From an uncultured delta proteobacterium (GTDB lineage Bacteria; Desulfobacterota; Desulfobacteria; Desulfobacterales; JAFDCJ01): a stretch of 64,000 nucleotides of DNA. Position 1 is the stretch's first letter. Every line of letters starts with the position of its first letter. The notes beneath the pieces are model-generated. The model was not told the origin of the DNA. It ran no database searches and worked only from the letters and a program-made list of their open reading frames with translations. Of this stretch, positions 1 through 64,000 are shown piece by piece. The DNA lies in NCBI GenBank assembly GCA_963769935.1, contig CAVYNY010000016.1, positions 160,001 through 224,000 of the forward strand, written 5' to 3'. A program made the position numbers and the translations under genes.

Positions 1-1
1 T

Positions 2-421
2 TTTTGTGCTGGAAACTTTTAGTCGGCTGTTGTCAAAAACAAACTTTTTTTGGGCATACGCAATTATCGTGCTTTCGAAATTATCCGAATCGGAGGGATC
101 AAGTTTTATAAGATCGCAGTCGAACTCAGTCAGATCCAAGCCGGCTGGATGAATATCCGATCCATCAAGCAGGAACAGGGCATATGGGAAACATGCCGAT
201 CGGATGGATTTTAATTCAAGCAGCAATTCATTTACCCATTTCATTTGACGGGTTGAAAATATGAATCCATAAGGCAAATCGGCATGTCTTCTGAGTTCAT
301 TTACAATCAGCGGAATTTCTTGCGAACCAAAGTTTAAAATTGGACTCAGAGAAAGTTCTACCCGACTGAAATTGGCCAATCTCATCTTAAGGGCCCTGTT
401 TGTATTTTCCGGTAAGATCAT
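2..421 (-). CDS. Hypothetical protein, 5' part only (runs off window start); third gene of the SAM-riboswitch operon
   Basis: Own translation: ATG at 421 preceded by GAGGA, open frame MILPENTNRALKMRLANFSRVELSLSPILNFGSQEIPLIVNELRRHADLPYGFIFSTRQMKWVNELLLELKS...KVSSTK to the window edge; absent from the ORF track because no stop is in the window. Confidence 0.75.
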   Translation of the reverse strand, partial: MILPENTNRALKMRLANFSRVELSLSPILNFGSQEIPLIVNELRRHADLPYGFIFSTRQMKWVNELLLELKSIRSACFPYALFLLDGSDIHPAGLDLTEFDCDLIKLDPSDSDNFESTIIAYAQKKFVFDNSRLKVSSTK

Positions 422-489
422 AGTATTTCCTCGAATTTCTGGTTTGATTTTATCCCACAGCCTTTTGGCCTTAAGGACGGAAATGGAAA

Positions 490-624
490 AGAAGTAGTTT
501 CAAAACCTCAGATCAGGTTCAAGGGCAAGGCGCGAGCCGATGAAAAAGCGCAGCATACACGGCAGTATGTGAGCATTTTGAAGAGGCTCGCAACGCAGCC
601 ATTGGGCCTTATGAAACCACTTCT
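490..624. mobile_element. MITE-like non-coding element with imperfect terminal inverted repeats
   Basis: Ends AGAAGTAGTTTTCA / TGAAACCACTTCT; internal CAAGGCGCGA...CGCAG...CGCAACGCAGCC core shared with 44096-44256. Confidence 0.55.
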
Positions 625-625
625 A

Positions 626-1765
626 CTAAAATTCTGCATTTGCCAGCCTTGCGCCTTCAACCAATGATTTTAACTTTAACCAGGCAATCTCGCCCGATAC
701 ACCGGCGGCAGAGGCCGTTGAGGCAAACCCGCAATCGGTTGAGCCGATAACTCTTGCGGGTCCAAGCAATCTTGCAAAATTTAGAATTCGCTGTGCGACC
801 AGTTCCGGATGTTCAATGGTATTGGAGGTCGTGTCGATGACACCCGGCATCAGAATTTTATTTTCAGGGACAGAAAAATTTTTTATAACTTCCCATTCAT
901 GCGCATGGCGATGGTTGCTGGATTCGATCGAAATATAGTTTGCATGAACCCGCATGATGCTGTTGAAGATTTTACTTAAATCAATATCGCAGTGATGGGT
1001 GCCGGGATAATTTCCCCAGCAAATGTGAGCTCGGCATTTTCCGCCGTCAATATTTTCCAGCGCCTGATTCAATATATCTAGATTGGTTTCGATCAAGGTT
1101 AAAAAGTATTCTTCCCGCAAGTCCTTAAACCTTGTATGTCTTCCCATTGCCAGATCAGGGCAGTCGATTTGCAGAAAAATTCCGTAACTACTTATTGTTT
1201 CATATTCCTGTTGCAATACCTCTCCTAATTTCTGAAGATACGTTTCGTAGCTTGCATAGTATTTATTCTCCAGAAACAGGGCCACTGTTCCCGGTGAAGG
1301 CGCGGTAAAAAACAACTCGGCGTCGGATTCCGGATACTTTTGTTTCAACTCATAAAAGACCCCGACCATCATATCCAGCTCTTTTCGCAATGATTCCCCG
1401 CCGGTATAGGCAAGCTCCTGCGAGCATGCCGGAAGCCTGATCGGTGCTTTGGGATTAAGTGTAATTAATCCGTTTCTGCCGCTAAACCTCCGGGCATATT
1501 CCGGCAGTTCTTCCAGATCTTTCGGAAAAGGGGCCGTGCCTGTGTCAAAAAACCCTGATATTCTATCGACAGTCGCGCTAATGTAATCGGATCTCGGCAA
1601 TTCACCATTGTTAATGAAAGATAATCCCAACCTAATTTGCTTTTCCAGAATGGTCCTCAAATGACGTCGCAAATCATCATCACTTATTTTTTTCTGCTTT
1701 AAAATCTGGAGGTGCATTTCATTGGGACGCGGCAAAGATCCGACGTGGGTGGTTTTAATTTTCAT
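626..1765 (-). CDS. Cobalamin-independent methionine synthase II family protein (MetE C-terminal catalytic half only)
   Basis: N-terminal TTHVGSLPRP, QIDCPD, Zn ligands HICWGN, E(SSN) and C-terminal DCGF; 379 aa, lacks the N-terminal half of MetE. Confidence 0.9.
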   Translation of the reverse strand: MKIKTTHVGSLPRPNEMHLQILKQKKISDDDLRRHLRTILEKQIRLGLSFINNGELPRSDYISATVDRISGFFDTGTAPFPKDLEELPEYARRFSGRNGLITLNPKAPIRLPACSQELAYTGGESLRKELDMMVGVFYELKQKYPESDAELFFTAPSPGTVALFLENKYYASYETYLQKLGEVLQQEYETISSYGIFLQIDCPDLAMGRHTRFKDLREEYFLTLIETNLDILNQALENIDGGKCRAHICWGNYPGTHHCDIDLSKIFNSIMRVHANYISIESSNHRHAHEWEVIKNFSVPENKILMPGVIDTTSNTIEHPELVAQRILNFARLLGPARVIGSTDCGFASTASAAGVSGEIAWLKLKSLVEGARLANAEF

Positions 1766-1800
1766 TTTTTTTGCAGCCTCTTTCTTTAAGCAGGAAGATT

Positions 1801-4554
1801 TTATAACAAAGAGTGAATCTCATCTATCAATTGGTCCGGCAGTGGATGTTCAAAAAGCAAATCGGAATCGATTTCGATTGCCAGCGAAGATTGGAGTTGA
1901 GTTATAAATTCGGTGGCACTCATTGAATCCAATCCCTGCTCAATCAGTTCAACATCCGGATCTATAATTTCAATGCTTGTAACTTTAAAAAACAGCCCTT
2001 GGATCAGCTGCTGGACTTGTTCCCGGGATAGTTTGCCTTTTCCATTATTACCCTTCTGAATTTCCGATCCAACATTTTCGAATACCTTCATATTATTTGG
2101 ACCGGCATCTAATTCAACACCGTTGCGGTCAAAATTTATAGCATCAAGCTGATAGTAATTCTCCAGCGATGAGGATCGCCCTCTATCAAATGGAACCGTT
2201 ATATTTTCAATTTCTTTTCTGACCCGCTTTTCCACTCCTTTGATGATGATATGGGCATTTGTTCCTCCAAACCCAAAACTGCTGATGCCGATGTGAGACT
2301 GACCATTTATGCTTGTCGCTTCAGAAACTACCCTTAGATTGAAAGATTCGAAATCAACATATTGATTGGGTCGGTTGAAATGCAGATTCGGCGGAATCGT
2401 GCCATGATACAGGATCAGTACTGATTTTATTAACCCGGCTATACCGGCTGCAGACTCCAGGTGCCCGATATTTGATTTTACCGACCCCAGATAACAATTA
2501 TTTTTGCGGCTCTTGGCAATTGTCCGTTGAATAGCTGAAATTTCAATCGGATCGCCGATCTTAGTGCCGGTCCCATGACATTCGATATAGGATATATCCT
2601 GCGGTTTGATGGCTGCATCCCGACAGGCATCTAAAATTAATTCCTCCTGGGCTTCCGGATGGGGCGCCGTGATAATCTGTGAACGCCCTCCATTTTGATT
2701 AATGGCTGAGCCCAATAGTTCGGCATAATAATTTTTTACCCGCTTTTTATTCGCCAACAGAACCAAGCCGCCGCCTTCGGCCCGAACGTAGCCATCGGCC
2801 GAATTATCAAAAACCTTGCAGCGATTATCTTTCGACAAAAATCCCGAATTTTTCATTTTATCGGTAAAATCATTTCCCAGGATCATATTCACCCCGCCCG
2901 CAATTGCATAGTCGACCCGGCCGGCCTCAATATCTTTGGCAGCATAATGGAGCGCAACCAATGAAGAGGAACAGGCGGTGTTGGAAACCCAACTCGGCCC
3001 CCTCAAATCATAATGGTAGCTTATGCGGGATGCTATTATGCTGGGGTTGGTTCCGGACGGATAATAAACTGAATTTCTGTCACCCCTGTATTCTTGATTC
3101 CATACGCCGATATATACGCCGATTCTTTTTTTATCCAACTTAGCGGGATCAAGGCCGGCGTCTTTAAAAAGTAGTTCCGTTAATTCAAGCGCCAATATCT
3201 GTTGAGGATCCATTGTTTGGGCTTCGGCTTCCGAGATATTAAAATATTTATGGTCAAACCTGGTTATTTCATCATTCAAAAAACCGGCTTCGAAATTACT
3301 CCGGCCGGCATTGGCCTTTACTTGATCTTCTCCCCTCAACAACATATCCCAAAATTGAGTCAAATTTTCGATCGATGATGGAAATCGACAACTCATTCCG
3401 GATATAACCACTTCATTTTTTAGGGATTTTAAATTCAAGGCCTGGTCAGATGGTTGGGTTGATCCAAAATTGTTAATCAATTGATTAATTGTCTTATATC
3501 TATAAAAGTCCTGCGGCGCTAAATTGGGAAAATAGGTTTGCAAAAATTCGGACAACTCAGCAAAAGTCAGCGATGTAAACCCCTGATACGCCAAAGAAGT
3601 TTTAAAATCCACGCCGGGGCGAAATTCTTCTATTGAACGTTTTAGTTTGTTCAAAAACGGATCTTGATCGAGCAGTTTCCGCTGATGCAATATCCACTCT
3701 ATTTCATCCTCTCCTCTAAACATCGATGATACATATTTATAGCTATCAAAAATATCACAACATTTATCCAACACCGGATGAAAACCAATCTCGATTATTT
3801 CCAGTTCATCATCATTAAACCTGGTTTTGATGGTTTGCATGGAACTGATAAAATCGACCGGACTGACCAACCATCGTTGCCAGTGATCGGCATTTAACTG
3901 GTTTTCAAAATTGGCCGTGAGGCCTGATACAAACCTGAAATCTTCTATTTTGCGGGATCGGACAGGGGGCAGTTTATCACTGAAACCATGGTAATCCGGG
4001 TGGTGCCACGGATGGGGCAGTCTCATGGTTACAAAACCAGGGTTTTTCTCTACGAATTCAGTCATTTCATTGGTGTATCCGCTCAAGGTTACATGGTTGT
4101 GAATACCCCTTTTGAAATTCAGGGAAGACAGGTTTACCGATAATTCTTCTATCTGTTGATTCGACAACTCACCATGCAGCATCACGCCTTCCAAATTGGA
4201 GGCTATTTCACCGATCCGAAAGGTTACGTCGAGAATATCTTCCAGGGAATAAAGCCCCGCTTGATATGAAGCCGATAATTCTCCGATACTGTGTCCGATA
4301 ACCACATCCGGATTATATCCCCACTGGGTCCAAATATCGGACAGACAGATTTGCGATACGACCGTCAACAGCGGACTGTAGGGACACCGATGTTTACCGA
4401 TCTCATTTTCCCAGATTTCTTCTAAATTTAAACCAAATTTTGAATCTAATATGGATCGTATTTCAGACCAGCATTGCGAATGTTCCAATAGTTTGAAGCT
4501 GCTATCGCTGTTGCTGGTGCCTTCCCCTGAATATAAATATATAATTTTTTTCAT
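1801..4554 (-). CDS. Minimal type I polyketide synthase-like protein, domain order AT-ACP-KS-ACP
   Basis: AT GHSIG; first ACP QGFTSL; KS DPQQ, TACSSS, HGTGT, KSNIGHLE, SSFGFGGTNAH; C-terminal ACP QGLDSM; start at 4554 (MKKII) has GAGG RBS. Confidence 0.9.
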   Translation of the reverse strand: MKKIIYLYSGEGTSNSDSSFKLLEHSQCWSEIRSILDSKFGLNLEEIWENEIGKHRCPYSPLLTVVSQICLSDIWTQWGYNPDVVIGHSIGELSASYQAGLYSLEDILDVTFRIGEIASNLEGVMLHGELSNQQIEELSVNLSSLNFKRGIHNHVTLSGYTNEMTEFVEKNPGFVTMRLPHPWHHPDYHGFSDKLPPVRSRKIEDFRFVSGLTANFENQLNADHWQRWLVSPVDFISSMQTIKTRFNDDELEIIEIGFHPVLDKCCDIFDSYKYVSSMFRGEDEIEWILHQRKLLDQDPFLNKLKRSIEEFRPGVDFKTSLAYQGFTSLTFAELSEFLQTYFPNLAPQDFYRYKTINQLINNFGSTQPSDQALNLKSLKNEVVISGMSCRFPSSIENLTQFWDMLLRGEDQVKANAGRSNFEAGFLNDEITRFDHKYFNISEAEAQTMDPQQILALELTELLFKDAGLDPAKLDKKRIGVYIGVWNQEYRGDRNSVYYPSGTNPSIIASRISYHYDLRGPSWVSNTACSSSLVALHYAAKDIEAGRVDYAIAGGVNMILGNDFTDKMKNSGFLSKDNRCKVFDNSADGYVRAEGGGLVLLANKKRVKNYYAELLGSAINQNGGRSQIITAPHPEAQEELILDACRDAAIKPQDISYIECHGTGTKIGDPIEISAIQRTIAKSRKNNCYLGSVKSNIGHLESAAGIAGLIKSVLILYHGTIPPNLHFNRPNQYVDFESFNLRVVSEATSINGQSHIGISSFGFGGTNAHIIIKGVEKRVRKEIENITVPFDRGRSSSLENYYQLDAINFDRNGVELDAGPNNMKVFENVGSEIQKGNNGKGKLSREQVQQLIQGLFFKVTSIEIIDPDVELIEQGLDSMSATEFITQLQSSLAIEIDSDLLFEHPLPDQLIDEIHSLL

Positions 4555-4635
4555 ATTGGTGACCTCGGCATATTGCTGGCTTACGCTGTTTAATTTAATC
4601 CCCAACTTGGAGAAATTTACCGTTCAAAAATTTGC

Positions 4636-4663
4636 AAAAAAAAACCTCCCGACAGGGGGAGGT
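4636..4663 (-). terminator. Intrinsic terminator of the SAM-I riboswitch expression platform
   Basis: Minus strand ACCTCCC-loop-GGGAGGT followed by T9; its 5' arm ACCTC can alternatively pair with GAGGT at the 3' end of aptamer P1. Confidence 0.85.
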
Positions 4664-4687
4664 AAGATGCCATTTGTCTTCAGCGAC

Positions 4688-4781
4688 CTCATGTTCCCCT
4701 TACGGGACTGGATTTAGCACCTTTATGGAATAGGTTGCTGAGCGGTCAACGGGCCAGTTCCCTCACGCTACTCTTCATGAC
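4688..4781 (-). ncRNA. SAM-I (S-box) riboswitch aptamer
   Basis: Minus strand GTCATGAAGAG-TAGCGTGAGGGAACTGGCCCGTTGACCGCTC-AGCAACC...AAGGTGCTAAATCCAG-TCCCGTAAGGGG-AACATGAG matches the S-box consensus order. Confidence 0.92.
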
Positions 4782-4797
4782 TCTTTAATTTCTAATT

Positions 4798-4825
4798 ATG
4801 ATAGGGATGATACATTTAAAGTCAA
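4798..4825 (-). promoter_or_regulatory. Candidate sigma70 promoter for the riboswitch/PKS operon
   Basis: Minus strand TTGACT-16 nt-TATCAT(AAT) immediately upstream of the aptamer. Confidence 0.55.
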
Positions 4826-4850
4826 GCTTCATCGGAATTTTTTTTTAGAC

Positions 4851-5000
4851 CCCAGCCCGGAAAAGCCGAAGCCAAGATGGACAAATTAATCACGAAAGCG
4901 CGAAAGGACGAAAACACGAAAAGAATAAAAGACTATTTTCGTGCTTTTCTAGATTTCGTATTTTCGTGATAAAAAATTTTTCATAAAATGCAAAGAAATA
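4851..5000. repeat. CACGAAA/TTTCGTG periodic palindromic element, copy 1
   Basis: CACGAAAGCGCGAAAGGACGAAAACACGAAA...TTTCGTG arms; flanks match 60903-61064 in reverse orientation. Confidence 0.75.
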
Positions 5001-5038
5001 ACTATCAAGATTCCAAAGTAGAACTTCCCAGCCATTGC

Positions 5039-5767
5039 CTACAAATCTAAACGATCCAAGAAATCAATAATGGCCCGGTTAAACTCCTCCGGCTTTTCCA
5101 TAGGCAGAATATGCCCGGCTTCAGCAACTATTATCCGGCTTGCCTTCGGGATATTATTTTCCAAAAATTCTCCATACTTAAGTGGTGTCAACTGATCGTC
5201 GGCCGCCGACACCACCAACACGGGCAGTGTGATCGACCCCACAAGCTGCATCACATCGAATCGGTTGCAGGCATGAAAATCTCCCAACGCAACCGCGGGT
5301 TTACATCGTGCCGCTTCTCCCTGAAAACGCTTAATTAGTTCCGGCCCGGTTGTTTTGGAGGCGACGGATTTGCCGATCATCGACAGGTAACCGCTGTAAT
5401 CATTTTCCAGCGTATCGAAGATCGCGGGCGCCACCTTGAGCTTGGCACCCGTATTGACCAGGATCCCGGCCTTTATAAAGTCCGGGTAGTCAAGCAGAAG
5501 CTGCTGGGTGACGGCTCCCCCCATGCTGATTCCGCAAATAACAGGGCTTGAAACGCCGAGTGCTTTGATAAAATCAATAACCGACCGGGCATAGTCTTCG
5601 ATACGATCGCATCCGATTCCGCCGCTTCGACCGTGGCCGGGCAAATCAAGGGCAATCGTATTCGCGTGTGCAGCCAGACCCTCGACCTGCGCCTGCCAAA
5701 AAAAGCCGGATCCGCCGGCACCGTGAATGAAAAAAATTGTGGATTTTGCCGGATCCGGCGGCCACAT
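5039..5767 (-). CDS. Alpha/beta fold hydrolase
   Basis: FIHGAGG oxyanion motif, DLPGHG, GISMGG nucleophile elbow, AGH catalytic His; true start probably ~5807 behind GGAGG with an apparent indel. Confidence 0.85.
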   Translation of the reverse strand: MWPPDPAKSTIFFIHGAGGSGFFWQAQVEGLAAHANTIALDLPGHGRSGGIGCDRIEDYARSVIDFIKALGVSSPVICGISMGGAVTQQLLLDYPDFIKAGILVNTGAKLKVAPAIFDTLENDYSGYLSMIGKSVASKTTGPELIKRFQGEAARCKPAVALGDFHACNRFDVMQLVGSITLPVLVVSAADDQLTPLKYGEFLENNIPKASRIIVAEAGHILPMEKPEEFNRAIIDFLDRLDL

Positions 5768-5828
5768 ACCCGCTAATATCCAATTCCCCCTGCAGTTCCT
5801 TCCACCATTTGAACCTCCGTTAAGTGGA

Positions 5829-6173
5829 TTAATTAAAGGTGACCTGATACACCATCTCCTTTTGCCGGATCAAGGCGCGCACCTCTTTTTGAATCATTTC
5901 ATCCCGGATCGGCTCGACCTGCGAAAGCCCGGCAGCATTCTGATCCGCTTTATACTTCCATTGCGTAATAAACCCCGCTACCAGGACATAAGCGCAACCG
6001 CCCACCCCGCAGCAGGTGGAATCGAGCACGGCATAGCCCACAAAATACAAAATCTCCCGGTCCCGGAAAGGCAGGCAAATTTCTTTTACGAAAACATAAT
6101 GCCCGCCGATGGCCGTTATTTCTCGCCCCAGTTCGGGATGGACGAAATCCAATGTATCGCTATCGCGCTGCAT
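5829..6173 (-). CDS. Conserved hypothetical protein (STCCGVGGC motif)
   Basis: ORF with AAGGA RBS before MQRDSD, co-directional with the hydrolase. Confidence 0.65.
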   Translation of the reverse strand: MQRDSDTLDFVHPELGREITAIGGHYVFVKEICLPFRDREILYFVGYAVLDSTCCGVGGCAYVLVAGFITQWKYKADQNAAGLSQVEPIRDEMIQKEVRALIRQKEMVYQVTFN

Positions 6174-6306
6174 GAAATTTTCCTTTGATGCCGAAAAGTT
6201 ATGTAATAACCATTTGGCTTGCACGGTTCGATATGATACATTTGAGTCGAATACTCAAGTTCGGACGTTTCCAACCAAGAATCTGTCAAAGGATAACTCA
6301 CACTCA

Positions 6307-7029
6307 ATGACAACATTGTATTTAAAAGATCTGGTGAAATCGTACTCGGGCAGGAAGGTTGTCAATTCAGTAAACCTCAGTATCAAAAGCGGTGAAGTTG
6401 TCGGTCTGCTGGGCCCCAATGGTGCCGGCAAAACCACAACCTTTTATATGTGTATCGGCTTGGTAAGACCGGATGAAGGCGACGTTCTACTGGACGATGA
6501 AAATATAACCAATTCCCCTATGTACGTCAGGGCCCGTAAAGGCGTCGGCTATCTTCCCCAGGAGACCTCGATTTTCCGCAAACTGACGGTCAAGCAAAAT
6601 TTATTGGCAATCCTGGAAATCCTGCCCCTTGATGCAGCCGAGCGCGAGCATCGGGCTGAAATGCTGCTGGAAGAACTTGGCATAAAGCACCTGCAGAAGC
6701 AGAAGGCAAGTGTCCTGTCGGGCGGCGAAAAGCGGCGCCTTGAGATTTCACGCGCCCTGGCCACCAATCCCTCATTCATACTTCTTGATGAGCCTTTTGC
6801 CGGTATCGACCCTCTGGCCGTCATCGATATTAAAAACATTATCATGCATCTTAAGCGCCGCGGTATCGGTATACTCATTTCCGATCACAATGTTAGGGAA
6901 ACTCTCGGCGCCTGTGACAATGCGTACATTCTGGTCGACGGAAAGGTTCTCGAATCCGGCCCCCCCAATCAAATCGCAGCGAGTGAAGCCGTATGTCAAG
7001 CCTATCTGGGTGAGGAATTTCAGTTGTAA
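6307..7029 (+). CDS. lptB: LPS export ABC transporter ATP-binding protein
   Basis: GPNGAGKTT, GYLPQE, LSGGEKRRLEISRAL, LLDEPFAGIDP, SDHNVRETL, YLGEEF are LptB signatures. Confidence 0.9.
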   Translation: MTTLYLKDLVKSYSGRKVVNSVNLSIKSGEVVGLLGPNGAGKTTTFYMCIGLVRPDEGDVLLDDENITNSPMYVRARKGVGYLPQETSIFRKLTVKQNLLAILEILPLDAAEREHRAEMLLEELGIKHLQKQKASVLSGGEKRRLEISRALATNPSFILLDEPFAGIDPLAVIDIKNIIMHLKRRGIGILISDHNVRETLGACDNAYILVDGKVLESGPPNQIAASEAVCQAYLGEEFQL

Positions 7030-7083
7030 AGCCAAGGCCTGATATGAAACTTCACGTGATAGGGCAGCGTCCCCGCTATCGGC

Positions 7084-7125
7084 AAAAAAAAGGGCACGCC
7101 CGGATCAGATGCTGCGTACCCTTTT
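7084..7125. terminator. Bidirectional terminator between convergent lptB and csp
   Basis: A-tract, AAAGGGCACGC...GCGTACCCTTTT imperfect hairpin. Confidence 0.5.
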
Positions 7126-7145
7126 AAAAAATTTTTAGCGGTTAA

Positions 7146-7346
7146 TTAAACGACCGTAACATTTACCGCTGCGGGTCCTTTCTGTCCCTCTTCGATGTCA
7201 AAGGTGACCCGATCACCCTCCTGAAGCGACTTGAACCCCGAACCGTTGATGCCGGTATGATGAACGAACACATCCGGACCACTTTCCTGCTCGATGAAGC
7301 CGTACCCTTTGCGGTCATTGAACCATTTGACAACACCATTTGCCAT
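7146..7346 (-). CDS. Cold-shock protein (CspA family)
   Basis: GVVKWFN, KGYGFI, DVFVH, GPAAVNV; GGAGG RBS. Confidence 0.95.
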
Positions 7347-7515
7347 TGCGGCACCCTCCTTACACTAAAGCTAAAGTTCTCATAGTCCCATACTGCAGGC
7401 TGCCACAAGGACAAATGGATCTCTCCTTCAGAATGAAACCGGTCGGATAATGGTAGCCAACCTTTAATGATTGGGTAGATAATACCGATTTTTCTTCTAA
7501 AATCAAGAATTTTTT

Positions 7516-8898
7516 TTACAATACCAGAGATTTAATAAAATCCAGCAGTTGATTGAGGTTTTGGCAGGGTCGCACTTCGTCACAGCAGCTCTGGTAGGTG
7601 CGCATCTCACTGTCGCCCGAATACCAGAAATACTGAGTTTCCGGGTTCAACCAGATCACGCGCCGGGATTTTTCACGCATTTCCTCCAGAATTTGATCTT
7701 CAGGATTGCCATAATTGGTTCGGCCGTCGCCGATAATGATCAAAGTGGTCTTCTTATTGAGTATGTCCATATAATGCATTTTAAACTGGCGAAAAGTCAG
7801 ACCATAATCGGTGGCGGCATTGTATTCGATGTCGGCCTCCCGCAGTACCTTTGCAATAGCCTGGTTGATCTCAAAATCCTCAAAGACTTTGGTTACTTCA
7901 TCCAAACCGGCCACGAATACGAAACTGCGCACCTGGGTAAAGCACTCCTGCAGAGAATACAGCATGTTCAGCATGAATCTGGCCGCCGACCAGACCGAAC
8001 CCGAGACATCGCACAGGGTGACGATTTTGGTTTTACGCGGGGGCCGGTTGCGGAAAAAAAGCTCCACGGGAATACCCTGGTAACCGGCTGCCCGGCGCAG
8101 GGTCTTCTTGACATCCAGCGTACCTCTGTTTTTAACGGCATGGCGCCGGCCGGCAATGTCTTTGAGTTTGCGGACGAGCTGCTCGATAACTTCGCGCATG
8201 CCTTCCACTTCTTTTTTGGTCAGAGAAGCAAAATGGACTTCGCCGAGTCGTTCCAGATGCTGCTGATAGGAGCCAACCTCACGACGGTCATCACCAAAAG
8301 GACGGGGTTGCCCGGTAAGCAGACGGCGGGCGCTGGCCAGACGGGCCTCGAAAAGCGCCTTCAGATCCCGGCGAGTTTCCCAGTGCAGCCGATCCCGCTG
8401 TTCGGCCAGAAACAGCAACAGCGAATCTTCCAGAGCATTAATCTGCAGCATCAGTTCAAGACGCTGAATCATGGGTCCCAGGTTGGCGCCCATGCCGCCG
8501 CCTTTCCCGTCGCCTTCGAGAAAACCCTGCTGCAAGCGCTCAATAAACGACAGGGGATCGCCCCTTAAAAAATCAAGCAGGGCCTGGGCGGCGCCATTGC
8601 CGTTTTGTTCGGGGAACAAGGCTTGAAGCACCTCGCGAATCTGCTCGGACAGGGGATCGGCATGTGCAATACTAGGATCCTGGCGCAGTTCATGAAAAAA
8701 CAGCTCATACAGGCGGTCGAAGTGAAATTGCTCCCGCCGGCTTTTCGCAAAATTGGCCCGCAGCACCGCGGCAAACTGCGCCTCATCCAGTAGGTCGACC
8801 AGTTTAAGCTGTTTGAGACAATCGAGCACCTCGGAGGTGGAAATCCGGAGGCCGGCCGCACGGGCGATGGAGACGAATTTCAGCAGTAAATTTACCAT
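7516..8898 (-). CDS. VWA domain protein (CoxE-like)
   Basis: DVSGS MIDAS motif, TDYG, IIGDGRTNY, WLNPE; downstream of a MoxR ATPase. Confidence 0.88.
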   Translation of the reverse strand: MVNLLLKFVSIARAAGLRISTSEVLDCLKQLKLVDLLDEAQFAAVLRANFAKSRREQFHFDRLYELFFHELRQDPSIAHADPLSEQIREVLQALFPEQNGNGAAQALLDFLRGDPLSFIERLQQGFLEGDGKGGGMGANLGPMIQRLELMLQINALEDSLLLFLAEQRDRLHWETRRDLKALFEARLASARRLLTGQPRPFGDDRREVGSYQQHLERLGEVHFASLTKKEVEGMREVIEQLVRKLKDIAGRRHAVKNRGTLDVKKTLRRAAGYQGIPVELFFRNRPPRKTKIVTLCDVSGSVWSAARFMLNMLYSLQECFTQVRSFVFVAGLDEVTKVFEDFEINQAIAKVLREADIEYNAATDYGLTFRQFKMHYMDILNKKTTLIIIGDGRTNYGNPEDQILEEMREKSRRVIWLNPETQYFWYSGDSEMRTYQSCCDEVRPCQNLNQLLDFIKSLVL

Positions 8899-8954
8899 AG
8901 TCTTTATGCATTAAACTGCTCATATATAGTTAAAACCAACCACACCAACTTTTA

Positions 8955-9164
8955 AAATCACAAATCTCAAGCACCAAATTACAAATAAATTCCAATATTC
9001 AATGACCAAAACATTCACCACAAGCGCAGCTTATCGCTTCTAAAATCCCGGGGAGTTAGGGAATGATTCCATTGGGGGCAGTGGTAGGCGGATCGTTTGT
9101 TTGGATTTTTGAATTTGGCTCATTGAGATTTGTTTGGAATTTGGTTATTGGTGCTTGGAATTTT
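8955..9164. repeat. Periodic inverted-arm element (CAAAT.. / ..ATTTG) between MoxR and VWA genes
   Basis: Left arm AAATCACAAATCTCAAGCACCAAATTACAAATAAATTCC, right arm GATTTGTTTGGAATTTGGTTATTGGTGCTTGGAATTT; a right-arm-like copy also at ~12245-12281. Confidence 0.6.
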
Positions 9165-9280
9165 CATGTTTTTCATAAGGCAGGCAATTTTCACAAAATA
9201 AGTCAATTGCTTTTTTAGGTGACGCAGTCCTGGCCTCGACAGTTAATAGAAATAGACAGAATACCTTAATTTTAGGCATC

Positions 9281-10204
9281 TTAGACCATTTTGGGCATTT
9301 CCAATATCTTCCCCATCTTCTCCATCACCTGTTTCACATCAGTCCGGTATTTGCATATAACATTGAGGGTGTCGGTAATGACCTCGGGGCTTAACTCTTC
9401 AACCTGCAGGGCGATCAGAGATTGGGCCCAGTCCAGGGTCTCAGATATACAGGGTTTCTTTTTTAAATCCAGTTCGCGGATTTTGCGAATGGCGCCCACC
9501 AGCTGTCCGGCCAATCGATCTTTTATCTGCGGAATCTTCAGTTTTACGATTTGCAGCTCGAGCTCGCGTTCGGGGTAATCGATGTAAAGATGGATACATC
9601 TTCTTTTAAGCGCATCACTCATGTCCCGGGAATCATTGGATGTCAGAAAAACAAAGGGAATGTTCCTGGCCTTGCGGGTGCCCAGCTCCGGGATAGACAC
9701 CTGGAAATCACTTAATATTTCCAATAAAAAGGCTTCAAACTCCGGATCGGATTTATCCACCTCGTCTATTAGAAGCACGGCGGGCTCTTCCGATTCGATG
9801 GCCTGCAGGAGCGGACGGGGCTGGATAAAGCGCTCCGAAAAAAAAGCATCTTCCTGGGATGCAATCCGGTCAACGGCATCCGACAGGGAATGGGCCCCGG
9901 TAATCACATCGTCGATTTTCCCTTTTACCATCTGCGTGTAAAGCAGCTGTTTGGCATACTCCCACTCATAGAGGGCTTTGGCTTCATCCAGCCCTTCGTA
10001 GCATTGAAGCCGGATTAATTGGCGCTCCAGGCTTCGGGCCACGGCTTTGGAAAGCTCGGTTTTGCCCACCCCCGCCGGCCCCTCAACCAGAACCGGTTTG
10101 CGGGTGGCCTGGGCCAGAAAGACAACCGTGGCAATGGTCTTGGAACAGATGTATTCGGCTTTCTCCAGTTCGGCTTTGACATGCTCGACGTTTTTAAATT
10201 CCAT
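9281..10204 (-). CDS. MoxR family AAA+ ATPase (CoxD-like)
   Basis: EGPAGVGKT, RLQCYEGLD, LLIDEVDK, DALKRRC. Confidence 0.92.
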   Translation of the reverse strand: MEFKNVEHVKAELEKAEYICSKTIATVVFLAQATRKPVLVEGPAGVGKTELSKAVARSLERQLIRLQCYEGLDEAKALYEWEYAKQLLYTQMVKGKIDDVITGAHSLSDAVDRIASQEDAFFSERFIQPRPLLQAIESEEPAVLLIDEVDKSDPEFEAFLLEILSDFQVSIPELGTRKARNIPFVFLTSNDSRDMSDALKRRCIHLYIDYPERELELQIVKLKIPQIKDRLAGQLVGAIRKIRELDLKKKPCISETLDWAQSLIALQVEELSPEVITDTLNVICKYRTDVKQVMEKMGKILEMPKMV

Positions 10205-10591
10205 TAAAGAAGTCCTCACCGCCTAAACTCTCTGAATTTCTGCAACTAATTTTGTCAGGCACGGGTATTTGCTTCAATCCCGGACTATGACTGGTTGCCC
10301 TGTTGGCCCGTGTCGGCAAACCGGCAAACCGGTTGACCGGCTAACCGGCAACTTATATACCACAGCGGCATGTCCAAGTACACCGATAAGTACGAACATG
10401 CGCGCAACAGCGATTCTTGGCCGGCACATGCCGATAATTTAGCTAAGACCCGGATATTATGTTACTAAAAAATCCTCAATTTCAACCAATTAAAGAAATT
10501 CCGAGTCGTTTGCCCTTGCTATCTTGGCTGGCTGGATTTAAACTGCTCCCGCATTGAAAATTTATGTGAATTCCGCATACGGGAGATCACA

Positions 10592-12244
10592 ATGTTGACT
10601 AAAAGAAAGCTGCATCATCTGAAAAGCGAAATGCTGGTTGCCAATTTTCTGGCAAACCTTATCGGCGTATTCGCCGTAAACGCCCTGATGTTTCTCGGAG
10701 AAGGATTTACGAATAAAAAACTATGGGACCATGCCGTCCCCTTTTGGATCGATACGTTTTTTACTCCCTTTGCGTTCACCTTCGTATGCGTGATGACATT
10801 GCGGTATGAAAGACCGATTCGGCGCTACTTGACGGCCATCTATAAACAGGCACCGATCCCCGATGATCTTGCAAGCACCGCCCGCCAGAAGCTGCTCAAC
10901 GAGCCGTTTGTTCTGATCACCTATGATTTCAGTATGTGGCTGCTGTCCGCCATCGTTTATCCCCTTCTGCACTGGATCTATAACTCGGGATCAACCATGA
11001 TTCAGAGTTCTCTTTACCATGGCCTGAGTAGCGGCATCATCACCATCACGGTTGCCTTCTTTTTGCTGGAGCATATTTTACAGAAAAAACTGGCACCTTA
11101 CTTTTTCCCCGAAGGCGGACTGTATGCCGTACCCAAAACACTGCGAATAAGAATCCGCACCCGGCTGGGCGCCCTGTTGTTTGCCTGCAATTTAATACCC
11201 TTGTTGTCAATCATCCTGGTGACGCACCTTGTCGTCGGAAGTACTTCCGACACCGCTGTTGCGCTGGATAAACTTCGCAAGGCAATTATCACCAATGCCG
11301 TCATCTTTATCCTTGCGGGTGTCTATTTAATCGGCCTGGTCAGCCGGAATCTGACGATGCCTTTTCGGGAAATCATTCAGACGCTGCAGGGCGTCCGGAA
11401 TGGAATGTTCGATAAAAAGGTCCAGGTTACGAGCAATGACGAGATCGGATACACGGGGGACGTCATCAATGAGATGACCGAAGGTCTCAGGGAACGCGAC
11501 CGCATCCGCCGATCGCTGGGCATTGCCATGGAAGTCCAGCAGCACCTGCTGCCGCGCCAGGCACCAAAAATTGAAGGCCTCGATATAGCCGGCCAAAGCC
11601 TGTACTGTGAGGAAACCGGCGGCGATTACTTTGATTATTTGCCGATCGGGCAAAACGGTCAACGTAAAATTAAAATTATGGTCGGAGATGTCTCAGACCA
11701 TGGGATTGCTTCGGCCCTGCTGATGACCACCGCCCGGGCCTTCCTGCGCCAGCGGGCATCACGGAAAGGCAACCTCAACCAAATCATAACGGATGTCAAC
11801 CGCCAGTTGTCAAGGGATGTGGAAGACTCCGGCCGCTTTATGACCTTGTTTTTCTGTGAAATCGACGGCCGGATGAAATCCATTCGCTGGGTGAACGCCG
11901 GCCATGACCCGGCTGTTATTTTTGATCTGAACGGCGGCGGATTTGAAGAACTCGCAGGTCACGCCCTGCCCTTGGGTGTCTCTGACAAAGCACCCTACCA
12001 GGAATTTCAGCGGCGGCTTCTGCCGGGACAGATCGTTTTAATCGGTACCGATGGAATCTGGGAAACTCAAAACGCCCGGGGCCAAATGTTCGGCAAAAAG
12101 CGCTTCCGGGATGTCGTCCGCTCCCAGGCCCGACAGCCGGCGGCGGGTATCCTGCAGGCGGTGATCGCAGCGCTCGATGACTTCTGCCATCCTCTGGCAA
12201 AAGAGGACGATGTAACGCTGGTGGTCGTCAAGATCGAAGAATAG
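10592..12244 (+). CDS. Membrane HAMP + PP2C/SpoIIE-type Ser/Thr phosphatase
   Basis: Multiple TM helices, DEIG HAMP, GGDYFD, GDVSDHG, NAGH, TDGIWE, DDVT. Confidence 0.9.
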   Translation: MLTKRKLHHLKSEMLVANFLANLIGVFAVNALMFLGEGFTNKKLWDHAVPFWIDTFFTPFAFTFVCVMTLRYERPIRRYLTAIYKQAPIPDDLASTARQKLLNEPFVLITYDFSMWLLSAIVYPLLHWIYNSGSTMIQSSLYHGLSSGIITITVAFFLLEHILQKKLAPYFFPEGGLYAVPKTLRIRIRTRLGALLFACNLIPLLSIILVTHLVVGSTSDTAVALDKLRKAIITNAVIFILAGVYLIGLVSRNLTMPFREIIQTLQGVRNGMFDKKVQVTSNDEIGYTGDVINEMTEGLRERDRIRRSLGIAMEVQQHLLPRQAPKIEGLDIAGQSLYCEETGGDYFDYLPIGQNGQRKIKIMVGDVSDHGIASALLMTTARAFLRQRASRKGNLNQIITDVNRQLSRDVEDSGRFMTLFFCEIDGRMKSIRWVNAGHDPAVIFDLNGGGFEELAGHALPLGVSDKAPYQEFQRRLLPGQIVLIGTDGIWETQNARGQMFGKKRFRDVVRSQARQPAAGILQAVIAALDDFCHPLAKEDDVTLVVVKIEE

Positions 12245-12434
12245 ATTTATTTGTAATTTGGTGTTTGAGATTTGGAATTTTATTTTCCTAAAAAACCTTC
12301 TGAGGCAACCAGCTTTGAACTTATACTGACCTTACAGTGGGCTGTCTCAAAAACTATTGATTATCAAAGAAGTTTGCATTAAATATAAAATTCTTTTGTA
12401 ATCATTTGAAACGCAACTAAAGTCAGGAGGAGAA

Positions 12435-13091
12435 ATGGACAACCCGATTGAAAACTACTGGAAGTTGAGGCTGGTTGATCTGAAGACCGCTCTGGAATCC
12501 AATAACTTTGACGTCTACCTGGCAGACGACTGCCAGGCGGCGTGCCGGACCGTGCTGGAAGACATCATGCCCAAAATAAAAGCCAGGTCTGTATCCTGGG
12601 GCGGTTCCGTGACGTTTCAGGTTGCCACCGGACTGTATGAGCGGCTGAAAGAAAGTCCGGATCTGGAGGTGCTGGACACCTATGACAAGAATATCTCCAA
12701 TGAGCAAAAACTGGAGCTGCGCAGGCAGGCGCTGCTGGTTGATCTTTTTATCACCGGCACCAACGCGATTACGGAAAGCGGACAGCTGGTGAACCTGGAT
12801 ATGATCGGCAACCGCATAGGCGGCCTGACCTTTGGCCCAAAGTGGGTGATCCTGCTGGTCGGTCGCAACAAACTGGTTGCAAATCTGGATGAAGCCATGT
12901 ACCGGATTAAAAATTATACCGCCCCGACCAACGCCATGCGCCTGGACCAAAAAACGCCATGTGTGAAGACTTCCTTTTGCGAGGAGTGCAAAAGCCCTGG
13001 TCGCATCTGCAACACGTGGACCATCACCGAAAAGTCCTTTCCAAAAGGAAGGGTCAAGGTTGTGTTAATCAATGAAGATCTGGGATTATAA
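12435..13091 (+). CDS. LUD domain (lactate utilization/YkgG-like) protein
   Basis: GTNAITESGQLVNLDMIGNR, VGRNK, C-terminal Cys cluster PCVKTSFCEEC..RIC. Confidence 0.8.
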   Translation: MDNPIENYWKLRLVDLKTALESNNFDVYLADDCQAACRTVLEDIMPKIKARSVSWGGSVTFQVATGLYERLKESPDLEVLDTYDKNISNEQKLELRRQALLVDLFITGTNAITESGQLVNLDMIGNRIGGLTFGPKWVILLVGRNKLVANLDEAMYRIKNYTAPTNAMRLDQKTPCVKTSFCEECKSPGRICNTWTITEKSFPKGRVKVVLINEDLGL

Positions 13092-13139
13092 ATTTGGCAA
13101 ACTTTAACCTTAACCTTAAATAATGACGGAGGCAGAAAG

Positions 13140-13532
13140 GTGAAAATTCTCGTAGGATATGACGGTTCCGCTGTTTCCCGGGAGGCCATCGCACTGGCCG
13201 CGGAGCATGCGAATGCTTTTAAAGCCGAAATCATCATCGTTCGTTCGATGGTCGGCGGCCCGGAAGTCCCACGCAAGGATTTCGAGGACGCTGAAAATGG
13301 TTTGGAATATGAAAAAAACCGGCTGCTGGACAGAAAAATCCCATGTGAATCAATTTTATCGGTGCGGGGAATGGAAGCCGGCGAGGATCTGGTTCGGTTT
13401 GCCGAAGAAAACAAAGCGGAAGAAATCATCATCGGCGTGCGCCGGCGGTCCAAGGTCGGCAAATTGCTGTTCGGCTCCACCGCCCAGTATGTGATCCTGA
13501 ATGCGGCCTGCCCGGTGGTTTCGGTTAAGTAA
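13140..13532 (+). CDS. Universal stress protein
   Basis: KILVGYDGS and GVRRRSKVGKLLFGSTAQYVILNAACPV. Confidence 0.92.
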   Translation: MKILVGYDGSAVSREAIALAAEHANAFKAEIIIVRSMVGGPEVPRKDFEDAENGLEYEKNRLLDRKIPCESILSVRGMEAGEDLVRFAEENKAEEIIIGVRRRSKVGKLLFGSTAQYVILNAACPVVSVK

Positions 13533-13539
13533 GGTTTCA

Positions 13540-13724
13540 GGTGTCAGCCCAGCCGCCGGCCAAAACAACGGCCGGTCTGATCGAAAAAGAAACATAATAG
13601 TTCACCGCAGAGCCCGCAGCCTCCGGCCCATAGGGCCTACGCCCCGGTGGGAGAACGCCGAGAAAGAAAAGTTAAATTAATCTCTGCGCTCTCTGCGCTC
13701 TCAGCGGTGAGACACTTCGTAAAA
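13540..13724 (+). repeat. ~180-bp composite dispersed repeat, copy 1
   Basis: GGTGTCAGCC..GGCCGGTCTGATCGAAAAAGAAACATAATAGTTCACCGCAGAG..GGCCCATAGGGCCTACGCCCCGGTGGGAGAACGCCGAG..CTCTGCGCTCTC..GCGGTGAG; near-identical at 42561-42743. Confidence 0.85.
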
Positions 13725-13912
13725 ATGGCATCGAATTTAAGGAAGTTTCATATAAGGTGTCCGGTGTCGGCCCAGCCTCTATTGGCCGAAGGCGGTCGGT
13801 TTGATCGAAATAGAGACACTATAAAAAGCAAATGGCTGAGGCATCCGGAGGCGGATAACCATTCTACATTCTTCATTCGTCAATAGTCATTCATTTTTGC
13901 GGGAGGCAAATT

Positions 13913-14602
13913 TTGGCAGTATCGTTTGTATGGTTCGACATAGGCTACACCCTGCTGTACATGCAGCGCGAAGTTACCTACCGGCAGGCCCTGAAAGATT
14001 TCGGTCTGGATATCTCCCTGAAAGGTATCGAGCGTGAATTTCATCTGACGGACAAATTGTTCATGCGCGAATACCCGGGCATGTTTTTAAAGCCCCGCAA
14101 AGTTTACATGCCGTCTTACCTGGGCATTGTAAATTATCGTCTGGGGGTGAACCTGGACGTGTGCGAGCTGGATGCCCGCTGGGAGGAGATCAAGCAAAAT
14201 ACGGATCCTTACTGGCTGCCTTTTGAAGGCGTCAAGGAAGTCCTCGACGAGCTGAAGCACCGATCGATCGGAAGGGGAATTATCTCAAACTGGGACTGGA
14301 CGGCCAGGGATGTGCTAACCGCCGCCGGATTGATCGACTACTTCGATCATCTGATAATTTCCTCAGAGGTGGACTGCAATAAGCCGGACTCCCGGATCTT
14401 TAATTTAGCGATGCAAACCGCCTCAGTAAGCGCCCGGGAATGCGTTTATGTCGGCGACAATTATTATGACGATGCCGTCGGCAGCCACGGAGTGGGGATG
14501 GAGGCCCTGATTATCAACCGCTTCGGCTTCCTGGGCATCGAAGAAATTAACGGTTGCAGGATCATTCATCATATCTCGGAAATCTTGGATCATATCGAGT
14601 AA
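13913..14602 (+). CDS. HAD superfamily hydrolase
   Basis: FDIGYTL motif I, ISNWD, KPD, YVGDNYYDD. Confidence 0.88.
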   Translation: MAVSFVWFDIGYTLLYMQREVTYRQALKDFGLDISLKGIEREFHLTDKLFMREYPGMFLKPRKVYMPSYLGIVNYRLGVNLDVCELDARWEEIKQNTDPYWLPFEGVKEVLDELKHRSIGRGIISNWDWTARDVLTAAGLIDYFDHLIISSEVDCNKPDSRIFNLAMQTASVSARECVYVGDNYYDDAVGSHGVGMEALIINRFGFLGIEEINGCRIIHHISEILDHIE

Positions 14603-14637
14603 GGAATCATGGTCCCGAGGCCCCGCCGAGGGTAGGG

Positions 14638-14685
14638 TTTGACTTCACCCCCGAGGGGTGGTTTCGGACGTCAGATAATCCATGG
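14638..14685 (+). promoter_or_regulatory. 48-bp conserved leader motif, copy 1 (upstream of PanK-like gene)
   Basis: 38/48 ungapped identity with 16395-16442. Confidence 0.55.
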
Positions 14686-14770
14686 CCTTCAACCACGGCA
14701 AGGCCTGTTATCTATGACCTGATCCAGAGGACCAAACTTTCAAGTTAGAGTGATCAGGGAATGAGGATGC

Positions 14771-15595
14771 ATGCGCAGTTTTTCGGACAAGATCATCATC
14801 GCCATTGATCGAGGAGCCTCTTTTACGGATTTCGGCGTCGTCGGCCCCGGTGGATTTGAAAAAACCTTAAGCCTTGAAAAACGGGATTGGAAAACCATCG
14901 TTGGAATCTATGAGGATCTGAACGCAGCGTATCGGACCGACCACGCTGTATTCTCGGGATGTGCCACCGGCATGCCGGATGACATGCAGGCCCGCACCAG
15001 CATCATCGCTGAAATTGACGCCATCGGGTTCGGCGGCGCCGCCCTGGCCGACTGCAGCGATTGTATCGTGGTCAGCATGGGCACCGGCAGCGCCATTGTC
15101 CACTTTGCCGATCACCGGGCCAGGCATGTGGGCGGTACCGGCGTGGGGGGCGGCACCATCAAGGGACTGGCCTCCCTGATATGCGGTTCGGATGATCCCT
15201 TGGAAATAGAAGCCCTGGCCTTAAAAGGCAATGCGTCCAAGACGAGTCTGACCATTGCTGATCTGGGCTATGAAGAAATCAGTTTTTTGGGGGCGGACAT
15301 GACGGCCAGCAACTTTGGCCGGGTTCAAACAAATTCGAGAGAGGATCTGGCGGCCGGCATCTTGCGTCTGGTGGGAGAAACGGTCGGAATTATTGCCTCA
15401 ATTTGTGCCCGGGAATCCAACTGCCGGGATCGCATCGTCATGGTCGGCAAAGTAGCCGGCAACCGCTTCATCCGGCAGGTTTTGGAGCTGGTAGGCAACC
15501 TGTACGGGACAAAATTTCTTTTCCCGGAGCATCCCGGATTTGCAACAGTTTACGGTGCGGCCTTAAAATATCGCTACGATCGGGAAGCAACGTGA
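14771..15595 (+). CDS. Type II pantothenate kinase-like (CoaW/Fumble, ASKHA) protein
   Basis: IDRGASFT, EIDA..GG, SMGTG, HVGGTGVGGGTIKGL, TASNFG, ATVYGA. Confidence 0.75.
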   Translation: MRSFSDKIIIAIDRGASFTDFGVVGPGGFEKTLSLEKRDWKTIVGIYEDLNAAYRTDHAVFSGCATGMPDDMQARTSIIAEIDAIGFGGAALADCSDCIVVSMGTGSAIVHFADHRARHVGGTGVGGGTIKGLASLICGSDDPLEIEALALKGNASKTSLTIADLGYEEISFLGADMTASNFGRVQTNSREDLAAGILRLVGETVGIIASICARESNCRDRIVMVGKVAGNRFIRQVLELVGNLYGTKFLFPEHPGFATVYGAALKYRYDREAT

Positions 15596-16329
15596 CCCTG
15601 AAAATTACAACCATCGGCTGGTGGGGAGCCTATCCCGAAGCCAATGAGGCAACCTCCGGGTATCTGTTGCAATCGGAGGACGTGAACATCCTCATTGATT
15701 GCGGATCGGGGGTGCTGTCTCACCTGCAAAACTATATCGAACTGCAGCATTTAGATGCGGTTGTGTTGTCCCACTATCACTGGGATCATGTGGCGGACAT
15801 CGGATGTTTACAGTATGCCGCCCGAATTTTAATGGATCTGGGCAAACGCCAAAAACCGCTGGCAATCTATGGCCACGCCGAAGATGAAAATTTAGACGGC
15901 CTGGATTACCTGCAGTACAGCAAGGGGCACGCCATCGATCCGCGAACACCCCTCCAGCTGGGACAATTGACATTTAGTTTCTGCCGCAATGTTCATCCGG
16001 ATCCCTGTTTTTCAATCCGGATTGACAGCGGATCCAATTCCTTGGTTTATATTTCAGACACCGCCTGGACCGATGACCTGATTGAAATCGCGCATGGGGC
16101 CGATTTACTCATCTGTGAATCAAGCCTGTACGATGAGTACCGGGGAAGGATACCCGGGCATTTGACGGCCGGTGAAGCAGGCCAGATTGCCGCCGCGGCC
16201 GGTGCCGGACACCTTGTCCTGACACATTTGCCTCATTTTGGTGATCATGCCATGCTGTTAAAACAGGCAGCTGTCAAATTCAGCGGTAAATTAGAACTGG
16301 CAGCCACCGGGAAGGTCTGGCACGTGTAA
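15592..16329 (+). CDS. MBL-fold metallo-hydrolase (RNase Z/YhfI-like)
   Basis: GTG overlapping upstream TGA; DCGSG, SHYHWDH, YISDT, ICES, GHLT, LTHL. Confidence 0.85.
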   Translation: MTLKITTIGWWGAYPEANEATSGYLLQSEDVNILIDCGSGVLSHLQNYIELQHLDAVVLSHYHWDHVADIGCLQYAARILMDLGKRQKPLAIYGHAEDENLDGLDYLQYSKGHAIDPRTPLQLGQLTFSFCRNVHPDPCFSIRIDSGSNSLVYISDTAWTDDLIEIAHGADLLICESSLYDEYRGRIPGHLTAGEAGQIAAAAGAGHLVLTHLPHFGDHAMLLKQAAVKFSGKLELAATGKVWHV

Positions 16330-16394
16330 GTAAAGAATCCTGGCCCGGCTTCCGGCTCGTAGAGCCTACAGCTCGGAGAGAGGAAGGGTCACGC

Positions 16395-16442
16395 TTTGAC
16401 TTCACCCCGGAGAGGTGGTGTTTGCAGTCACATAACTCATGG
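16395..16442 (+). promoter_or_regulatory. 48-bp conserved leader motif, copy 2 (upstream of ABC permease)
   Basis: 38/48 ungapped identity with 14638-14685. Confidence 0.55.
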
Positions 16443-17379
16443 AATAAAGGATACCCCCATCATACTATTCGCTCTCAGAAGATTCGGCCGCCTGATATTA
16501 ACGGTTTTACTCATCTCGACGATTGTATTTATCGTGATCCGAGTGATACCGGGCGATCCGGCCCTGGTGGTTGCGGGAATCGATGCCTCACAGGCAGACA
16601 TTGATGCCATCCGCGTCAAACTGGGAACCGATAAACCGGTTGGGGCTCAGTATGTCCGGTGGCTCTGGGACGTTTTGCGCTTTGATTTCGGAAATTCCAT
16701 GATCTCCGGCCAGCCGGTAACCCGCCTGATTTTAGAACGCTTCCCGCTGACTCTATCCCTCGCCTTGCTGGGCATCATCATCTCCATAATTTTTGCCATC
16801 CCGTTGGGCGTGATTTCCGCAGTTAAGCGCTGGTCGTTATGGGATTATCTGGGCATGCTTTTTTCGCAAATCGGGATGGCCGTCCCGAGTTTCTGGCTGG
16901 GCATACTTTTGCTTCTCTTATTCTCGGTAAAAATCAAGCTTTTCCCTCTGTTTGGTTCCGGCTCCCTTAAGCATCTGATCCTGCCGGCGGTCTCCCTGGG
17001 GATAGCCAGAGCGGCCGTACTTTTACGCCTGACACGGGCCTCCATGACCGAGGAACTCAGCAAGGAATATGTCGTTACCGCCAGATCCAAAGGACTGACC
17101 GAACGGATGGTCAACTACAAGCACGCTTTGAAAAACGCCCTGCTGCCGGTCATCACGATTGCCGGCATCCAGCTGGGCTACATGCTGGGCGGCGCGATCA
17201 TCATCGAACAGGTGTTTTCTTTGCCCGGGTTGGGCAGGCTTTTTCTGTTCGGTGTCTACCAGCGGGACTTCCCGTTGGTACAGGGCGGTGTGGTTTTTGT
17301 GGCCTTTATCTTTTCATTTATCAATTTCGCGGTTGACATGTTGTACAGCCTGTTAAATCCCAGAATAAGGATCAGCTGA
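16396..17379 (+). CDS. Peptide/nickel ABC transporter permease (DppB/OppB-like); real start probably near 16459
   Basis: PGDPA, DFGNS, PSFWLG, TARSKGL, KHALKNA, LNPRIR; start codon uncertain. Confidence 0.88.
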   Translation: MTSPRRGGVCSHITHGIKDTPIILFALRRFGRLILTVLLISTIVFIVIRVIPGDPALVVAGIDASQADIDAIRVKLGTDKPVGAQYVRWLWDVLRFDFGNSMISGQPVTRLILERFPLTLSLALLGIIISIIFAIPLGVISAVKRWSLWDYLGMLFSQIGMAVPSFWLGILLLLLFSVKIKLFPLFGSGSLKHLILPAVSLGIARAAVLLRLTRASMTEELSKEYVVTARSKGLTERMVNYKHALKNALLPVITIAGIQLGYMLGGAIIIEQVFSLPGLGRLFLFGVYQRDFPLVQGGVVFVAFIFSFINFAVDMLYSLLNPRIRIS

Positions 17380-18378
17380 TTGGCCGGGAGAACAAACCGT
17401 CATCTGCTCGAAATTACCGACCTGGATGTCAGTTTTGAACTGCAACAGGGCCTTGCCCATGCCCTGCGGGGAATCGATCTGTGCCTGAACAGCGACGAAA
17501 CCCACGCCCTGGTCGGCGAGTCGGGGTCCGGCAAGACGGTGACTTCCATGTGTGTCATGGGTTTGCTGGCTGTTCCGCCCTGCCGGGTGAATCGCGGAAA
17601 AATTCTGTTTCAGGGCCGGGACCTGTTGACGCTTTCCGAACCGCAGAAGCGCAGGCTGCGGGGCAAAGACATCGGCATGATATTCCAGGAACCCGGCAAA
17701 TACCTCAACCCGGCTTTTAAAATCGGCGAGCAGATCACGGAGTCACTGATTTTGCATTTTAAGATGGAACGCAGGCAGGCGGTCGAACAGGCATTGGAAT
17801 TGCTCGGTCTCGTCGGTCTGGGGCAAACCAGGCGGGTTTTGTCCAGTTATCCTCACGAGCTTTCCGGCGGCATGAAGCAGCGGGCCATGATTGCCATGGC
17901 CATTGCCTGTCATCCGGCCCTGCTGATCGCCGATGAACCGACCACGGCCCTGGATGTAACCCTGCAGCTGCAGATTCTGAGGCTGATTCACAGACTCAAG
18001 ACAAAGTTCTCGATGGGAATTTTATTCATTTCGCATGACCTGGGAGTGGTCAAAGAGATTGCAGATCGAATATCGGTTATTTACGCCGGAAGGATCGTCG
18101 AATCAGCCTCCGCCGAACAGCTGTTTGAAAACCCCCTGCATCCATATACAAAATTACTGTTGTTGTCCATACCGGATGCCGCCAAACGGGGAACTCGCTT
18201 GCGGGCGATTCCGGGAAACGTACCCGATGCGCAGCACATTCCTCCGGGATGCAGTTTCCACCCGCGCTGCCCTCTGGCTGAGGACGGATGCCGCCGGGAG
18301 ATACCCCCGAGCATCTACTATGAAGACGGCCATCAGGCGGCCTGTTTTATGATCGGCAAAAAATGGATCGATTCCTAG
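17380..18378 (+). CDS. Peptide/nickel ABC transporter ATP-binding protein (DppD-like)
   Basis: GESGSGKT, YPHELSGGMKQR, ADEPTTALD, HPYT, C-terminal Cys cluster. Confidence 0.92.
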   Translation: MAGRTNRHLLEITDLDVSFELQQGLAHALRGIDLCLNSDETHALVGESGSGKTVTSMCVMGLLAVPPCRVNRGKILFQGRDLLTLSEPQKRRLRGKDIGMIFQEPGKYLNPAFKIGEQITESLILHFKMERRQAVEQALELLGLVGLGQTRRVLSSYPHELSGGMKQRAMIAMAIACHPALLIADEPTTALDVTLQLQILRLIHRLKTKFSMGILFISHDLGVVKEIADRISVIYAGRIVESASAEQLFENPLHPYTKLLLLSIPDAAKRGTRLRAIPGNVPDAQHIPPGCSFHPRCPLAEDGCRREIPPSIYYEDGHQAACFMIGKKWIDS

Positions 18379-19328
18379 AAATAAGAAGTCTGGTAAAGCA
18401 CTTCTACGGCCGGGGTATGCTTAATAAGCGCAGGGTCGCCGCGCGCGCCGTCGACGGGGTAAGTTTCGGCATCGAGCACAGCGCGGTTTTCGGGCTGGTG
18501 GGTGAATCCGGCTGCGGCAAAACCACCCTGGTTCGATCGGTCCTCTATCTGGATCCGCCCACTTCCGGCGAGGTCTGGTTTGACGGAACCCAGCTCGGCT
18601 CGCTGTCACCCCGGCGCCTCAGAACGTTTAGAAAAAGAATGCAAATTGTTTTTCAGGACCCCAACAGTGCCTTGAACCCTAAAATGAGGATAAAAGACAG
18701 CCTGGCGGAAGGGCTCGTCAATCTCAAATTTCCGGTCCGGGAAAGATCCCGGCAGATAAAAAAAATGCTTGATCTGGTCGGTATTGCGGCCGCTCACCGC
18801 TCGCGTTATCCGCATGAGTTTTCAGGAGGCCAGAAACAGCGCATTGTAATCGCCCGCGCGTTGTGCATGAAACCGGATTTTCTGGTGCTGGATGAACCGG
18901 TATCCAATCTGGACGTTTCCATCCAGGCCCAGATCATCAATCTTTTGGTGGACCTCAAAAAGGAGCTGGCGCTCACGTATCTGTTCATCTCCCACGATCT
19001 GAATCTGGTGGCCTATTTCAGCGATCGGATTGGGGTGATGTATAAGGGAAGGTTGGTTGAGGTAGCCTCGACCGAGCAACTGATGAATCATCCCTGCCAT
19101 CCTTACACCTTAAAGCTGTTTTCCTCGATACCCGGAAAGCAGAAAGTCTCGGAAGAAGCCGCCCCGGGCGAAGCATCAGAGCGTCTCAAAAGCCAGAATG
19201 CCGCAGCGTGGCCGGCATCGTGTCCGTATACGTCCGGCTGCTCTCTGGGCGACCGGGCCTGCAGCGAAGCCGAACCCGAGCTAAGAGAAATCGGCGCCGG
19301 ACACCAGGTGGCCTGTTTTAAAGTATGA
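18363..19328 (+). CDS. Peptide/nickel ABC transporter ATP-binding protein (DppF-like)
   Basis: GESGCGKT, YPHEFSGGQKQR, LDEPVSNLDVSIQAQ. Confidence 0.92.
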   Translation: MDRFLEIRSLVKHFYGRGMLNKRRVAARAVDGVSFGIEHSAVFGLVGESGCGKTTLVRSVLYLDPPTSGEVWFDGTQLGSLSPRRLRTFRKRMQIVFQDPNSALNPKMRIKDSLAEGLVNLKFPVRERSRQIKKMLDLVGIAAAHRSRYPHEFSGGQKQRIVIARALCMKPDFLVLDEPVSNLDVSIQAQIINLLVDLKKELALTYLFISHDLNLVAYFSDRIGVMYKGRLVEVASTEQLMNHPCHPYTLKLFSSIPGKQKVSEEAAPGEASERLKSQNAAAWPASCPYTSGCSLGDRACSEAEPELREIGAGHQVACFKV

Positions 19329-19577
19329 AGGTTCAGGGTTCAGAGGTTTGGCGCTTCGCGCTGCCCGCTGCGACCCCGCATGCAGGGTTTTGGTTTAAAG
19401 GATAAAGGTTTTGGGTGTCCCGGCGCGGACCGCTGGCATCCGCAGTTTTCAGTTTGATCGAAAAATAAACTCTAATAAAAGGCGAAAACCCGCCTGCCAC
19501 GCATCGTGGGTTGGGCTAGCGTAATCAATAACTTATTGAGCAAACAGTGCGCAACGCAAATAAAGGAGGAGGAGACC

Positions 19578-21089
19578 ATGAAACAATTTTTTTCTTTAGC
19601 TTTCTGCTTGAGTCTGACAATTCTTCTGGGAGCCGGTATTGCGCTGACCGCCGGCCCGGCCGCAGCCCGAACATTAAACTTTGCACTGAGCGGAAATCCG
19701 GACACGTTGGATCCTCAAAAGACTGCGGGGACTCTAACCTTCCAGACCCTGAAATCAGTTTATGATACTCTGGCGGAACCGGATCCGAGCGGGAAAATCG
19801 TTCCGGCGCTGGCAGACAGATGGGAGGTCTCCGGCGATGCCCTCACCTGGACATTTTATCTTAGAAAAGATGTCGTTTTTCACAACGGGGACAAACTGAC
19901 CGCCAAAGATGTCAAGGCAACTTTTGACCGGATCATGGACAAGGCCACGGCTTCGCCCAAGGCCAAAGAATTTAGTGCGATCGCGGCGATCGAGACGCCC
20001 GACGATTTTACCGTGATCTTAAAATTAAAGGAACCGGCCTCGCCCCTGTTGGCCACGCTGGCTTCAGGTTGGGGTGCCATTTTGCCCAAACGCCTGATCG
20101 ACAGCGGCCATGATTTCGGAGCCCAGCCCGTCGGCACCGGCCCTTTTGAGCTCAAAAAATGGGTGCGGGACAGCCAGATCGTCCTTGAAAAAAACAAGAA
20201 TTACTGGATGAAAGGCCATCCCAAGCTGGACCAGGTTATCATGGACATCATCCCGGAGCGGGCCGTTGCGATTCAGGGTCTCATATCCGATCAGATCGAT
20301 GTGGCCTATCTCATCGACAAAGACGACCTGCCGATCCTGGAAGCCAGCCCGGATGTGAAAATCGAAAAATCAATGACGTCCCTGATTCTGGTGATGTCCA
20401 TCAATTGCAGCAATCCCGTATTACAGGATCTGCGGGTGCGCCAGGCGATCAATCTGGCCATCGACAAGCAAAAAGTGCTGGATGTAGCCTATAACGGCGG
20501 CAAACCGATCGGGACATTTATGGACTACGGCAATGCCTATTACAAGGATTTCACCGCGATGTATCCTTACGATCCGGAAAAAGCGCGCAAGCTGCTGGCC
20601 GAAGCCGGCGTCGGCCCGGAAACGACCTTTGAGCTGTATTTGCCCCAAAATTACGAGATGCATGTCAAAGCCGGTGAAATGTACCAGGACATGCTGACTA
20701 AAGTCGGGCTGAATGTTAAAATCAAGCTGGTGGACTGGTCGACCTGGATCAGCGATGTCTATCGGGATGCAAAATATGACCTGACCGTCATCGGACACAC
20801 CGGCAAACTCGATCCCGACGGAACCCTGGCCGGTTATGGAACGCAAAGTCGCTATGTCAGATGGATAAATCCCCGTGCCGCCGGGCTGATTGATGAAGCC
20901 CGCAAAGTGTCCGGGTTCGAAAACCGCAAAAAGCTCTATGACGAAGTATTGGAAATCATGGCCAGGGAAGTCCCTTTCATGTATTTGGGAACATCATACC
21001 GCTACACGGCTGTCAGAAAAAATGTGTCCGATTTCAGAATTACCCCGATACTGGATACGTTTGACTTCAGGTGGACCACACTTAAATAG
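19578..21089 (+). CDS. ABC transporter substrate-binding protein, family 5 (DppA-like)
   Basis: Signal peptide, LDP, PALA..WEVS.D, FHNG, GTGPF, VRQAINLAID; GGAGGAGG RBS. Confidence 0.92.
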   Translation: MKQFFSLAFCLSLTILLGAGIALTAGPAAARTLNFALSGNPDTLDPQKTAGTLTFQTLKSVYDTLAEPDPSGKIVPALADRWEVSGDALTWTFYLRKDVVFHNGDKLTAKDVKATFDRIMDKATASPKAKEFSAIAAIETPDDFTVILKLKEPASPLLATLASGWGAILPKRLIDSGHDFGAQPVGTGPFELKKWVRDSQIVLEKNKNYWMKGHPKLDQVIMDIIPERAVAIQGLISDQIDVAYLIDKDDLPILEASPDVKIEKSMTSLILVMSINCSNPVLQDLRVRQAINLAIDKQKVLDVAYNGGKPIGTFMDYGNAYYKDFTAMYPYDPEKARKLLAEAGVGPETTFELYLPQNYEMHVKAGEMYQDMLTKVGLNVKIKLVDWSTWISDVYRDAKYDLTVIGHTGKLDPDGTLAGYGTQSRYVRWINPRAAGLIDEARKVSGFENRKKLYDEVLEIMAREVPFMYLGTSYRYTAVRKNVSDFRITPILDTFDFRWTTLK

Positions 21090-21148
21090 GCTAAGAATCG
21101 AGCGCCATAGACGGAGCGACATTAATCAGAAATCTGGTTTGAATCTAA

Positions 21149-21219
21149 GGAGTGATGGAGTAGTGGAGTAATGGAGTAATGCCGATCAATCCCAACACTC
21201 CAACACTCCAATACCCCAT
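21149..21219. repeat. 8-nt periodic inverted arms (GGAGTAAT)n / (CAACACTC)n
   Basis: GGAGTGATGGAGTAGTGGAGTAATGGAGTAATG..CCAACACTCCAACACTCCAATACCCC. Confidence 0.7.
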
Positions 21220-21233
21220 AGTTTTTTTCCATC

Positions 21234-22043
21234 ATGCATACTCGTCGCAACATCATATTTTATCTTTCCATCATTTTTCTGGTGATGCTGGGCGCCGCCG
21301 CCGCGGCGGCGCCCCTGATCGCGCCGTACAACCCAACCGCCCAGAACCTGGAGCAGCGGTTTAAGGCACCAGATCGGCTGCACTTTCTGGGCACCGACAA
21401 CTTCGGCCGGGATATATTCAGCCGTGTCATTTTCGGATCCCGGTCCGCCCTGCTGGTCGGTATTGTGGCCGTCACGATCGCGGTTGTTATCGGCACGGTT
21501 GCAGGGCTGGCAGCCGGCTTGGCGGAAGGGTATGTCGACAACCTTTTAATGCTGCTGATGGACAGCCTGCTCTCGTTTCCAACCATTTTGCTGGCCATAA
21601 CCGTGGTGTCTTTTCTGGGCTACGGCCTGCTCCAGGTGATGCTGGCCATCGGCGTCATCTTCAGCCCGGTGTTTGCCCGCCTGGTCCGGGCGGAAACTCT
21701 GGCCATCAAGACCGAAGCATACGTCGAAGCTTCACGGTCTCTGGGCAGCCCGATCGTCAAAACAGTTTACAAACATATTATTCCCAACCTGCTCGGCAAA
21801 GTCATCGTTCAATGCTCCATTACCTTTGCGCTCACGATCGTGATCGAGGCATCTCTCGCGTACCTGGGGCTTGGCTCCCAGCCGCCGACGCCAAGCTGGG
21901 GATTAATGCTCAAGGACGCCCGCAACTATCTCGCGCTGGCGCCCTGGATGGCGATTTATCCCGGCCTGGCATTGGCGTTGACGGTTCTATGCTTCAACAT
22001 CCTGGGGGACGCTTTATCGGAAAAATTGAATCCGAAGCTATAA
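21234..22043 (+). CDS. Peptide/nickel ABC transporter permease (DppC-like)
   Basis: LGTDNFGRD, FARLVRA, YVEASRSLG, HIIPN, PSWGLML. Confidence 0.92.
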   Translation: MHTRRNIIFYLSIIFLVMLGAAAAAAPLIAPYNPTAQNLEQRFKAPDRLHFLGTDNFGRDIFSRVIFGSRSALLVGIVAVTIAVVIGTVAGLAAGLAEGYVDNLLMLLMDSLLSFPTILLAITVVSFLGYGLLQVMLAIGVIFSPVFARLVRAETLAIKTEAYVEASRSLGSPIVKTVYKHIIPNLLGKVIVQCSITFALTIVIEASLAYLGLGSQPPTPSWGLMLKDARNYLALAPWMAIYPGLALALTVLCFNILGDALSEKLNPKL

Positions 22044-22362
22044 AGAATTAAGAGTCTATTGCGCTTATTGCGTTTGTTGAGTTGATTTCGCGTTGCGGGT
22101 TGTAGGTTGCAGCACTTAAGTATCATGTGCCAGTCCAATTGCTGGTCGCCCACAGCGACGCTGACACCTGCCACCTCATATGAAACTACATCTCACACAG
22201 AGCGCTCAGAGATCACAGAGGTCTGGGTTTACAGGCGCCTGCGGCGAAAGAAAAATGTTCTCTGCGGTCTCTGTGAGCTCTAACGGCTTGTCGGGTCGTA
22301 GCTCGAAGAGCGAAGCCTGAAAGTGGGCGTGATATTAAATCCAACTGTGTCCGATTTCCAAA

Positions 22363-22417
22363 AGTTTCTTTTATGATCAGACCGGCCGTCGTTTTGGCCG
22401 GCGGCGGCGCTGACACC
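22363..22417 (-). repeat. Reverse copy of the GGTGTCAG..GGCCGGTCTGATC..AAAGAAAC element
   Basis: Reverse complement matches 13540-13593. Confidence 0.7.
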
Positions 22418-22476
22418 CAATTTGTGTTGTCTGTCTTCTGTCATCGTCTGTCATCTTGACCAATAAGGAGAGCACT

Positions 22477-23292
22477 TTGCAAATCGGCATCTTATCTGAC
22501 CTGCATATCGATCTCGAAAATAACCAACCCGGCGGCATTTTGGCGGGACTGGTTGCAGCGGTGAATGAAAATAAGGTCGAAACCGTAATTATTGCCGGCG
22601 ACGTGGCCAATGATTATGAAATCACGCTGGATTTCCTGCACGACTTTGAAAAAGCGTGCAACGTGCGCTGTCTCTTTGTTCCCGGCAATCACGACATCTG
22701 GAACGAAAAACACCCGGGCAAATCTTCTTGGGACATCTATCAGGCGCTGCAGTCGTTCGCAGGCAATCTGGCCAGCGGTCCGGTCGCACTGACCGATGAC
22801 TGGATCGTCATCGGGGACCTCGGCTGGTATGATTATTCCTTTGGCAGCCCGAAATACACGGCCGCAGAATTCGATCGCATGCAGATCAAAGGACGCCTCT
22901 GGCAAGATAAGGTTAAAGCGGTATGGGGAATATCCACCGTCGAGATGCATGACTTCTTTTATAATAAGCTTGAACAGCAGCTGGAAGCCTTTAAAAATAA
23001 ACGCATCATTTTCGTAACCCACGTGCTGCCCATCCTTGACTTCACAGTACAGCCACCGGATGTAATGTGGAATTATCTGAATGCATTCCTTGGCAGTGCG
23101 CAATACGGAGAGCTGGCATTAAAATATTCAGTGGCGTACTCCATCAGCGGTCACGTTCATTACCGTCGGCAGGTCAAACACAAAGATACGATGTTCATTT
23201 GCAACTGTTTGAATTACGCCAGCCAGTGGTATGACAACACTGATCCGGTTGTTGAAGTTCGAAGGGCCTTTAAAACCATTGAGATTAATTAA
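22477..23292 (+). CDS. Calcineurin-like metallophosphoesterase
   Basis: SDLH, AGD, PGNHD, TH, GHVH; AAGGAG RBS before TTG. Confidence 0.88.
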   Translation: MQIGILSDLHIDLENNQPGGILAGLVAAVNENKVETVIIAGDVANDYEITLDFLHDFEKACNVRCLFVPGNHDIWNEKHPGKSSWDIYQALQSFAGNLASGPVALTDDWIVIGDLGWYDYSFGSPKYTAAEFDRMQIKGRLWQDKVKAVWGISTVEMHDFFYNKLEQQLEAFKNKRIIFVTHVLPILDFTVQPPDVMWNYLNAFLGSAQYGELALKYSVAYSISGHVHYRRQVKHKDTMFICNCLNYASQWYDNTDPVVEVRRAFKTIEIN

Positions 23293-23503
23293 TCCGCCCT
23301 GAAAAATAAAGTCCTGGCGGTTGTGCATTGTTCTATGTAAATTGAAGAAAGTTGGTAGATCGAAGGTTCAGCGGATTAATTAGCTTTTTGTTCTTGACAA
23401 CACAACCTCGATCTCTTAACTTTTTATATTATTAGTTACTACGCTTTCAAAGAATCATATTCAAACCTGAACACACACTATTTTTCAGGGCGGATTAATT
23501 AAT
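23284..23503. mobile_element. MITE-like element with perfect 25-bp inverted ends
   Basis: ATTAATTAATCCGCCCTGAAAAATA (23284-23308) is the exact reverse complement of 23479-23503. Confidence 0.65.
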
Positions 23504-23576
23504 ATTAGGGGTGGCTTCCGAAGCCTGAGATTACACCCTTTGAACCTGATCTGGATAATGCCAGCGTAGGGAAACG
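23503..23576 (+). ncRNA. TPP (THI-box) riboswitch
   Basis: TAGGGGTG..CTGAGA..ACCCTTTGAACCTGATCTGGATAATGCCAGCGTAGGGAA upstream of thiM. Confidence 0.95.
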
Positions 23577-23606
23577 AGTGGAAGAACAATTGCGAGATGC
23601 AAACCC

Positions 23607-23640
23607 AGCCGTTTCCCGGAGGAAACGGCTTTTTTATTTT
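23607..23640 (+). terminator. Terminator of the TPP riboswitch
   Basis: AGCCGTTTCC-CGGA-GGAAACGGCT + T tract; 5' arm complementary to aptamer GGGAAACG. Confidence 0.88.
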
Positions 23641-23706
23641 GTATATAATCTAAGCTTATTTTTTTCAGGCCGAACCATAAGAGCAAAATTAAAAAGAGGC
23701 TAAATT

Positions 23707-24513
23707 ATGACAAGTCTATCGGATAAAGCGGCGGAAAATCTGGCCGCACTTCGCAAAAAAAAACCGCTGATTCACAATATCACCAACTTCGTCGTCATGA
23801 ATTATACGGCCAATGCCCTTCTGGCAATGGGCGCGTCACCTGTAATGGCCCATGCTCAAAACGAAGTGGAAGATATGGTTTCATTTGCCGGTGCACTGGT
23901 TCTCAACATCGGCACCCTGACGGATGATTGGGTCGCTTCCATGATCAAAGCCGGCAAAAAAGCCACCGCTTTGGGCATACCGATCATCCTGGACCCGGTG
24001 GGTTCCGGCGCAACTGCCTTGCGGACAAACTCGGCCAAAAAAATTATCGAGGCGGCGGCCGTCCGTGTCATCCGCGGCAATGCATCGGAAATTCTATCTT
24101 TGCGGCATGAGGACTCCGGCACCAAAGGCGTGGATTCGGTGCACTCCGTCGACGATGCCGCGGAAACAGCCAAAATACTGGCACAGGCACTGACCACCAC
24201 CCTGGCGATTACCGGTCCGGTGGATCTGGTCACCGATGGCCGACGGGTGGTCCGGATATCAAACGGCCATCCGCTGATGGGGTTTGTCACGGGCACCGGC
24301 TGCGCAGCAACGGTTACCATCGGCGCATTTCTGGCAGTGGACAACGACCCGGTCAGTGCGACGGCAAGCGCCCTGGCATACTTCGGACTGGCCGGCGAAG
24401 TGGCCGGTCAGTCGGCATCGGCCCCGGGAAGTTTTATGATTCAGATGCTCGATGCCCTTTACACCATTACACCGGAAAAGCTGAGGGAAGGATGCAAGAT
24501 TCAAAATGAATGA
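23707..24513 (+). CDS. thiM: Hydroxyethylthiazole kinase
   Basis: PLIHNITNFVV, GASPVMA, LDPVG, IRGNASEI, VTGTGC. Confidence 0.95.
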   Translation: MTSLSDKAAENLAALRKKKPLIHNITNFVVMNYTANALLAMGASPVMAHAQNEVEDMVSFAGALVLNIGTLTDDWVASMIKAGKKATALGIPIILDPVGSGATALRTNSAKKIIEAAAVRVIRGNASEILSLRHEDSGTKGVDSVHSVDDAAETAKILAQALTTTLAITGPVDLVTDGRRVVRISNGHPLMGFVTGTGCAATVTIGAFLAVDNDPVSATASALAYFGLAGEVAGQSASAPGSFMIQMLDALYTITPEKLREGCKIQNE

Positions 24514-24540
24514 GATCCAATTCAATTTTTGCGAAACGCC

Positions 24541-24670
24541 TCACCGCCGAGAGCGCAAAGCGCGCAGAGATTATTTAGAATTTTCTTCCTCAGCGTTCTC
24601 TGCGGTGAACTATAGTGTTTCTTTTTTGACCAGACCGGCCCTTGTATTGGCTGACGGCCGTGCTGACATC
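24541..24670 (-). repeat. Reverse, shorter member of the 13540-type repeat inside the thi operon
   Basis: TCACCGCCGAGAGCGC..TCTCTGCGGTGAACTAT..GTTTCTTTTTTGACCAGACCGGCC..GCTGACA. Confidence 0.65.
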
Positions 24671-24686
24671 TATATCGATATTCGCC

Positions 24687-25337
24687 ATGAAGCTTCAGAA
24701 AATTGATTACTCATTATACCTCGTCACCGACCGTGGTCTGGCAAAAGGCCGCGCTACCCTGGAAATCGTCAGGGCGGCTGTGGAAGGGGGCGTCACCTGC
24801 GTACAGTTGCGGGAAAAAGAATGCTCGACCCGGGAATTCATCGAACAGGCTTTGGCTGTTAATGAATTTCTCAAAGAGCGCGGGGTGCCGCTTATTATCA
24901 ATGACCGGGTGGATGTGGCGCTGGCTGTTGCAGCGGACGGTGTGCATCTCGGCCAGACCGACATGCCGCTGAAAGCCGCTCGCAAGATTCTGGGAGACTC
25001 AATGATCATCGGTATATCCGCCGAGTCGCCTGAAGACGCCGTTGAAGCTGAAAGAGGCGGTGCGGACTACCTGGGGATCAGCCCGATTTATGCCACCCCC
25101 ACCAAGACCGATACCGCGCCGCCGCTCGGCCTGGAGGGTTTGCGTGCAATCAGAGAGGCCGTGAAATTACCGCTCGTGGGCATTGGCGGATTAAACCGGG
25201 ACAATGCCGCCGAAGTCATCAGAAGCGGCGGCACCGGGGTGGCGGTGGTGTCGGCCATCGCAGCCGCCGGTGATCCGGCCGCCGCCGCGCGCAGCCTCAG
25301 GCAAATCATCGATAAGGCCAAAAAAACATGGACTTAA
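24687..25337 (+). CDS. thiE: Thiamine-phosphate synthase
   Basis: LYLVTD, VQLREK, INDRVD, GVHLGQTD, TPTK, GIGG. Confidence 0.95.
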   Translation: MKLQKIDYSLYLVTDRGLAKGRATLEIVRAAVEGGVTCVQLREKECSTREFIEQALAVNEFLKERGVPLIINDRVDVALAVAADGVHLGQTDMPLKAARKILGDSMIIGISAESPEDAVEAERGGADYLGISPIYATPTKTDTAPPLGLEGLRAIREAVKLPLVGIGGLNRDNAAEVIRSGGTGVAVVSAIAAAGDPAAAARSLRQIIDKAKKTWT

Positions 25338-26338
25338 AAGAAATCGGAGAGTTCGGCTTTATCAAAAAGATCAGCCGGGGATGCCTGATTCGACCGGAAA
25401 GGGTTATTAAGGCCATCGGCGACGATGCGGCCGCCTTTACGACGGACCCCGATAAAGTTGCGCTTATCACGACCGACTTGCTGGTCGAGCGCATCCACTT
25501 TTTGAGAAAGTCGATATCCGGCTTTGACTTGGGATATAAATCCCTGGCCGTCAATTTAAGCGACATCGCGGCCATGGGCGGTACGGCCTGCGAAGCATTT
25601 GTCAGCATCGCCGTCCCGCCGGATTGCTCACTGTCGTATCTGGAGGCCGTTTACGACGGGATGAAGACATTGGCAGCGAGATTCGATGTCAACATCCTGG
25701 GCGGAGACACGACCACCTCTAAAATCGATCTGATTATCAATGTGGTGGTGTATGGATCGGTGGACCGCGAACAACTGCTGTGCCGGGACGCCGCCCGGCC
25801 CGGTGACCTAATTTTTTCGACCGGGTACCTGGGAGACAGCAGGGCCGGTTTACACTTGATCCTCAATAATATCCCGGCCGAAACCGATCGATTGCAAAAT
25901 CTGGTGCACGCCCATCTTCGCCCCGAACCCCACCTGCAGGAAGGACGTTTTTTAGCGCAGCAGTCTGCCGTCAGGGCGGCGATCGACACCAGCGATGGAC
26001 TGAGTTCCGACCTGGGCCACATTGTCGAGGAAAGCAGTGTCGGCGCAACCCTCTATTATGAAGACATTCCCGTCTCCCAAAACCTTAAGGCATTTTGCGG
26101 ACAATTTAATTTTGACCCGGCCGAATACGCCTTGTCCGGCGGCGAAGATTATACCCTGCTTTGCACCATAGCACCCGCTGAAGCCGAAAGAATCGCCGGG
26201 GATTTTCAAACGACGTTCAATCGCCGACTTTTCAGGATCGGTGAAATTACGGCGGAGAAAAGAATGCAGCTCATATATCCGGATGGGTCAGCCGGGCAGA
26301 TTGCCCTCAGCGGGTGGGATCATTTCAGGACCGGGTAA
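25328..26338 (+). CDS. thiL: Thiamine-monophosphate kinase
   Basis: GEFGFI, IGDDAA, NLSDIAAMG, GGDTT, DTSDGL, GGEDY. Confidence 0.95.
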   Translation: MDLKEIGEFGFIKKISRGCLIRPERVIKAIGDDAAAFTTDPDKVALITTDLLVERIHFLRKSISGFDLGYKSLAVNLSDIAAMGGTACEAFVSIAVPPDCSLSYLEAVYDGMKTLAARFDVNILGGDTTTSKIDLIINVVVYGSVDREQLLCRDAARPGDLIFSTGYLGDSRAGLHLILNNIPAETDRLQNLVHAHLRPEPHLQEGRFLAQQSAVRAAIDTSDGLSSDLGHIVEESSVGATLYYEDIPVSQNLKAFCGQFNFDPAEYALSGGEDYTLLCTIAPAEAERIAGDFQTTFNRRLFRIGEITAEKRMQLIYPDGSAGQIALSGWDHFRTG

Positions 26339-26395
26339 AAGACATCTCCAAGGCATCGAACATGATGGGAAGTTATTTGTTAGTTAGGTAACCAA

Positions 26396-27223
26396 ATGAA
26401 GCGTACAAATGAAAAACGAGAGTATTACAAGGTACTGACGATTGCCGGTTCCGACTCCGGCGGCGGAGCGGGAATTCAGGCCGATTTAAAAACCATTTCC
26501 GCCATCGGCTGTTACGGAATGTCCGTGATCACCGCTCTGACGGCCCAAAATACCCTGGGGGTCACCGGAATACACCCCGTACCCCCGTCGTTCGCCGCTG
26601 AGCAGATGACCGCCGTCTTCAGCGATATCGGCGCCGATGCCGTAAAGATCGGCATGCTGTATTCGGCCGAACTGATCAAAGTGGTGGCCGAGCAGCTGAA
26701 AAAATTTGGCGCTAAAAATATAGTTCTGGATCCGGTAATGGTGGCTCAAAGCGGGGACAAGCTATTGCAGGACGACGCCATTCAGGCCATCAAGGACCAC
26801 CTGATGCCGCTGGCGGATGTCGTGACGCCGAATCTTCCGGAAGCCCGGGTATTATTGGGCCGTGAAATCCTGGGACTCGAGGAGATGCAAACTGCGGCCG
26901 AATCTTTGGCCGAATACGGCAGCCGCAGCATTCTCATCAAAGGCGGTCATTTGCAGGAAAACAAAAGTACGGACGTGCTGTATCTGGCCGGGGAGGCGCG
27001 CTGGGTCGCACTTGAAGCCGACCGCATCGCAAGCCGCAACAACCATGGAACCGGCTGCACGCTGTCCGCGGCAATCGCCGGCTATATGGCCAAAGGCTGC
27101 GGTATTGAAAAAGCGGTCCGCCAAGCCAAGATCTACATCCAGAACGCCATTCGGGCGGGTGCGGTTTACACGCTCGGGAAAGGACACGGCCCGGTGCATC
27201 ATTTTTTCGAATTCTGGCAATAG
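26396..27223 (+). CDS. thiD: HMP/HMP-P kinase
   Basis: LTIAGSDSGGGAGIQADLK, KIGML, DPVM, TPNLPEA, KGGH, HGTGC. Confidence 0.95.
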   Translation: MKRTNEKREYYKVLTIAGSDSGGGAGIQADLKTISAIGCYGMSVITALTAQNTLGVTGIHPVPPSFAAEQMTAVFSDIGADAVKIGMLYSAELIKVVAEQLKKFGAKNIVLDPVMVAQSGDKLLQDDAIQAIKDHLMPLADVVTPNLPEARVLLGREILGLEEMQTAAESLAEYGSRSILIKGGHLQENKSTDVLYLAGEARWVALEADRIASRNNHGTGCTLSAAIAGYMAKGCGIEKAVRQAKIYIQNAIRAGAVYTLGKGHGPVHHFFEFWQ

Positions 27224-27362
27224 CCCCCGGCCGGGCGATATTTGTCGGCTGCGAAATTTCCGGATTCCTGCCTTTTTAGCAATGACGGTCTGTGTTGCGG
27301 AAATCTCCCCGACAACTCATCTATTCTTTGCGCTTTTCCAGGCTGATTTTGCGCGATCGGGG

Positions 27363-28220
27363 TCAAGCCGACATGCTGTAATAAACCGCCGTGGAAACGG
27401 CCCAGATAAGCACGGCAATCGTCGCGACGGCGCAGGCACCGGCCAGCATTTTGTGAAAAAGGTTTTCCCTTTTTTTCTCCTGGTATCCCAGCAGGAAGCC
27501 CAGAACAATTCCGCCCAACATCCCGCCGGCATGGCCCCAGTTGTTAATCCCCGGCACCACCACCCCGAAGAGAAAGATGAGTACCGTCCACACGGCCACC
27601 TGCTTGTATAGGGCCCGCCCATATACGCCCCCGCGGCTTTTGCCGTAGTACAGGATGGCTCCTATCAGACCTAAAATCGCGGCCGATGCGCCGATGGTAA
27701 AGGCCACGCCGGCCAAATACGAAACCCAGAATCCGATAATCCCGCTCAGGGTATAAATCGCAAACATGCGATAGACCCCGTACTCCCGGTTGACGAGGGG
27801 CGCCAGCTGGTAGAAGGCGACCATGTTGAAAAATATGTGAAGTATCCCGCCGTGCAGGTAACTGGCCGATATCAGTGTCCAGAGACGATGATAGCGGGCA
27901 ATGGGAATGGTCCCGGTGGCTCCCAGCAGGAACAAGCTGTTGTTGGAAGGTGACAGAAAAGTCAGCGGGTTCATGGACAGGCCGGCGCCTCTGGGATTGA
28001 ACAGGATGGATATAATGTACATCCCCACGTTGATGGCGATAATGTATTTGACAGACTGCCCGGAATCACGAAAACCCGCGGTCCAAACGTTGTTCTTGTA
28101 CCACGATCCGGGTCTGGAGGTGCCGCAGTACGGGCATTTGGCCTCGGACGAGCTGATAAGTTTTCTGCAGTTGGGACAGAGAATGGATTGTCTTTGTCTT
28201 GAAGTCAATTGAGGTCGCAT
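27363..28220 (-). CDS. Rhomboid family intramembrane serine protease with N-terminal Zn ribbon
   Basis: CPNC..CPYC, HIFFN, GASA catalytic Ser, GHAGG. Confidence 0.9.
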   Translation of the reverse strand: MRPQLTSRQRQSILCPNCRKLISSSEAKCPYCGTSRPGSWYKNNVWTAGFRDSGQSVKYIIAINVGMYIISILFNPRGAGLSMNPLTFLSPSNNSLFLLGATGTIPIARYHRLWTLISASYLHGGILHIFFNMVAFYQLAPLVNREYGVYRMFAIYTLSGIIGFWVSYLAGVAFTIGASAAILGLIGAILYYGKSRGGVYGRALYKQVAVWTVLIFLFGVVVPGINNWGHAGGMLGGIVLGFLLGYQEKKRENLFHKMLAGACAVATIAVLIWAVSTAVYYSMSA

Positions 28221-28232
28221 CTTTTCACTCAG

Positions 28233-28556
28233 CTATTCGGACACCCATGATAACGAATCCGGGATCAGGGGACCACCTACCTTTTCCGAAAGTTTTTTCA
28301 GTGTCGATTGCAATTCCGACATCTTGGCTTCAATAGTCTGGCGGCTGGGAAACCAATCTGGCGGACAAGCACTTTTAAGCTGCTCCAACTCGTTGTCGAT
28401 TTCATCCATGATCGTGTGTAGACTCCGAATCGACGGGTAAACCGTTTCTTTTTCCCGGACGGGCAGTTTATCCACCACACGAATGACGCTGTAAATTTTT
28501 GCTTTCCATTCGGTCAACTGCCCTTCCAATTTATTGCAATAAGAAATCACGTCCAT
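28233..28556 (-). CDS. Hypothetical coiled-coil protein
   Basis: 107-aa ORF with GGAGGGAG RBS, co-directional with rhomboid. Confidence 0.65.
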   Translation of the reverse strand: MDVISYCNKLEGQLTEWKAKIYSVIRVVDKLPVREKETVYPSIRSLHTIMDEIDNELEQLKSACPPDWFPSRQTIEAKMSELQSTLKKLSEKVGGPLIPDSLSWVSE

Positions 28557-28925
28557 CTTCTGCTCCCTCCGGCTGCAGTCAAACCATCAGCCACGATTCC
28601 ACCGGACAACGTTTAATATGTCTCAGGGTGGCCGAGGAAGACCACCCTGATAAGGAGGTTGATAAGAATATTACCTAGCAGTTTTAAAACCGCATGATTT
28701 ACAATAATACCGATACCCGCATGGTCAAGGGTTCTGTTTCCAATTGACACTTGAAATCCTTTTCATTATGATAGCACATTGTAACATGCATGATCCCAAA
28801 CAACTCTTACCGGCAACCCCAAAAGCCTTCATTTTCTCGGAGGCGGACCGGCTCTTTTGCCTTTCGACGAACAGGTTGTCTGACGGGGTATTTCCGCCAA
28901 ACTTCCGTCAAATATCGAGGTGTAA

Positions 28926-29942
28926 GTGATTCAGGAAAAAAATGGCGACAGCCGGCGGCAAACGATTTTGAGTATCGTCGTCTTATCCACGCTGGTCGTT
29001 ATCGGAGCGGGGTTGATCATATCTCAGAGCCGTTACAACCCGGCGATTTTATCAAAAAATGAAATTTGGCCGTCGCCAGATGGGCAAAAACCACCTTCCC
29101 GGCCGTCTGTGCTTGAGGCATTCAGTCCCCTGCCGCAAGGTCTTGAGCCCCTCACGGCGCCGGAGACCTTTGAGGCCGACACGCTTTCGGATAAAATCGA
29201 CGGAAAAGCCGAGCTGTATTTGTCCGCAGGCTTCAACCGACTGCTCACTCAGCGTTTCAGGGATGAGCGTGCCCCCGATCGGTGGATCGAAACTTTTGTG
29301 TACGACATGGGCAACGGCCAAAACGCGTTTGCGGTGTTCAGCGCCCAGCGCCGCGAGAATGCCGAATCGCTGCAGTTGACCCAATATGCCTACCGGTCGC
29401 CCAATGCAATTTTTCTGGTTCATGGCCGATATTATCTTGAATTGATCGCATCGGAAGCGTCCGCTCAGGTGATGCAGCCCACGGAAATGCTGGCCGCGGC
29501 ATTCGTCCGCAACACGCCTGCCCCAAAAATCCACGATTGCCGAAAAGGACCTGTTCCCCCGCAGGATCTGGTAAAAGACAGCATCGCCTTGGTGGCAGCC
29601 GATGCATTTGGCTTTGATCGCCTGAATCAGGTATATACCGCAGAATACCGGTTGAATGGCGCCACCCTGATGGCTTATCTCTCCCGCCGCCAAACACCCG
29701 CAGATGCCGAAGCATTGGCCGTCGCCTACGATAAATTTCTATTGAACTTCGGCGGGCAGGCGCTCGAGCAGCAATTGCCGATCAAAAATGCCCGCCTGAT
29801 TGAGATTTTAGACACCTATGAGGTAATTTTTTCCTATGGCCCGTTTATGGCAGGTGTGCGGGAGGCGACCACCCCGGAGCAGGCCGTTAAACTGGCAGTT
29901 CAATTCCTCCATCAAATGCGCGAGGTAGCCGGTGAATTCTGA
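28926..29942 (+). CDS. Membrane-anchored periplasmic protein (DUF6599-like)
   Basis: N-terminal TM, LSDKIDGKAELY, YDMG..NAFAVFS; first gene of DUF362 cluster. Confidence 0.65.
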   Translation: MIQEKNGDSRRQTILSIVVLSTLVVIGAGLIISQSRYNPAILSKNEIWPSPDGQKPPSRPSVLEAFSPLPQGLEPLTAPETFEADTLSDKIDGKAELYLSAGFNRLLTQRFRDERAPDRWIETFVYDMGNGQNAFAVFSAQRRENAESLQLTQYAYRSPNAIFLVHGRYYLELIASEASAQVMQPTEMLAAAFVRNTPAPKIHDCRKGPVPPQDLVKDSIALVAADAFGFDRLNQVYTAEYRLNGATLMAYLSRRQTPADAEALAVAYDKFLLNFGGQALEQQLPIKNARLIEILDTYEVIFSYGPFMAGVREATTPEQAVKLAVQFLHQMREVAGEF

Positions 29943-30925
29943 ACCGAACAAAAACGGTTTGAATCGACGCGAATTTCTGGCCCGCTCGGCCGGGGCCGGA
30001 ATCTCCGTAGCTGCGGCCTGTGCCGCCGGGCTGTGGTTTCATGATTCCAGAGGGCCCGCTTCGTCCGCCGCAACCCGGTCGGATACCGGCCTGCCGGATT
30101 TTTCAATGGGTGATCTGAATCCCAAAATGGCGATCGTCCGGGGCGCCGATCGGCGTACCGCCCTGAATTCGGCTCTAAAAGCGCTGGGCGGTATTGAATC
30201 CTTTGTCAAAAAAAATGATCGGGTTTTGCTCAAAGTCAATGCCGCGTTTGCATCTCCGCCCATGCTCTCGGCCACGACCCATCCGGATGTCGTCGCTGAA
30301 ATGAGCCGGCTTTGTCTACAGGCCGGAGCCGCATCGGTTGCGGTCACGGATAATCCCATCAATGATCCGAATAGTTGTTTCGCCTTAAGCGGAATTATGG
30401 AGGCCGCCCGCGGTGCGGGTGCCACCCTTATTTTGCCGGATCCGGACGCGTTCAGACCGCTTAGCGTTCCGAATGCCCGCTTGATTCGTCAGCTGGCCGG
30501 TTCTTTTAAAACCTTTTAAAAATGTTACCAGGGTCTTCGGTTTGGCCCCGGTTAAAGATCACCATCGCAGCGGTGCCTCACTGAGCATGAAGAATTGGTA
30601 CGGTCTGCTGGGAGGTCGGCGGAATATTTTCCACCAGGACATAAATACCATAATAGCCGAACTGGCTTTGATGGTTCGCCCGACGCTGGTGATCCTGGAC
30701 GGCACCACCAGCATGATGACCAACGGACCCACCGGCGGTTCTCTGTCGGATCTTAAACATACCAATACCATGATTGTCAGCACCGACCAGGTGGCGGCCG
30801 ACGCATTTGGGGCCACGCTGCTTGAAAAATCCGCCAGCGCGCTGCCGTACATCGGCAAAGCGGAAGCGGCCGGAGTCGGCAAGGCGGAATACCTGTCGTT
30901 GAAGCCGATGGAACTGTCGTTATGA
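29932..30925 (+). CDS. Tat-signal DUF362 family protein, split by an apparent +1 frameshift near 30490
   Basis: NRREFL Tat motif, VLLKVN, TTHP; second frame continues WPVL..APVKDH..SMKNWYG..DQVAADA. Confidence 0.8.
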
Positions 30926-32871
30926 AAATCGTAACCACCCGCCGAATCTGTCAGATTTTCTTTTTTTGCGTTTTCATCTGGTTTTGCATGGTCACCACCC
31001 TTGGGGATCAGTGGTGGCAACTGCGCGGCTGGCCCGTGAACTGGATCATTGACTTGGATCCATTGGTGGGCCTGGCGACCCTGCTGAGTACCCGCACCCT
31101 GTATGCCGGTCTGCTGTGGGGGCTTGCAACGGTTGTCCTGACCATCATCCTGGGCAGGTTCTTTTGCGGCTGGGTGTGCCCCTTCGGTGCCATCCACCAG
31201 TTTGTGGGGTTTGCCGCCCACCGCAAAAAATCAGTGGCCGCCAAAATAAAACTCAACCGCTATCGGCCGGCCCAAACCATAAAGTACTGGATTCTGATTT
31301 TCCTGCTGGCCATTTCAGCATTTGAATTGGCCGTTGATCTTATTCGGTCGCCTGCAACCAACCGGTGGCTTTGCGCGGTGCTGATATTAGCCGTCCTGGC
31401 GGCGGTCGTCATCCAGACCGTCCGCTATAACCGCCTGAACTTTAAAAGAGCCGCTATCGGGTTCCTGATCTTTACCGCCGTCTGGCTGCTGCTGAGCGCC
31501 GGCTTAAAAGACCACCAGACTTCCGTCGCAGCGCTTCAAATCGGTTTGCTGGACCCGATTCCGCTCGTCTATCGCTCGTTCAATCTAGTGATCCTGCCGG
31601 TCATCGAACAGGCCGCGCTCCAACTTTCGGCTGCCCCTCGCTTGTATGACGGCACCTGGTTGATCGCAGCGATATTTATCGGCGCCGTATTGTTGAATCT
31701 GGTAATACCGCGCTTTTACTGCCGATTCCTATGTCCGGCCGGCGCCCTGTTTGCGGTGCTGGGCCGCTTTTCCCTATGGCGAATCGGCAAAATCAGTGCT
31801 GAATGCGCCGAGTGTCACATATGTGAAAAGCACTGCGAGGGTGCCTGCAGCCCGACCAGCCGGATCAGATCCAGCGAGTGCGTGTTGTGTGTCAACTGCC
31901 TGAATGACTGCATGCACGGTTTGATGACATACCGGAACAGCCCCTCGGCCGCCGGCGAAATCCCGGGCCCGGATCTGTCCCGCCGGCATTTTTTGACGGC
32001 AGCGGTATCCGGGGCTGCGGTCATCCCGATGCTGCGGGTAAACGGGGCGTTGAGTTCCAACTGGAACCCGGCGGTCGTGCGCCCGCCGGGTGCGTTGGCG
32101 GAAAAGGAATTTCTTTCCCGCTGCATTAAGTGCGGCCAGTGCATGCGCATCTGTCCGACCAACGTGATTCACCCGTCCGGGCTGGAAGGGAGCCTGGAAG
32201 GCCTGTGGACCCCGGCCCTTAATTTCCGCATCGGCACCAGCGGCTGCCAGTTTAACTGCATTGCGTGCAGTCATCTTTGCCCGACGGCGGCCATCCGTCC
32301 CATCAGTCTGGATGAGCGTCTGGGCCGCAACAGTTTTGCCGACCGTGGACCCATCAAAATTGGAACCGCTTTTATCGACAGGGGACGCTGCCTGCCGTGG
32401 GCCATGGAAAGGCCCTGCATTGTTTGTCAGGAGAACTGCCCGGTCAGCCCCAAGGCCATTGTCACCCGGGAAGTGTTTGATACCATCGATCCCGGTTCCA
32501 AGCTCATTGTTGCCAGGGCCGATAATTTTTACATCGAGCTGCAGACCGCGGGCCTTGAACCGGGCAAATATGCCACGGGTGATTATTACTGTGCAATGTT
32601 GCCTCCGTCTGACGGTCGTTTGCGCAGGATCGTCAGCAACTGGGAAAGAGGCCTGAAAGTGGATAGTGAATTTCCGTTTGACCCTCCGCCGCCGCCCGGC
32701 AGCCGGCTTGAAATTCAGATTCGGCTCCAGAGGCCGTATGTCGACCCTGCAAGATGCATCGGCTGCGGAGTATGCGAGCATGAATGCCCGGTTCCGGGGA
32801 AACGCGCCATACGGGTTACGGCCGATGGGGAATCCCGTAATCGCAGCCATGCTCTGCTATTGCGGGGATAG
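30922..32871 (+). CDS. Membrane 4Fe-4S binding protein (NapH-like TM part fused to NapG/MauM-like ferredoxin)
   Basis: GRFFCGWVCP, RFYCRFLCP, RPPGA, several CxxCxxCxxxCP motifs. Confidence 0.88.
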   Translation: MKIVTTRRICQIFFFCVFIWFCMVTTLGDQWWQLRGWPVNWIIDLDPLVGLATLLSTRTLYAGLLWGLATVVLTIILGRFFCGWVCPFGAIHQFVGFAAHRKKSVAAKIKLNRYRPAQTIKYWILIFLLAISAFELAVDLIRSPATNRWLCAVLILAVLAAVVIQTVRYNRLNFKRAAIGFLIFTAVWLLLSAGLKDHQTSVAALQIGLLDPIPLVYRSFNLVILPVIEQAALQLSAAPRLYDGTWLIAAIFIGAVLLNLVIPRFYCRFLCPAGALFAVLGRFSLWRIGKISAECAECHICEKHCEGACSPTSRIRSSECVLCVNCLNDCMHGLMTYRNSPSAAGEIPGPDLSRRHFLTAAVSGAAVIPMLRVNGALSSNWNPAVVRPPGALAEKEFLSRCIKCGQCMRICPTNVIHPSGLEGSLEGLWTPALNFRIGTSGCQFNCIACSHLCPTAAIRPISLDERLGRNSFADRGPIKIGTAFIDRGRCLPWAMERPCIVCQENCPVSPKAIVTREVFDTIDPGSKLIVARADNFYIELQTAGLEPGKYATGDYYCAMLPPSDGRLRRIVSNWERGLKVDSEFPFDPPPPPGSRLEIQIRLQRPYVDPARCIGCGVCEHECPVPGKRAIRVTADGESRNRSHALLLRG

Positions 32872-32875
32872 CAAG

Positions 32876-33190
32876 AGCCGGAAGGCAAGAAGATGAGAAG
32901 TTGAGAAGATAAGAAGTTGGGAAAAGCAGAAGGTAAGAGGGTGGGAGGGTGAAGCGAAGGGCATAGCGCATGGCGCAAGGGGCATAGGGTTGGAGATGCC
33001 GGGAAGCCGAAAGGCAAGAAGGTGAGAAGGTGGGAAGTTGGGAAGTTGGGAAGATAAAAAGATCAATTTCTATTCAACTTAATCAACCTAATCAACCATT
33101 CAACCCAGTCAACTAATTAAACTCAATGAACTCAATCAACCCAATCAACTCAATCAACTCAATCAACTCAATCAACTCAATCAACTCAAA
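32876..33190. repeat. Mosaic of periodic simple repeats ending in a 9-bp tandem array (AACTCAATC)n
   Basis: (GAAG.TGA/GGA)n, (GCGCA.G)n, then about eight AACTCAATC-type units at 33120-33190; related mosaic at 34417-34620. Confidence 0.8.
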
Positions 33191-33210
33191 AAGCTTTGAA
33201 GGAATATAGC

Positions 33211-34416
33211 ATGTCACAAAAAGAAAATCTTTGGTCTCGCAGGGATTTTTTGAAGGCCACTGGAACAGCCGGACTCGGCGCAGCAATTGCAGCGCCGGCT
33301 CACCGTTTTGCCGCCGCATCCGACGGACAAAGTGTGGTGCCGAACCGTCCCTTCGGCCAAAGCGGATTCAATGTCTCGATTCTCTCGCTGGGGGGTATGT
33401 TCGACATCAGCTCCAACCAGATTATGATGAAGCAGGCCATGCGCTGGGGCGTAACCTACTGGGATACGGCGGACTGCTATCAAAGAGGCAGCGAAAGGGG
33501 CATCGGAAAATATTTCAATAAGTATCCTGAAGACCGCCGGAAGGTTTTCCTGGTAACCAAATCCGACGCCCGGGATCCGAAAGGAATGTCCAAACTCCTT
33601 GAGCAATCCCTCGATAGAATGCAAACCGACTATATCGACCTTTATTTCCTGCACGGCATCTACCGCATCACTGAGTTGGATCAGGACGTCCGCTCCTGGG
33701 CCGATAAGGCCAAGGCCGCCGGAAAAATCCGCCTCTTTGGATTCAGCGCGCACAGCAACATGGAAGCGAGCATGCTGGCAGCTGCCGAACTCGGCTGGAT
33801 CGACGGAATCATGATGGCTTACAACTTCCGCCTGATGCATGAAGACCGGATGAAGCGCGCGGTCGACGCCTGCGTAAATGCCGGCATCGGGCTGACCGCC
33901 ATGAAAACTCAGGGCGGCGGGCAGGTAAAAACCGGCAGTGAAACCGAACTTGAACTGGCCGGTCGCTTTTTACAAAAAGGTTTTACCGATGCCCAGGCCA
34001 AATTGATGGCGGTCTGGCAAAATCCGAATATCGCCAGTATCTGTTCTCAGATGCCGAACATGTCGATTCTGATGGCCAATGTCGCCGCGGCCCTGAATCG
34101 CACCGCGCTTTCAGTCCGCGACACGGATTTGCTGCAGCGCTACGCCCGGGAAACCCGTTCGGCTTATTGTGCCGGCTGCACCCACCTCTGTGAAACTGCC
34201 GTTGAAGATAAGGTTCCGATCGGAGATGTCATGCGCTGCCTGATGTATTGCCGCAGCTACGGCGACCGCGATTACGCCGCCGCTGAATTCAAAAAAATAC
34301 CGTCAAACGCACGCCGGCAAATGGCAACTCTCGATTTTTCATCGGCCGAAAGAAGGTGCCCGCGGAAAATGGCCATCGGCAGTCTCATGGGGGAGGCTCT
34401 GAGGGAGTTGGGATAA
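33211..34416 (+). CDS. Tat-signal aldo/keto reductase with C-terminal Fe-S-type Cys motif
   Basis: SRRDFLK, WDTADCY, SLDRMQTDYIDL, GFSAH, AMKT, YCAGC..C and CP. Confidence 0.88.
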   Translation: MSQKENLWSRRDFLKATGTAGLGAAIAAPAHRFAAASDGQSVVPNRPFGQSGFNVSILSLGGMFDISSNQIMMKQAMRWGVTYWDTADCYQRGSERGIGKYFNKYPEDRRKVFLVTKSDARDPKGMSKLLEQSLDRMQTDYIDLYFLHGIYRITELDQDVRSWADKAKAAGKIRLFGFSAHSNMEASMLAAAELGWIDGIMMAYNFRLMHEDRMKRAVDACVNAGIGLTAMKTQGGGQVKTGSETELELAGRFLQKGFTDAQAKLMAVWQNPNIASICSQMPNMSILMANVAAALNRTALSVRDTDLLQRYARETRSAYCAGCTHLCETAVEDKVPIGDVMRCLMYCRSYGDRDYAAAEFKKIPSNARRQMATLDFSSAERRCPRKMAIGSLMGEALRELG

Positions 34417-34873
34417 GAAAGAAGCTGGGAAGGTGAGAAGTTGAGAGGGTGAAACGGATGGGATAGCGAGAAGGTGAGAAAGTGGGAAGGTGATGACATA
34501 TAGGCGCAGGGCGCACGGCACACGGCGCACGGATGAGGGAAAAACGATAGGATGCTGGGAGGTTGAGAAGGCGGGAAGGTGAGAGGGGGAAGCAGCCGGC
34601 ATGGAGCATAGCGTAGAAAGTAAAGGGTGGCGGCGGCCTCCATGAAAAAGCGAATCGCAGAATATCGAATGTTGAAGGCTGGTTTTGCTCCCGCAGCACC
34701 AGCGCTTGCGCGGCGTGTGCACCGCTTGTTGCCCAGTCTTTTTATAAAACGGACAGAAAACCTTAATTCGTCATTCGACAATCGTCATTCGTCATTCCAA
34801 GGACCCTGAACCTTGTGCCTTTGGCTTTTATCCTTTAACCTTTTACCTTTCAACTTTCACCTTTTACCTTTCT

Positions 34874-35887
34874 TCAAAGCTTATTCAAAACTCCATTTCC
34901 CTTGCCCGGGTTCGGGTAATTGGCAGCCATCGCCTCGGCTTCCCTCCTGATTTCATCCCGCAGGGATTCAGGTTCCAGGACCCCGGCTTTGGCGCCCCAC
35001 TTCAGAATCCAGAATTTAATCTCGTCAATACCAGCCACCTCGGCTTCAAAAATAATGGAGCCGTCCTTCTGTGCCTCGATCTGCTGGGTCTCGTGCCAGA
35101 TTTTCTCCTGGATGTAATCGGCGATATCGGCCGCAAACCGGATCCTGACCTTAACCGGTTGGCCTTGGAAAACGCCGAAGCTGGATTTCATAAAATCATC
35201 AACGTTGAAATCCTCCGGCACTTCGAAGGTCTCATCGGTAGGTTCGAAATTTTGAATGCGATCCATGGCAAATATGCGAATATCCTGGCGCAGCCCGCAA
35301 TGGCCGATCAAATAAAACGTACCGTCGAAAAACCAGATCTTGTAAGGCGCCACTTTTCGCCGGGTAGTCTTTTTGCGGCTCATGGCGTAGTAATCGATCC
35401 GGATGAATTTTTTGAGGATCGCCGCTTCACTGACTTTATCGATAATACTGCGCAATGGGCCATACGGGGTGTGTGGTTTGGACTTCACCGCCAGACTTTT
35501 TTCGACCCGGCTCAGGTATTCAATGTACTCATCGGGCAAAGTGGCTTTTATCTTCTCAAATAAAGTCACCAGGGAATCATAAAAAACCGTGTCTTTTAAC
35601 ACCCCCATCATGCCCCGGCTGAAATAGAGGGCCATCAGCTCCGGCAGACTGAACGGTATGGGAATGCTGTGTTTGGCCGAATCGAGCAGGCACCACAAAT
35701 TTTTCCCGCCTGTCCGTTCCGTGTAAACCGGAAACCCTGCCGCCTGCAGTGCTTCCAGATCCCGATACACGGTCCGCGTGTGGCACTGAAGGTCCGCGGC
35801 CAGTTCGGTAATCGATTTCCCGAACCTGGAAGATATCAAGGTTTGAATGATTTTCCACTGTCTGGCCAGCTGATCGCCCCGTGCCAT
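34874..35887 (-). CDS. HTH-WYL-WCX transcriptional regulator (PafB/DriD/YafY family)
   Basis: N-terminal wHTH RTVYRDLEAL..AGFP, FYLIG..R..IRIFAMDRI, WILKWG..VLEP..LR. Confidence 0.92.
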   Translation of the reverse strand: MARGDQLARQWKIIQTLISSRFGKSITELAADLQCHTRTVYRDLEALQAAGFPVYTERTGGKNLWCLLDSAKHSIPIPFSLPELMALYFSRGMMGVLKDTVFYDSLVTLFEKIKATLPDEYIEYLSRVEKSLAVKSKPHTPYGPLRSIIDKVSEAAILKKFIRIDYYAMSRKKTTRRKVAPYKIWFFDGTFYLIGHCGLRQDIRIFAMDRIQNFEPTDETFEVPEDFNVDDFMKSSFGVFQGQPVKVRIRFAADIADYIQEKIWHETQQIEAQKDGSIIFEAEVAGIDEIKFWILKWGAKAGVLEPESLRDEIRREAEAMAANYPNPGKGNGVLNKL

Positions 35888-36041
35888 ATGGATGCCCCCT
35901 TAAAATTATTGAACACAGATTAACACATATTGCCACAGATTTTCAAAGCTTTGGAGTTCTTTTATTTAAGAAAAACAATTTTTTATCGATGCAAATTGTT
36001 TTCATCGTTTTTTTTTAAAAAAAGTATTTTTTTTTAGGAAC

Positions 36042-36075
36042 TGTGACCGGATCTGTCACACCTGTCTGCTAAAGT
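36042..36075 (+). promoter_or_regulatory. Palindromic operator TGTGAC-N7-GTCACA overlapping a TGTCAC-N10-TA-N3-T promoter
   Basis: tgtgac cggatct gtcaca cctgtctgc taaagt; resembles WYL-activator (DriD, PafBC) sites. Confidence 0.65.
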
Positions 36076-36141
36076 TCGGGCAAACATCGGGAAAAGGGGA
36101 TTTCAAATCAATGAAATTTTCAATCAACGGAGGAATTTAAA

Positions 36142-36315
36142 ATGACCAAGGACATTTCATACCCGGACTATTATGATTGTTATGAGTATCATGGCAACAC
36201 CACCATCGAGCTGACCCGCAGGCAGAACGGGATGATCATCTGGCGGGACTGGATCCTTTTCGATTCCGTGGAGGAGGCCTCCGATTATTTTAACGATGAC
36301 TGCGTGATGAATTAG
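36142..36315 (+). CDS. 57-aa acidic, aromatic-rich small protein (below ORF-track cutoff)
   Basis: GGAGG RBS; MTKDISYPDYYDCYEYHGNTTIELTRRQNGMIIWRDWILFDSVEEASDYFNDDCVMN*. Confidence 0.75.
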   Translation: MTKDISYPDYYDCYEYHGNTTIELTRRQNGMIIWRDWILFDSVEEASDYFNDDCVMN

Positions 36316-36319
36316 AATT

Positions 36320-36697
36320 ATGAAAAATCAAACTGTTACCGGAATCGGCTGCTTTGCAAGGCCGGAGAAGCTAAGGCGGATTTTTTTGAAAATGGTACAA
36401 AGATATGCCTTGGGACAAATTGAAGGCATCGATCTGGCCGACAGAAGTGAATCCGGCGAAACGGAAAGCATCCGATTGATAGAGGCACTCATTGCAGGCC
36501 GAAATTTGGAACTCCATCCATCGAATTCGAATTCTCCGGACGCGCCTGAATACAAAAAAATAACCGGCTTTTTCCTGACGCTGAAAGACCAAAAACTGAA
36601 TTTGTCGATCTTTGCGAAAAATAGCGACCGCCGGCAGGAAAGACACTCGGCTGTTTTGGATGCGCTTACCGATATAAGGTGGAGAAGGTTGAATTGA
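36320..36697 (+). CDS. Hypothetical protein
   Basis: 125-aa ORF starting 4 nt after the small ORF. Confidence 0.5.
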   Translation: MKNQTVTGIGCFARPEKLRRIFLKMVQRYALGQIEGIDLADRSESGETESIRLIEALIAGRNLELHPSNSNSPDAPEYKKITGFFLTLKDQKLNLSIFAKNSDRRQERHSAVLDALTDIRWRRLN

Positions 36698-36837
36698 TTG
36701 CTGAGCCTAATTCCATATAAAAAAAAGCCCCACTGATTTACAGCGGGGCATCTCATTTTCCGTGCCGTCAGGCTTTGTTCAATGCGCTTCGCCTGATGCT
36801 GCAAGCTGGGCGATTGGATTTAAAGCCGCCGGTGAAA

Positions 36838-37323
36838 CTATTCCGGCACATGACACTCCTTGCATCCGGTGGGTCCGGGGTTGGGCAGATTTTCTTTCAG
36901 CACGCGGCCGGATAGTTCCAGCTTCAGGTTCTTTTGTTTCAAATCCTTATGGCAGGTGATACACTGTTTATGATACGCGTTTTTATAATAGCTGATTTGC
37001 AGCTCCTCCAGGTCCTCGCCTTTTTCGGCCTTAGTCGGAGCAACCACGCCGTCATGGCAGCCGGCTGTTTCACAACTCTGGACAGGCTCGTCGTACTCCC
37101 ATTGGTGATGGCATGTTTGACAGCTATAAGTAAAGTGGACGGGATGATTGAATTCAACGAGCGGCCGAGTGGCTTCCACCGATTCTGGTGGTGCCAGCTG
37201 AATTTTGCCCATTGGGATGCACATGGTTTCGACCTCGCTTTGCTTGGCAACGACAAGTGCATTGCCGAAAATTAAAGCCAGAATAAAACAAACAACTCCG
37301 ATTCCTAGTTTATACATCCTCAT
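36838..37323 (-). CDS. Tetraheme class III cytochrome c3 family protein
   Basis: Signal peptide, FNHPVH, CQTCHH, CETAGCH, AYHKQCITCH, CKECH. Confidence 0.92.
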   Translation of the reverse strand: MRMYKLGIGVVCFILALIFGNALVVAKQSEVETMCIPMGKIQLAPPESVEATRPLVEFNHPVHFTYSCQTCHHQWEYDEPVQSCETAGCHDGVVAPTKAEKGEDLEELQISYYKNAYHKQCITCHKDLKQKNLKLELSGRVLKENLPNPGPTGCKECHVPE

Positions 37324-37567
37324 CTCCCTTGATACAGATATCGTTAAATGGTTGATAGGTTTATTGGTCGGGTAAAATACAAACCAAGCAACGACTGCGT
37401 AAATTTAAAGAGCAATTAATGCGTTAAATGGAAAGAAAAATCAACTGAAAAATGATGAATTCAAAAAAAATTGAATATCTTGGTTCACATGTGACTGATT
37501 TGAAATATAAAAAGGCGGCATTCCTTAAATATTCAATCTTCAATCGAAAATATTCAATTTTTTCAGC

Positions 37568-39509
37568 CTACTCCGGCAGCGAAATGGTGATCGTACATCC
37601 GGGACCGTCATTGTTGGCAGCGCTTACGGATCCGCCCATCAGCCGGACGAATTTTTTAACCAGCGCCAGTCCGATGCCGGTGCCGCGCGTCGCACGGGCA
37701 AGGGAATTTTCGACGCGGTAAAAGTCGTCAAATATCTTTTTCAGTGCCTGACGCGGGATGCCGGGTCCGGTGTCGGATACCATGATGTTCACCCGCCCAT
37801 CCTGCCGGCGGGTCCGGATGCCGATCTCCCGCCGGGGGGTGCTCTGGCCGAATTTCATACTGTTTTCGATCAGGTTGATCAATACCTGGATCATCACTTC
37901 CCGATCATATCTAAACGGCCGGTCCTGTCCTTTTGCGACCGTTAGCGTGAATCCCTCCTGCTTGACCTTTTCAGCCATCACCGCCTGAACTTCTTCCAGA
38001 ACATCATCGAAAGTACCGGTCTGCAAGTCGATATGCCGCTGCCTTTTTTCCAATTTGGAAAGCTCCAGCACATTGTTGATCAGGCGCGACAGGCGGGCGC
38101 CCTCCGAATCGAGAATCCTGAAATACTCCTGCTCGCGCTCCGGGTTTTGCGCCATGCCCTGCTCCAGCATTTCAATATACAGCCGGATATTGGTCAGGGG
38201 TGTCTTTAATTCATGGGTAACGGAAGAAACAAATTGGGAACGGCGCTCGGAAAGATCCACGATGGTACGGGTACTCTGGTAGATGGTGAACAATCCCATT
38301 AAAACGACCACCGCCAGGACAACGAGCATGATGGTCAGGGTATGGCGGCCGGCAGAAGGCGGGATCTGATCGCAGACCAAAGTTGCCTTCAAGAAGTTGA
38401 AAGGCGATGGAAAGCTGCGATTAAGAATAAAATCGGGATCTTTGACGATGACGCCGGCTTCCAGCGCCCGGGCTTCCCGGCCCTGATCCAAAACGCTGAG
38501 ACGCAGGCCGGTAAACTGCGCCATTGGTTGGGCAAGAAAATAATTTTGAACCAGGTAATTTAGAAAATGATTTACCTGCAGAACGAATCCCTGCCGGTAG
38601 ATCTGATTGTCGATCATGATGCGGCGGAAGATAAATACTTGACCGTCACTTAAAAAAACTGCCTGCAGCGGAGCCACTTCCACCCGGTAGCCGGCTGCTT
38701 CTTCAGCAGGGGGCGGGGACGCCGGTGGGGGTGCACTTTCGGCTGCTTCCCGGTAGGAGTTGGCTGACTGACGCTTTTGCAGGGACCATGGTCTTGCCGG
38801 CCGTCCGGTCTCCCTCCAAATGCCGGTCGTCTTTAGCGGCCATGGAATCGGCGGCAGCCGGAGCGCCGGCCTTCGAAGGCTTCTGCTCCTGTTGGGTGAT
38901 GTTGGCCGCCTGGCCGATGGTGATTTTTTCGACTCTTTTTCCCTTCTGCCCCAGGAAATCTCTGGAGCGCTGGGTGCGCGAAAGATCAAGGTATTTGCCG
39001 GCAAACCCTGCTTTTTTTTCGGTTTCCCGCTCGGCCGCGAGTACCGCCGGCCGGGGTTTAACTTTATCGGTCCCCGCAACCCGCTTGCGGTTGAAAATTT
39101 CATTGGCTTCTTTCAGCTCAGTCACGAGTTGAACACGATCGGGCGGTATCTGCCCCTCGTTTGCCACCAGCGGCGTCTGGAACGATCCGTCCGGATTATT
39201 CTGAAAATATCCTAGAATGAAATTCTCCGCTGACGGCTGCGACAGGGGAGACGGTTGCGGCCGGTCTTCATCGGATTGCCGGGAGGGTGGAAACACGTGA
39301 TAGTTGTATTCATCGACCGCCCGACTTTCCTCACGCTGCACCATCATCGCCAGCCTGTGCTCCATTTCGTCGAAAAGTGTTTCCGCAAAATAGCTCAAGG
39401 TTGACGCCTCTTCCTGTTCCAGCCCACGGTAGGTTTTTAAAACAAAATAACCAAGTGGTATGGAAAGCGCCAGCGAAAATATGACGATAAGCAGTTTCAG
39501 TTTTTTCAT
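37568..39509 (-). CDS. Membrane sensor histidine kinase, split by an apparent frameshift near 38700-38790
   Basis: N-terminal TM in frame 38703-39509; second TM, VTHELKTPL, NLIENS, DTGPGI, GTGIGL in frame 37568-39103. Confidence 0.85.
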
Positions 39510-39719
39510 GGTTTAATCGGATTGTTTGGATCATCCCAGTTAAACAAAAGACAAGAAGGGTTAACGGGTTAAATTTGGATTGTTTAGATTGTTTAAATGG
39601 TTTGAATCGTTATGATCGATGACTTGTGATCGCATAAAGCTTTTCATTCTTTTTGATTGTTAAGAGCCTTTATGTTGGTATTCAGTTTTTTTAGAACCGT
39701 TCGGCTTTTTCTAGCAAAC

Positions 39720-39943
39720 TTCGAAACGCTCACCCCGCAACCCCCATCATTATTCAGCCAACTCAATTAACTCAACAAACCCAATAAACTCAATAAACAC
39801 AGCCACCCCGCAACCCGCTCTTTTCTTTTTACGCTACGCGCTTTGCACTATGCCCTTGCCCATTCTCCGAACCCCGCATCATTATCCAGCCAACTCAATA
39901 AACTAACAGACACAGCCACCCCGCAACCCGTAACCCGTAACTC
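39720..39943. repeat. Intergenic mosaic with a duplicated CATCATTAT.CAGCCAACTCAAT..ACACAGCCACCCCGCAACCCG unit
   Basis: Two related copies plus (AACTCAAT)n and (CCCGCAA/CCCGTAA)n tracts. Confidence 0.65.
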
Positions 39944-39944
39944 C

Positions 39945-40640
39945 TCACTCCGGCGCCAGTCTGTACCCCTCGCCCCGGACGGTTTCTATGAACGGAGGAT
40001 CGCCGATTAAGGCGGTAATTTTCTTGCGCAGCTTGAGCATATGGATATCCACTGTGCGAGTCTCAATATCCGCATCGGCGTAGCGCCATACTTCGATCAG
40101 AAGCTCTTTTTTTGAAACTATCCTGTCCCGGTGGCGGTGCAGGTAGATGATTATATCCATTTCCCGGCGGGTAAGTTCCGCAGACTGTTCTCCGGCCACG
40201 GCTTTCAGGTTTTTGCCGTCAAAAAAAATTCCGTGGCAGTTAACTTCTTCATCGCCGAGATTTTTGCCGGTTCGCCGCAATACCGCTTCCACCCGCACCA
40301 TGACTTCCCGCAGGGAAAAGGGTTTGGTGATATAGTCATCCGCCCCGGCCTTAAACCCCGCAATAATATCGTCCTCCGCCCCTTTGGCAGTGATGATGAT
40401 AATTCCCTGGTTGGGTTTCTGTTTGCGAATCTTTCTGCAGATCGAAAACCCATCAAGGGACGGCAGCATCACATCCAGCAGAATCAGGTCAAATTGCTCA
40501 TCCACGGCCACCTTGAGCCCCACGAAGCCGTCTTCAACACCTTGGGCTTCGTAGCCGTTAAACACCAGCACATCCACAAGGCCGCGCAGCAGGGCCGTGT
40601 CATCTTCAACAACGAGAATGCGGGCCTTGGGTTGTTTCAT
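39945..40640 (-). CDS. OmpR/PhoB family response regulator
   Basis: VVEDD, LLDVMLP, GADDYITKPF, RTVDIH, TVRGEGY. Confidence 0.95.
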   Translation of the reverse strand: MKQPKARILVVEDDTALLRGLVDVLVFNGYEAQGVEDGFVGLKVAVDEQFDLILLDVMLPSLDGFSICRKIRKQKPNQGIIIITAKGAEDDIIAGFKAGADDYITKPFSLREVMVRVEAVLRRTGKNLGDEEVNCHGIFFDGKNLKAVAGEQSAELTRREMDIIIYLHRHRDRIVSKKELLIEVWRYADADIETRTVDIHMLKLRKKITALIGDPPFIETVRGEGYRLAPE

Positions 40641-40864
40641 AATTTATCCGTCCTGAAACTAGAAAACTAACGTTCTAAAATTTCCTCTGGGTATTGAAGC
40701 ACATATCTTTATCCCGGCTCCGACGGATAAATTAATGTATGCTTCGCATTTTTTATTCTTAAATTAATTCCAAATATATACATAGAATATCAGAAATCCG
40801 TTTGTCGGCATCTGCTAACTTTTGAACCTTTATTTAGGTTATACCAGACAATCGCAAATTCAAA

Positions 40865-40880
40865 GTAAAAGTTATGTAAA
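40865..40880. promoter_or_regulatory. Candidate OmpR-family direct-repeat site GTAAA-N6-GTAAA
   Basis: 11-bp-period repeat in the divergent region between regulator and VWA operon. Confidence 0.35.
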
Positions 40881-41013
40881 AAAACTGCCGCCTTCTTTTA
40901 CATTTCTTTGAATTGCATCCGGCAGCCCCTGAAGTATAATCGAAACACGGCAGCCAAATCGGATTTAATTTTATCACTGAAGATTAAATTCATTCGGCCG
41001 GGGGCGGTCCACA

Positions 41014-41063
41014 ATTTTAGGCATTTTAGGCATTTTAGGCAATTTAGGCAATTTAGGCAATTT
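41014..41063 (+). repeat. 9-bp tandem repeat (A[TA]TTTAGGC)x5
   Basis: Direct reading, just upstream of the VWA gene RBS. Confidence 0.85.
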
Positions 41064-41084
41064 TTTTGGAAAGGAGAGCACATT

Positions 41085-42519
41085 ATGAAACCGAAACAAC
41101 TGAAAAACCTTTTATTGATTGCTTTGCTGATTGCGGTCACCGGTGCAGCTATGGCGTATTCGGACAAAATACCGGGTATTTTCTCTCAAAACCCGGAAGC
41201 CTGCACACGCCCCGCAGCAGACTGTAAACAAGGGAATCCTCAGCGTTTCCGGTCATCTCGTACAAGACAAAGTTCTTCTGGGATCGGCCGGCACCGTGGG
41301 CTTGAACCTCACGTTGCAGGCGGATCAGATCGCAGCGACGGACACGGCGGAATCCCGCAATGTCGATCTGGTGATCGTGCTGGACCGCAGCGGTTCGATG
41401 AAAGGCCGCAAAATCAATGATGCGCGCCGGGCGATACTGCAGCTGCTGACCGACCTGAGCGCCAGGGACCGGTTGGCCCTGGTCACATATTCGGACGATG
41501 TTCAAATTGGCGCCGACCTTCTCACCGTCACCGATGACAATCGGAAGCGTCTGGCGGCGGCTGTCAACAGCGTGCAGGTCGGCGGCGGCACCAACCTTGG
41601 TGCCGGTCTGCAGGCCGGAATCAGCATTCTCAACTCCTCCATCCGCAGTGCCAATTCTGCCAAGGTGATTCTCATTTCCGACGGGCTTGCCAACAAGGGT
41701 GTTACGGATATCAACGCCCTGGGCAACATGGCCGCCCTGGCAGTTGAAAGTGAATTTGCAATCAGCACGGTAGGCGTGGGATCCGATTATAACGAACATC
41801 TGATGACTGCCATCGCCGATCAGGGCACCGGCACTTACTATTACCTGGAAAACCCGGCGGCCTTTGCCGAAGTATTCCAGAGGGAATTCTATGACACCCG
41901 GACAGCAATCGTCAGCAGCCTGAAAATTCAAATACCGACGCCGGGCGGCATCACGCTGTCCGATGCTGCCGGATACCCGCTCAGCTACCGGCAGAACCAT
42001 GTCGAATTTTATCCCGGCCGTCTGCGCTCCGGGCAAATTCGTAAACTTTATCTGACGCTTCATGTTCCAACCAACAGCGAACGGAATTTTGTGCTCAATG
42101 ATATTAAGATAACCTATCATTATGACAATCAGGCTTTCGAAACCACCCTGGATGAGCCCCTGAGCATTGCCTGTGTGAATGATCAACAAAAAGTCTTCTC
42201 CTCCATTGACAAGACCGTCTGGACTGAAAAAATCATCAATGAAGACTTTAACCGCCTCAAGCAGGAAGTAGCCGCTGATTTAAAATCCGGCGACAAGCGG
42301 CAGGCGATGGACCGAATAAAAAAGTACCATGGCGAACAGGAAGCCGTAAATGCGGTAGTCGGTTCGCAGCGGGTCGCCGATAATCTTGACAAGGATCTCA
42401 AAGAGCTCACAACGTACGTCGAAGAAACGTTTCAAGGCGCACCTGCAGCCGTGCGGGAAAAGCAACAGTCCAACGCCAAAGCCCTGCAATACGACGGCTA
42501 CCGCGGTCGGCGGCAGTAA
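41085..42519 (+). CDS. Secreted VWA domain protein (YfbK-like), apparent frameshift near 41195
   Basis: AAGGAG RBS and signal peptide MKPKQLKNLLLIALL in one frame; DRSGSM, GGTN, LISDGLAN in the other. Confidence 0.85.
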
Positions 42520-42560
42520 TAGGATTAACAGAGGACAGAAGACAGAGTGACAGAGGATGA

Positions 42561-42743
42561 TTTCAGCCCGGCCGATGGGCAAAGTAGCGGCCGATCTGAT
42601 CGAAAAAAAAACATAATAGTTCACCGCAGAGCTCGCAGCCTCTGGCCCATAGGGCCTACGCCCCGGTGGGAGAACGCCGAGAACGAAAATTTTAATTAAT
42701 CTCCGCGCTCTCTGCGCTCTCTGCGGTGAGATACTTCGTAAAA
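42561..42743 (+). repeat. ~180-bp composite dispersed repeat, copy 2
   Basis: Near-identical to 13540-13724. Confidence 0.85.
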
Positions 42744-42755
42744 ACGGAGCAGGAT

Positions 42756-43328
42756 ATGGGAATCATGACAAGAGTAGTAAAAATCTTCAAAGCCGATATC
42801 CACGGCGTCATGGATCAGCTGGAAGATCAGGGCTTGTTGCTCAAGCAGCATTTGCGGGATATGGAAGATGCATTGCACGCCGGGGCAGCCCGGCTTAAAA
42901 GAAAAATTGCCGCCCGTAAACAGGCCCAGCTGGAGCTCGATAAATTCAGGCGGCAAACGGAAGCTCTGGAGCACGATCTGGGGGTCGCCGTCAAAAAAAA
43001 CAAGGATGACATCGCCCGGATGCTCATTAAAAAAGTCAAACCATTGGATGATCTGCACCAAGACATTGCCCAGCATATCAGAACGCTGGATGAAGAAATT
43101 GCCGCATTAAAGGAACACCTCGATCAGCAGCACCTGAAGTATGCCCAAATCAAACACCGCACGGTGGAGTATTGCCAGCTGAGCCGATCCCGGGCGCAGC
43201 AAAATGATTTTTCGGAAGTGCCGGCTGCCACCAGTTCGGGGGGGCTGTCCGAAGAAGAAATAGAACTTGAGCTGCTCAAGCGCAAGGAGGCACTCGGCGC
43301 TGCGCAAAGTGATTTATTATCCGGGTAA
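42756..43328 (+). CDS. PspA/IM30 family protein
   Basis: MGIMTRVVKIFKADIHGVMDQLED..LLKQHLRDME, coiled coil, IELELLKRK. Confidence 0.85.
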   Translation: MGIMTRVVKIFKADIHGVMDQLEDQGLLLKQHLRDMEDALHAGAARLKRKIAARKQAQLELDKFRRQTEALEHDLGVAVKKNKDDIARMLIKKVKPLDDLHQDIAQHIRTLDEEIAALKEHLDQQHLKYAQIKHRTVEYCQLSRSRAQQNDFSEVPAATSSGGLSEEEIELELLKRKEALGAAQSDLLSG

Positions 43329-43531
43329 TCTGCTGCGGCTATTTCGCGACCCGGCGCAAGAGGATGATTTCCTTGAACACCCAGGATACAACAACCAGTA
43401 TCTCTCCGAGGCGTGGGCGCTGCGAGCCGGAGGCCAGGATCACGTAGTATATCCAATGATTTTGACTGCAACGGCTAAGTTCAAGACAATATCTTAAGCA
43501 ACTTAAGGGTATAGAATGGAGGTGTCTCATC

Positions 43532-44098
43532 ATGAAAATCCTGCAACGTCCTTTCGCAGCCACAATAGGATTTGGTTTGATCTGCGGTCTTTCTTTTATA
43601 CCGGCAAGCCTGGTGCTGAATACGGTGGTTTCCCGGCCGAGCGCGATCTGCCTGACGCTGTGGCTGTTTGCCGCAGGCCATGCGCTTTTTTTGAGGAGTT
43701 GGAGCGGACAGAAATTTACAACCGTTGCATTTCCGATTTTGGTCCTGCTTATGGCGGCTTTCCTGGTGGACTCGATTGCCGCTTTTTTTCTCCTGATGCT
43801 GGCCGTCACCAGCTGGATACGCAGTGGAATTTGTTTTACGGAAAAGGGGGCCATCAAGCTGGCAGTTGAAATGTTGCTTTGTGCGGTGGGCGGCATCCTG
43901 GTGGCGGTATTTACTCCCGGCAGGGCATTCGGGTGGGCCCTGGGGACCTGGATGTTCTTTTTATTGCAGTCCCTCTATTTTGTTGTGTTTGAAAACAGGA
44001 TTATTGCGCCGCAAAACAAATATGAATACAAAATAGATAACTTTGAGCGGGCAAGCAGGCAGGCGGAGAACATTTTAGAAAACTGCATCTCCCGCTAA
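43532..44098 (+). CDS. Hypothetical multi-pass membrane protein
   Basis: About six hydrophobic segments, GGAGG RBS, C-terminal FERA..AE.IL. Confidence 0.7.
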   Translation: MKILQRPFAATIGFGLICGLSFIPASLVLNTVVSRPSAICLTLWLFAAGHALFLRSWSGQKFTTVAFPILVLLMAAFLVDSIAAFFLLMLAVTSWIRSGICFTEKGAIKLAVEMLLCAVGGILVAVFTPGRAFGWALGTWMFFLLQSLYFVVFENRIIAPQNKYEYKIDNFERASRQAENILENCISR

Positions 44099-44256
44099 GG
44101 GTTCACGAAAAAATTAATTCACAGTTTTAAGCGTTGAGGCGCTCTTGCGGCAAGGCGCGAAAACGCAGGAATATCTGGATATTCCGAGCTTTCGCAACGC
44201 AGCCGCATGAGATGCATCGGCGTATAAAATGTGAAGTTATTTTTGAGTGAGCCCTA
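44096..44256. mobile_element. MITE-like element with ~27-bp imperfect terminal inverted repeats
   Basis: AGGGTTCACGAAAAAATTAATTCACA / TGTGAAGTTATTTTTGAGTGAGCCCT; core shared with 490-624. Confidence 0.6.
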
Positions 44257-44277
44257 AGCCGACAAGGCGGAGTAATG

Positions 44278-44448
44278 AATGGTGGAACGAAAATCCGTCC
44301 GACGGATGTGTTGGGTTTCGCCCTCAGGAATCCCTCTCGGCGTAAACGCTTGATTTTCGTAGATGGTTGGGGTGAGGCAAGAAACCCGGCATTATTGGTC
44401 GGCCTCAACCCAACCTACCCGTAATCAGGACTTTTCGTTCCGGCACTA
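44278..44448 (+). repeat. ~170-bp element with GAACGAAAA/TTTTCGTTC ends enclosing a GTAG-type REP doublet, copy 1
   Basis: Similar to 45057-45228; CTCAACCCAACCTAC arm. Confidence 0.75.
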
Positions 44449-44508
44449 ATTAGATCGCGAATATTAATGTCTGCCAAGATCTTCAGGGATCAGGCAAAAC
44501 CGAATCGT

Positions 44509-44877
44509 CTAATCCAAAGTTATCTTCATCATCAAATCCCGGTGGCTGCCGTCCCCGCGCCAGAGTTTGAAAAGCCCGCAAATCTTTGAATTTTCCGGCT
44601 CAAACTCAAAATCCGAACCCTGACAGCCGTCCATCTCGCAGTCTTGCCATGGTGTTTGCTCCAATTGATAGGATGGTCGGCTGAAAAATTCAACTTTCTT
44701 GGGCTTTCGGCCCCGGGGAATTTCACCGCAGACGCGATAGCAGACAGACCCCTGCAGATATTCCGGCAGGATGCCGCATTTATCGCGATCCTTCGTTCCA
44801 ACCGGACTTCCCAGTCCTTCGGCGGTTACATAGGTGGTATGGTCTATGGTACAGCTGCAAGCGCTAATGTCGGCCAT
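44509..44877 (-). CDS. Hypothetical Cys-rich protein
   Basis: 122-aa ORF with GGAAGG RBS. Confidence 0.5.
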   Translation of the reverse strand: MADISACSCTIDHTTYVTAEGLGSPVGTKDRDKCGILPEYLQGSVCYRVCGEIPRGRKPKKVEFFSRPSYQLEQTPWQDCEMDGCQGSDFEFEPENSKICGLFKLWRGDGSHRDLMMKITLD

Positions 44878-45056
44878 GGTTGCACCTTCCTTTCCAGGTG
44901 AACATGTCAGCGATTATTCTTTTATTACCTAAGGAACATGCGTTGGTTCCATAGTGAATAAATAATCATTGGCTGCCGGAAGTAAAGAATCCTGGCCCAG
45001 AGGACCAGGTTTTCAATGCTATAATAATGTTTCATTTTAACATCGGTTTTGTTAAA

Positions 45057-45228
45057 TAGTGGTTGAACGAAAACCCGTCCGTCGCAGGAGTTGGGTTTCG
45101 CCCTCGGGCATACGTATCGGCGGAAGAGCCTGATTTTCGTAGGTTGGGTTGAGGGACGAACCCCAATCCCGCCTGCGGCGGGACTCAACCCAACCTACCC
45201 GAAATCAGGACTTTTCGTTCAGGCTCTT
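45057..45228 (+). repeat. ~170-bp REP-containing element, copy 2
   Basis: GTAGGTTGGGTTGAG...CTCAACCCAACCTAC within GAACGAAAA/TTTTCGTTC ends. Confidence 0.75.
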
Positions 45229-45251
45229 AATCTGTGAAGCGGGGGGCTGCG

Positions 45252-45566
45252 ATGAAAGTTAACTTCATTTACATGACGGCCGGCAGCAAAGATGAAGCCA
45301 GGAAAATCGGCAGAGAACTGGTGGTCGCCAGGCTGGCCGCATGCGTCAACATCCTGGACAACATGAACTCATTTTACAGGTGGCAGGGGGAAATTCAGGA
45401 TGACACCGAGGTGGTAATTATCGCCAAAACAACTGAGGACTGCGTGCCGGCGCTGATTGAAAAAGTCAAGGCGCTGCATAGCTACGATTGCCCCTGTATC
45501 GTGGCCATTCCTGTAACCGGCGGCAATCAGGCTTTTCTGGATTGGGTTGCAGCAGAGGTTAAATAA
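45252..45566 (+). CDS. cutA: Divalent-cation tolerance protein
   Basis: RLAACVNI, SFYRWQG, KT, HSYDCPCI, FLDW. Confidence 0.92.
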   Translation: MKVNFIYMTAGSKDEARKIGRELVVARLAACVNILDNMNSFYRWQGEIQDDTEVVIIAKTTEDCVPALIEKVKALHSYDCPCIVAIPVTGGNQAFLDWVAAEVK

Positions 45567-45577
45567 CCAAACACGAA

Positions 45578-46699
45578 TCATTTCCGAAACCTCACCCGCA
45601 AAAAGCGCGGCCGATAAAGCCTGGCATCGGTGGCTATTTTTTCAAAATCCAGAGAACTGGCGACATAGGTCACGATGATCTCATCCGGGGCAAATGAAAG
45701 TTCCGGGTGGCCTTTGGCCGCGTAGCAGAAAACATCCGCGCCCCAGCTCGCCTCCGGACATTCATAAAGGACTTCGGGTTCACTCCAGGGACCCCAGGGC
45801 TTCGGTGCAAACCGGGCGACAATATTTTTTGATAAGCCCTGGGCGGTGTATACGGCCACATATTCTCCCAGGGCCGCAAGGTAAGATACCGAATACTCGT
45901 TGGCCAAATCTCCGGCGAGCCGCGACAGCTCACTGAAATCGTTTGACCAGCGCCCCGCGGAAAAAAATTGCCATTGATCAAATCGTTCCAGTTTGGCTTC
46001 GGGTGCCCTTGCCAGGATCATGTATTTGTGCCGAAGGCCGCCGACAACCTCCTCTGTGGTGCCGAATATATAGATAAAATTATTCTCCCTCAGCAAGGCC
46101 GAACCGAAAATTGTGTCGCCGCCGGGCGACAGGCGCTCCCACGGAATGCGATGCTGCGATACGCGCCAGTCGCTCGGCAATTCCCCGGGGTTGGCTACAC
46201 GCCCCAGCCGGGTCCCTATGATTTTAAAACCAAACGAGTTCGGATTCGCAGTTCGTTCAGCCTGAATTAGACACAGATACAATTCCTTATTGACCTCGAT
46301 GCCGTGATAGAACCAGATCCAGCCGCGGCCGTCGGAAGGTCGGATAAATGCGACCGGCTTGCCCCCGGATGCCCGGCCTGAATAGAAATCAACAGACGCG
46401 GCGGCAGGGATCCTTCCATGTTGAATGGCGATGGAATTGTTTATAATGGTTGCGTTTGTATGACGGCCTTCCCGGATTTCACCGTACCAGGTGTCTCCGA
46501 ATAGCCAAAGGATTCGATTACCCGAAAGTTTTACCGTGTACGCGCCGTCGGCGCCGGTCCAGCCATCCTGCCTTTCGAACAGGGCATTGTAGTCCGGCAA
46601 AACATCAACGGATACATGCGGCGGCGATGCGCAGGCCGCAACCAGCAGTATGGCGAAAAGAACGACGGATCTGAGAATATGGTTTTTGCCGGTCATCAT
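45578..46699 (-). CDS. Lipoprotein, DUF4185/DUF5005-like beta-propeller
   Basis: Lipobox LVAAC, GWTGADG, WLFGDT, PWGPWS, YAAKGHP, Y.PRF. Confidence 0.7.
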   Translation of the reverse strand: MMTGKNHILRSVVLFAILLVAACASPPHVSVDVLPDYNALFERQDGWTGADGAYTVKLSGNRILWLFGDTWYGEIREGRHTNATIINNSIAIQHGRIPAAASVDFYSGRASGGKPVAFIRPSDGRGWIWFYHGIEVNKELYLCLIQAERTANPNSFGFKIIGTRLGRVANPGELPSDWRVSQHRIPWERLSPGGDTIFGSALLRENNFIYIFGTTEEVVGGLRHKYMILARAPEAKLERFDQWQFFSAGRWSNDFSELSRLAGDLANEYSVSYLAALGEYVAVYTAQGLSKNIVARFAPKPWGPWSEPEVLYECPEASWGADVFCYAAKGHPELSFAPDEIIVTYVASSLDFEKIATDARLYRPRFLRVRFRK

Positions 46700-46769
46700 A
46701 ACGAGAAACTTCTCCTGTACAAATCACCAAACTTGAGCATGAAGCCGGAGGACTGGCGGCTATGAGCTA

Positions 46770-48191
46770 TCAACTATCCCCATCCAGCTTTATCTCGCCG
46801 GTATAGAACTTCACCCCCGGCGGCGTTTTGTCCAGATAAAAACCGATGGTCTTTGTAAACAGCGGATCCTCATACACACTGCGCAGGAAGTCTTCACGAA
46901 ACTTGGGATGCACTATGCTGGCAATCGCCATGGCTTTTTCACCGGAAGTCAACTCTCTCAGGTCGGCAAAGCCGTATTCGGTGACAATTACCACCCCATC
47001 GTAGGCGCTGGCCGTCAAACTGATCCCGGGAGGATGCATCTTGGTAATTTTGGATTCCCCTTTGTTGGTAATACTTCGCATGGCGATGATGGGGGTTCCG
47101 AAAGACCGGTCGTTTAAAGCCCGGATGAAATCCGGCTGGCCGCCGACGCCGCTGTAATACCGTCGGGGATCGATAAAATCCGCCCAGACATTGCCGAGCA
47201 GATCCACCCCGATGGCCGTGTTCACCGAAATGAAAGGACTGTTTTTGCGTACGGTTTCGGCCGAGTTGGTGTAAGCCGAAGGCCGCATCTGCACGCCGGT
47301 TCGCATGTGGACGAATTCATACAGGTCCTGCGATCCCATGATCAGGCTGGTGGTGCTGTAACCCAGGTTGGCTTTCTTTTTACGGTTGGTAACAATGCCC
47401 TCTTTTTGCAAAAGCATCAAACCGTCGCCGTAAAGCTCGGTTTGTACCCCCAGATTTTTAAAGCCCGCCTCTTTGATAGTGCCCACGACGGCATCCGGAA
47501 TCTTGCCGATTCCCACCTGCAGGGTGATGCAATCGTCAATAAAATGATTGGTGATCAGTTCACCGATGCGCTTCTCTTCCGGGGCCAGGTTGTCGAAATC
47601 CGGGGCTTCAAAGTGGTAAACCGGTTTGACATTTTCCGTAATTAAAAAATCGATGGACTGGGCATCCACGACACTTTGCCCCTGGGTAAACGGCATGCTT
47701 TCATCCAGCTCCGCAATCACCACCCTGGCATGATCGATGGCCGTGTGCAGGGCTTCCACGGAAAGCCCCAGACTGTATTCGCCGGTATATTCATTCCGGC
47801 GCACCTTCATGAATACGACGTCCGGCTCGTAGTGGCGTCCTTTGCCGATTAAACTGTCCAGATTGGCCAGCGTACAGGGCAGATAATATGCCCGGCCCTC
47901 ATTGGCGGCCCGGCGAACTTCGCCGCCGGAAAAAATGGAATAGGTCATCACGCGGTCCTGCAACCCTTCGGCAACATAGGGTACCGGACCTTGCAGCAGC
48001 AAATGAACCATTCTGATAAACGGCAGCTTCCAACGGCGGGACTGGATAGACGCGGTCAGGGCCTCCAGGCAGGCCGTCGGGGTGGCGGCGTTTGATCCCA
48101 CATAACACGTGATCGCATCTCTGGTTTTAAATTCAGCCGCAATTACCCCGGCAATTTGATCGGTTGTGATTATTTTCGGTTGGGCATTCAT
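46770..48191 (-). CDS. Acetyl-CoA hydrolase / 4-hydroxybutyrate CoA-transferase family protein
   Basis: TLQVGIGKIP, TE catalytic Glu, SGVGGQPDF, VTEYG.ADL, HPKFR. Confidence 0.88.
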   Translation of the reverse strand: MNAQPKIITTDQIAGVIAAEFKTRDAITCYVGSNAATPTACLEALTASIQSRRWKLPFIRMVHLLLQGPVPYVAEGLQDRVMTYSIFSGGEVRRAANEGRAYYLPCTLANLDSLIGKGRHYEPDVVFMKVRRNEYTGEYSLGLSVEALHTAIDHARVVIAELDESMPFTQGQSVVDAQSIDFLITENVKPVYHFEAPDFDNLAPEEKRIGELITNHFIDDCITLQVGIGKIPDAVVGTIKEAGFKNLGVQTELYGDGLMLLQKEGIVTNRKKKANLGYSTTSLIMGSQDLYEFVHMRTGVQMRPSAYTNSAETVRKNSPFISVNTAIGVDLLGNVWADFIDPRRYYSGVGGQPDFIRALNDRSFGTPIIAMRSITNKGESKITKMHPPGISLTASAYDGVVIVTEYGFADLRELTSGEKAMAIASIVHPKFREDFLRSVYEDPLFTKTIGFYLDKTPPGVKFYTGEIKLDGDS

Positions 48192-48318
48192 GGGCTACCT
48201 CCATCACGGGAAAGGGAACAAGTTTAGCAAAATTTTTCCTGAGAATAAAAGACTACCGGATTTGACATATCCATGCAAGAATTGTATCTTTAAAAAGCCG
48301 AACTCAGGAAGTGCTGAA

Positions 48319-48714
48319 ATGAAAAAAATAGGACTTGCCTTTATCTTGTTGGTCATCGCCGCAGGTTTATCACCAGGCCAAATCCAGGCCGCCAGTCTGC
48401 GCTGCGGTGTCCGTATAATTACGGAAGGCGATTACAAGGACAGGGTGCTGGCTGAATGCGGCGCACCCGATCATGTCGAGACCTGGGAAGAGGAGCACGT
48501 CTACAGGTTCCCGCGCAATCCGGCATATTACGGCAATTACGACAACTATGATTACGGCCCGAGCGATACCGAGCCCGGCAAGCCGTTTCGGGTGAAAAAG
48601 ATGGTGGTTGTGGAAATGTGGACATACAACCATGGACCCACCCGCTTCACGGACCACTTGAGGCTGGAAAACGGCATCGTCACAGAGATTACCAGCGGTG
48701 ATTACGGATATTAG
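48319..48714 (+). CDS. Secreted DUF2845 family protein
   Basis: Signal peptide, LRCG..I..GD...VL..CG.P, WTYN.GP. Confidence 0.8.
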   Translation: MKKIGLAFILLVIAAGLSPGQIQAASLRCGVRIITEGDYKDRVLAECGAPDHVETWEEEHVYRFPRNPAYYGNYDNYDYGPSDTEPGKPFRVKKMVVVEMWTYNHGPTRFTDHLRLENGIVTEITSGDYGY

Positions 48715-49018
48715 GTTTAGTTGATCAGCTGGATGAGTTGATTAAGTTGATATGGTTAATTAAGGTGATTAGGTTGATTGAGGGAAATAAGGCGCTGTTC
48801 ACCATAAGCCGTTCGCCGTGCGCCCTGCGCCATCTAAATTCCACACCTCGCAACGCGCAACCGAGCCCGCACCCGCAACGCGCAACTTATTAATATCGTG
48901 GTATTTCAACAACTTCGCAAGTATCTAAAACTATAGCTTTTTCTTGACTTCACGCTGCAACAATAATACAATCAATATATTCCTTCGTCCTTAGGGACGT
49001 CTGAAATTGATAATCGTA

Positions 49019-49507
49019 ATGAGCACTCAAATGAAACGAAACGACCACGGCTTCACTTTAGTAGAAGTTGTCGTCGTAATGGTGCTGATCAGCATTATTG
49101 CGGCTGCTGTCTTTTCACACTCCATCACCACCGATCAGGTAAATTTTGTGGGCCAGGTGGATAAAATACGCCAGCAAATCCGCTATGCCCAGTCCCTGGC
49201 CATGAAGCGCAATGAGATCTGGGGCATAACAAGTAATTCGACTAAATACTGGCTTTTTAAGAACAATACTTCTGATACAGTTCAAATTCCGGGAGAGCAA
49301 AACGCTGAGATTTACCTATCCGCTCATGGAATCACGATGAACAGTTTTACCGTCTATTTTAATAAAAAATTTGGTGTCCCATACAAAAGCATCACCTTTA
49401 ATACACCGGTCAAACCAGATAATCCCCTGTTAATTGTCATTACGGCCGGATCACAAACGCGGACCTTGGTCATAACCCCGGAAACCGGACTAATCATTAC
49501 CCAATGA
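49019..49507 (+). CDS. Prepilin-type N-terminal cleavage/methylation protein (FimT/GspH-like)
   Basis: GFTLVE class III signal; IRYAQSLAM; ITPETG. Confidence 0.88.
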   Translation: MSTQMKRNDHGFTLVEVVVVMVLISIIAAAVFSHSITTDQVNFVGQVDKIRQQIRYAQSLAMKRNEIWGITSNSTKYWLFKNNTSDTVQIPGEQNAEIYLSAHGITMNSFTVYFNKKFGVPYKSITFNTPVKPDNPLLIVITAGSQTRTLVITPETGLIITQ

Positions 49508-49941
49508 AACTCTCCTATTCAAATATTGCTTCCAGCAAGGGCTTTACCCTGATTGAGGTCATTGCCACCATCATCCTTGTGGGGATTCTATCCGCATTTT
49601 TCATCCACTTTATGGGAACGGCCCTGAATCAAAGTTGGAAATCGGTGGAGCTGGTTGCGGGTGAAGCGGATGCTGAAGGCAAAATTGAAGAAATTATTGC
49701 CTATTATACCTCGAAAATAAACGACAACCCGGATACTGCGCTTTCGGATGTGGCTTCTGAATTTAGCGGCGAGGCGATCATGAAATTCATCGTGTTTAAC
49801 CCCATAACCAATGATGAAGAGACCGACAATTCGGGGGAAAACAGGAATTTAAAAGTCACCATTGAAGCCCCCGGCAATAATTTGACGACAATCCTGACCA
49901 AAAGCCGCACGGTCTCGAACGATCCGAAGGTAAGCTATTGA
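49504..49941 (+). CDS. Prepilin-type minor pilin/pseudopilin
   Basis: GFTLIE; overlaps upstream stop. Confidence 0.88.
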   Translation: MKLSYSNIASSKGFTLIEVIATIILVGILSAFFIHFMGTALNQSWKSVELVAGEADAEGKIEEIIAYYTSKINDNPDTALSDVASEFSGEAIMKFIVFNPITNDEETDNSGENRNLKVTIEAPGNNLTTILTKSRTVSNDPKVSY

Positions 49942-49949
49942 ATTTGATT

Positions 49950-50447
49950 ATGAATAACCGGCGAGGCTTCATACTTGTTGAGCTGATTGCCGTCATTGTA
50001 CTGATCGGCATTATTGGATCCTTCACCGGTTTTTTCCTCTACACGGGAATAAAGGGCTATCTGAGGAATAAAAGCAACACCGAGGGGGCTCTAAATGCTC
50101 AAATGGCGCTGGACCGTATTTCACTTGAATTGCGAAATATCAGTGAAATTACGCCCACACCTTCCAGTACGTCTGTCACCTATAAAAGTGCAACGCTGAC
50201 CGGGACGCGAACCCTAAAATACGTGGGCGCGGAGAAAAAGATAATAATTAATGTAGTTCCTAATGATTACATTTTATTAATGGATGTTTCATCGTTTACA
50301 TTATCATACGCCTATCAAAATTTAGACCACGATACCGGTTCTGTGCCGGAGGTTGCCCACATCGATGTTGGATTTAAACTGAGTGAAATCGACAAAACAT
50401 TCAGAACGAAAATCTTCCCTCGAAACATGGTAGAGAAAACCTGGTAA
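49950..50447 (+). CDS. Prepilin-type minor pilin/pseudopilin (PilW/GspJ-like)
   Basis: GFILVE, ALDRISLELR, PRN. Confidence 0.85.
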   Translation: MNNRRGFILVELIAVIVLIGIIGSFTGFFLYTGIKGYLRNKSNTEGALNAQMALDRISLELRNISEITPTPSSTSVTYKSATLTGTRTLKYVGAEKKIIINVVPNDYILLMDVSSFTLSYAYQNLDHDTGSVPEVAHIDVGFKLSEIDKTFRTKIFPRNMVEKTW

Positions 50448-50528
50448 CTGATTGTTAACTGACAGGTATTGCGATAGAACCACTACTGTTTAAGGGCAAT
50501 TTCGCATATTGGCTGCATAGAGGACTAA

Positions 50529-53500
50529 GTGAATATATTCAAAAATAAAAATTTTATATCCGGCACCGTGCGGAAGCTGTATCAATCCCTTTGGACCAGG
50601 AAAGGCAGCGTCCTGGTTTACCTGATTGTCGTTCTCTTAATATTCGGGGTGTTGGGCGTAACCATGGTGTCCCTGTTTACAACTGCTACTTCCAGCTCCG
50701 CAACTCCCAACAATGCCCGGCGCGCTGATTACGCGTCGGAATCCGGTATGCGCTATGCCTTCAGCGAACTGCGCAATACGGATTTTGCAACCGCCACCAT
50801 CAACAAACTTAACAGTACCGACAGCTTACACCCTCGATACTGGTCAGACTTTCAGCGTTAACGTATTCGGTCCCTGGTTTGATGCAGCTTTGGATCAGGA
50901 TCTCCCAGCGGCGGCCCCATCTACGCTGACGGTGCCGGAGGGAAAAATGCCCTGCGGGCTTTACCATTCCCCTCGGCCTGTGGGTGGTAAACTATGACTC
51001 CCTGGACCAGCCGCCGTTATCTGCGCAGGTTAATAGTGTGTTAGGGGGAGGGGCCGGCACCACGACCCTGACAATTGTCACCGGCACTGAGTTTTCATGT
51101 CAACAAGGGCGAGCGGGTCTGTCTGGCTGTCAAACCCTATGGGGATCCGGGGCCTTTTATTGATGGCGGCAGCATCGATGAACTCGAAGTACAAATAGAA
51201 GCCAAAAATTTTTTCCCCAAGAATGACGGTGCCATCAACATCAGAGGATTCGACTACGTTTATAAAAAGCGGCGCGATGAGTCGGACAGGGTGGTATTGG
51301 AAAACATCTCAGCGTCAAGCATGCCCAATAGGGAACCTCCACCTTCTCCGCTGGACTTGTCCGCTGATGATCTCATCGTCCTATCGCCCCGCAACCACAT
51401 CGTCATACCCACCGGCACCTCGGATACCGTAACGATGGGAGGCACCCTCGACACGGCTTTAAATATTTCCGATCTGGCGACCGTTAAGCCGATGACTCGC
51501 AATCCCGACATCGATATTAGTCGCGAAAACCTTTTGACTGCTTTTAATCAGAAAGAAACCAACACGGCCTTTATCAACACTAATAACACTGATAAAACCA
51601 TTGACGTCGGGGGCGGGGAGGCTATCAAAGATAATCCTGAATTTGGCTCGGTCTGGTTTAGCGCCAACAAAGACATCGGCGGCGCGACGTCGGTTTGTAA
51701 TGCAGGCGCCTGCGAGTTTAAGCAAGGTGTAAGGATCTTTTTTACATTGGATTACTCGGGTACCGCCGATGGGTTCACGCTGGCCCTGATCAATGCCGCC
51801 CACAACACGACCGCTTCCACCGGCGGTGATTTAGCGATGGGTGAGCTGCTGGGGTATGGGGGTGACAGCCGAAAGATTGTCATCCCGGCGGGCTCAACGG
51901 TATCTGCAGAGAATTTTTTGGACAGCACCGGTGCCGGTCTTCAGCCTCCCAAAATGGCCCTGGAATTTGACACCTTTACCAACCGGGATTCACTCAAATA
52001 TTGCCAGGGCACAACCCAGGTCAACAGCAGCCGCAACGATCCGTTTGACCACAATAGAGACGCCGTCCAGTACGTTTTCTGGGGTTTTAACAGTCTGACG
52101 ATGTCGTGCCGCGACTATTGGTTATCCGGAACTAAGGTCGTCGATCATGGCTCCTACGACGACAACCGCCACGACTCCGGCGAGCTCGATCAACCGTGGA
52201 CATATACGACTTCGGGGGCTGTGAGATCAACTCCCGCCGTCGCCGATGACGGCACCATTTACGTGGGCTCGGACGACGGGCGCCTGTATGCCATCAATCC
52301 GGATGGATCCCTGAAATGGAAGTCCGCCGACATTGGTCCGGTTAAATCCTCACCTGCGATCGGACTCAACGGGGTTGTCTATGTCGGAACAAACAATTAC
52401 ATGATTTATGCCTTTGAAAAGGATTCCGGGAGTCAGGCTTCACTTCCCTTTACAGCATTGGGAGCCTTTGAGTCTTCGCCGGTGATTGGTGCCGGGGGCA
52501 AAGTCTACGTGGGATCGGACGATGGAATTTTCTACGGTTTAACACCAGATCTGCAAAAGGAATGGGAGTTTCAGACCCCACCTCCGATATCCTATGGTCG
52601 CCCGGCGATAGGCCCGACTGGCATCATCTACGTGACCAGCCGGGCCGATGTCAATAGCAGGGTTTATGCGCTCAATCCCGCGCAGCGTGAACTTGATCCG
52701 ACAGGTGTGGATTTCCCCAGAACAAACGAGTGGGCGTATGATGTCGGCAGCGGCTGCCACTATATGCCGGGAGTCGACCCGACTACCGGGACCATTTATT
52801 CAGATCACAGCAACGCCAAAATTGTAGCCATAAAACCCGGCGGTGCCCAGGATTGGGTATTTGATCTGGGATCGGATATTGATTCCACGCCGGTGGTGGG
52901 CAGTGACGGCACCGTATACGTTGGGGCCGACAATGGGCATCTATACGCCATAAATCCCCAGGACCGCAAAAACGGTGAAATATTTCCGGTCTCGGGAAGA
53001 GAGTGGGTCTTCCAAGATCCCGCCGATACGCTGAGAACCATCCCGGCCATCGCCCCTGATGGCACTATTCTGGTAGTGTCCTACGACGATACCCTTTACG
53101 CCGTAAATCCGGACGGCACCAAAAAATGGACGTTTCCGATTCCGGTTGACGGCAGCGAGCCAACCTCATCACCGACCGTCGGCAACGAGGGGGTAGTCTA
53201 TGTGGGTTCATCCGACAGCAAACTTTACGCCATTAACAACTTTGCGGAACCCCGCAATTTCAAAGATATAGTGGTAAGCTCCGTCAATGACGGCGGCAAT
53301 ATCAAGGTCGCCGGACAACCTGTTACGGTGGATAGTGAGCTGAACTGGTTAAACGGCGACAGTTCCGGCACAAATCCCAAGGGCCCCTGGGGCGTCCGAA
53401 TGGAAGTAATGCGCAGTCTGACCCCAAATGCCAACTCAAAATACGAATACACCCTGCACGCCTGGATTCGGCAGTGTGATTCCGCCGACTGCGGCAACAT

Positions 53501-53714
53501 CTTCGGAACTTTTTATGAAGACACCCGTATAGAATACGCAGTGACACCTGATCTTGACCAGACGATCGAATTAAGCCCAACCGAACACGCCGACTTCACC
53601 CGCTTCCTTTTCGGCTTTACCGGCGCAACCGGTGCAGGCACCTGGCAAAGTGCCGGAATTGCGGATTTAAAATTGAGTTTTATCCGGGCCAACGATCCGA
53701 TCGCCAGTGATTAA
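50529..53714 (+). CDS. PilX/GspK-like N-terminus fused to large lectin-like + PQQ-type beta-propeller adhesin; frameshifted at ~50820-51075
   Basis: KGSVLVY (no Glu5), RA.YASESG; later ADGFTL, ALEFDT, repeated SSPAI..DGTIYVGS.D..LYA, FGFTGATG. Confidence 0.75.
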
Positions 53715-53835
53715 GTCAACCCTATGGTTGCAAGAATAGTCTGCCAAGGTTCGCAGCAGCGCATAAGCATTTAGGCCTGATTAAGATTAGGATGTTGATG
53801 CTGAACACAACCTAAAGTGATTGCCACCATTCTAC

Positions 53836-53906
53836 CGTAGAGTGGGCATCGCCCACCGATAGATAGCAGCACTCGGTAATTTTTGGTGGGCAATGCCCAC
53901 CCTACG
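53836..53906. repeat. GTAG-type REP doublet (REPIN-like)
   Basis: CGTAGAGTGGGCATCGCCCACC...GGTGGGCAATGCCCACCCTACG. Confidence 0.75.
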
Positions 53907-54103
53907 CTAAAGAAGTTTTGCAACTTAGGAAGACCAATTTGCAAATACCACGAGGGCGCTTGCCACATCCAACCAATCCCCTATGCAGGAAAGAAATTGA
54001 AGTCTATCTGATTGCTTTGTTTCTTGTTCCATAAAACTTTGTCGTTTAAAAGGCATACTTTTCGGAATTTAAGTTAGATGATTTCCTAAAAAGTACCCGA
54101 ATC

Positions 54104-54173
54104 GTCATGCCGGGCTTGATCCGGCATTCAGCACATATGGGATGGACAGGATTCAGGCATTCTCCGGAATGAC
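54104..54173. repeat. GTCAT..ATGAC REP-like doublet
   Basis: GTCATGCCGGGCTTGATCCGGCAT...CCGGAATGAC; related to 57644-57717. Confidence 0.6.
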
Positions 54174-54284
54174 AGCAAAAAGGGAAAATTGCCCTTTTAC
54201 GATTTAACACAGTAAGGTTTATTCAATTTCAGGCAGTATATATGAATATGAGGGCGGGAAATGACACGAGGCTATTTTTTATAA

Positions 54285-54360
54285 GTGGGAGCGGCTTTCA
54301 GCAGCTATTGGAGAACCATATCAACTTCATTTCACCATCGCGGCTGAAAGCCACTCCCAC
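54285..54360. repeat. GTGG-type REP doublet
   Basis: GTGGGAGCGGCTTTCAGC...GCTGAAAGCCACTCCCAC. Confidence 0.75.
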
Positions 54361-54395
54361 TTTTTCTTTGAGGTTACCAAGGGGGGGTATTATAA

Positions 54396-55058
54396 TCATC
54401 TATTCCTAAATTTTTTCCTGCCGAATCCTGCCAAGCCAACCAACCCGGTTCCAAATAATAGCAAGGTGTCAGGCTCGGGAACGGGATTCACTGTTATACT
54501 AGCAGAATCAGGCTCAGGAGCCAGCGTCAGCTGAATTCCATTTTCATCAGACAAATAAATTTCCGATAAACTTAAAGGACTATTGCCTGGGGCTATAGTT
54601 TCAAAAGTTAAAGTGGCCAATAAAAAATCCTTAGGTTGATAAATTAAATAGGGGGGCAAAGAAGAAAAATTAGAAGGTCGCATTTCAAATTCTAGGAGTG
54701 AACTCTCAGCAATGTCCACTATATCCGAAGGAGTATTCATAAAACCAGGTAAAAAAACACTGGTAAGGGCCTGACTTACATCATCAGGGTTTCCAAGATA
54801 AGGTCCAAATACGACACTATTGATGCTATCTATGCTCAGAATGTTGGGATTAAAAATAATATTCATACTAAACGCAGCCAGGGAAGGCGCAGCGTTATCC
54901 CCCAAACCATATATAAGAATATCTACATCAATGGACTGACCAAGAAAAGTCGTTTGTGATTTTGGTTCAAGACCAATTTGAATTGCATACCCAGGCATCG
55001 AAAATAGAACTATTGTACCTATTATGATTGTAGTTATCAGAATTATTTTTTTTCTCAT
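54396..55058 (-). CDS. PEP-CTERM protein with cohesin-like domain
   Basis: Signal peptide; GQSIDVDI..L.AFSMNI.FNP.IL..LATLTF...PG.S.L.L; C-terminal VPEP+TM+RKKFRNR. Confidence 0.85.
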   Translation of the reverse strand: MRKKIILITTIIIGTIVLFSMPGYAIQIGLEPKSQTTFLGQSIDVDILIYGLGDNAAPSLAAFSMNIIFNPNILSIDSINSVVFGPYLGNPDDVSQALTSVFLPGFMNTPSDIVDIAESSLLEFEMRPSNFSSLPPYLIYQPKDFLLATLTFETIAPGNSPLSLSEIYLSDENGIQLTLAPEPDSASITVNPVPEPDTLLLFGTGLVGLAGFGRKKFRNR

Positions 55059-55086
55059 ATTCTTCCCCCCTTTTTAGCCTCCAACT

Positions 55087-57084
55087 CTATATTCCTATAA
55101 TTTCTTCAACCGGATCAGGTGCACATCTCGGATTTTTGCACTCCAATACACATTTGCGCGCATCGAGCACTGTTATTGTCCCATCCCTATCCGCATCGCG
55201 CGGATCATTATCGGATATCGCCGGTGTGTTGCGCGCATCAAGTATGAGGCTGATATCCGCCAGATCGACGATGCCGTCGCCATTTACAAAACACGCTTCA
55301 TTGGTAACTTCTTCTGCTTCGGCCAATATTGCAAGATCCGACAGCACCGGGCTCATTCCCGTACTATTGGATTTTAATGTCACCCGAACTTGGATGAATT
55401 GACCGGGTAAATTTAATTGCTGACCGTTGACCGGTACTGGAGTATAAGCAATTGAGCCTAAATTGAGTTCGGAATCGGCCGCCTTGGCATCAACTATTAT
55501 TTCAGTTCCCGGCGGTTTGCTGGCCTCAGCCTCGGTATTCCAGGTAATGGTAACCAGACTGCTTTCCATACCACTGTCATAGACGACCGTCCAAGTTCCA
55601 TCGGGTACACTTGAAACAATATTTACAACCCCGGTCATGTCACTGTAATTGTCGGGAGCCGCCCCATTTCCCAGGAGAACGGTTAAATCCACTGCGCCAA
55701 GCCCGCCTGCTGCATCGGGGTCGATTCGCATGACATTATCGGAATAAAGATTGGTCACCCATACCTTGCCGTTGGCGTCGACAGCAACACCCGTCGGATA
55801 ATCGCCATTATAGGGGAGAGGCGCGCCCGGGTGTAAATCAATAATCGAGAAAAGATTTCCGTCTTTATCCAATCTCGAAACCACATTGCCTCCATCCCCT
55901 TCAGCCCTGGCCACCCAGACATGGTTGTCTTTAGGATTGACTGCCACCCCCTCGCTGGACACATAATCAGGTAATATCGCTTTTGGGAATCCGTCTACAA
56001 TTTCAGGAGCAGTCGCATTAATTTTAACGATCTTGCTTTCAAGCCACATACTGTTCCAAATAAACCCCTCGCTGTCAGCTGCCAGACCGTATGAATGCCC
56101 GACCGGAATGCAGCCTCCTTCATTTGTCCCGGGATCATAGTAAAGCAAAGCGCTTGTATCCTCGCTTCCATTAATAATACTATCGTAATCAAAATCGGCC
56201 GACCAGATGACTCCGTTGGCGGCCACAAAACCACCGAATCCACCGCAGCCGAGGTCTGCAGCAGCGGCATCAAAGGAGTCCGAAACCGCCCCGGTTTGGT
56301 AGTCAAGCTTGTAAAACATTGCCGGGCCTCCGGGGTAACCGCCCACCCAGACATCATCAGCGGCATCGACGGACACGTGGTGGACATTGGGTGCACCGGG
56401 CAGTCGCTGGAATACTAAAATGCACTCGTCGACTGCATCCATAACAGTTGCGTTATCCTCAACATTGTCGGTTCCTCCGAGACCGTCTGTTCCGGCCGGC
56501 CAGGAAAGAATATTCCCCAGACCGCTGGAGGTTCTGATAAGACCGTCATGATTTCGATCGTCGCAGGTACTGTAAAGGGGATCCGCCAGGTAAAGGCCGT
56601 TAGGATTAGGGGTGCGGTCTTCGTCAACCCGGGTGCCGCCGATCGCAATACCGATCTTTACGACGGAACCGCTGGGGCTTCCCCCGGTCGCCGTGGGTTG
56701 AGCTTCATTCAGATTTGCTGTCCAGACATTGCCTTTGCTGTCCACGCTGGTCCGGGAGGGAGAGGCACTGCGCCCTATTGGTGCAGTGCGATACTCCCCG
56801 ATGATATCCCCGCTTTCAGCATCAATGCGTACAATCGTCCCGCGAGCGGTAGCCGCAACATTGACAAAAACAAAGGGAGTTTCATGCATGTCCAGCTGGA
56901 GCCGAGCTTCGTCCGGGTTTGCCGGGTCTGGTGTTTCAGGTTGGACGTTGACGTTGGTCAACTGGCCTATGTCAAATTCTTCACTGGTGGTATAGGTGAT
57001 ATAGGCTTGGTCAGCCATGGCCGGCTGACCTGCACACACAACAACAACAATAAATAAGAACATACTTAGCTTATTACCAAGCAT
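55087..57084 (-). CDS. Secreted NHL/Vgb-like beta-propeller protein with C-terminal dockerin-like domain
   Basis: Signal peptide; SPSRTSVD..GNVW, GVAVDANGKVWV, YSDMTG; C-terminal NGDGIVDLADI and DADRDGTITVLD Ca-loop pair. Confidence 0.8.
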   Translation of the reverse strand: MLGNKLSMFLFIVVVVCAGQPAMADQAYITYTTSEEFDIGQLTNVNVQPETPDPANPDEARLQLDMHETPFVFVNVAATARGTIVRIDAESGDIIGEYRTAPIGRSASPSRTSVDSKGNVWTANLNEAQPTATGGSPSGSVVKIGIAIGGTRVDEDRTPNPNGLYLADPLYSTCDDRNHDGLIRTSSGLGNILSWPAGTDGLGGTDNVEDNATVMDAVDECILVFQRLPGAPNVHHVSVDAADDVWVGGYPGGPAMFYKLDYQTGAVSDSFDAAAADLGCGGFGGFVAANGVIWSADFDYDSIINGSEDTSALLYYDPGTNEGGCIPVGHSYGLAADSEGFIWNSMWLESKIVKINATAPEIVDGFPKAILPDYVSSEGVAVNPKDNHVWVARAEGDGGNVVSRLDKDGNLFSIIDLHPGAPLPYNGDYPTGVAVDANGKVWVTNLYSDNVMRIDPDAAGGLGAVDLTVLLGNGAAPDNYSDMTGVVNIVSSVPDGTWTVVYDSGMESSLVTITWNTEAEASKPPGTEIIVDAKAADSELNLGSIAYTPVPVNGQQLNLPGQFIQVRVTLKSNSTGMSPVLSDLAILAEAEEVTNEACFVNGDGIVDLADISLILDARNTPAISDNDPRDADRDGTITVLDARKCVLECKNPRCAPDPVEEIIGI

Positions 57085-57257
57085 TCCCAGCCTCCTTTAA
57101 TTGCTGATCGGCAACACTGTGGCACTCAGTAACTTTTCCTTATACGGATACGGAGTATATTGCCGCCAGCTTATAAATTTTCCCCCGACATCGATCAGGC
57201 GATCGAAAAACAAAGATGTGATGCGCCCGCGGATTTGAACTTATTTACATTATTTTC

Positions 57258-57272
57258 GCAAATCGCGGACCA
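57258..57272 (-). promoter_or_regulatory. Candidate sigma54 -24/-12 promoter
   Basis: Minus strand TGGTCC-N5-TTGC; palindrome TTCCCAA..TTGGGAA about 130 bp further upstream as possible activator site. Confidence 0.35.
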
Positions 57273-57643
57273 GGTCTTAATGCTGCAAAAAACATGCACA
57301 AGACAACTCGTTTTTTATCGAAAAATAAAAATAAATAATTGAATTATATTAGCTTGTTAGCTTAATGAGTAAAACCCACTTCGCAAGACACTAACATTTA
57401 TTTCCCAATCGCTTGGGAAATAAATTTCACAATGGGAAGTGTTTTTCCACATTTTGGGGGGAGAGAAAGCGGGGGATTTTTGGAAACTGATTTTTTAGAA
57501 AGCGCGGATGGAATCGAGAGCAGGATCAAACCTCGGCGAGTTCAGTCGATTCGCCTCAAGCTAAAATACAAGAAATCGTGGTTTATGGCTGTTACCACAA
57601 GACGTTTATCCGAGCAGTCGGGGGATTTATTGCGTAATAGTTT

Positions 57644-57717
57644 GTCATTCCTGCGAAAGCAGGAATCCAGAGAGTTTCTCAGCGGCTGGAATGGATGCCC
57701 GCCTCCGCGGGCATGAC
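57644..57717. repeat. GTCAT..ATGAC REP-like doublet
   Basis: GTCATTCCTGCGAAAGCAGGAATCC...GGATGCCCGCCTCCGCGGGCATGAC. Confidence 0.7.
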
Positions 57718-57793
57718 GAGAAAAACACGCCGAGCCCTCGTTTATCCATCAACAACAAAGTTTTGAAAATTTCCAATCGACCATAGTGTCTGT

Positions 57794-60700
57794 CTATGAG
57801 GAAAGACCCTGGTCCAGCACCGACCGCACCGTCCCGGCAAGCTTGTCCATCACCAGGGGTTTGAGGATGAATTCGCGGATGCCCATTTCTTTGGCTTTCT
57901 CTTCGCTGATGCGCTCGCTGAATCCGGTGCAGAGGATCACCGGAATATCGGTCCGGATCTGCATGAGCTGCCCGGCCAGCTTTTCACCGGTCAGATTCGG
58001 CATGGTCATGTCGGTTATCACCAGATCGAATTGGTCCGGCCGGGTTTTGAAAAGCTCCAGGGCCTCTATGCTGCTGGTGCGGCATTCTACGGAATACCCC
58101 AGGCGCTCCAGCATTTGCCGGCCCAGATCGGCCAGCATTTTTTCATCGTCGACAAACAAAATGCGCTCATGGCCGGTGGCAGGCGCGCTGCCCTTTTGGT
58201 CGAACGGTGTGATCCGGCTTTGAATGATGGGAAGAAAGATTTCAAAGGCCGTGCCGCGGCCCGGTTCGCTTTGTACGGTGATGGCGCCGCCGTGGCTTTT
58301 GACGATACCGTGCACCACCGCAAGTCCCATGCCGGTTCCCTTATCCACATCTTTGGTCGTGAAAAAAGGATCAAATATGCGCTTCATGATATTTGCCGGC
58401 ATGCCGTGGCCGGTGTCCTCGACGCGCAGGCGGATATAGTCTCCGGGGTCGATGCCCAATTTGCGCGCCTCAAAGTCGGAGTCAATGGTTGCATCCGAAA
58501 GGACGATGGTGAGCGTCCCTCCGGTTTCGCGCATGGCATGGTCGGCATTGGTGCACAGGTTCATCAATACCTGGTGAATCCGGGTCGGATCCGCCAGGGT
58601 AGCGGAATGACTGTTTATGTCCTGCTGAATCGCAATGGTACTGGGCAGCGACGCCCTTAAAAGCTTGACGGCTTCCTTGACAATGAGCTCGACCTGGACG
58701 GGCTTTAATTCCTGCTCGGCCTGGCGGCTGAAAGCCAGAATTTGCTTGACCAGGTCTTTGGCCCGGTTGCCGGCAATTAGCACTTCCCGCAGGTTATTCT
58801 TCAGCAGGCTTCCGTCAAGGGCATCATCCAGGGCCATTTCCGTGTAGCCGATAACCGCTGTCAGGATATTGTTGAAATCATGGGCGATGCCGCCGGCCAG
58901 GGTTCCGATGGCCTCCATTTTCTGGGCCTGCTGCAGACGTTTTTCCAGCATTTTTATTTTCCTGCTCTGCTTGCCGCCTGGCGGTAATATCACGAGACAC
59001 CCCCAGGATCGAAACAACTTCCCCGGCGTCGTTGTACAGAAAACTGGCGGTGACTTCGACCCAGATGGTGGAGCCGTCTTTGTGGTACTGTTCAAGCTCC
59101 AGGATGCGCGACCGATGGGGATCGAGGGAGCGCTTCTTTTCTTTGGCCAGCTCTTCGATAATGGCTTTCTTCGCGATCTCAAATGACTGGGGTGTCAGAG
59201 ATGTCCTGCAGATCCTGTTCCATCAACTCTTTAGGGGTAAATCCCTGAAGACGTTCAACCGATGGGCTGACATAAGTAAATTTGGACAGAGAAAGGTCGA
59301 TGATCCAGATCACATCGGAGATGTTATCTGCCAGCAGCCGGTACTGGCGTTCGCTCTCTTTGATTTGCTTGAAGGATCTGGCGTTAATGATGCTGGTGGC
59401 GGTTTGCGAGGCAACTCCCATTAGGAGACTGGTTTCACTTTGGGTCAGACGGTTCTGCGAGTTGATGTTTTCAACCGCGAGCACGCCCAGTGACGCTTCC
59501 TCATAAACAATGGGCACACAAATAAAGGATTTTACCTCCATCTGACGGATAAATCGCGGGTTTTCAGGGTAAGGTCCTTTTCGATATCGGCAACATTTCT
59601 TACCAGAAAGGGCTTTTGTTCCTTAAAGGATCTAATAAAATGCCCTCCGGCATCAGGCTTATCAAGATGGAATTCGGTTCTGTGCAAAATTTTGCCCTGC
59701 TCCTCGGTGTATCCGAAGCCGGCGATAAACTGCAGGCGCGTCCTTGTACCGGTCGGCAAGCAAAATCATGCCGCGGTCAAAATACAGATGTTTTTCCATC
59801 ACCGCCACAACCGTGTCGGCGATTCTGTCTACATTTAAAATCTTGGAAATGGCCTGACCGAGTCTCATGCACCAGCAAGGCATTGCTGTGGCCGAACATT
59901 CATTTCATCCAGCAGATCCTTGGCGGCATTGCCCTGGGACTCGATGGTTTTGACCAACTCTTTTTTTTCGAGCTGGAAGCTGCTCAGAAAAATAATCAAA
60001 GATAAAAATGTCCAGAGCCAGGACCAGCGCCAGCGATGCCCGGGCGGAGACGACCGGATAAGACAAGCAGGCAGAGCAGCAGGCCGATGACGGGGGTGCA
60101 ATTGCTGATGCGCCGCCAGATAAGGGCCGGAGTTTTTTCCCAGGTCACGAATATAGCGGCAGCAGTCGCCGCCTTTGTGAATACACTCAGGATGCTCAAG
60201 CTCGGCAAATTTTTTGGTGACCAGCTTGGCCGACGCCTTCTAAGGTGCCGATTCGATTTTGACACTGATAGGGTTTCTCCCGGGTTCCCGGCGTGGGATG
60301 CGAGACAATTTCCACCTTGTTGGACCCTAATTTTTTGCTTTTTATTGCGGCCCCGCGCGACATGGCCTGCGCCAGTTTGCCGGTTTTCAGGTAAATTGAG
60401 GCCAGACCGATCGATCCCAGTGCATATTGTTTGGCGGCGCCGAGCCGCGTGGAAGAAACCGTGTACCGGCCGGCCTCCCGGGCAATTTTGGGGTTGCCGG
60501 TGCGGGTCACGATTGTCCGGTGAAGACGGTCCGCCTGATGCTGGGTGAACCAGTGGCCGGGATCCTCCACCTCGTATCTGGTCATTTCTGAATCCTGCAA
60601 CACGGCATCGATCTCAATGTCCGGGTAAAACTTCTCCAGATACTCAATATAGGTATTGATGATGCGGCTGTTGTAAAGGGGTGTGTTGTCATCTGCCGGC

Positions 60701-60864
60701 AGTTCTTCGACTTGATCCCGGTATATTCGGATCTTTTCCGTATGAAGACTGTGGACCTGGATGATCTCACCTGTTTGGCTCCGGGCAGAGACAGGCCCAT
60801 GGCTATCGGCGGCGGAATTGGAATTTTCTTCTAGTTGATCGATATTTCCAGTCATAGATTTCAC
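57794..60864 (-). pseudogene. Hybrid sensor kinase (N-terminal sensor, TM, GAF, PAS, HisKA, HATPase, REC) broken into at least six frames; probably sequencing indels
   Basis: Consecutive minus-strand fragments 60196-60864, 59996-60265, 59865-60101, 59662-59883, 59532-59759, 59179-59541, 57794-59182 join into one plausible protein; AHDFNN, GTGMGL, VDDE, TDMTMP. Confidence 0.75.
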
Positions 60865-60902
60865 AAGACGCGACGCATCTTACCGGTTGTTAGAGTCTTA
60901 AT

Positions 60903-61064
60903 TGTGAATTCTTTGCATTTTATGCAAAAACTTTTTTCACCACGAAAGCACGAAAGGACGAAAACACGAAAAGAAGATAAGATAAATTTCGTGCTTTCAA
61001 TATTTCGTGCTTTCGTGATTAATTTGTCATTTTGGTTCTCCGCCTCTGGCGGATCCGGGTTAGG
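60903..61064. repeat. CACGAAA/TTTCGTG periodic palindromic element, copy 2
   Basis: See 4851-5000. Confidence 0.75.
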
Positions 61065-61103
61065 CTCTAAATCGCGTTAAATGAGGCGCGCTGGAAAGAA
61101 TAA

Positions 61104-62207
61104 TCAGGCAGCTCCCGTCCCTGTATCCGCGCCTCCTAAGCTTCGGGCAAACATAAACAGCATGCCCCTCATTTTGGGCGAATTTTCCTGGAACTGGATA
61201 CCCACCGCCAGCGTTTTTTTGCCGTTGAAGCTGATCTGGTGGCTCCAGACAATATTTCCCTGTACTTTGAGTTCCATCGTATCGCCCGGAAAGCTGATTT
61301 TTATTTGCTTAGTGCCGTTAAAACTCGCCAGAGAATTAAGAAGGTCGGGGACATGTTCACTGCTGCCGTTTAAAACCACACAGATTCCGCCGATCGATAT
61401 ATCACTGGAATAACCTTCGATGGCAATCGGACTTTTAAATGGCCCGGTGGGAGGTATTTCCAGAATCATTTTAATGGGAAACTGATAGCGGTCGGCCTGC
61501 CGCAGGTATTTGGGGTGGTCTTTGGCCTCGTCGCTTGATCGAACCTTAAACAAATACATAAGCGCCACCTCAATGTTGGGATAATGCCGGCAAAGCTTCA
61601 TCAGCTTCTGTCTGGATATTTTAACCAACTCAACCTGGGTAACCGCTTCAATGTCTGAGGTGCAGTTTTTATCCTTTTTAAAAGGGTAGACTTCGCCGAA
61701 AAAATTGTCATTGCTCAAATAGATATTGGACTTCCGGTGAACCTTTTCCTTGGTTTCCAGTGAAGGAAAAGCTGAATCCTTCAACGTGCCGGATACGATA
61801 AAATAAAGATCGGTTTCCTTGTCTCCGGCTTTTACAACTGCTTTTCCGGCGATTAAACGAACCCTGACAAATCCTGAGATAATCGCCAGCATTTCTCTGG
61901 GCGATAGTTTGTCAAAAAACAGCTTCAGCGGCGATTCATCAAATTTTTTATGCCCCAGAGCAGACAAAAACAGGTGGATTTCCTTATTGGGAGGGGGTTT
62001 TATGAGCCATTGCAATTTTTTTGAGACAAGTGCCTGCAGCATCTTGCCCGACTCCATAAAAAGCTGGGCGGCCTCGCCATAGGATTTTGCGGCGAGGTCG
62101 AGCAAATTTTGTTTGAAAAGCAGGTCGGCATATTTTTTCTTCAGCGCCGGGTTATTCGGGAACTGTTTGAGGATAGCTTCCAAAAGCCTCGATGGAATCG
62201 ATGCCAA
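61104..62207 (-). CDS. Cyclic-nucleotide-binding domain + PilZ domain protein
   Basis: GDKETDLYFIVSG, FFGE (cNMP); RQADR and DISIGG (PilZ); start uncertain. Confidence 0.8.
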   Translation of the reverse strand: MASIPSRLLEAILKQFPNNPALKKKYADLLFKQNLLDLAAKSYGEAAQLFMESGKMLQALVSKKLQWLIKPPPNKEIHLFLSALGHKKFDESPLKLFFDKLSPREMLAIISGFVRVRLIAGKAVVKAGDKETDLYFIVSGTLKDSAFPSLETKEKVHRKSNIYLSNDNFFGEVYPFKKDKNCTSDIEAVTQVELVKISRQKLMKLCRHYPNIEVALMYLFKVRSSDEAKDHPKYLRQADRYQFPIKMILEIPPTGPFKSPIAIEGYSSDISIGGICVVLNGSSEHVPDLLNSLASFNGTKQIKISFPGDTMELKVQGNIVWSHQISFNGKKTLAVGIQFQENSPKMRGMLFMFARSLGGADTGTGAA

Positions 62208-62808
62208 TGGACCCGTCGATGATGTGCTCCGGGATGCTTTTCGGATTCACTGATCCTTTTTTATTTTTTTGTGCCTGGGATTCAGACATACGGTGCCTCG
62301 CCGCCGGCCGTCGTCAGTTATTCGGCAGCCCGGCGTTATTTAAGGACAAGCGCCTTATTTTATTGCGCTTACCAATTTAATTAAGATGGAAAATCTGATA
62401 TGAAGTATCGGCCGTTTCAACGGATTACTTTAAGGGTAAAAACAAACCTACTGAATACTTGACAAATCCCGTTCGACTTATCTATGTTAAGAGACGCGCA
62501 AGAATTCAGACTGCATTGCCTTTCAACATCACACCCGAACAAACAGTAAGGTCATCTGATTCGTCTCGTGCTCGGATCACGGACAGCAGCTTTATCGGGC
62601 AGTCCCGCCGATAGGCGAAATGGGCTGCCCTGCATATCAGAGGACCGCGGCGGGCTGCCCTGCGCTGAGAAGAGTTTTTGGAGTAAAGACAACGCTTCCC
62701 GGCTGCCAATTTTCGATATGTTGTCGAGCCGACCGGCGTGCCGCCTTCGACTGCTGTTAAGGCGAATGCCGGATGAGACTTCCGACTATAGGTCCCGGAG
62801 ACCGGCAG

Positions 62809-63999
62809 ATGAAATGCCCAAACTGTCAGACCATGAACCCGGCCGGCGCCAAATATTGCGTTGAATGCGGCAAAGGCTTTGATATTCGCTGCCCCAAGTG
62901 CGGCACCATCACGCCGGCGGGCGGAAAATTCTGCATAAGCTGCGGCCATAGCCTGCAGCGACTGCCGGAGTCCGAATCCATCGACTACTCCCAGCCCCAG
63001 ACGTACACCCCAAAATTTCTGGCTGAAAAGATCCTGACCTCCAGAAGTTCCATCGAAGGCGAGCGCAAGCTGGTGACCGTATTTTTTGCCGACGTGGCCA
63101 ATTTTACGGCCCTATCGGAAAAGCTCGACCCCGAAGAAGTTCACCATCTGATGGATGGCACCTTCAAGATCCTGATGGAAAATATTCACCGGTTTGAAGG
63201 CAGCATCAACCAATTTACCGGTGACGGCGTCATGGCCCTTTTCGGTGCGCCGGTGGCTCACGAAGACCACGCCCAGCGCGCCTGCCATGCAGCCCTGGCC
63301 ATTCAGCGTGCGTTGAAAGATTACGGTGCTGATTTCAAGAAAACTTACGGCATCGATTTTGCCATGCGCATTGGCTTGAATTCGGGTCCGGTGGTCGTCG
63401 GCTCCATCGGCGATGATCTCAGAATGGATTATACGGCCATCGGCAACACCACCAATCTGGCATCGCGCATGGAGACCCTGGCAGAACCGGGGACCATTCT
63501 GGTTTCTACCAGCACCCATAGACTGACGAAAGACTTCTTCCAGTTTGAATCCATTGGAACCGTCAAAATCAAAGGATTGACGGACCCTCAGGAAGCGTAT
63601 CAGTTGATAAAGACCGGTGATGTGGGAACCCGTATCGCGGCGTCAGTGGCCAAAGGTCTGACACCTTTCGTCGGCCGTAAAAATTCCATGAGTGTGTTGC
63701 AGGGAGTCTATGCAAACCTCCAGGCCGGATTTGGACAGGTTGTCGGCATTGTCGGAGAGGCCGGGGTCGGTAAATCGCGCCTGTTGCTGGAATTTATAAA
63801 TTCGCTGGCCGAGGAAAAGTTTACTTATCTGGAAGGCCGCTGTCTGCACTATGGCAGTACAATGAGTTATCTGCCCGTCCTGGACATCATCAGATCCTAT
63901 TTCGAAATCAAAACCAACGACAGCGATTTCATCATCAAGACCAAGCTGGAGACAAGAATCGATAAGCTGAATTCAAACCTGAGGCCGTCGTTGGCTCCC
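62809..63999 (+). CDS. Double zinc ribbon + class III adenylate/guanylate cyclase + AAA (STAND) ATPase, 3' truncated by window
   Basis: Own translation: MKCPNC..CVECG..CPKC..CISCG, GERKLVTVFFADV, FTGDGVMALFGAP, RIGLNSG, NLASRME, GEAGVGKSRL. Confidence 0.9.
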   Translation, partial: MKCPNCQTMNPAGAKYCVECGKGFDIRCPKCGTITPAGGKFCISCGHSLQRLPESESIDYSQPQTYTPKFLAEKILTSRSSIEGERKLVTVFFADVANFTALSEKLDPEEVHHLMDGTFKILMENIHRFEGSINQFTGDGVMALFGAPVAHEDHAQRACHAALAIQRALKDYGADFKKTYGIDFAMRIGLNSGPVVVGSIGDDLRMDYTAIGNTTNLASRMETLAEPGTILVSTSTHRLTKDFFQFESIGTVKIKGLTDPQEAYQLIKTGDVGTRIAASVAKGLTPFVGRKNSMSVLQGVYANLQAGFGQVVGIVGEAGVGKSRLLLEFINSLAEEKFTYLEGRCLHYGSTMSYLPVLDIIRSYFEIKTNDSDFIIKTKLETRIDKLNSNLRPSLAP

Positions 64000-64000
64000 A

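Follow-up and report, generated by a model that had tools for sequence, protein, structure and literature searches.

We propose that a predicted three-gene operon led by a SAM-I (S-box) riboswitch, found in a 64,000-nucleotide stretch of DNA from an uncultured delta proteobacterium (the window), has a role in methionine synthesis, which we regard as highly probable. The operon encodes a small polyketide synthase (mini-PKS), a core MetE-family protein and a flavoprotein (Table 1), and this bacterial three-gene set is, judged by its sequence, the split form of the algal MetE-fusion. For the chemistry as a whole, we put at about 0.42 the probability that the three proteins form a folate- and B12-independent synthase, which would draw its methyl group from acetyl-CoA via an oxygen-dependent carrier cycle. 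The first-pass annotation had read the genes as part of primary metabolism around methionine, suggesting for example an ACP-tethered methyl donor, and the linkage of PKS, MetE and SAM riboswitch, together with the eukaryotic fusion, supports that reading.

Table 1. Features of the operon and its leader (positions in the window).
Feature	Positions	Strand	Evidence or remark
Flavoprotein gene, 5' end (619 aa in full)	1..421	-	continues to G000:C16:158562
Palindromic intergenic repeat	491..625	.	5 other genomic copies; fills 204-bp gap before third gene
Core (half-size) MetE-family zinc-thiol methyltransferase, 379 aa (predicted)	626..1765	-	Meth_synt_2
Mini-PKS AT-ACP1-KS-ACP2, 917 aa	1801..4554	-	ORF and domain search
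ACP2, Ser877	1822..1983	-	domain search; duplicated in some homologues
Ketosynthase (KS)	2212..3417	-	Cys528, His660, His698 present
ACP1, Ser328	3451..3669	-	Ser kept in 39/39 homologues
Acyltransferase (AT)	3670..4554	-	Ser89 intact; Ile114 at malonyl-binding Arg position
Intrinsic terminator of expression platform	4635..4663	-	hairpin 4663-4644, then T run
SAM-I (S-box) riboswitch aptamer	4686..4783	-	Rfam RF00162, 59.8 bits, E 2.5e-11
Sigma-70-like promoter (predicted)	4798..4825	-	10/12 consensus matches, 15 nt upstream of aptamer

The three reading frames lie where the first-pass annotation had placed them; the third (G000:C16:160421-158562) crosses the window edge and encodes the flavoprotein. 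An alternative upstream TTG start at 4605 would give a PKS of 934 aa. The AT-richness remarked on earlier is borne out, the predicted operon having a GC content of 42.4% compared to 51.2% for the genome, and a value this low occurs in 1.3% of 1275 segments of equal length. The promoter, complete S-box and terminator/antiterminator that had been recognized upstream of the PKS were likewise recovered. With the full covariance model, the aptamer scored well above the RF00162 gathering cut-off of 44.4 bits, and it was the only match to this family in the whole genome. The left arm of the terminator and the 3' strand of P1 can pair to form a putative antiterminator (-5.2 kcal/mol, from computed folds only). 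Promoter-like and terminator sites were as common in shuffled sequences as in the region (11.8 compared to 10, and 5.5 compared to 5), so the evidence for these sites is their position and not their count; folding of the whole leader was not better than that of shuffles (z 0.11). The leader is predicted to bind SAM and to terminate transcription in response. SAM-I was found upstream of the PKS in 20 of the 33 related loci scanned with Rfam (6/12 genome loci and 14/21 metagenome loci).

In a rearranged lineage, a SAM-II-like leader replaces SAM-I before the PKS (6 loci), and in these loci the leader stands before the PKS alone; an independent further copy precedes a metK fragment. The P1 stem of this leader is 94% paired, with covariation that is not significant (136/500 shuffles), and its conserved loop and 3' motifs are invariant in 8 copies. 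SAM-II was the top match in two of three short Rfam scans and was outranked in the third, with scores (20.2, 19.4 and 14.5 bits) below the Rfam cut-off of 36 (RF00521/RF01726), and a 10-kb scan of four of the loci produced no SAM match. Neither leader was found in L046, L062, L082 and L088, despite the presence of upstream DNA.

Domain search of the mini-PKS yielded no KR, DH, ER, TE or second AT. The malonyl-binding Arg that is present in solved extender ATs was found in none of the 39 aligned homologues; Arg at Ser+25 was absent in 29/29 loci, and three of the four other ATs of the same genome carry it. From Ile114 at the Arg position, we infer that the AT is of the starter type. The KS Cys and second His are kept in all 39 aligned homologues and the first His in 38. 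The protein differs from a modular type I PKS with a released product in the extender AT Arg and in having no reductive or release domain. An AT without the malonyl-binding Arg, an intact KS and no release domain would fit a closed cycle, which needs neither a release nor an extender domain, consistent with the absence of both.

The MetE-like protein carries the zinc ligands H247, C249, E281 and C345 and the homocysteine residues S10, E55 and D201, and the folate-binding half is absent, as in a core methionine synthase. Both sites are kept in 111/111 sequences (C345 in 110), and the protein is likely a homocysteine methyltransferase, as predicted from these residues. The same residues are present in four functionally uncharacterized stand-alone relatives (one of which has a Lys close to E55) and are thus not specific to methionine synthesis. 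Stand-alone MetE relatives (~39% identity) occupy unrelated catabolic or tailoring neighbourhoods.

The flavoprotein consists of an N-terminal 140-aa domain of unknown family, with no Pfam or Atlas match and no paralogue in the genome, followed by a class B flavin monooxygenase-like domain, and two Rossmann dinucleotide motifs are conserved. The protein is class B flavin monooxygenase-like, with an FMO/BVMO fold: a fold search matched it to DiatB monooxygenase (Z 22.3, rmsd 3.8, 380 aligned) and steroid monooxygenase (Z 18.5, rmsd 4.7, 388 aligned), with bacillithiol disulfide reductase tied with DiatB (Z 21.6) and thioredoxin reductases at Z 16-18. Under what we take to be the fingerprint and catalytic motifs of type I BVMOs and FMOs, the BVMO fingerprint His is absent, with Ser in its place near G293-G298; Gln193 aligns with the catalytic Asp of PAMO, and the invariant Asn195 resembles FMOs. 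C348 is the only conserved Cys in the domain, which leaves no redox dithiol. Six of the seven nearest relatives without MetE are PKS-associated, as is the best plasmid match.

Our locus set comprised 80 loci and included L096, which has a Phaeocystis-like arrangement and grouped with the fused forms in trees. The synteny extends to other genomes: MetE was retained in 52 of the 53 informative metagenome loci and the PKS in 33 of 34. A recent insertion of the PKS between the S-box and the met gene, which the first-pass annotation had named as the outcome that would undo its reading, was rejected because the PKS is linked to MetE-like genes and SAM riboswitches across many loci and is fused in the same order in eukaryotes. 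The distribution is patchy (0/400 other genomes in a phylum sample, 6/22 in the genus), and the hosts that carry a name fall largely under Desulfobacterota and records labelled Myxococcota; most hosts belong to anaerobe lineages. An aa3-type oxidase was found in none of the six other carriers in the genus, with no enrichment among carriers; PF00115 occurs in 12/13 carrier genomes, a count that probably includes NO reductases and has no matched control. As to whether the carriers lack other methionine synthases, the answer was negative: homocysteine S-methyltransferase domains occur in 11 of 13 carrier genomes, indicating that the hosts have other routes, and the present genome encodes a B12-binding protein adjoining a homocysteine methyltransferase. 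In four sediment metatranscriptome runs from one study, a near-identical strain spans the operon and its flanks, with DNA carry-over possible. Expression level, strand and co-transcription cannot be read from such contigs, and a repeat lies within the leader bin of greater depth, so we give these runs no weight as evidence.

In the available text of Rao et al. 2024 (PMC10861871), MetE-fusion is described as a vitamin-B12-independent methionine synthase that occurs in Phaeocystis antarctica as well as other protists. In Phaeocystis the fusion increases when B12 is lacking and shows a trade-off with MetH, and the authors suggest that MetE-fusion relieves bloom-forming algae, Phaeocystis among them, of their need for B12. 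That text leaves the methyl donor and the PKS/flavoprotein chemistry open, includes speculation on zinc trafficking, and says that prokaryotic homologues lack the extra domains. The operon has the AT, ACP, KS, ACP, core MetE and CzcO/FMO-like domains described there, in identical order, and the bacterial proteins share 35-44% (MetE), 34-53% (KS) and 38-50% (flavoprotein domain) identity with the fusion. Unlike the fusion, this operon and the bacterial loci spread the domains over three separate ORFs, under SAM riboswitches. RJQ87929.1, listed as a 'core' entry in the available part of PMC10861871, starts identically to the middle gene of a SAM-I-led operon (L009). In trees built on 33 and 30 chosen rows, the bacterial and fusion sequences formed one clade against the outgroups, which included L014 and L015 (38-39% MetE relatives with no PKS or flavoprotein); the MetE domain grouped with MetE-fusion at 99 SH-aLRT against four stand-alone outgroups. 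On the direction of transfer between bacteria and eukaryotes the trees differ: FastTree nests the bacteria among the fused forms, IQ-TREE leaves this node open, and a single fused clade stayed compatible with the data in an AU test (p 0.215). Intronless fusions of 1870-1890 aa exist; two pattern scans of IMG/VR, a weak test of their viral origin, found no relative. The first-pass annotation had called the route undescribed, which does not hold for the domain set, already known as the algal MetE-fusion (PMC10861871, as far as the available text goes). As for the donor chemistry, subscription papers aside, we found no description of a methionine methyl group made from acetyl-CoA on a polyketide carrier, and no literature outside such papers linking a SAM riboswitch, a PKS and a methionine synthase.

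Other core methionine synthases are more distant. The available text on MesD/MesX describes an oxygen-dependent core methionine synthase with a methyl group predicted to come from central metabolism (PMC7857596), and the protein here would likewise be a core enzyme needing a partner and neither folate nor cobalamin. The match to MesD is weak and confined to its structure 3RPD (E 2.6e-5), the MesX (DUF1852) domain was not found in the three operon proteins, where the partner would be the PKS and flavoprotein, and MesD hosts are aerobes, unlike the mostly anaerobe-lineage hosts here (PMC7857596). MesA, MesB and MesC, as described in the same text, share the half-size MetE fold, the zinc/homocysteine residues and anaerobic hosts (PMC7857596), but the scores fall far under the NCBIfam cut-offs (79.5 bits at most, against 406) and the corrinoid protein on which these enzymes depend is absent from the conserved genes.

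For the oxygenase step, the available texts offer two precedents. OocK oxidizes beta-ketoacyl thioesters to malonyl esters and converted only 2 of 11 substrates, both medium or long chains (PMC6174933). With LbmC-Ox, beta-ketothioesters yield the reversed ester, the oxygen entering on the other side (PMC7586987). Compared by description, OocK/PedG and LbmC-Ox resemble the present system in having a class B flavoprotein adjoining a KS-ACP unit without reductive domains, and their proposed substrate is a beta-ketoacyl thioester, as proposed here (PMC6174933, PMC7586987); they differ in their long chains and secondary metabolism, and methyl transfer has no counterpart in those descriptions.

Given what is established (riboswitch, gene set, domain order, catalytic residues and conserved linkage), we propose the following cycle. 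Low SAM would allow read-through of the terminator. The Arg-less AT would load acetyl on ACP1 and hand it to the KS cysteine, and the KS would condense it with malonyl-ACP2, which host FabD would have to charge a single time, to give acetoacetyl-ACP2 and CO2. The flavoprotein, with NADPH and O2, would then insert oxygen on the methyl side to form the methyl ester of malonyl-ACP2, a step modelled on OocK with its longer beta-ketoacyl thioesters. A zinc-activated homocysteine thiolate would take the methyl group, yielding methionine and regenerating malonyl-ACP2. The net reaction would be acetyl-CoA + homocysteine + O2 + NADPH -> methionine + CO2 + CoA + NADP+ + water, and in these bacteria it may serve as a backup to B12-dependent synthesis. 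The missing Baeyer-Villiger fingerprint and the mostly anaerobe lineages of the hosts argue against this cycle. In addition, methyl has a low migratory aptitude in Baeyer-Villiger reactions, and a methyl ester is a weak donor of its methyl group. We hold only tentatively, at somewhat short of even odds, the wider picture of a new one-carbon source with recycled malonyl-ACP, for which two unrelated SAM riboswitch classes were recruited, in sediment bacteria and marine algae.

The regulatory and linkage evidence would fit equally well if the PKS and oxygenase supplied the methionine carbon by other chemistry, which we consider unlikely but the strongest competitor. Oxygen inserted on the thioester side, for which the available text on LbmC-Ox provides a precedent in its reversed ester (PMC7586987), would give acetoxyacetyl-ACP; homocysteine would displace acetate, and the carboxymethyl thioether would then be released and decarboxylated. 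Alternatively, another oxidative cleavage would liberate the methyl group. In the thioester-side variant each turn would consume a new malonyl unit, and both product release and a decarboxylase would be needed; the conserved domains include neither a thioesterase nor a decarboxylase nor an extender AT. We find it rather improbable that the core MetE uses a different donor, for instance a methyl-corrinoid protein (the MesB/MesC case) or a methylated solute, with the flavoprotein acting in O2-free reduction or zinc delivery. The disulfide-reductase folds near the top of the fold search, the mostly anaerobe lineages with aa3 oxidases not enriched, and the B12-binding protein of the genome are consistent with this donor, but it leaves an intact and always-linked PKS unexplained, as it does the SAM-II-like leader before the PKS alone, and the flavoprotein domain has a single conserved Cys. 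Induction of the algal fusion without B12, as given in the available text, also speaks against it (PMC10861871).

A small sulfur-metabolite cluster, in which the oxygenase would make an ACP-bound electrophile (e.g. an epoxide) and the MetE-like protein would add a thiol, modelled on epoxyalkane:coenzyme M transferase, appears less probable again. Close relatives are labelled epoxyalkane--coenzyme M transferase in database entries (available PMC10861871 supplements), and the neighbourhoods of the stand-alone relatives and the patchy distribution agree with such a cluster; no KR or DH for an alkene and no release domain were found, and the available text reports the MetH trade-off in Phaeocystis (PMC10861871). 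A terminator-type SAM switch turns its genes on at low SAM, a pattern that suits supply and not consumption. SAM riboswitches also govern homocysteine synthesis and salvage genes, and the first-pass annotation had offered the homocysteine backbone or salvage of methylthio compounds as alternative roles for the PKS. These we judge to be very improbable and found unsupported, since the intact homocysteine-binding residues point to homocysteine as the substrate and the three conserved genes contain no aminotransferase, sulfhydrylase or reductive domain.

The bacterial operon provides independent regulatory evidence tying the PKS to SAM/methionine supply, and the bacterial loci correct the claim, made in the available text of PMC10861871, that prokaryotes are without the extra MetE-fusion domains. 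Comprising three intron-free genes, the operon is tractable in E. coli. If the acetyl-CoA cycle is true, a polyketide synthase would act in amino-acid biosynthesis, and acetyl-CoA would supply the methyl groups of SAM, bypassing folate and B12.

The window was searched with the Rfam models, and the SAM-I riboswitch claimed by the first-pass annotation was confirmed as the single RF00162 match across the whole 8.0-Mb genome. The aptamer is flanked by a promoter-like site and a terminator, whose left arm is able to pair with the 3' P1 strand of the aptamer in the computed fold. The claimed order of a PKS, a half-size MetE and a third ORF on the same strand also held, as did the claim that the operon is AT-rich (42.4% GC vs 51.2% for the genome). 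Domain searches found neither a reductive nor a release domain in gene 1, and the N-terminal domain of gene 3 had no family match in Pfam or Atlas.

Features of the operon and neighboring DNA (window coordinates)
Feature	Position	Strand	Remark
Promoter-like site	4825-4798	-	Upstream flank of the aptamer
SAM-I riboswitch aptamer (RF00162)	4686-4783	-	59.8 bits vs cut-off 44.4
Terminator	4663-4644	-	Downstream flank of the aptamer
Gene 1, AT-ACP-KS-ACP	4554-1801	-	Domain search
Gene 2, half-size MetE	1765-626	-	Domain search
Palindromic intergenic repeat	491-625	.	Occupies the gap upstream of gene 3; 5 other copies
Gene 3, flavoprotein, 619 aa	extends past window edge	-	140-aa N-terminal domain, then flavoprotein domain
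Second intergenic repeat family	about 4830-5040		63 further BLAST pieces
CoxE-like VWA protein and MoxR-type AAA ATPase	7516-10219	-	
TPP riboswitch	23497-23589	+	73 bits

Gene 2 was used as a query against species genomes, yielding 12 close and 2 distant loci. The close loci (64-82% identity to gene 2; labeled Desulfobacterales, Desulfocapsaceae, delta-proteobacteria and Myxococcota) have gene 3 adjoining gene 2 in 12/12 cases and the PKS in 11/12, the twelfth being a 1.9-kb contig; both distant loci are without gene 3 and the PKS. The PKS of L004 and L011 is broken across several frames and the MetE of L011 is shortened, by sequencing error or decay. With gene 3 as the metagenome query we recovered 121 relatives, and among the best 80 of these the MetE gene was present in 52 of the 53 loci with >500 bases upstream, and PKS domains in 33 of the 34 with >2000 bases upstream. 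The sole PKS exception, L025, holds a flavoprotein copy (L025:2284-3898) that has neither the N-terminal domain nor the two partner genes and is probably what is left of a truncated unit. The synteny that the first-pass annotation had proposed to look for elsewhere is maintained. The distribution of the unit is patchy: it was present in 0/400 other genomes of the phylum sample and in 7/100 relatives, including 6/22 of the genus, and these seven carriers probably overlap with the genomes of the gene 2 scan.

SAM-I was detected by Rfam upstream of the PKS in 6/12 genome loci and in 14/21 metagenome loci picked for available upstream DNA; a leader model built from 7 copies gave 24 matches in 95 loci, training copies included. 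A lineage with an inverted MetE gene carries a second leader type between promoter and terminator upstream of the PKS (L005, L006, L008, L065, L074, L108; degenerate in L073). Its best Rfam match, SAM_alpha, falls short of the cut-off, reaching 20.2 bits (E 0.026) for L005 and 14.5 bits for L108, where another model scored higher, and the Rfam scan of 4 loci with this leader gave no SAM_alpha/SAM match. A model of the second leader matched 3/151 genomes of the same order, one match being new (L112:1366-1556, minus strand), where an N-terminal fragment of metK is preceded by a tandem pair of SAM-II-like elements, with a terminator after the first. A 3' motif of the leader is computed to be able to pair into the terminator, and covariation was not significant. 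We take the second leader to be a likely SAM-II-type switch. Because it controls the PKS alone in the rearranged loci, the PKS itself is the regulated part. Neither leader type was found in L046, L062, L082 or L088.

A search for longer proteins gave 59 matches, the majority being fusions that come from dinoflagellates, haptophytes and labyrinthulids or from sources without a name. They correspond to the MetE-fusion described by Rao et al. (PMC10861871), whose domains run in the same order as bacterial genes 1-3. The accessible text of that paper reports that the Phaeocystis fusion is up-regulated without B12, with a trade-off with MetH; this text contains no enzyme assay, and the authors term the role of the extra domains undetermined and state that these are missing from prokaryotic homologues. 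However, RJQ87929.1, listed there as a ‘core’ entry, is identical at its start to the MetE gene of L009, which belongs to a full SAM-I-led operon. Bacterial and fused forms make a single clade in our trees, which do not indicate the direction of transfer. Single-ORF fusions (P0126, P0129-P0132, P0144, P0181; mostly 1870-1900 aa) were observed on metagenome contigs of up to 245 kb, with KS domains 43-53% identical to the bacterial KS. One cluster member was sampled in the 0.22-0.45 micron fraction of Tara. The source of these fusions may be a bacterium, a giant virus or an intron-poor protist, and two pattern scans of IMG/VR found no relatives. L096, a 62% GC contig clustering with algal sequences, encodes ACP, MetE and flavoprotein as one fusion, next to which a divergent AT-ACP-KS stands as a gene of its own, the arrangement that Rao et al. 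report for Phaeocystis. Our literature search, which extended to neither subscription papers nor the SI appendix of PMC10861871, found no paper that deals with this operon in bacteria, with its riboswitches or with the methyl-ester chemistry considered below.

The residues that the accessible text of PMC7857596 assigns to zinc or homocysteine binding are kept in 111/111 sequences, except C345 in 110, and stand-alone MetE relatives have them as well. Since gene 2 is without the folate half, the methyl donor must have another origin. The AT serine of gene 1 is intact, and Ile or Leu (29/29 loci) stands where malonyl-specific ATs carry Arg. This Arg is absent from 39 aligned bacterial and eukaryotic homologues and present in solved extender ATs and in 3/4 other ATs of the window's genome. 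That genome encodes a FabD-like AT and has one PPTase match. Loss of the Arg is typical of ATs loading non-carboxylated starters. The KS triad is intact, and a single condensation to acetoacetyl-ACP is therefore expected. The predicted structure of gene 3 (pLDDT 77) retrieved class B monooxygenases, with disulfide reductase level at the top of the fold search; the flavoprotein has no conserved cysteine pair. Its nearest relatives outside the system are parts of PKS proteins, in two cases KR-ACP-oxygenase-hydrolase. These nearest sequences (P0175-P0180, L113:7294-11190) form a little-described PKS-associated FMO-like family, with A-ACP-KS-oxygenase and oxygenase-sulfotransferase-TE as further architectures.

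We propose a methyl-ester cycle, all chemical steps of which we infer. The AT would load acetyl, the KS would condense once to acetoacetyl-ACP, the flavoprotein would convert this by an OocK-type reaction to the methyl ester of malonyl-ACP, and the core MetE would move the methyl to homocysteine, returning malonyl-ACP. The Ada repair protein is a precedent for a zinc-thiolate taking an ester-linked methyl. The cycle would explain the starter-type AT and the absence of an extender AT, thioesterase and reductive domains. Malonyl esters are what OocK forms from beta-ketoacyl thioesters, and MesD/MesX, for which methyl from central metabolism is predicted, is a precedent for an oxygen-dependent core synthase (accessible text of PMC6174933 and PMC7857596). 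Several points speak against the cycle: gene 3 does not match the type I BVMO fingerprint, OocK accepted only 2/11 substrates (PMC6174933, in part) and LbmC-Ox yields the opposite ester (PMC7586987, in part). Carriers are mostly from anaerobe lineages and show no enrichment of aa3 oxidases, although the window's genome itself has two aa3 matches. We consider the cycle tentative, its chances falling somewhat short of even.

The expectation that carriers might lack other methionine synthases was not supported, as 11/13 carrier genomes have homocysteine S-methyltransferase domains. The window's genome has four such matches, one adjoining a B12-binding protein, and no Meth_synt_2 gene other than gene 2. 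The function of related core-MetE homologues of marine bacteria is described as doubtful in the accessible part of PMC12478193. A role of the operon in methionine synthesis is probable (roughly 80%). The operon itself is genuine: a conserved set of three genes, regulated by SAM, that represents the algal MetE-fusion in bacteria.
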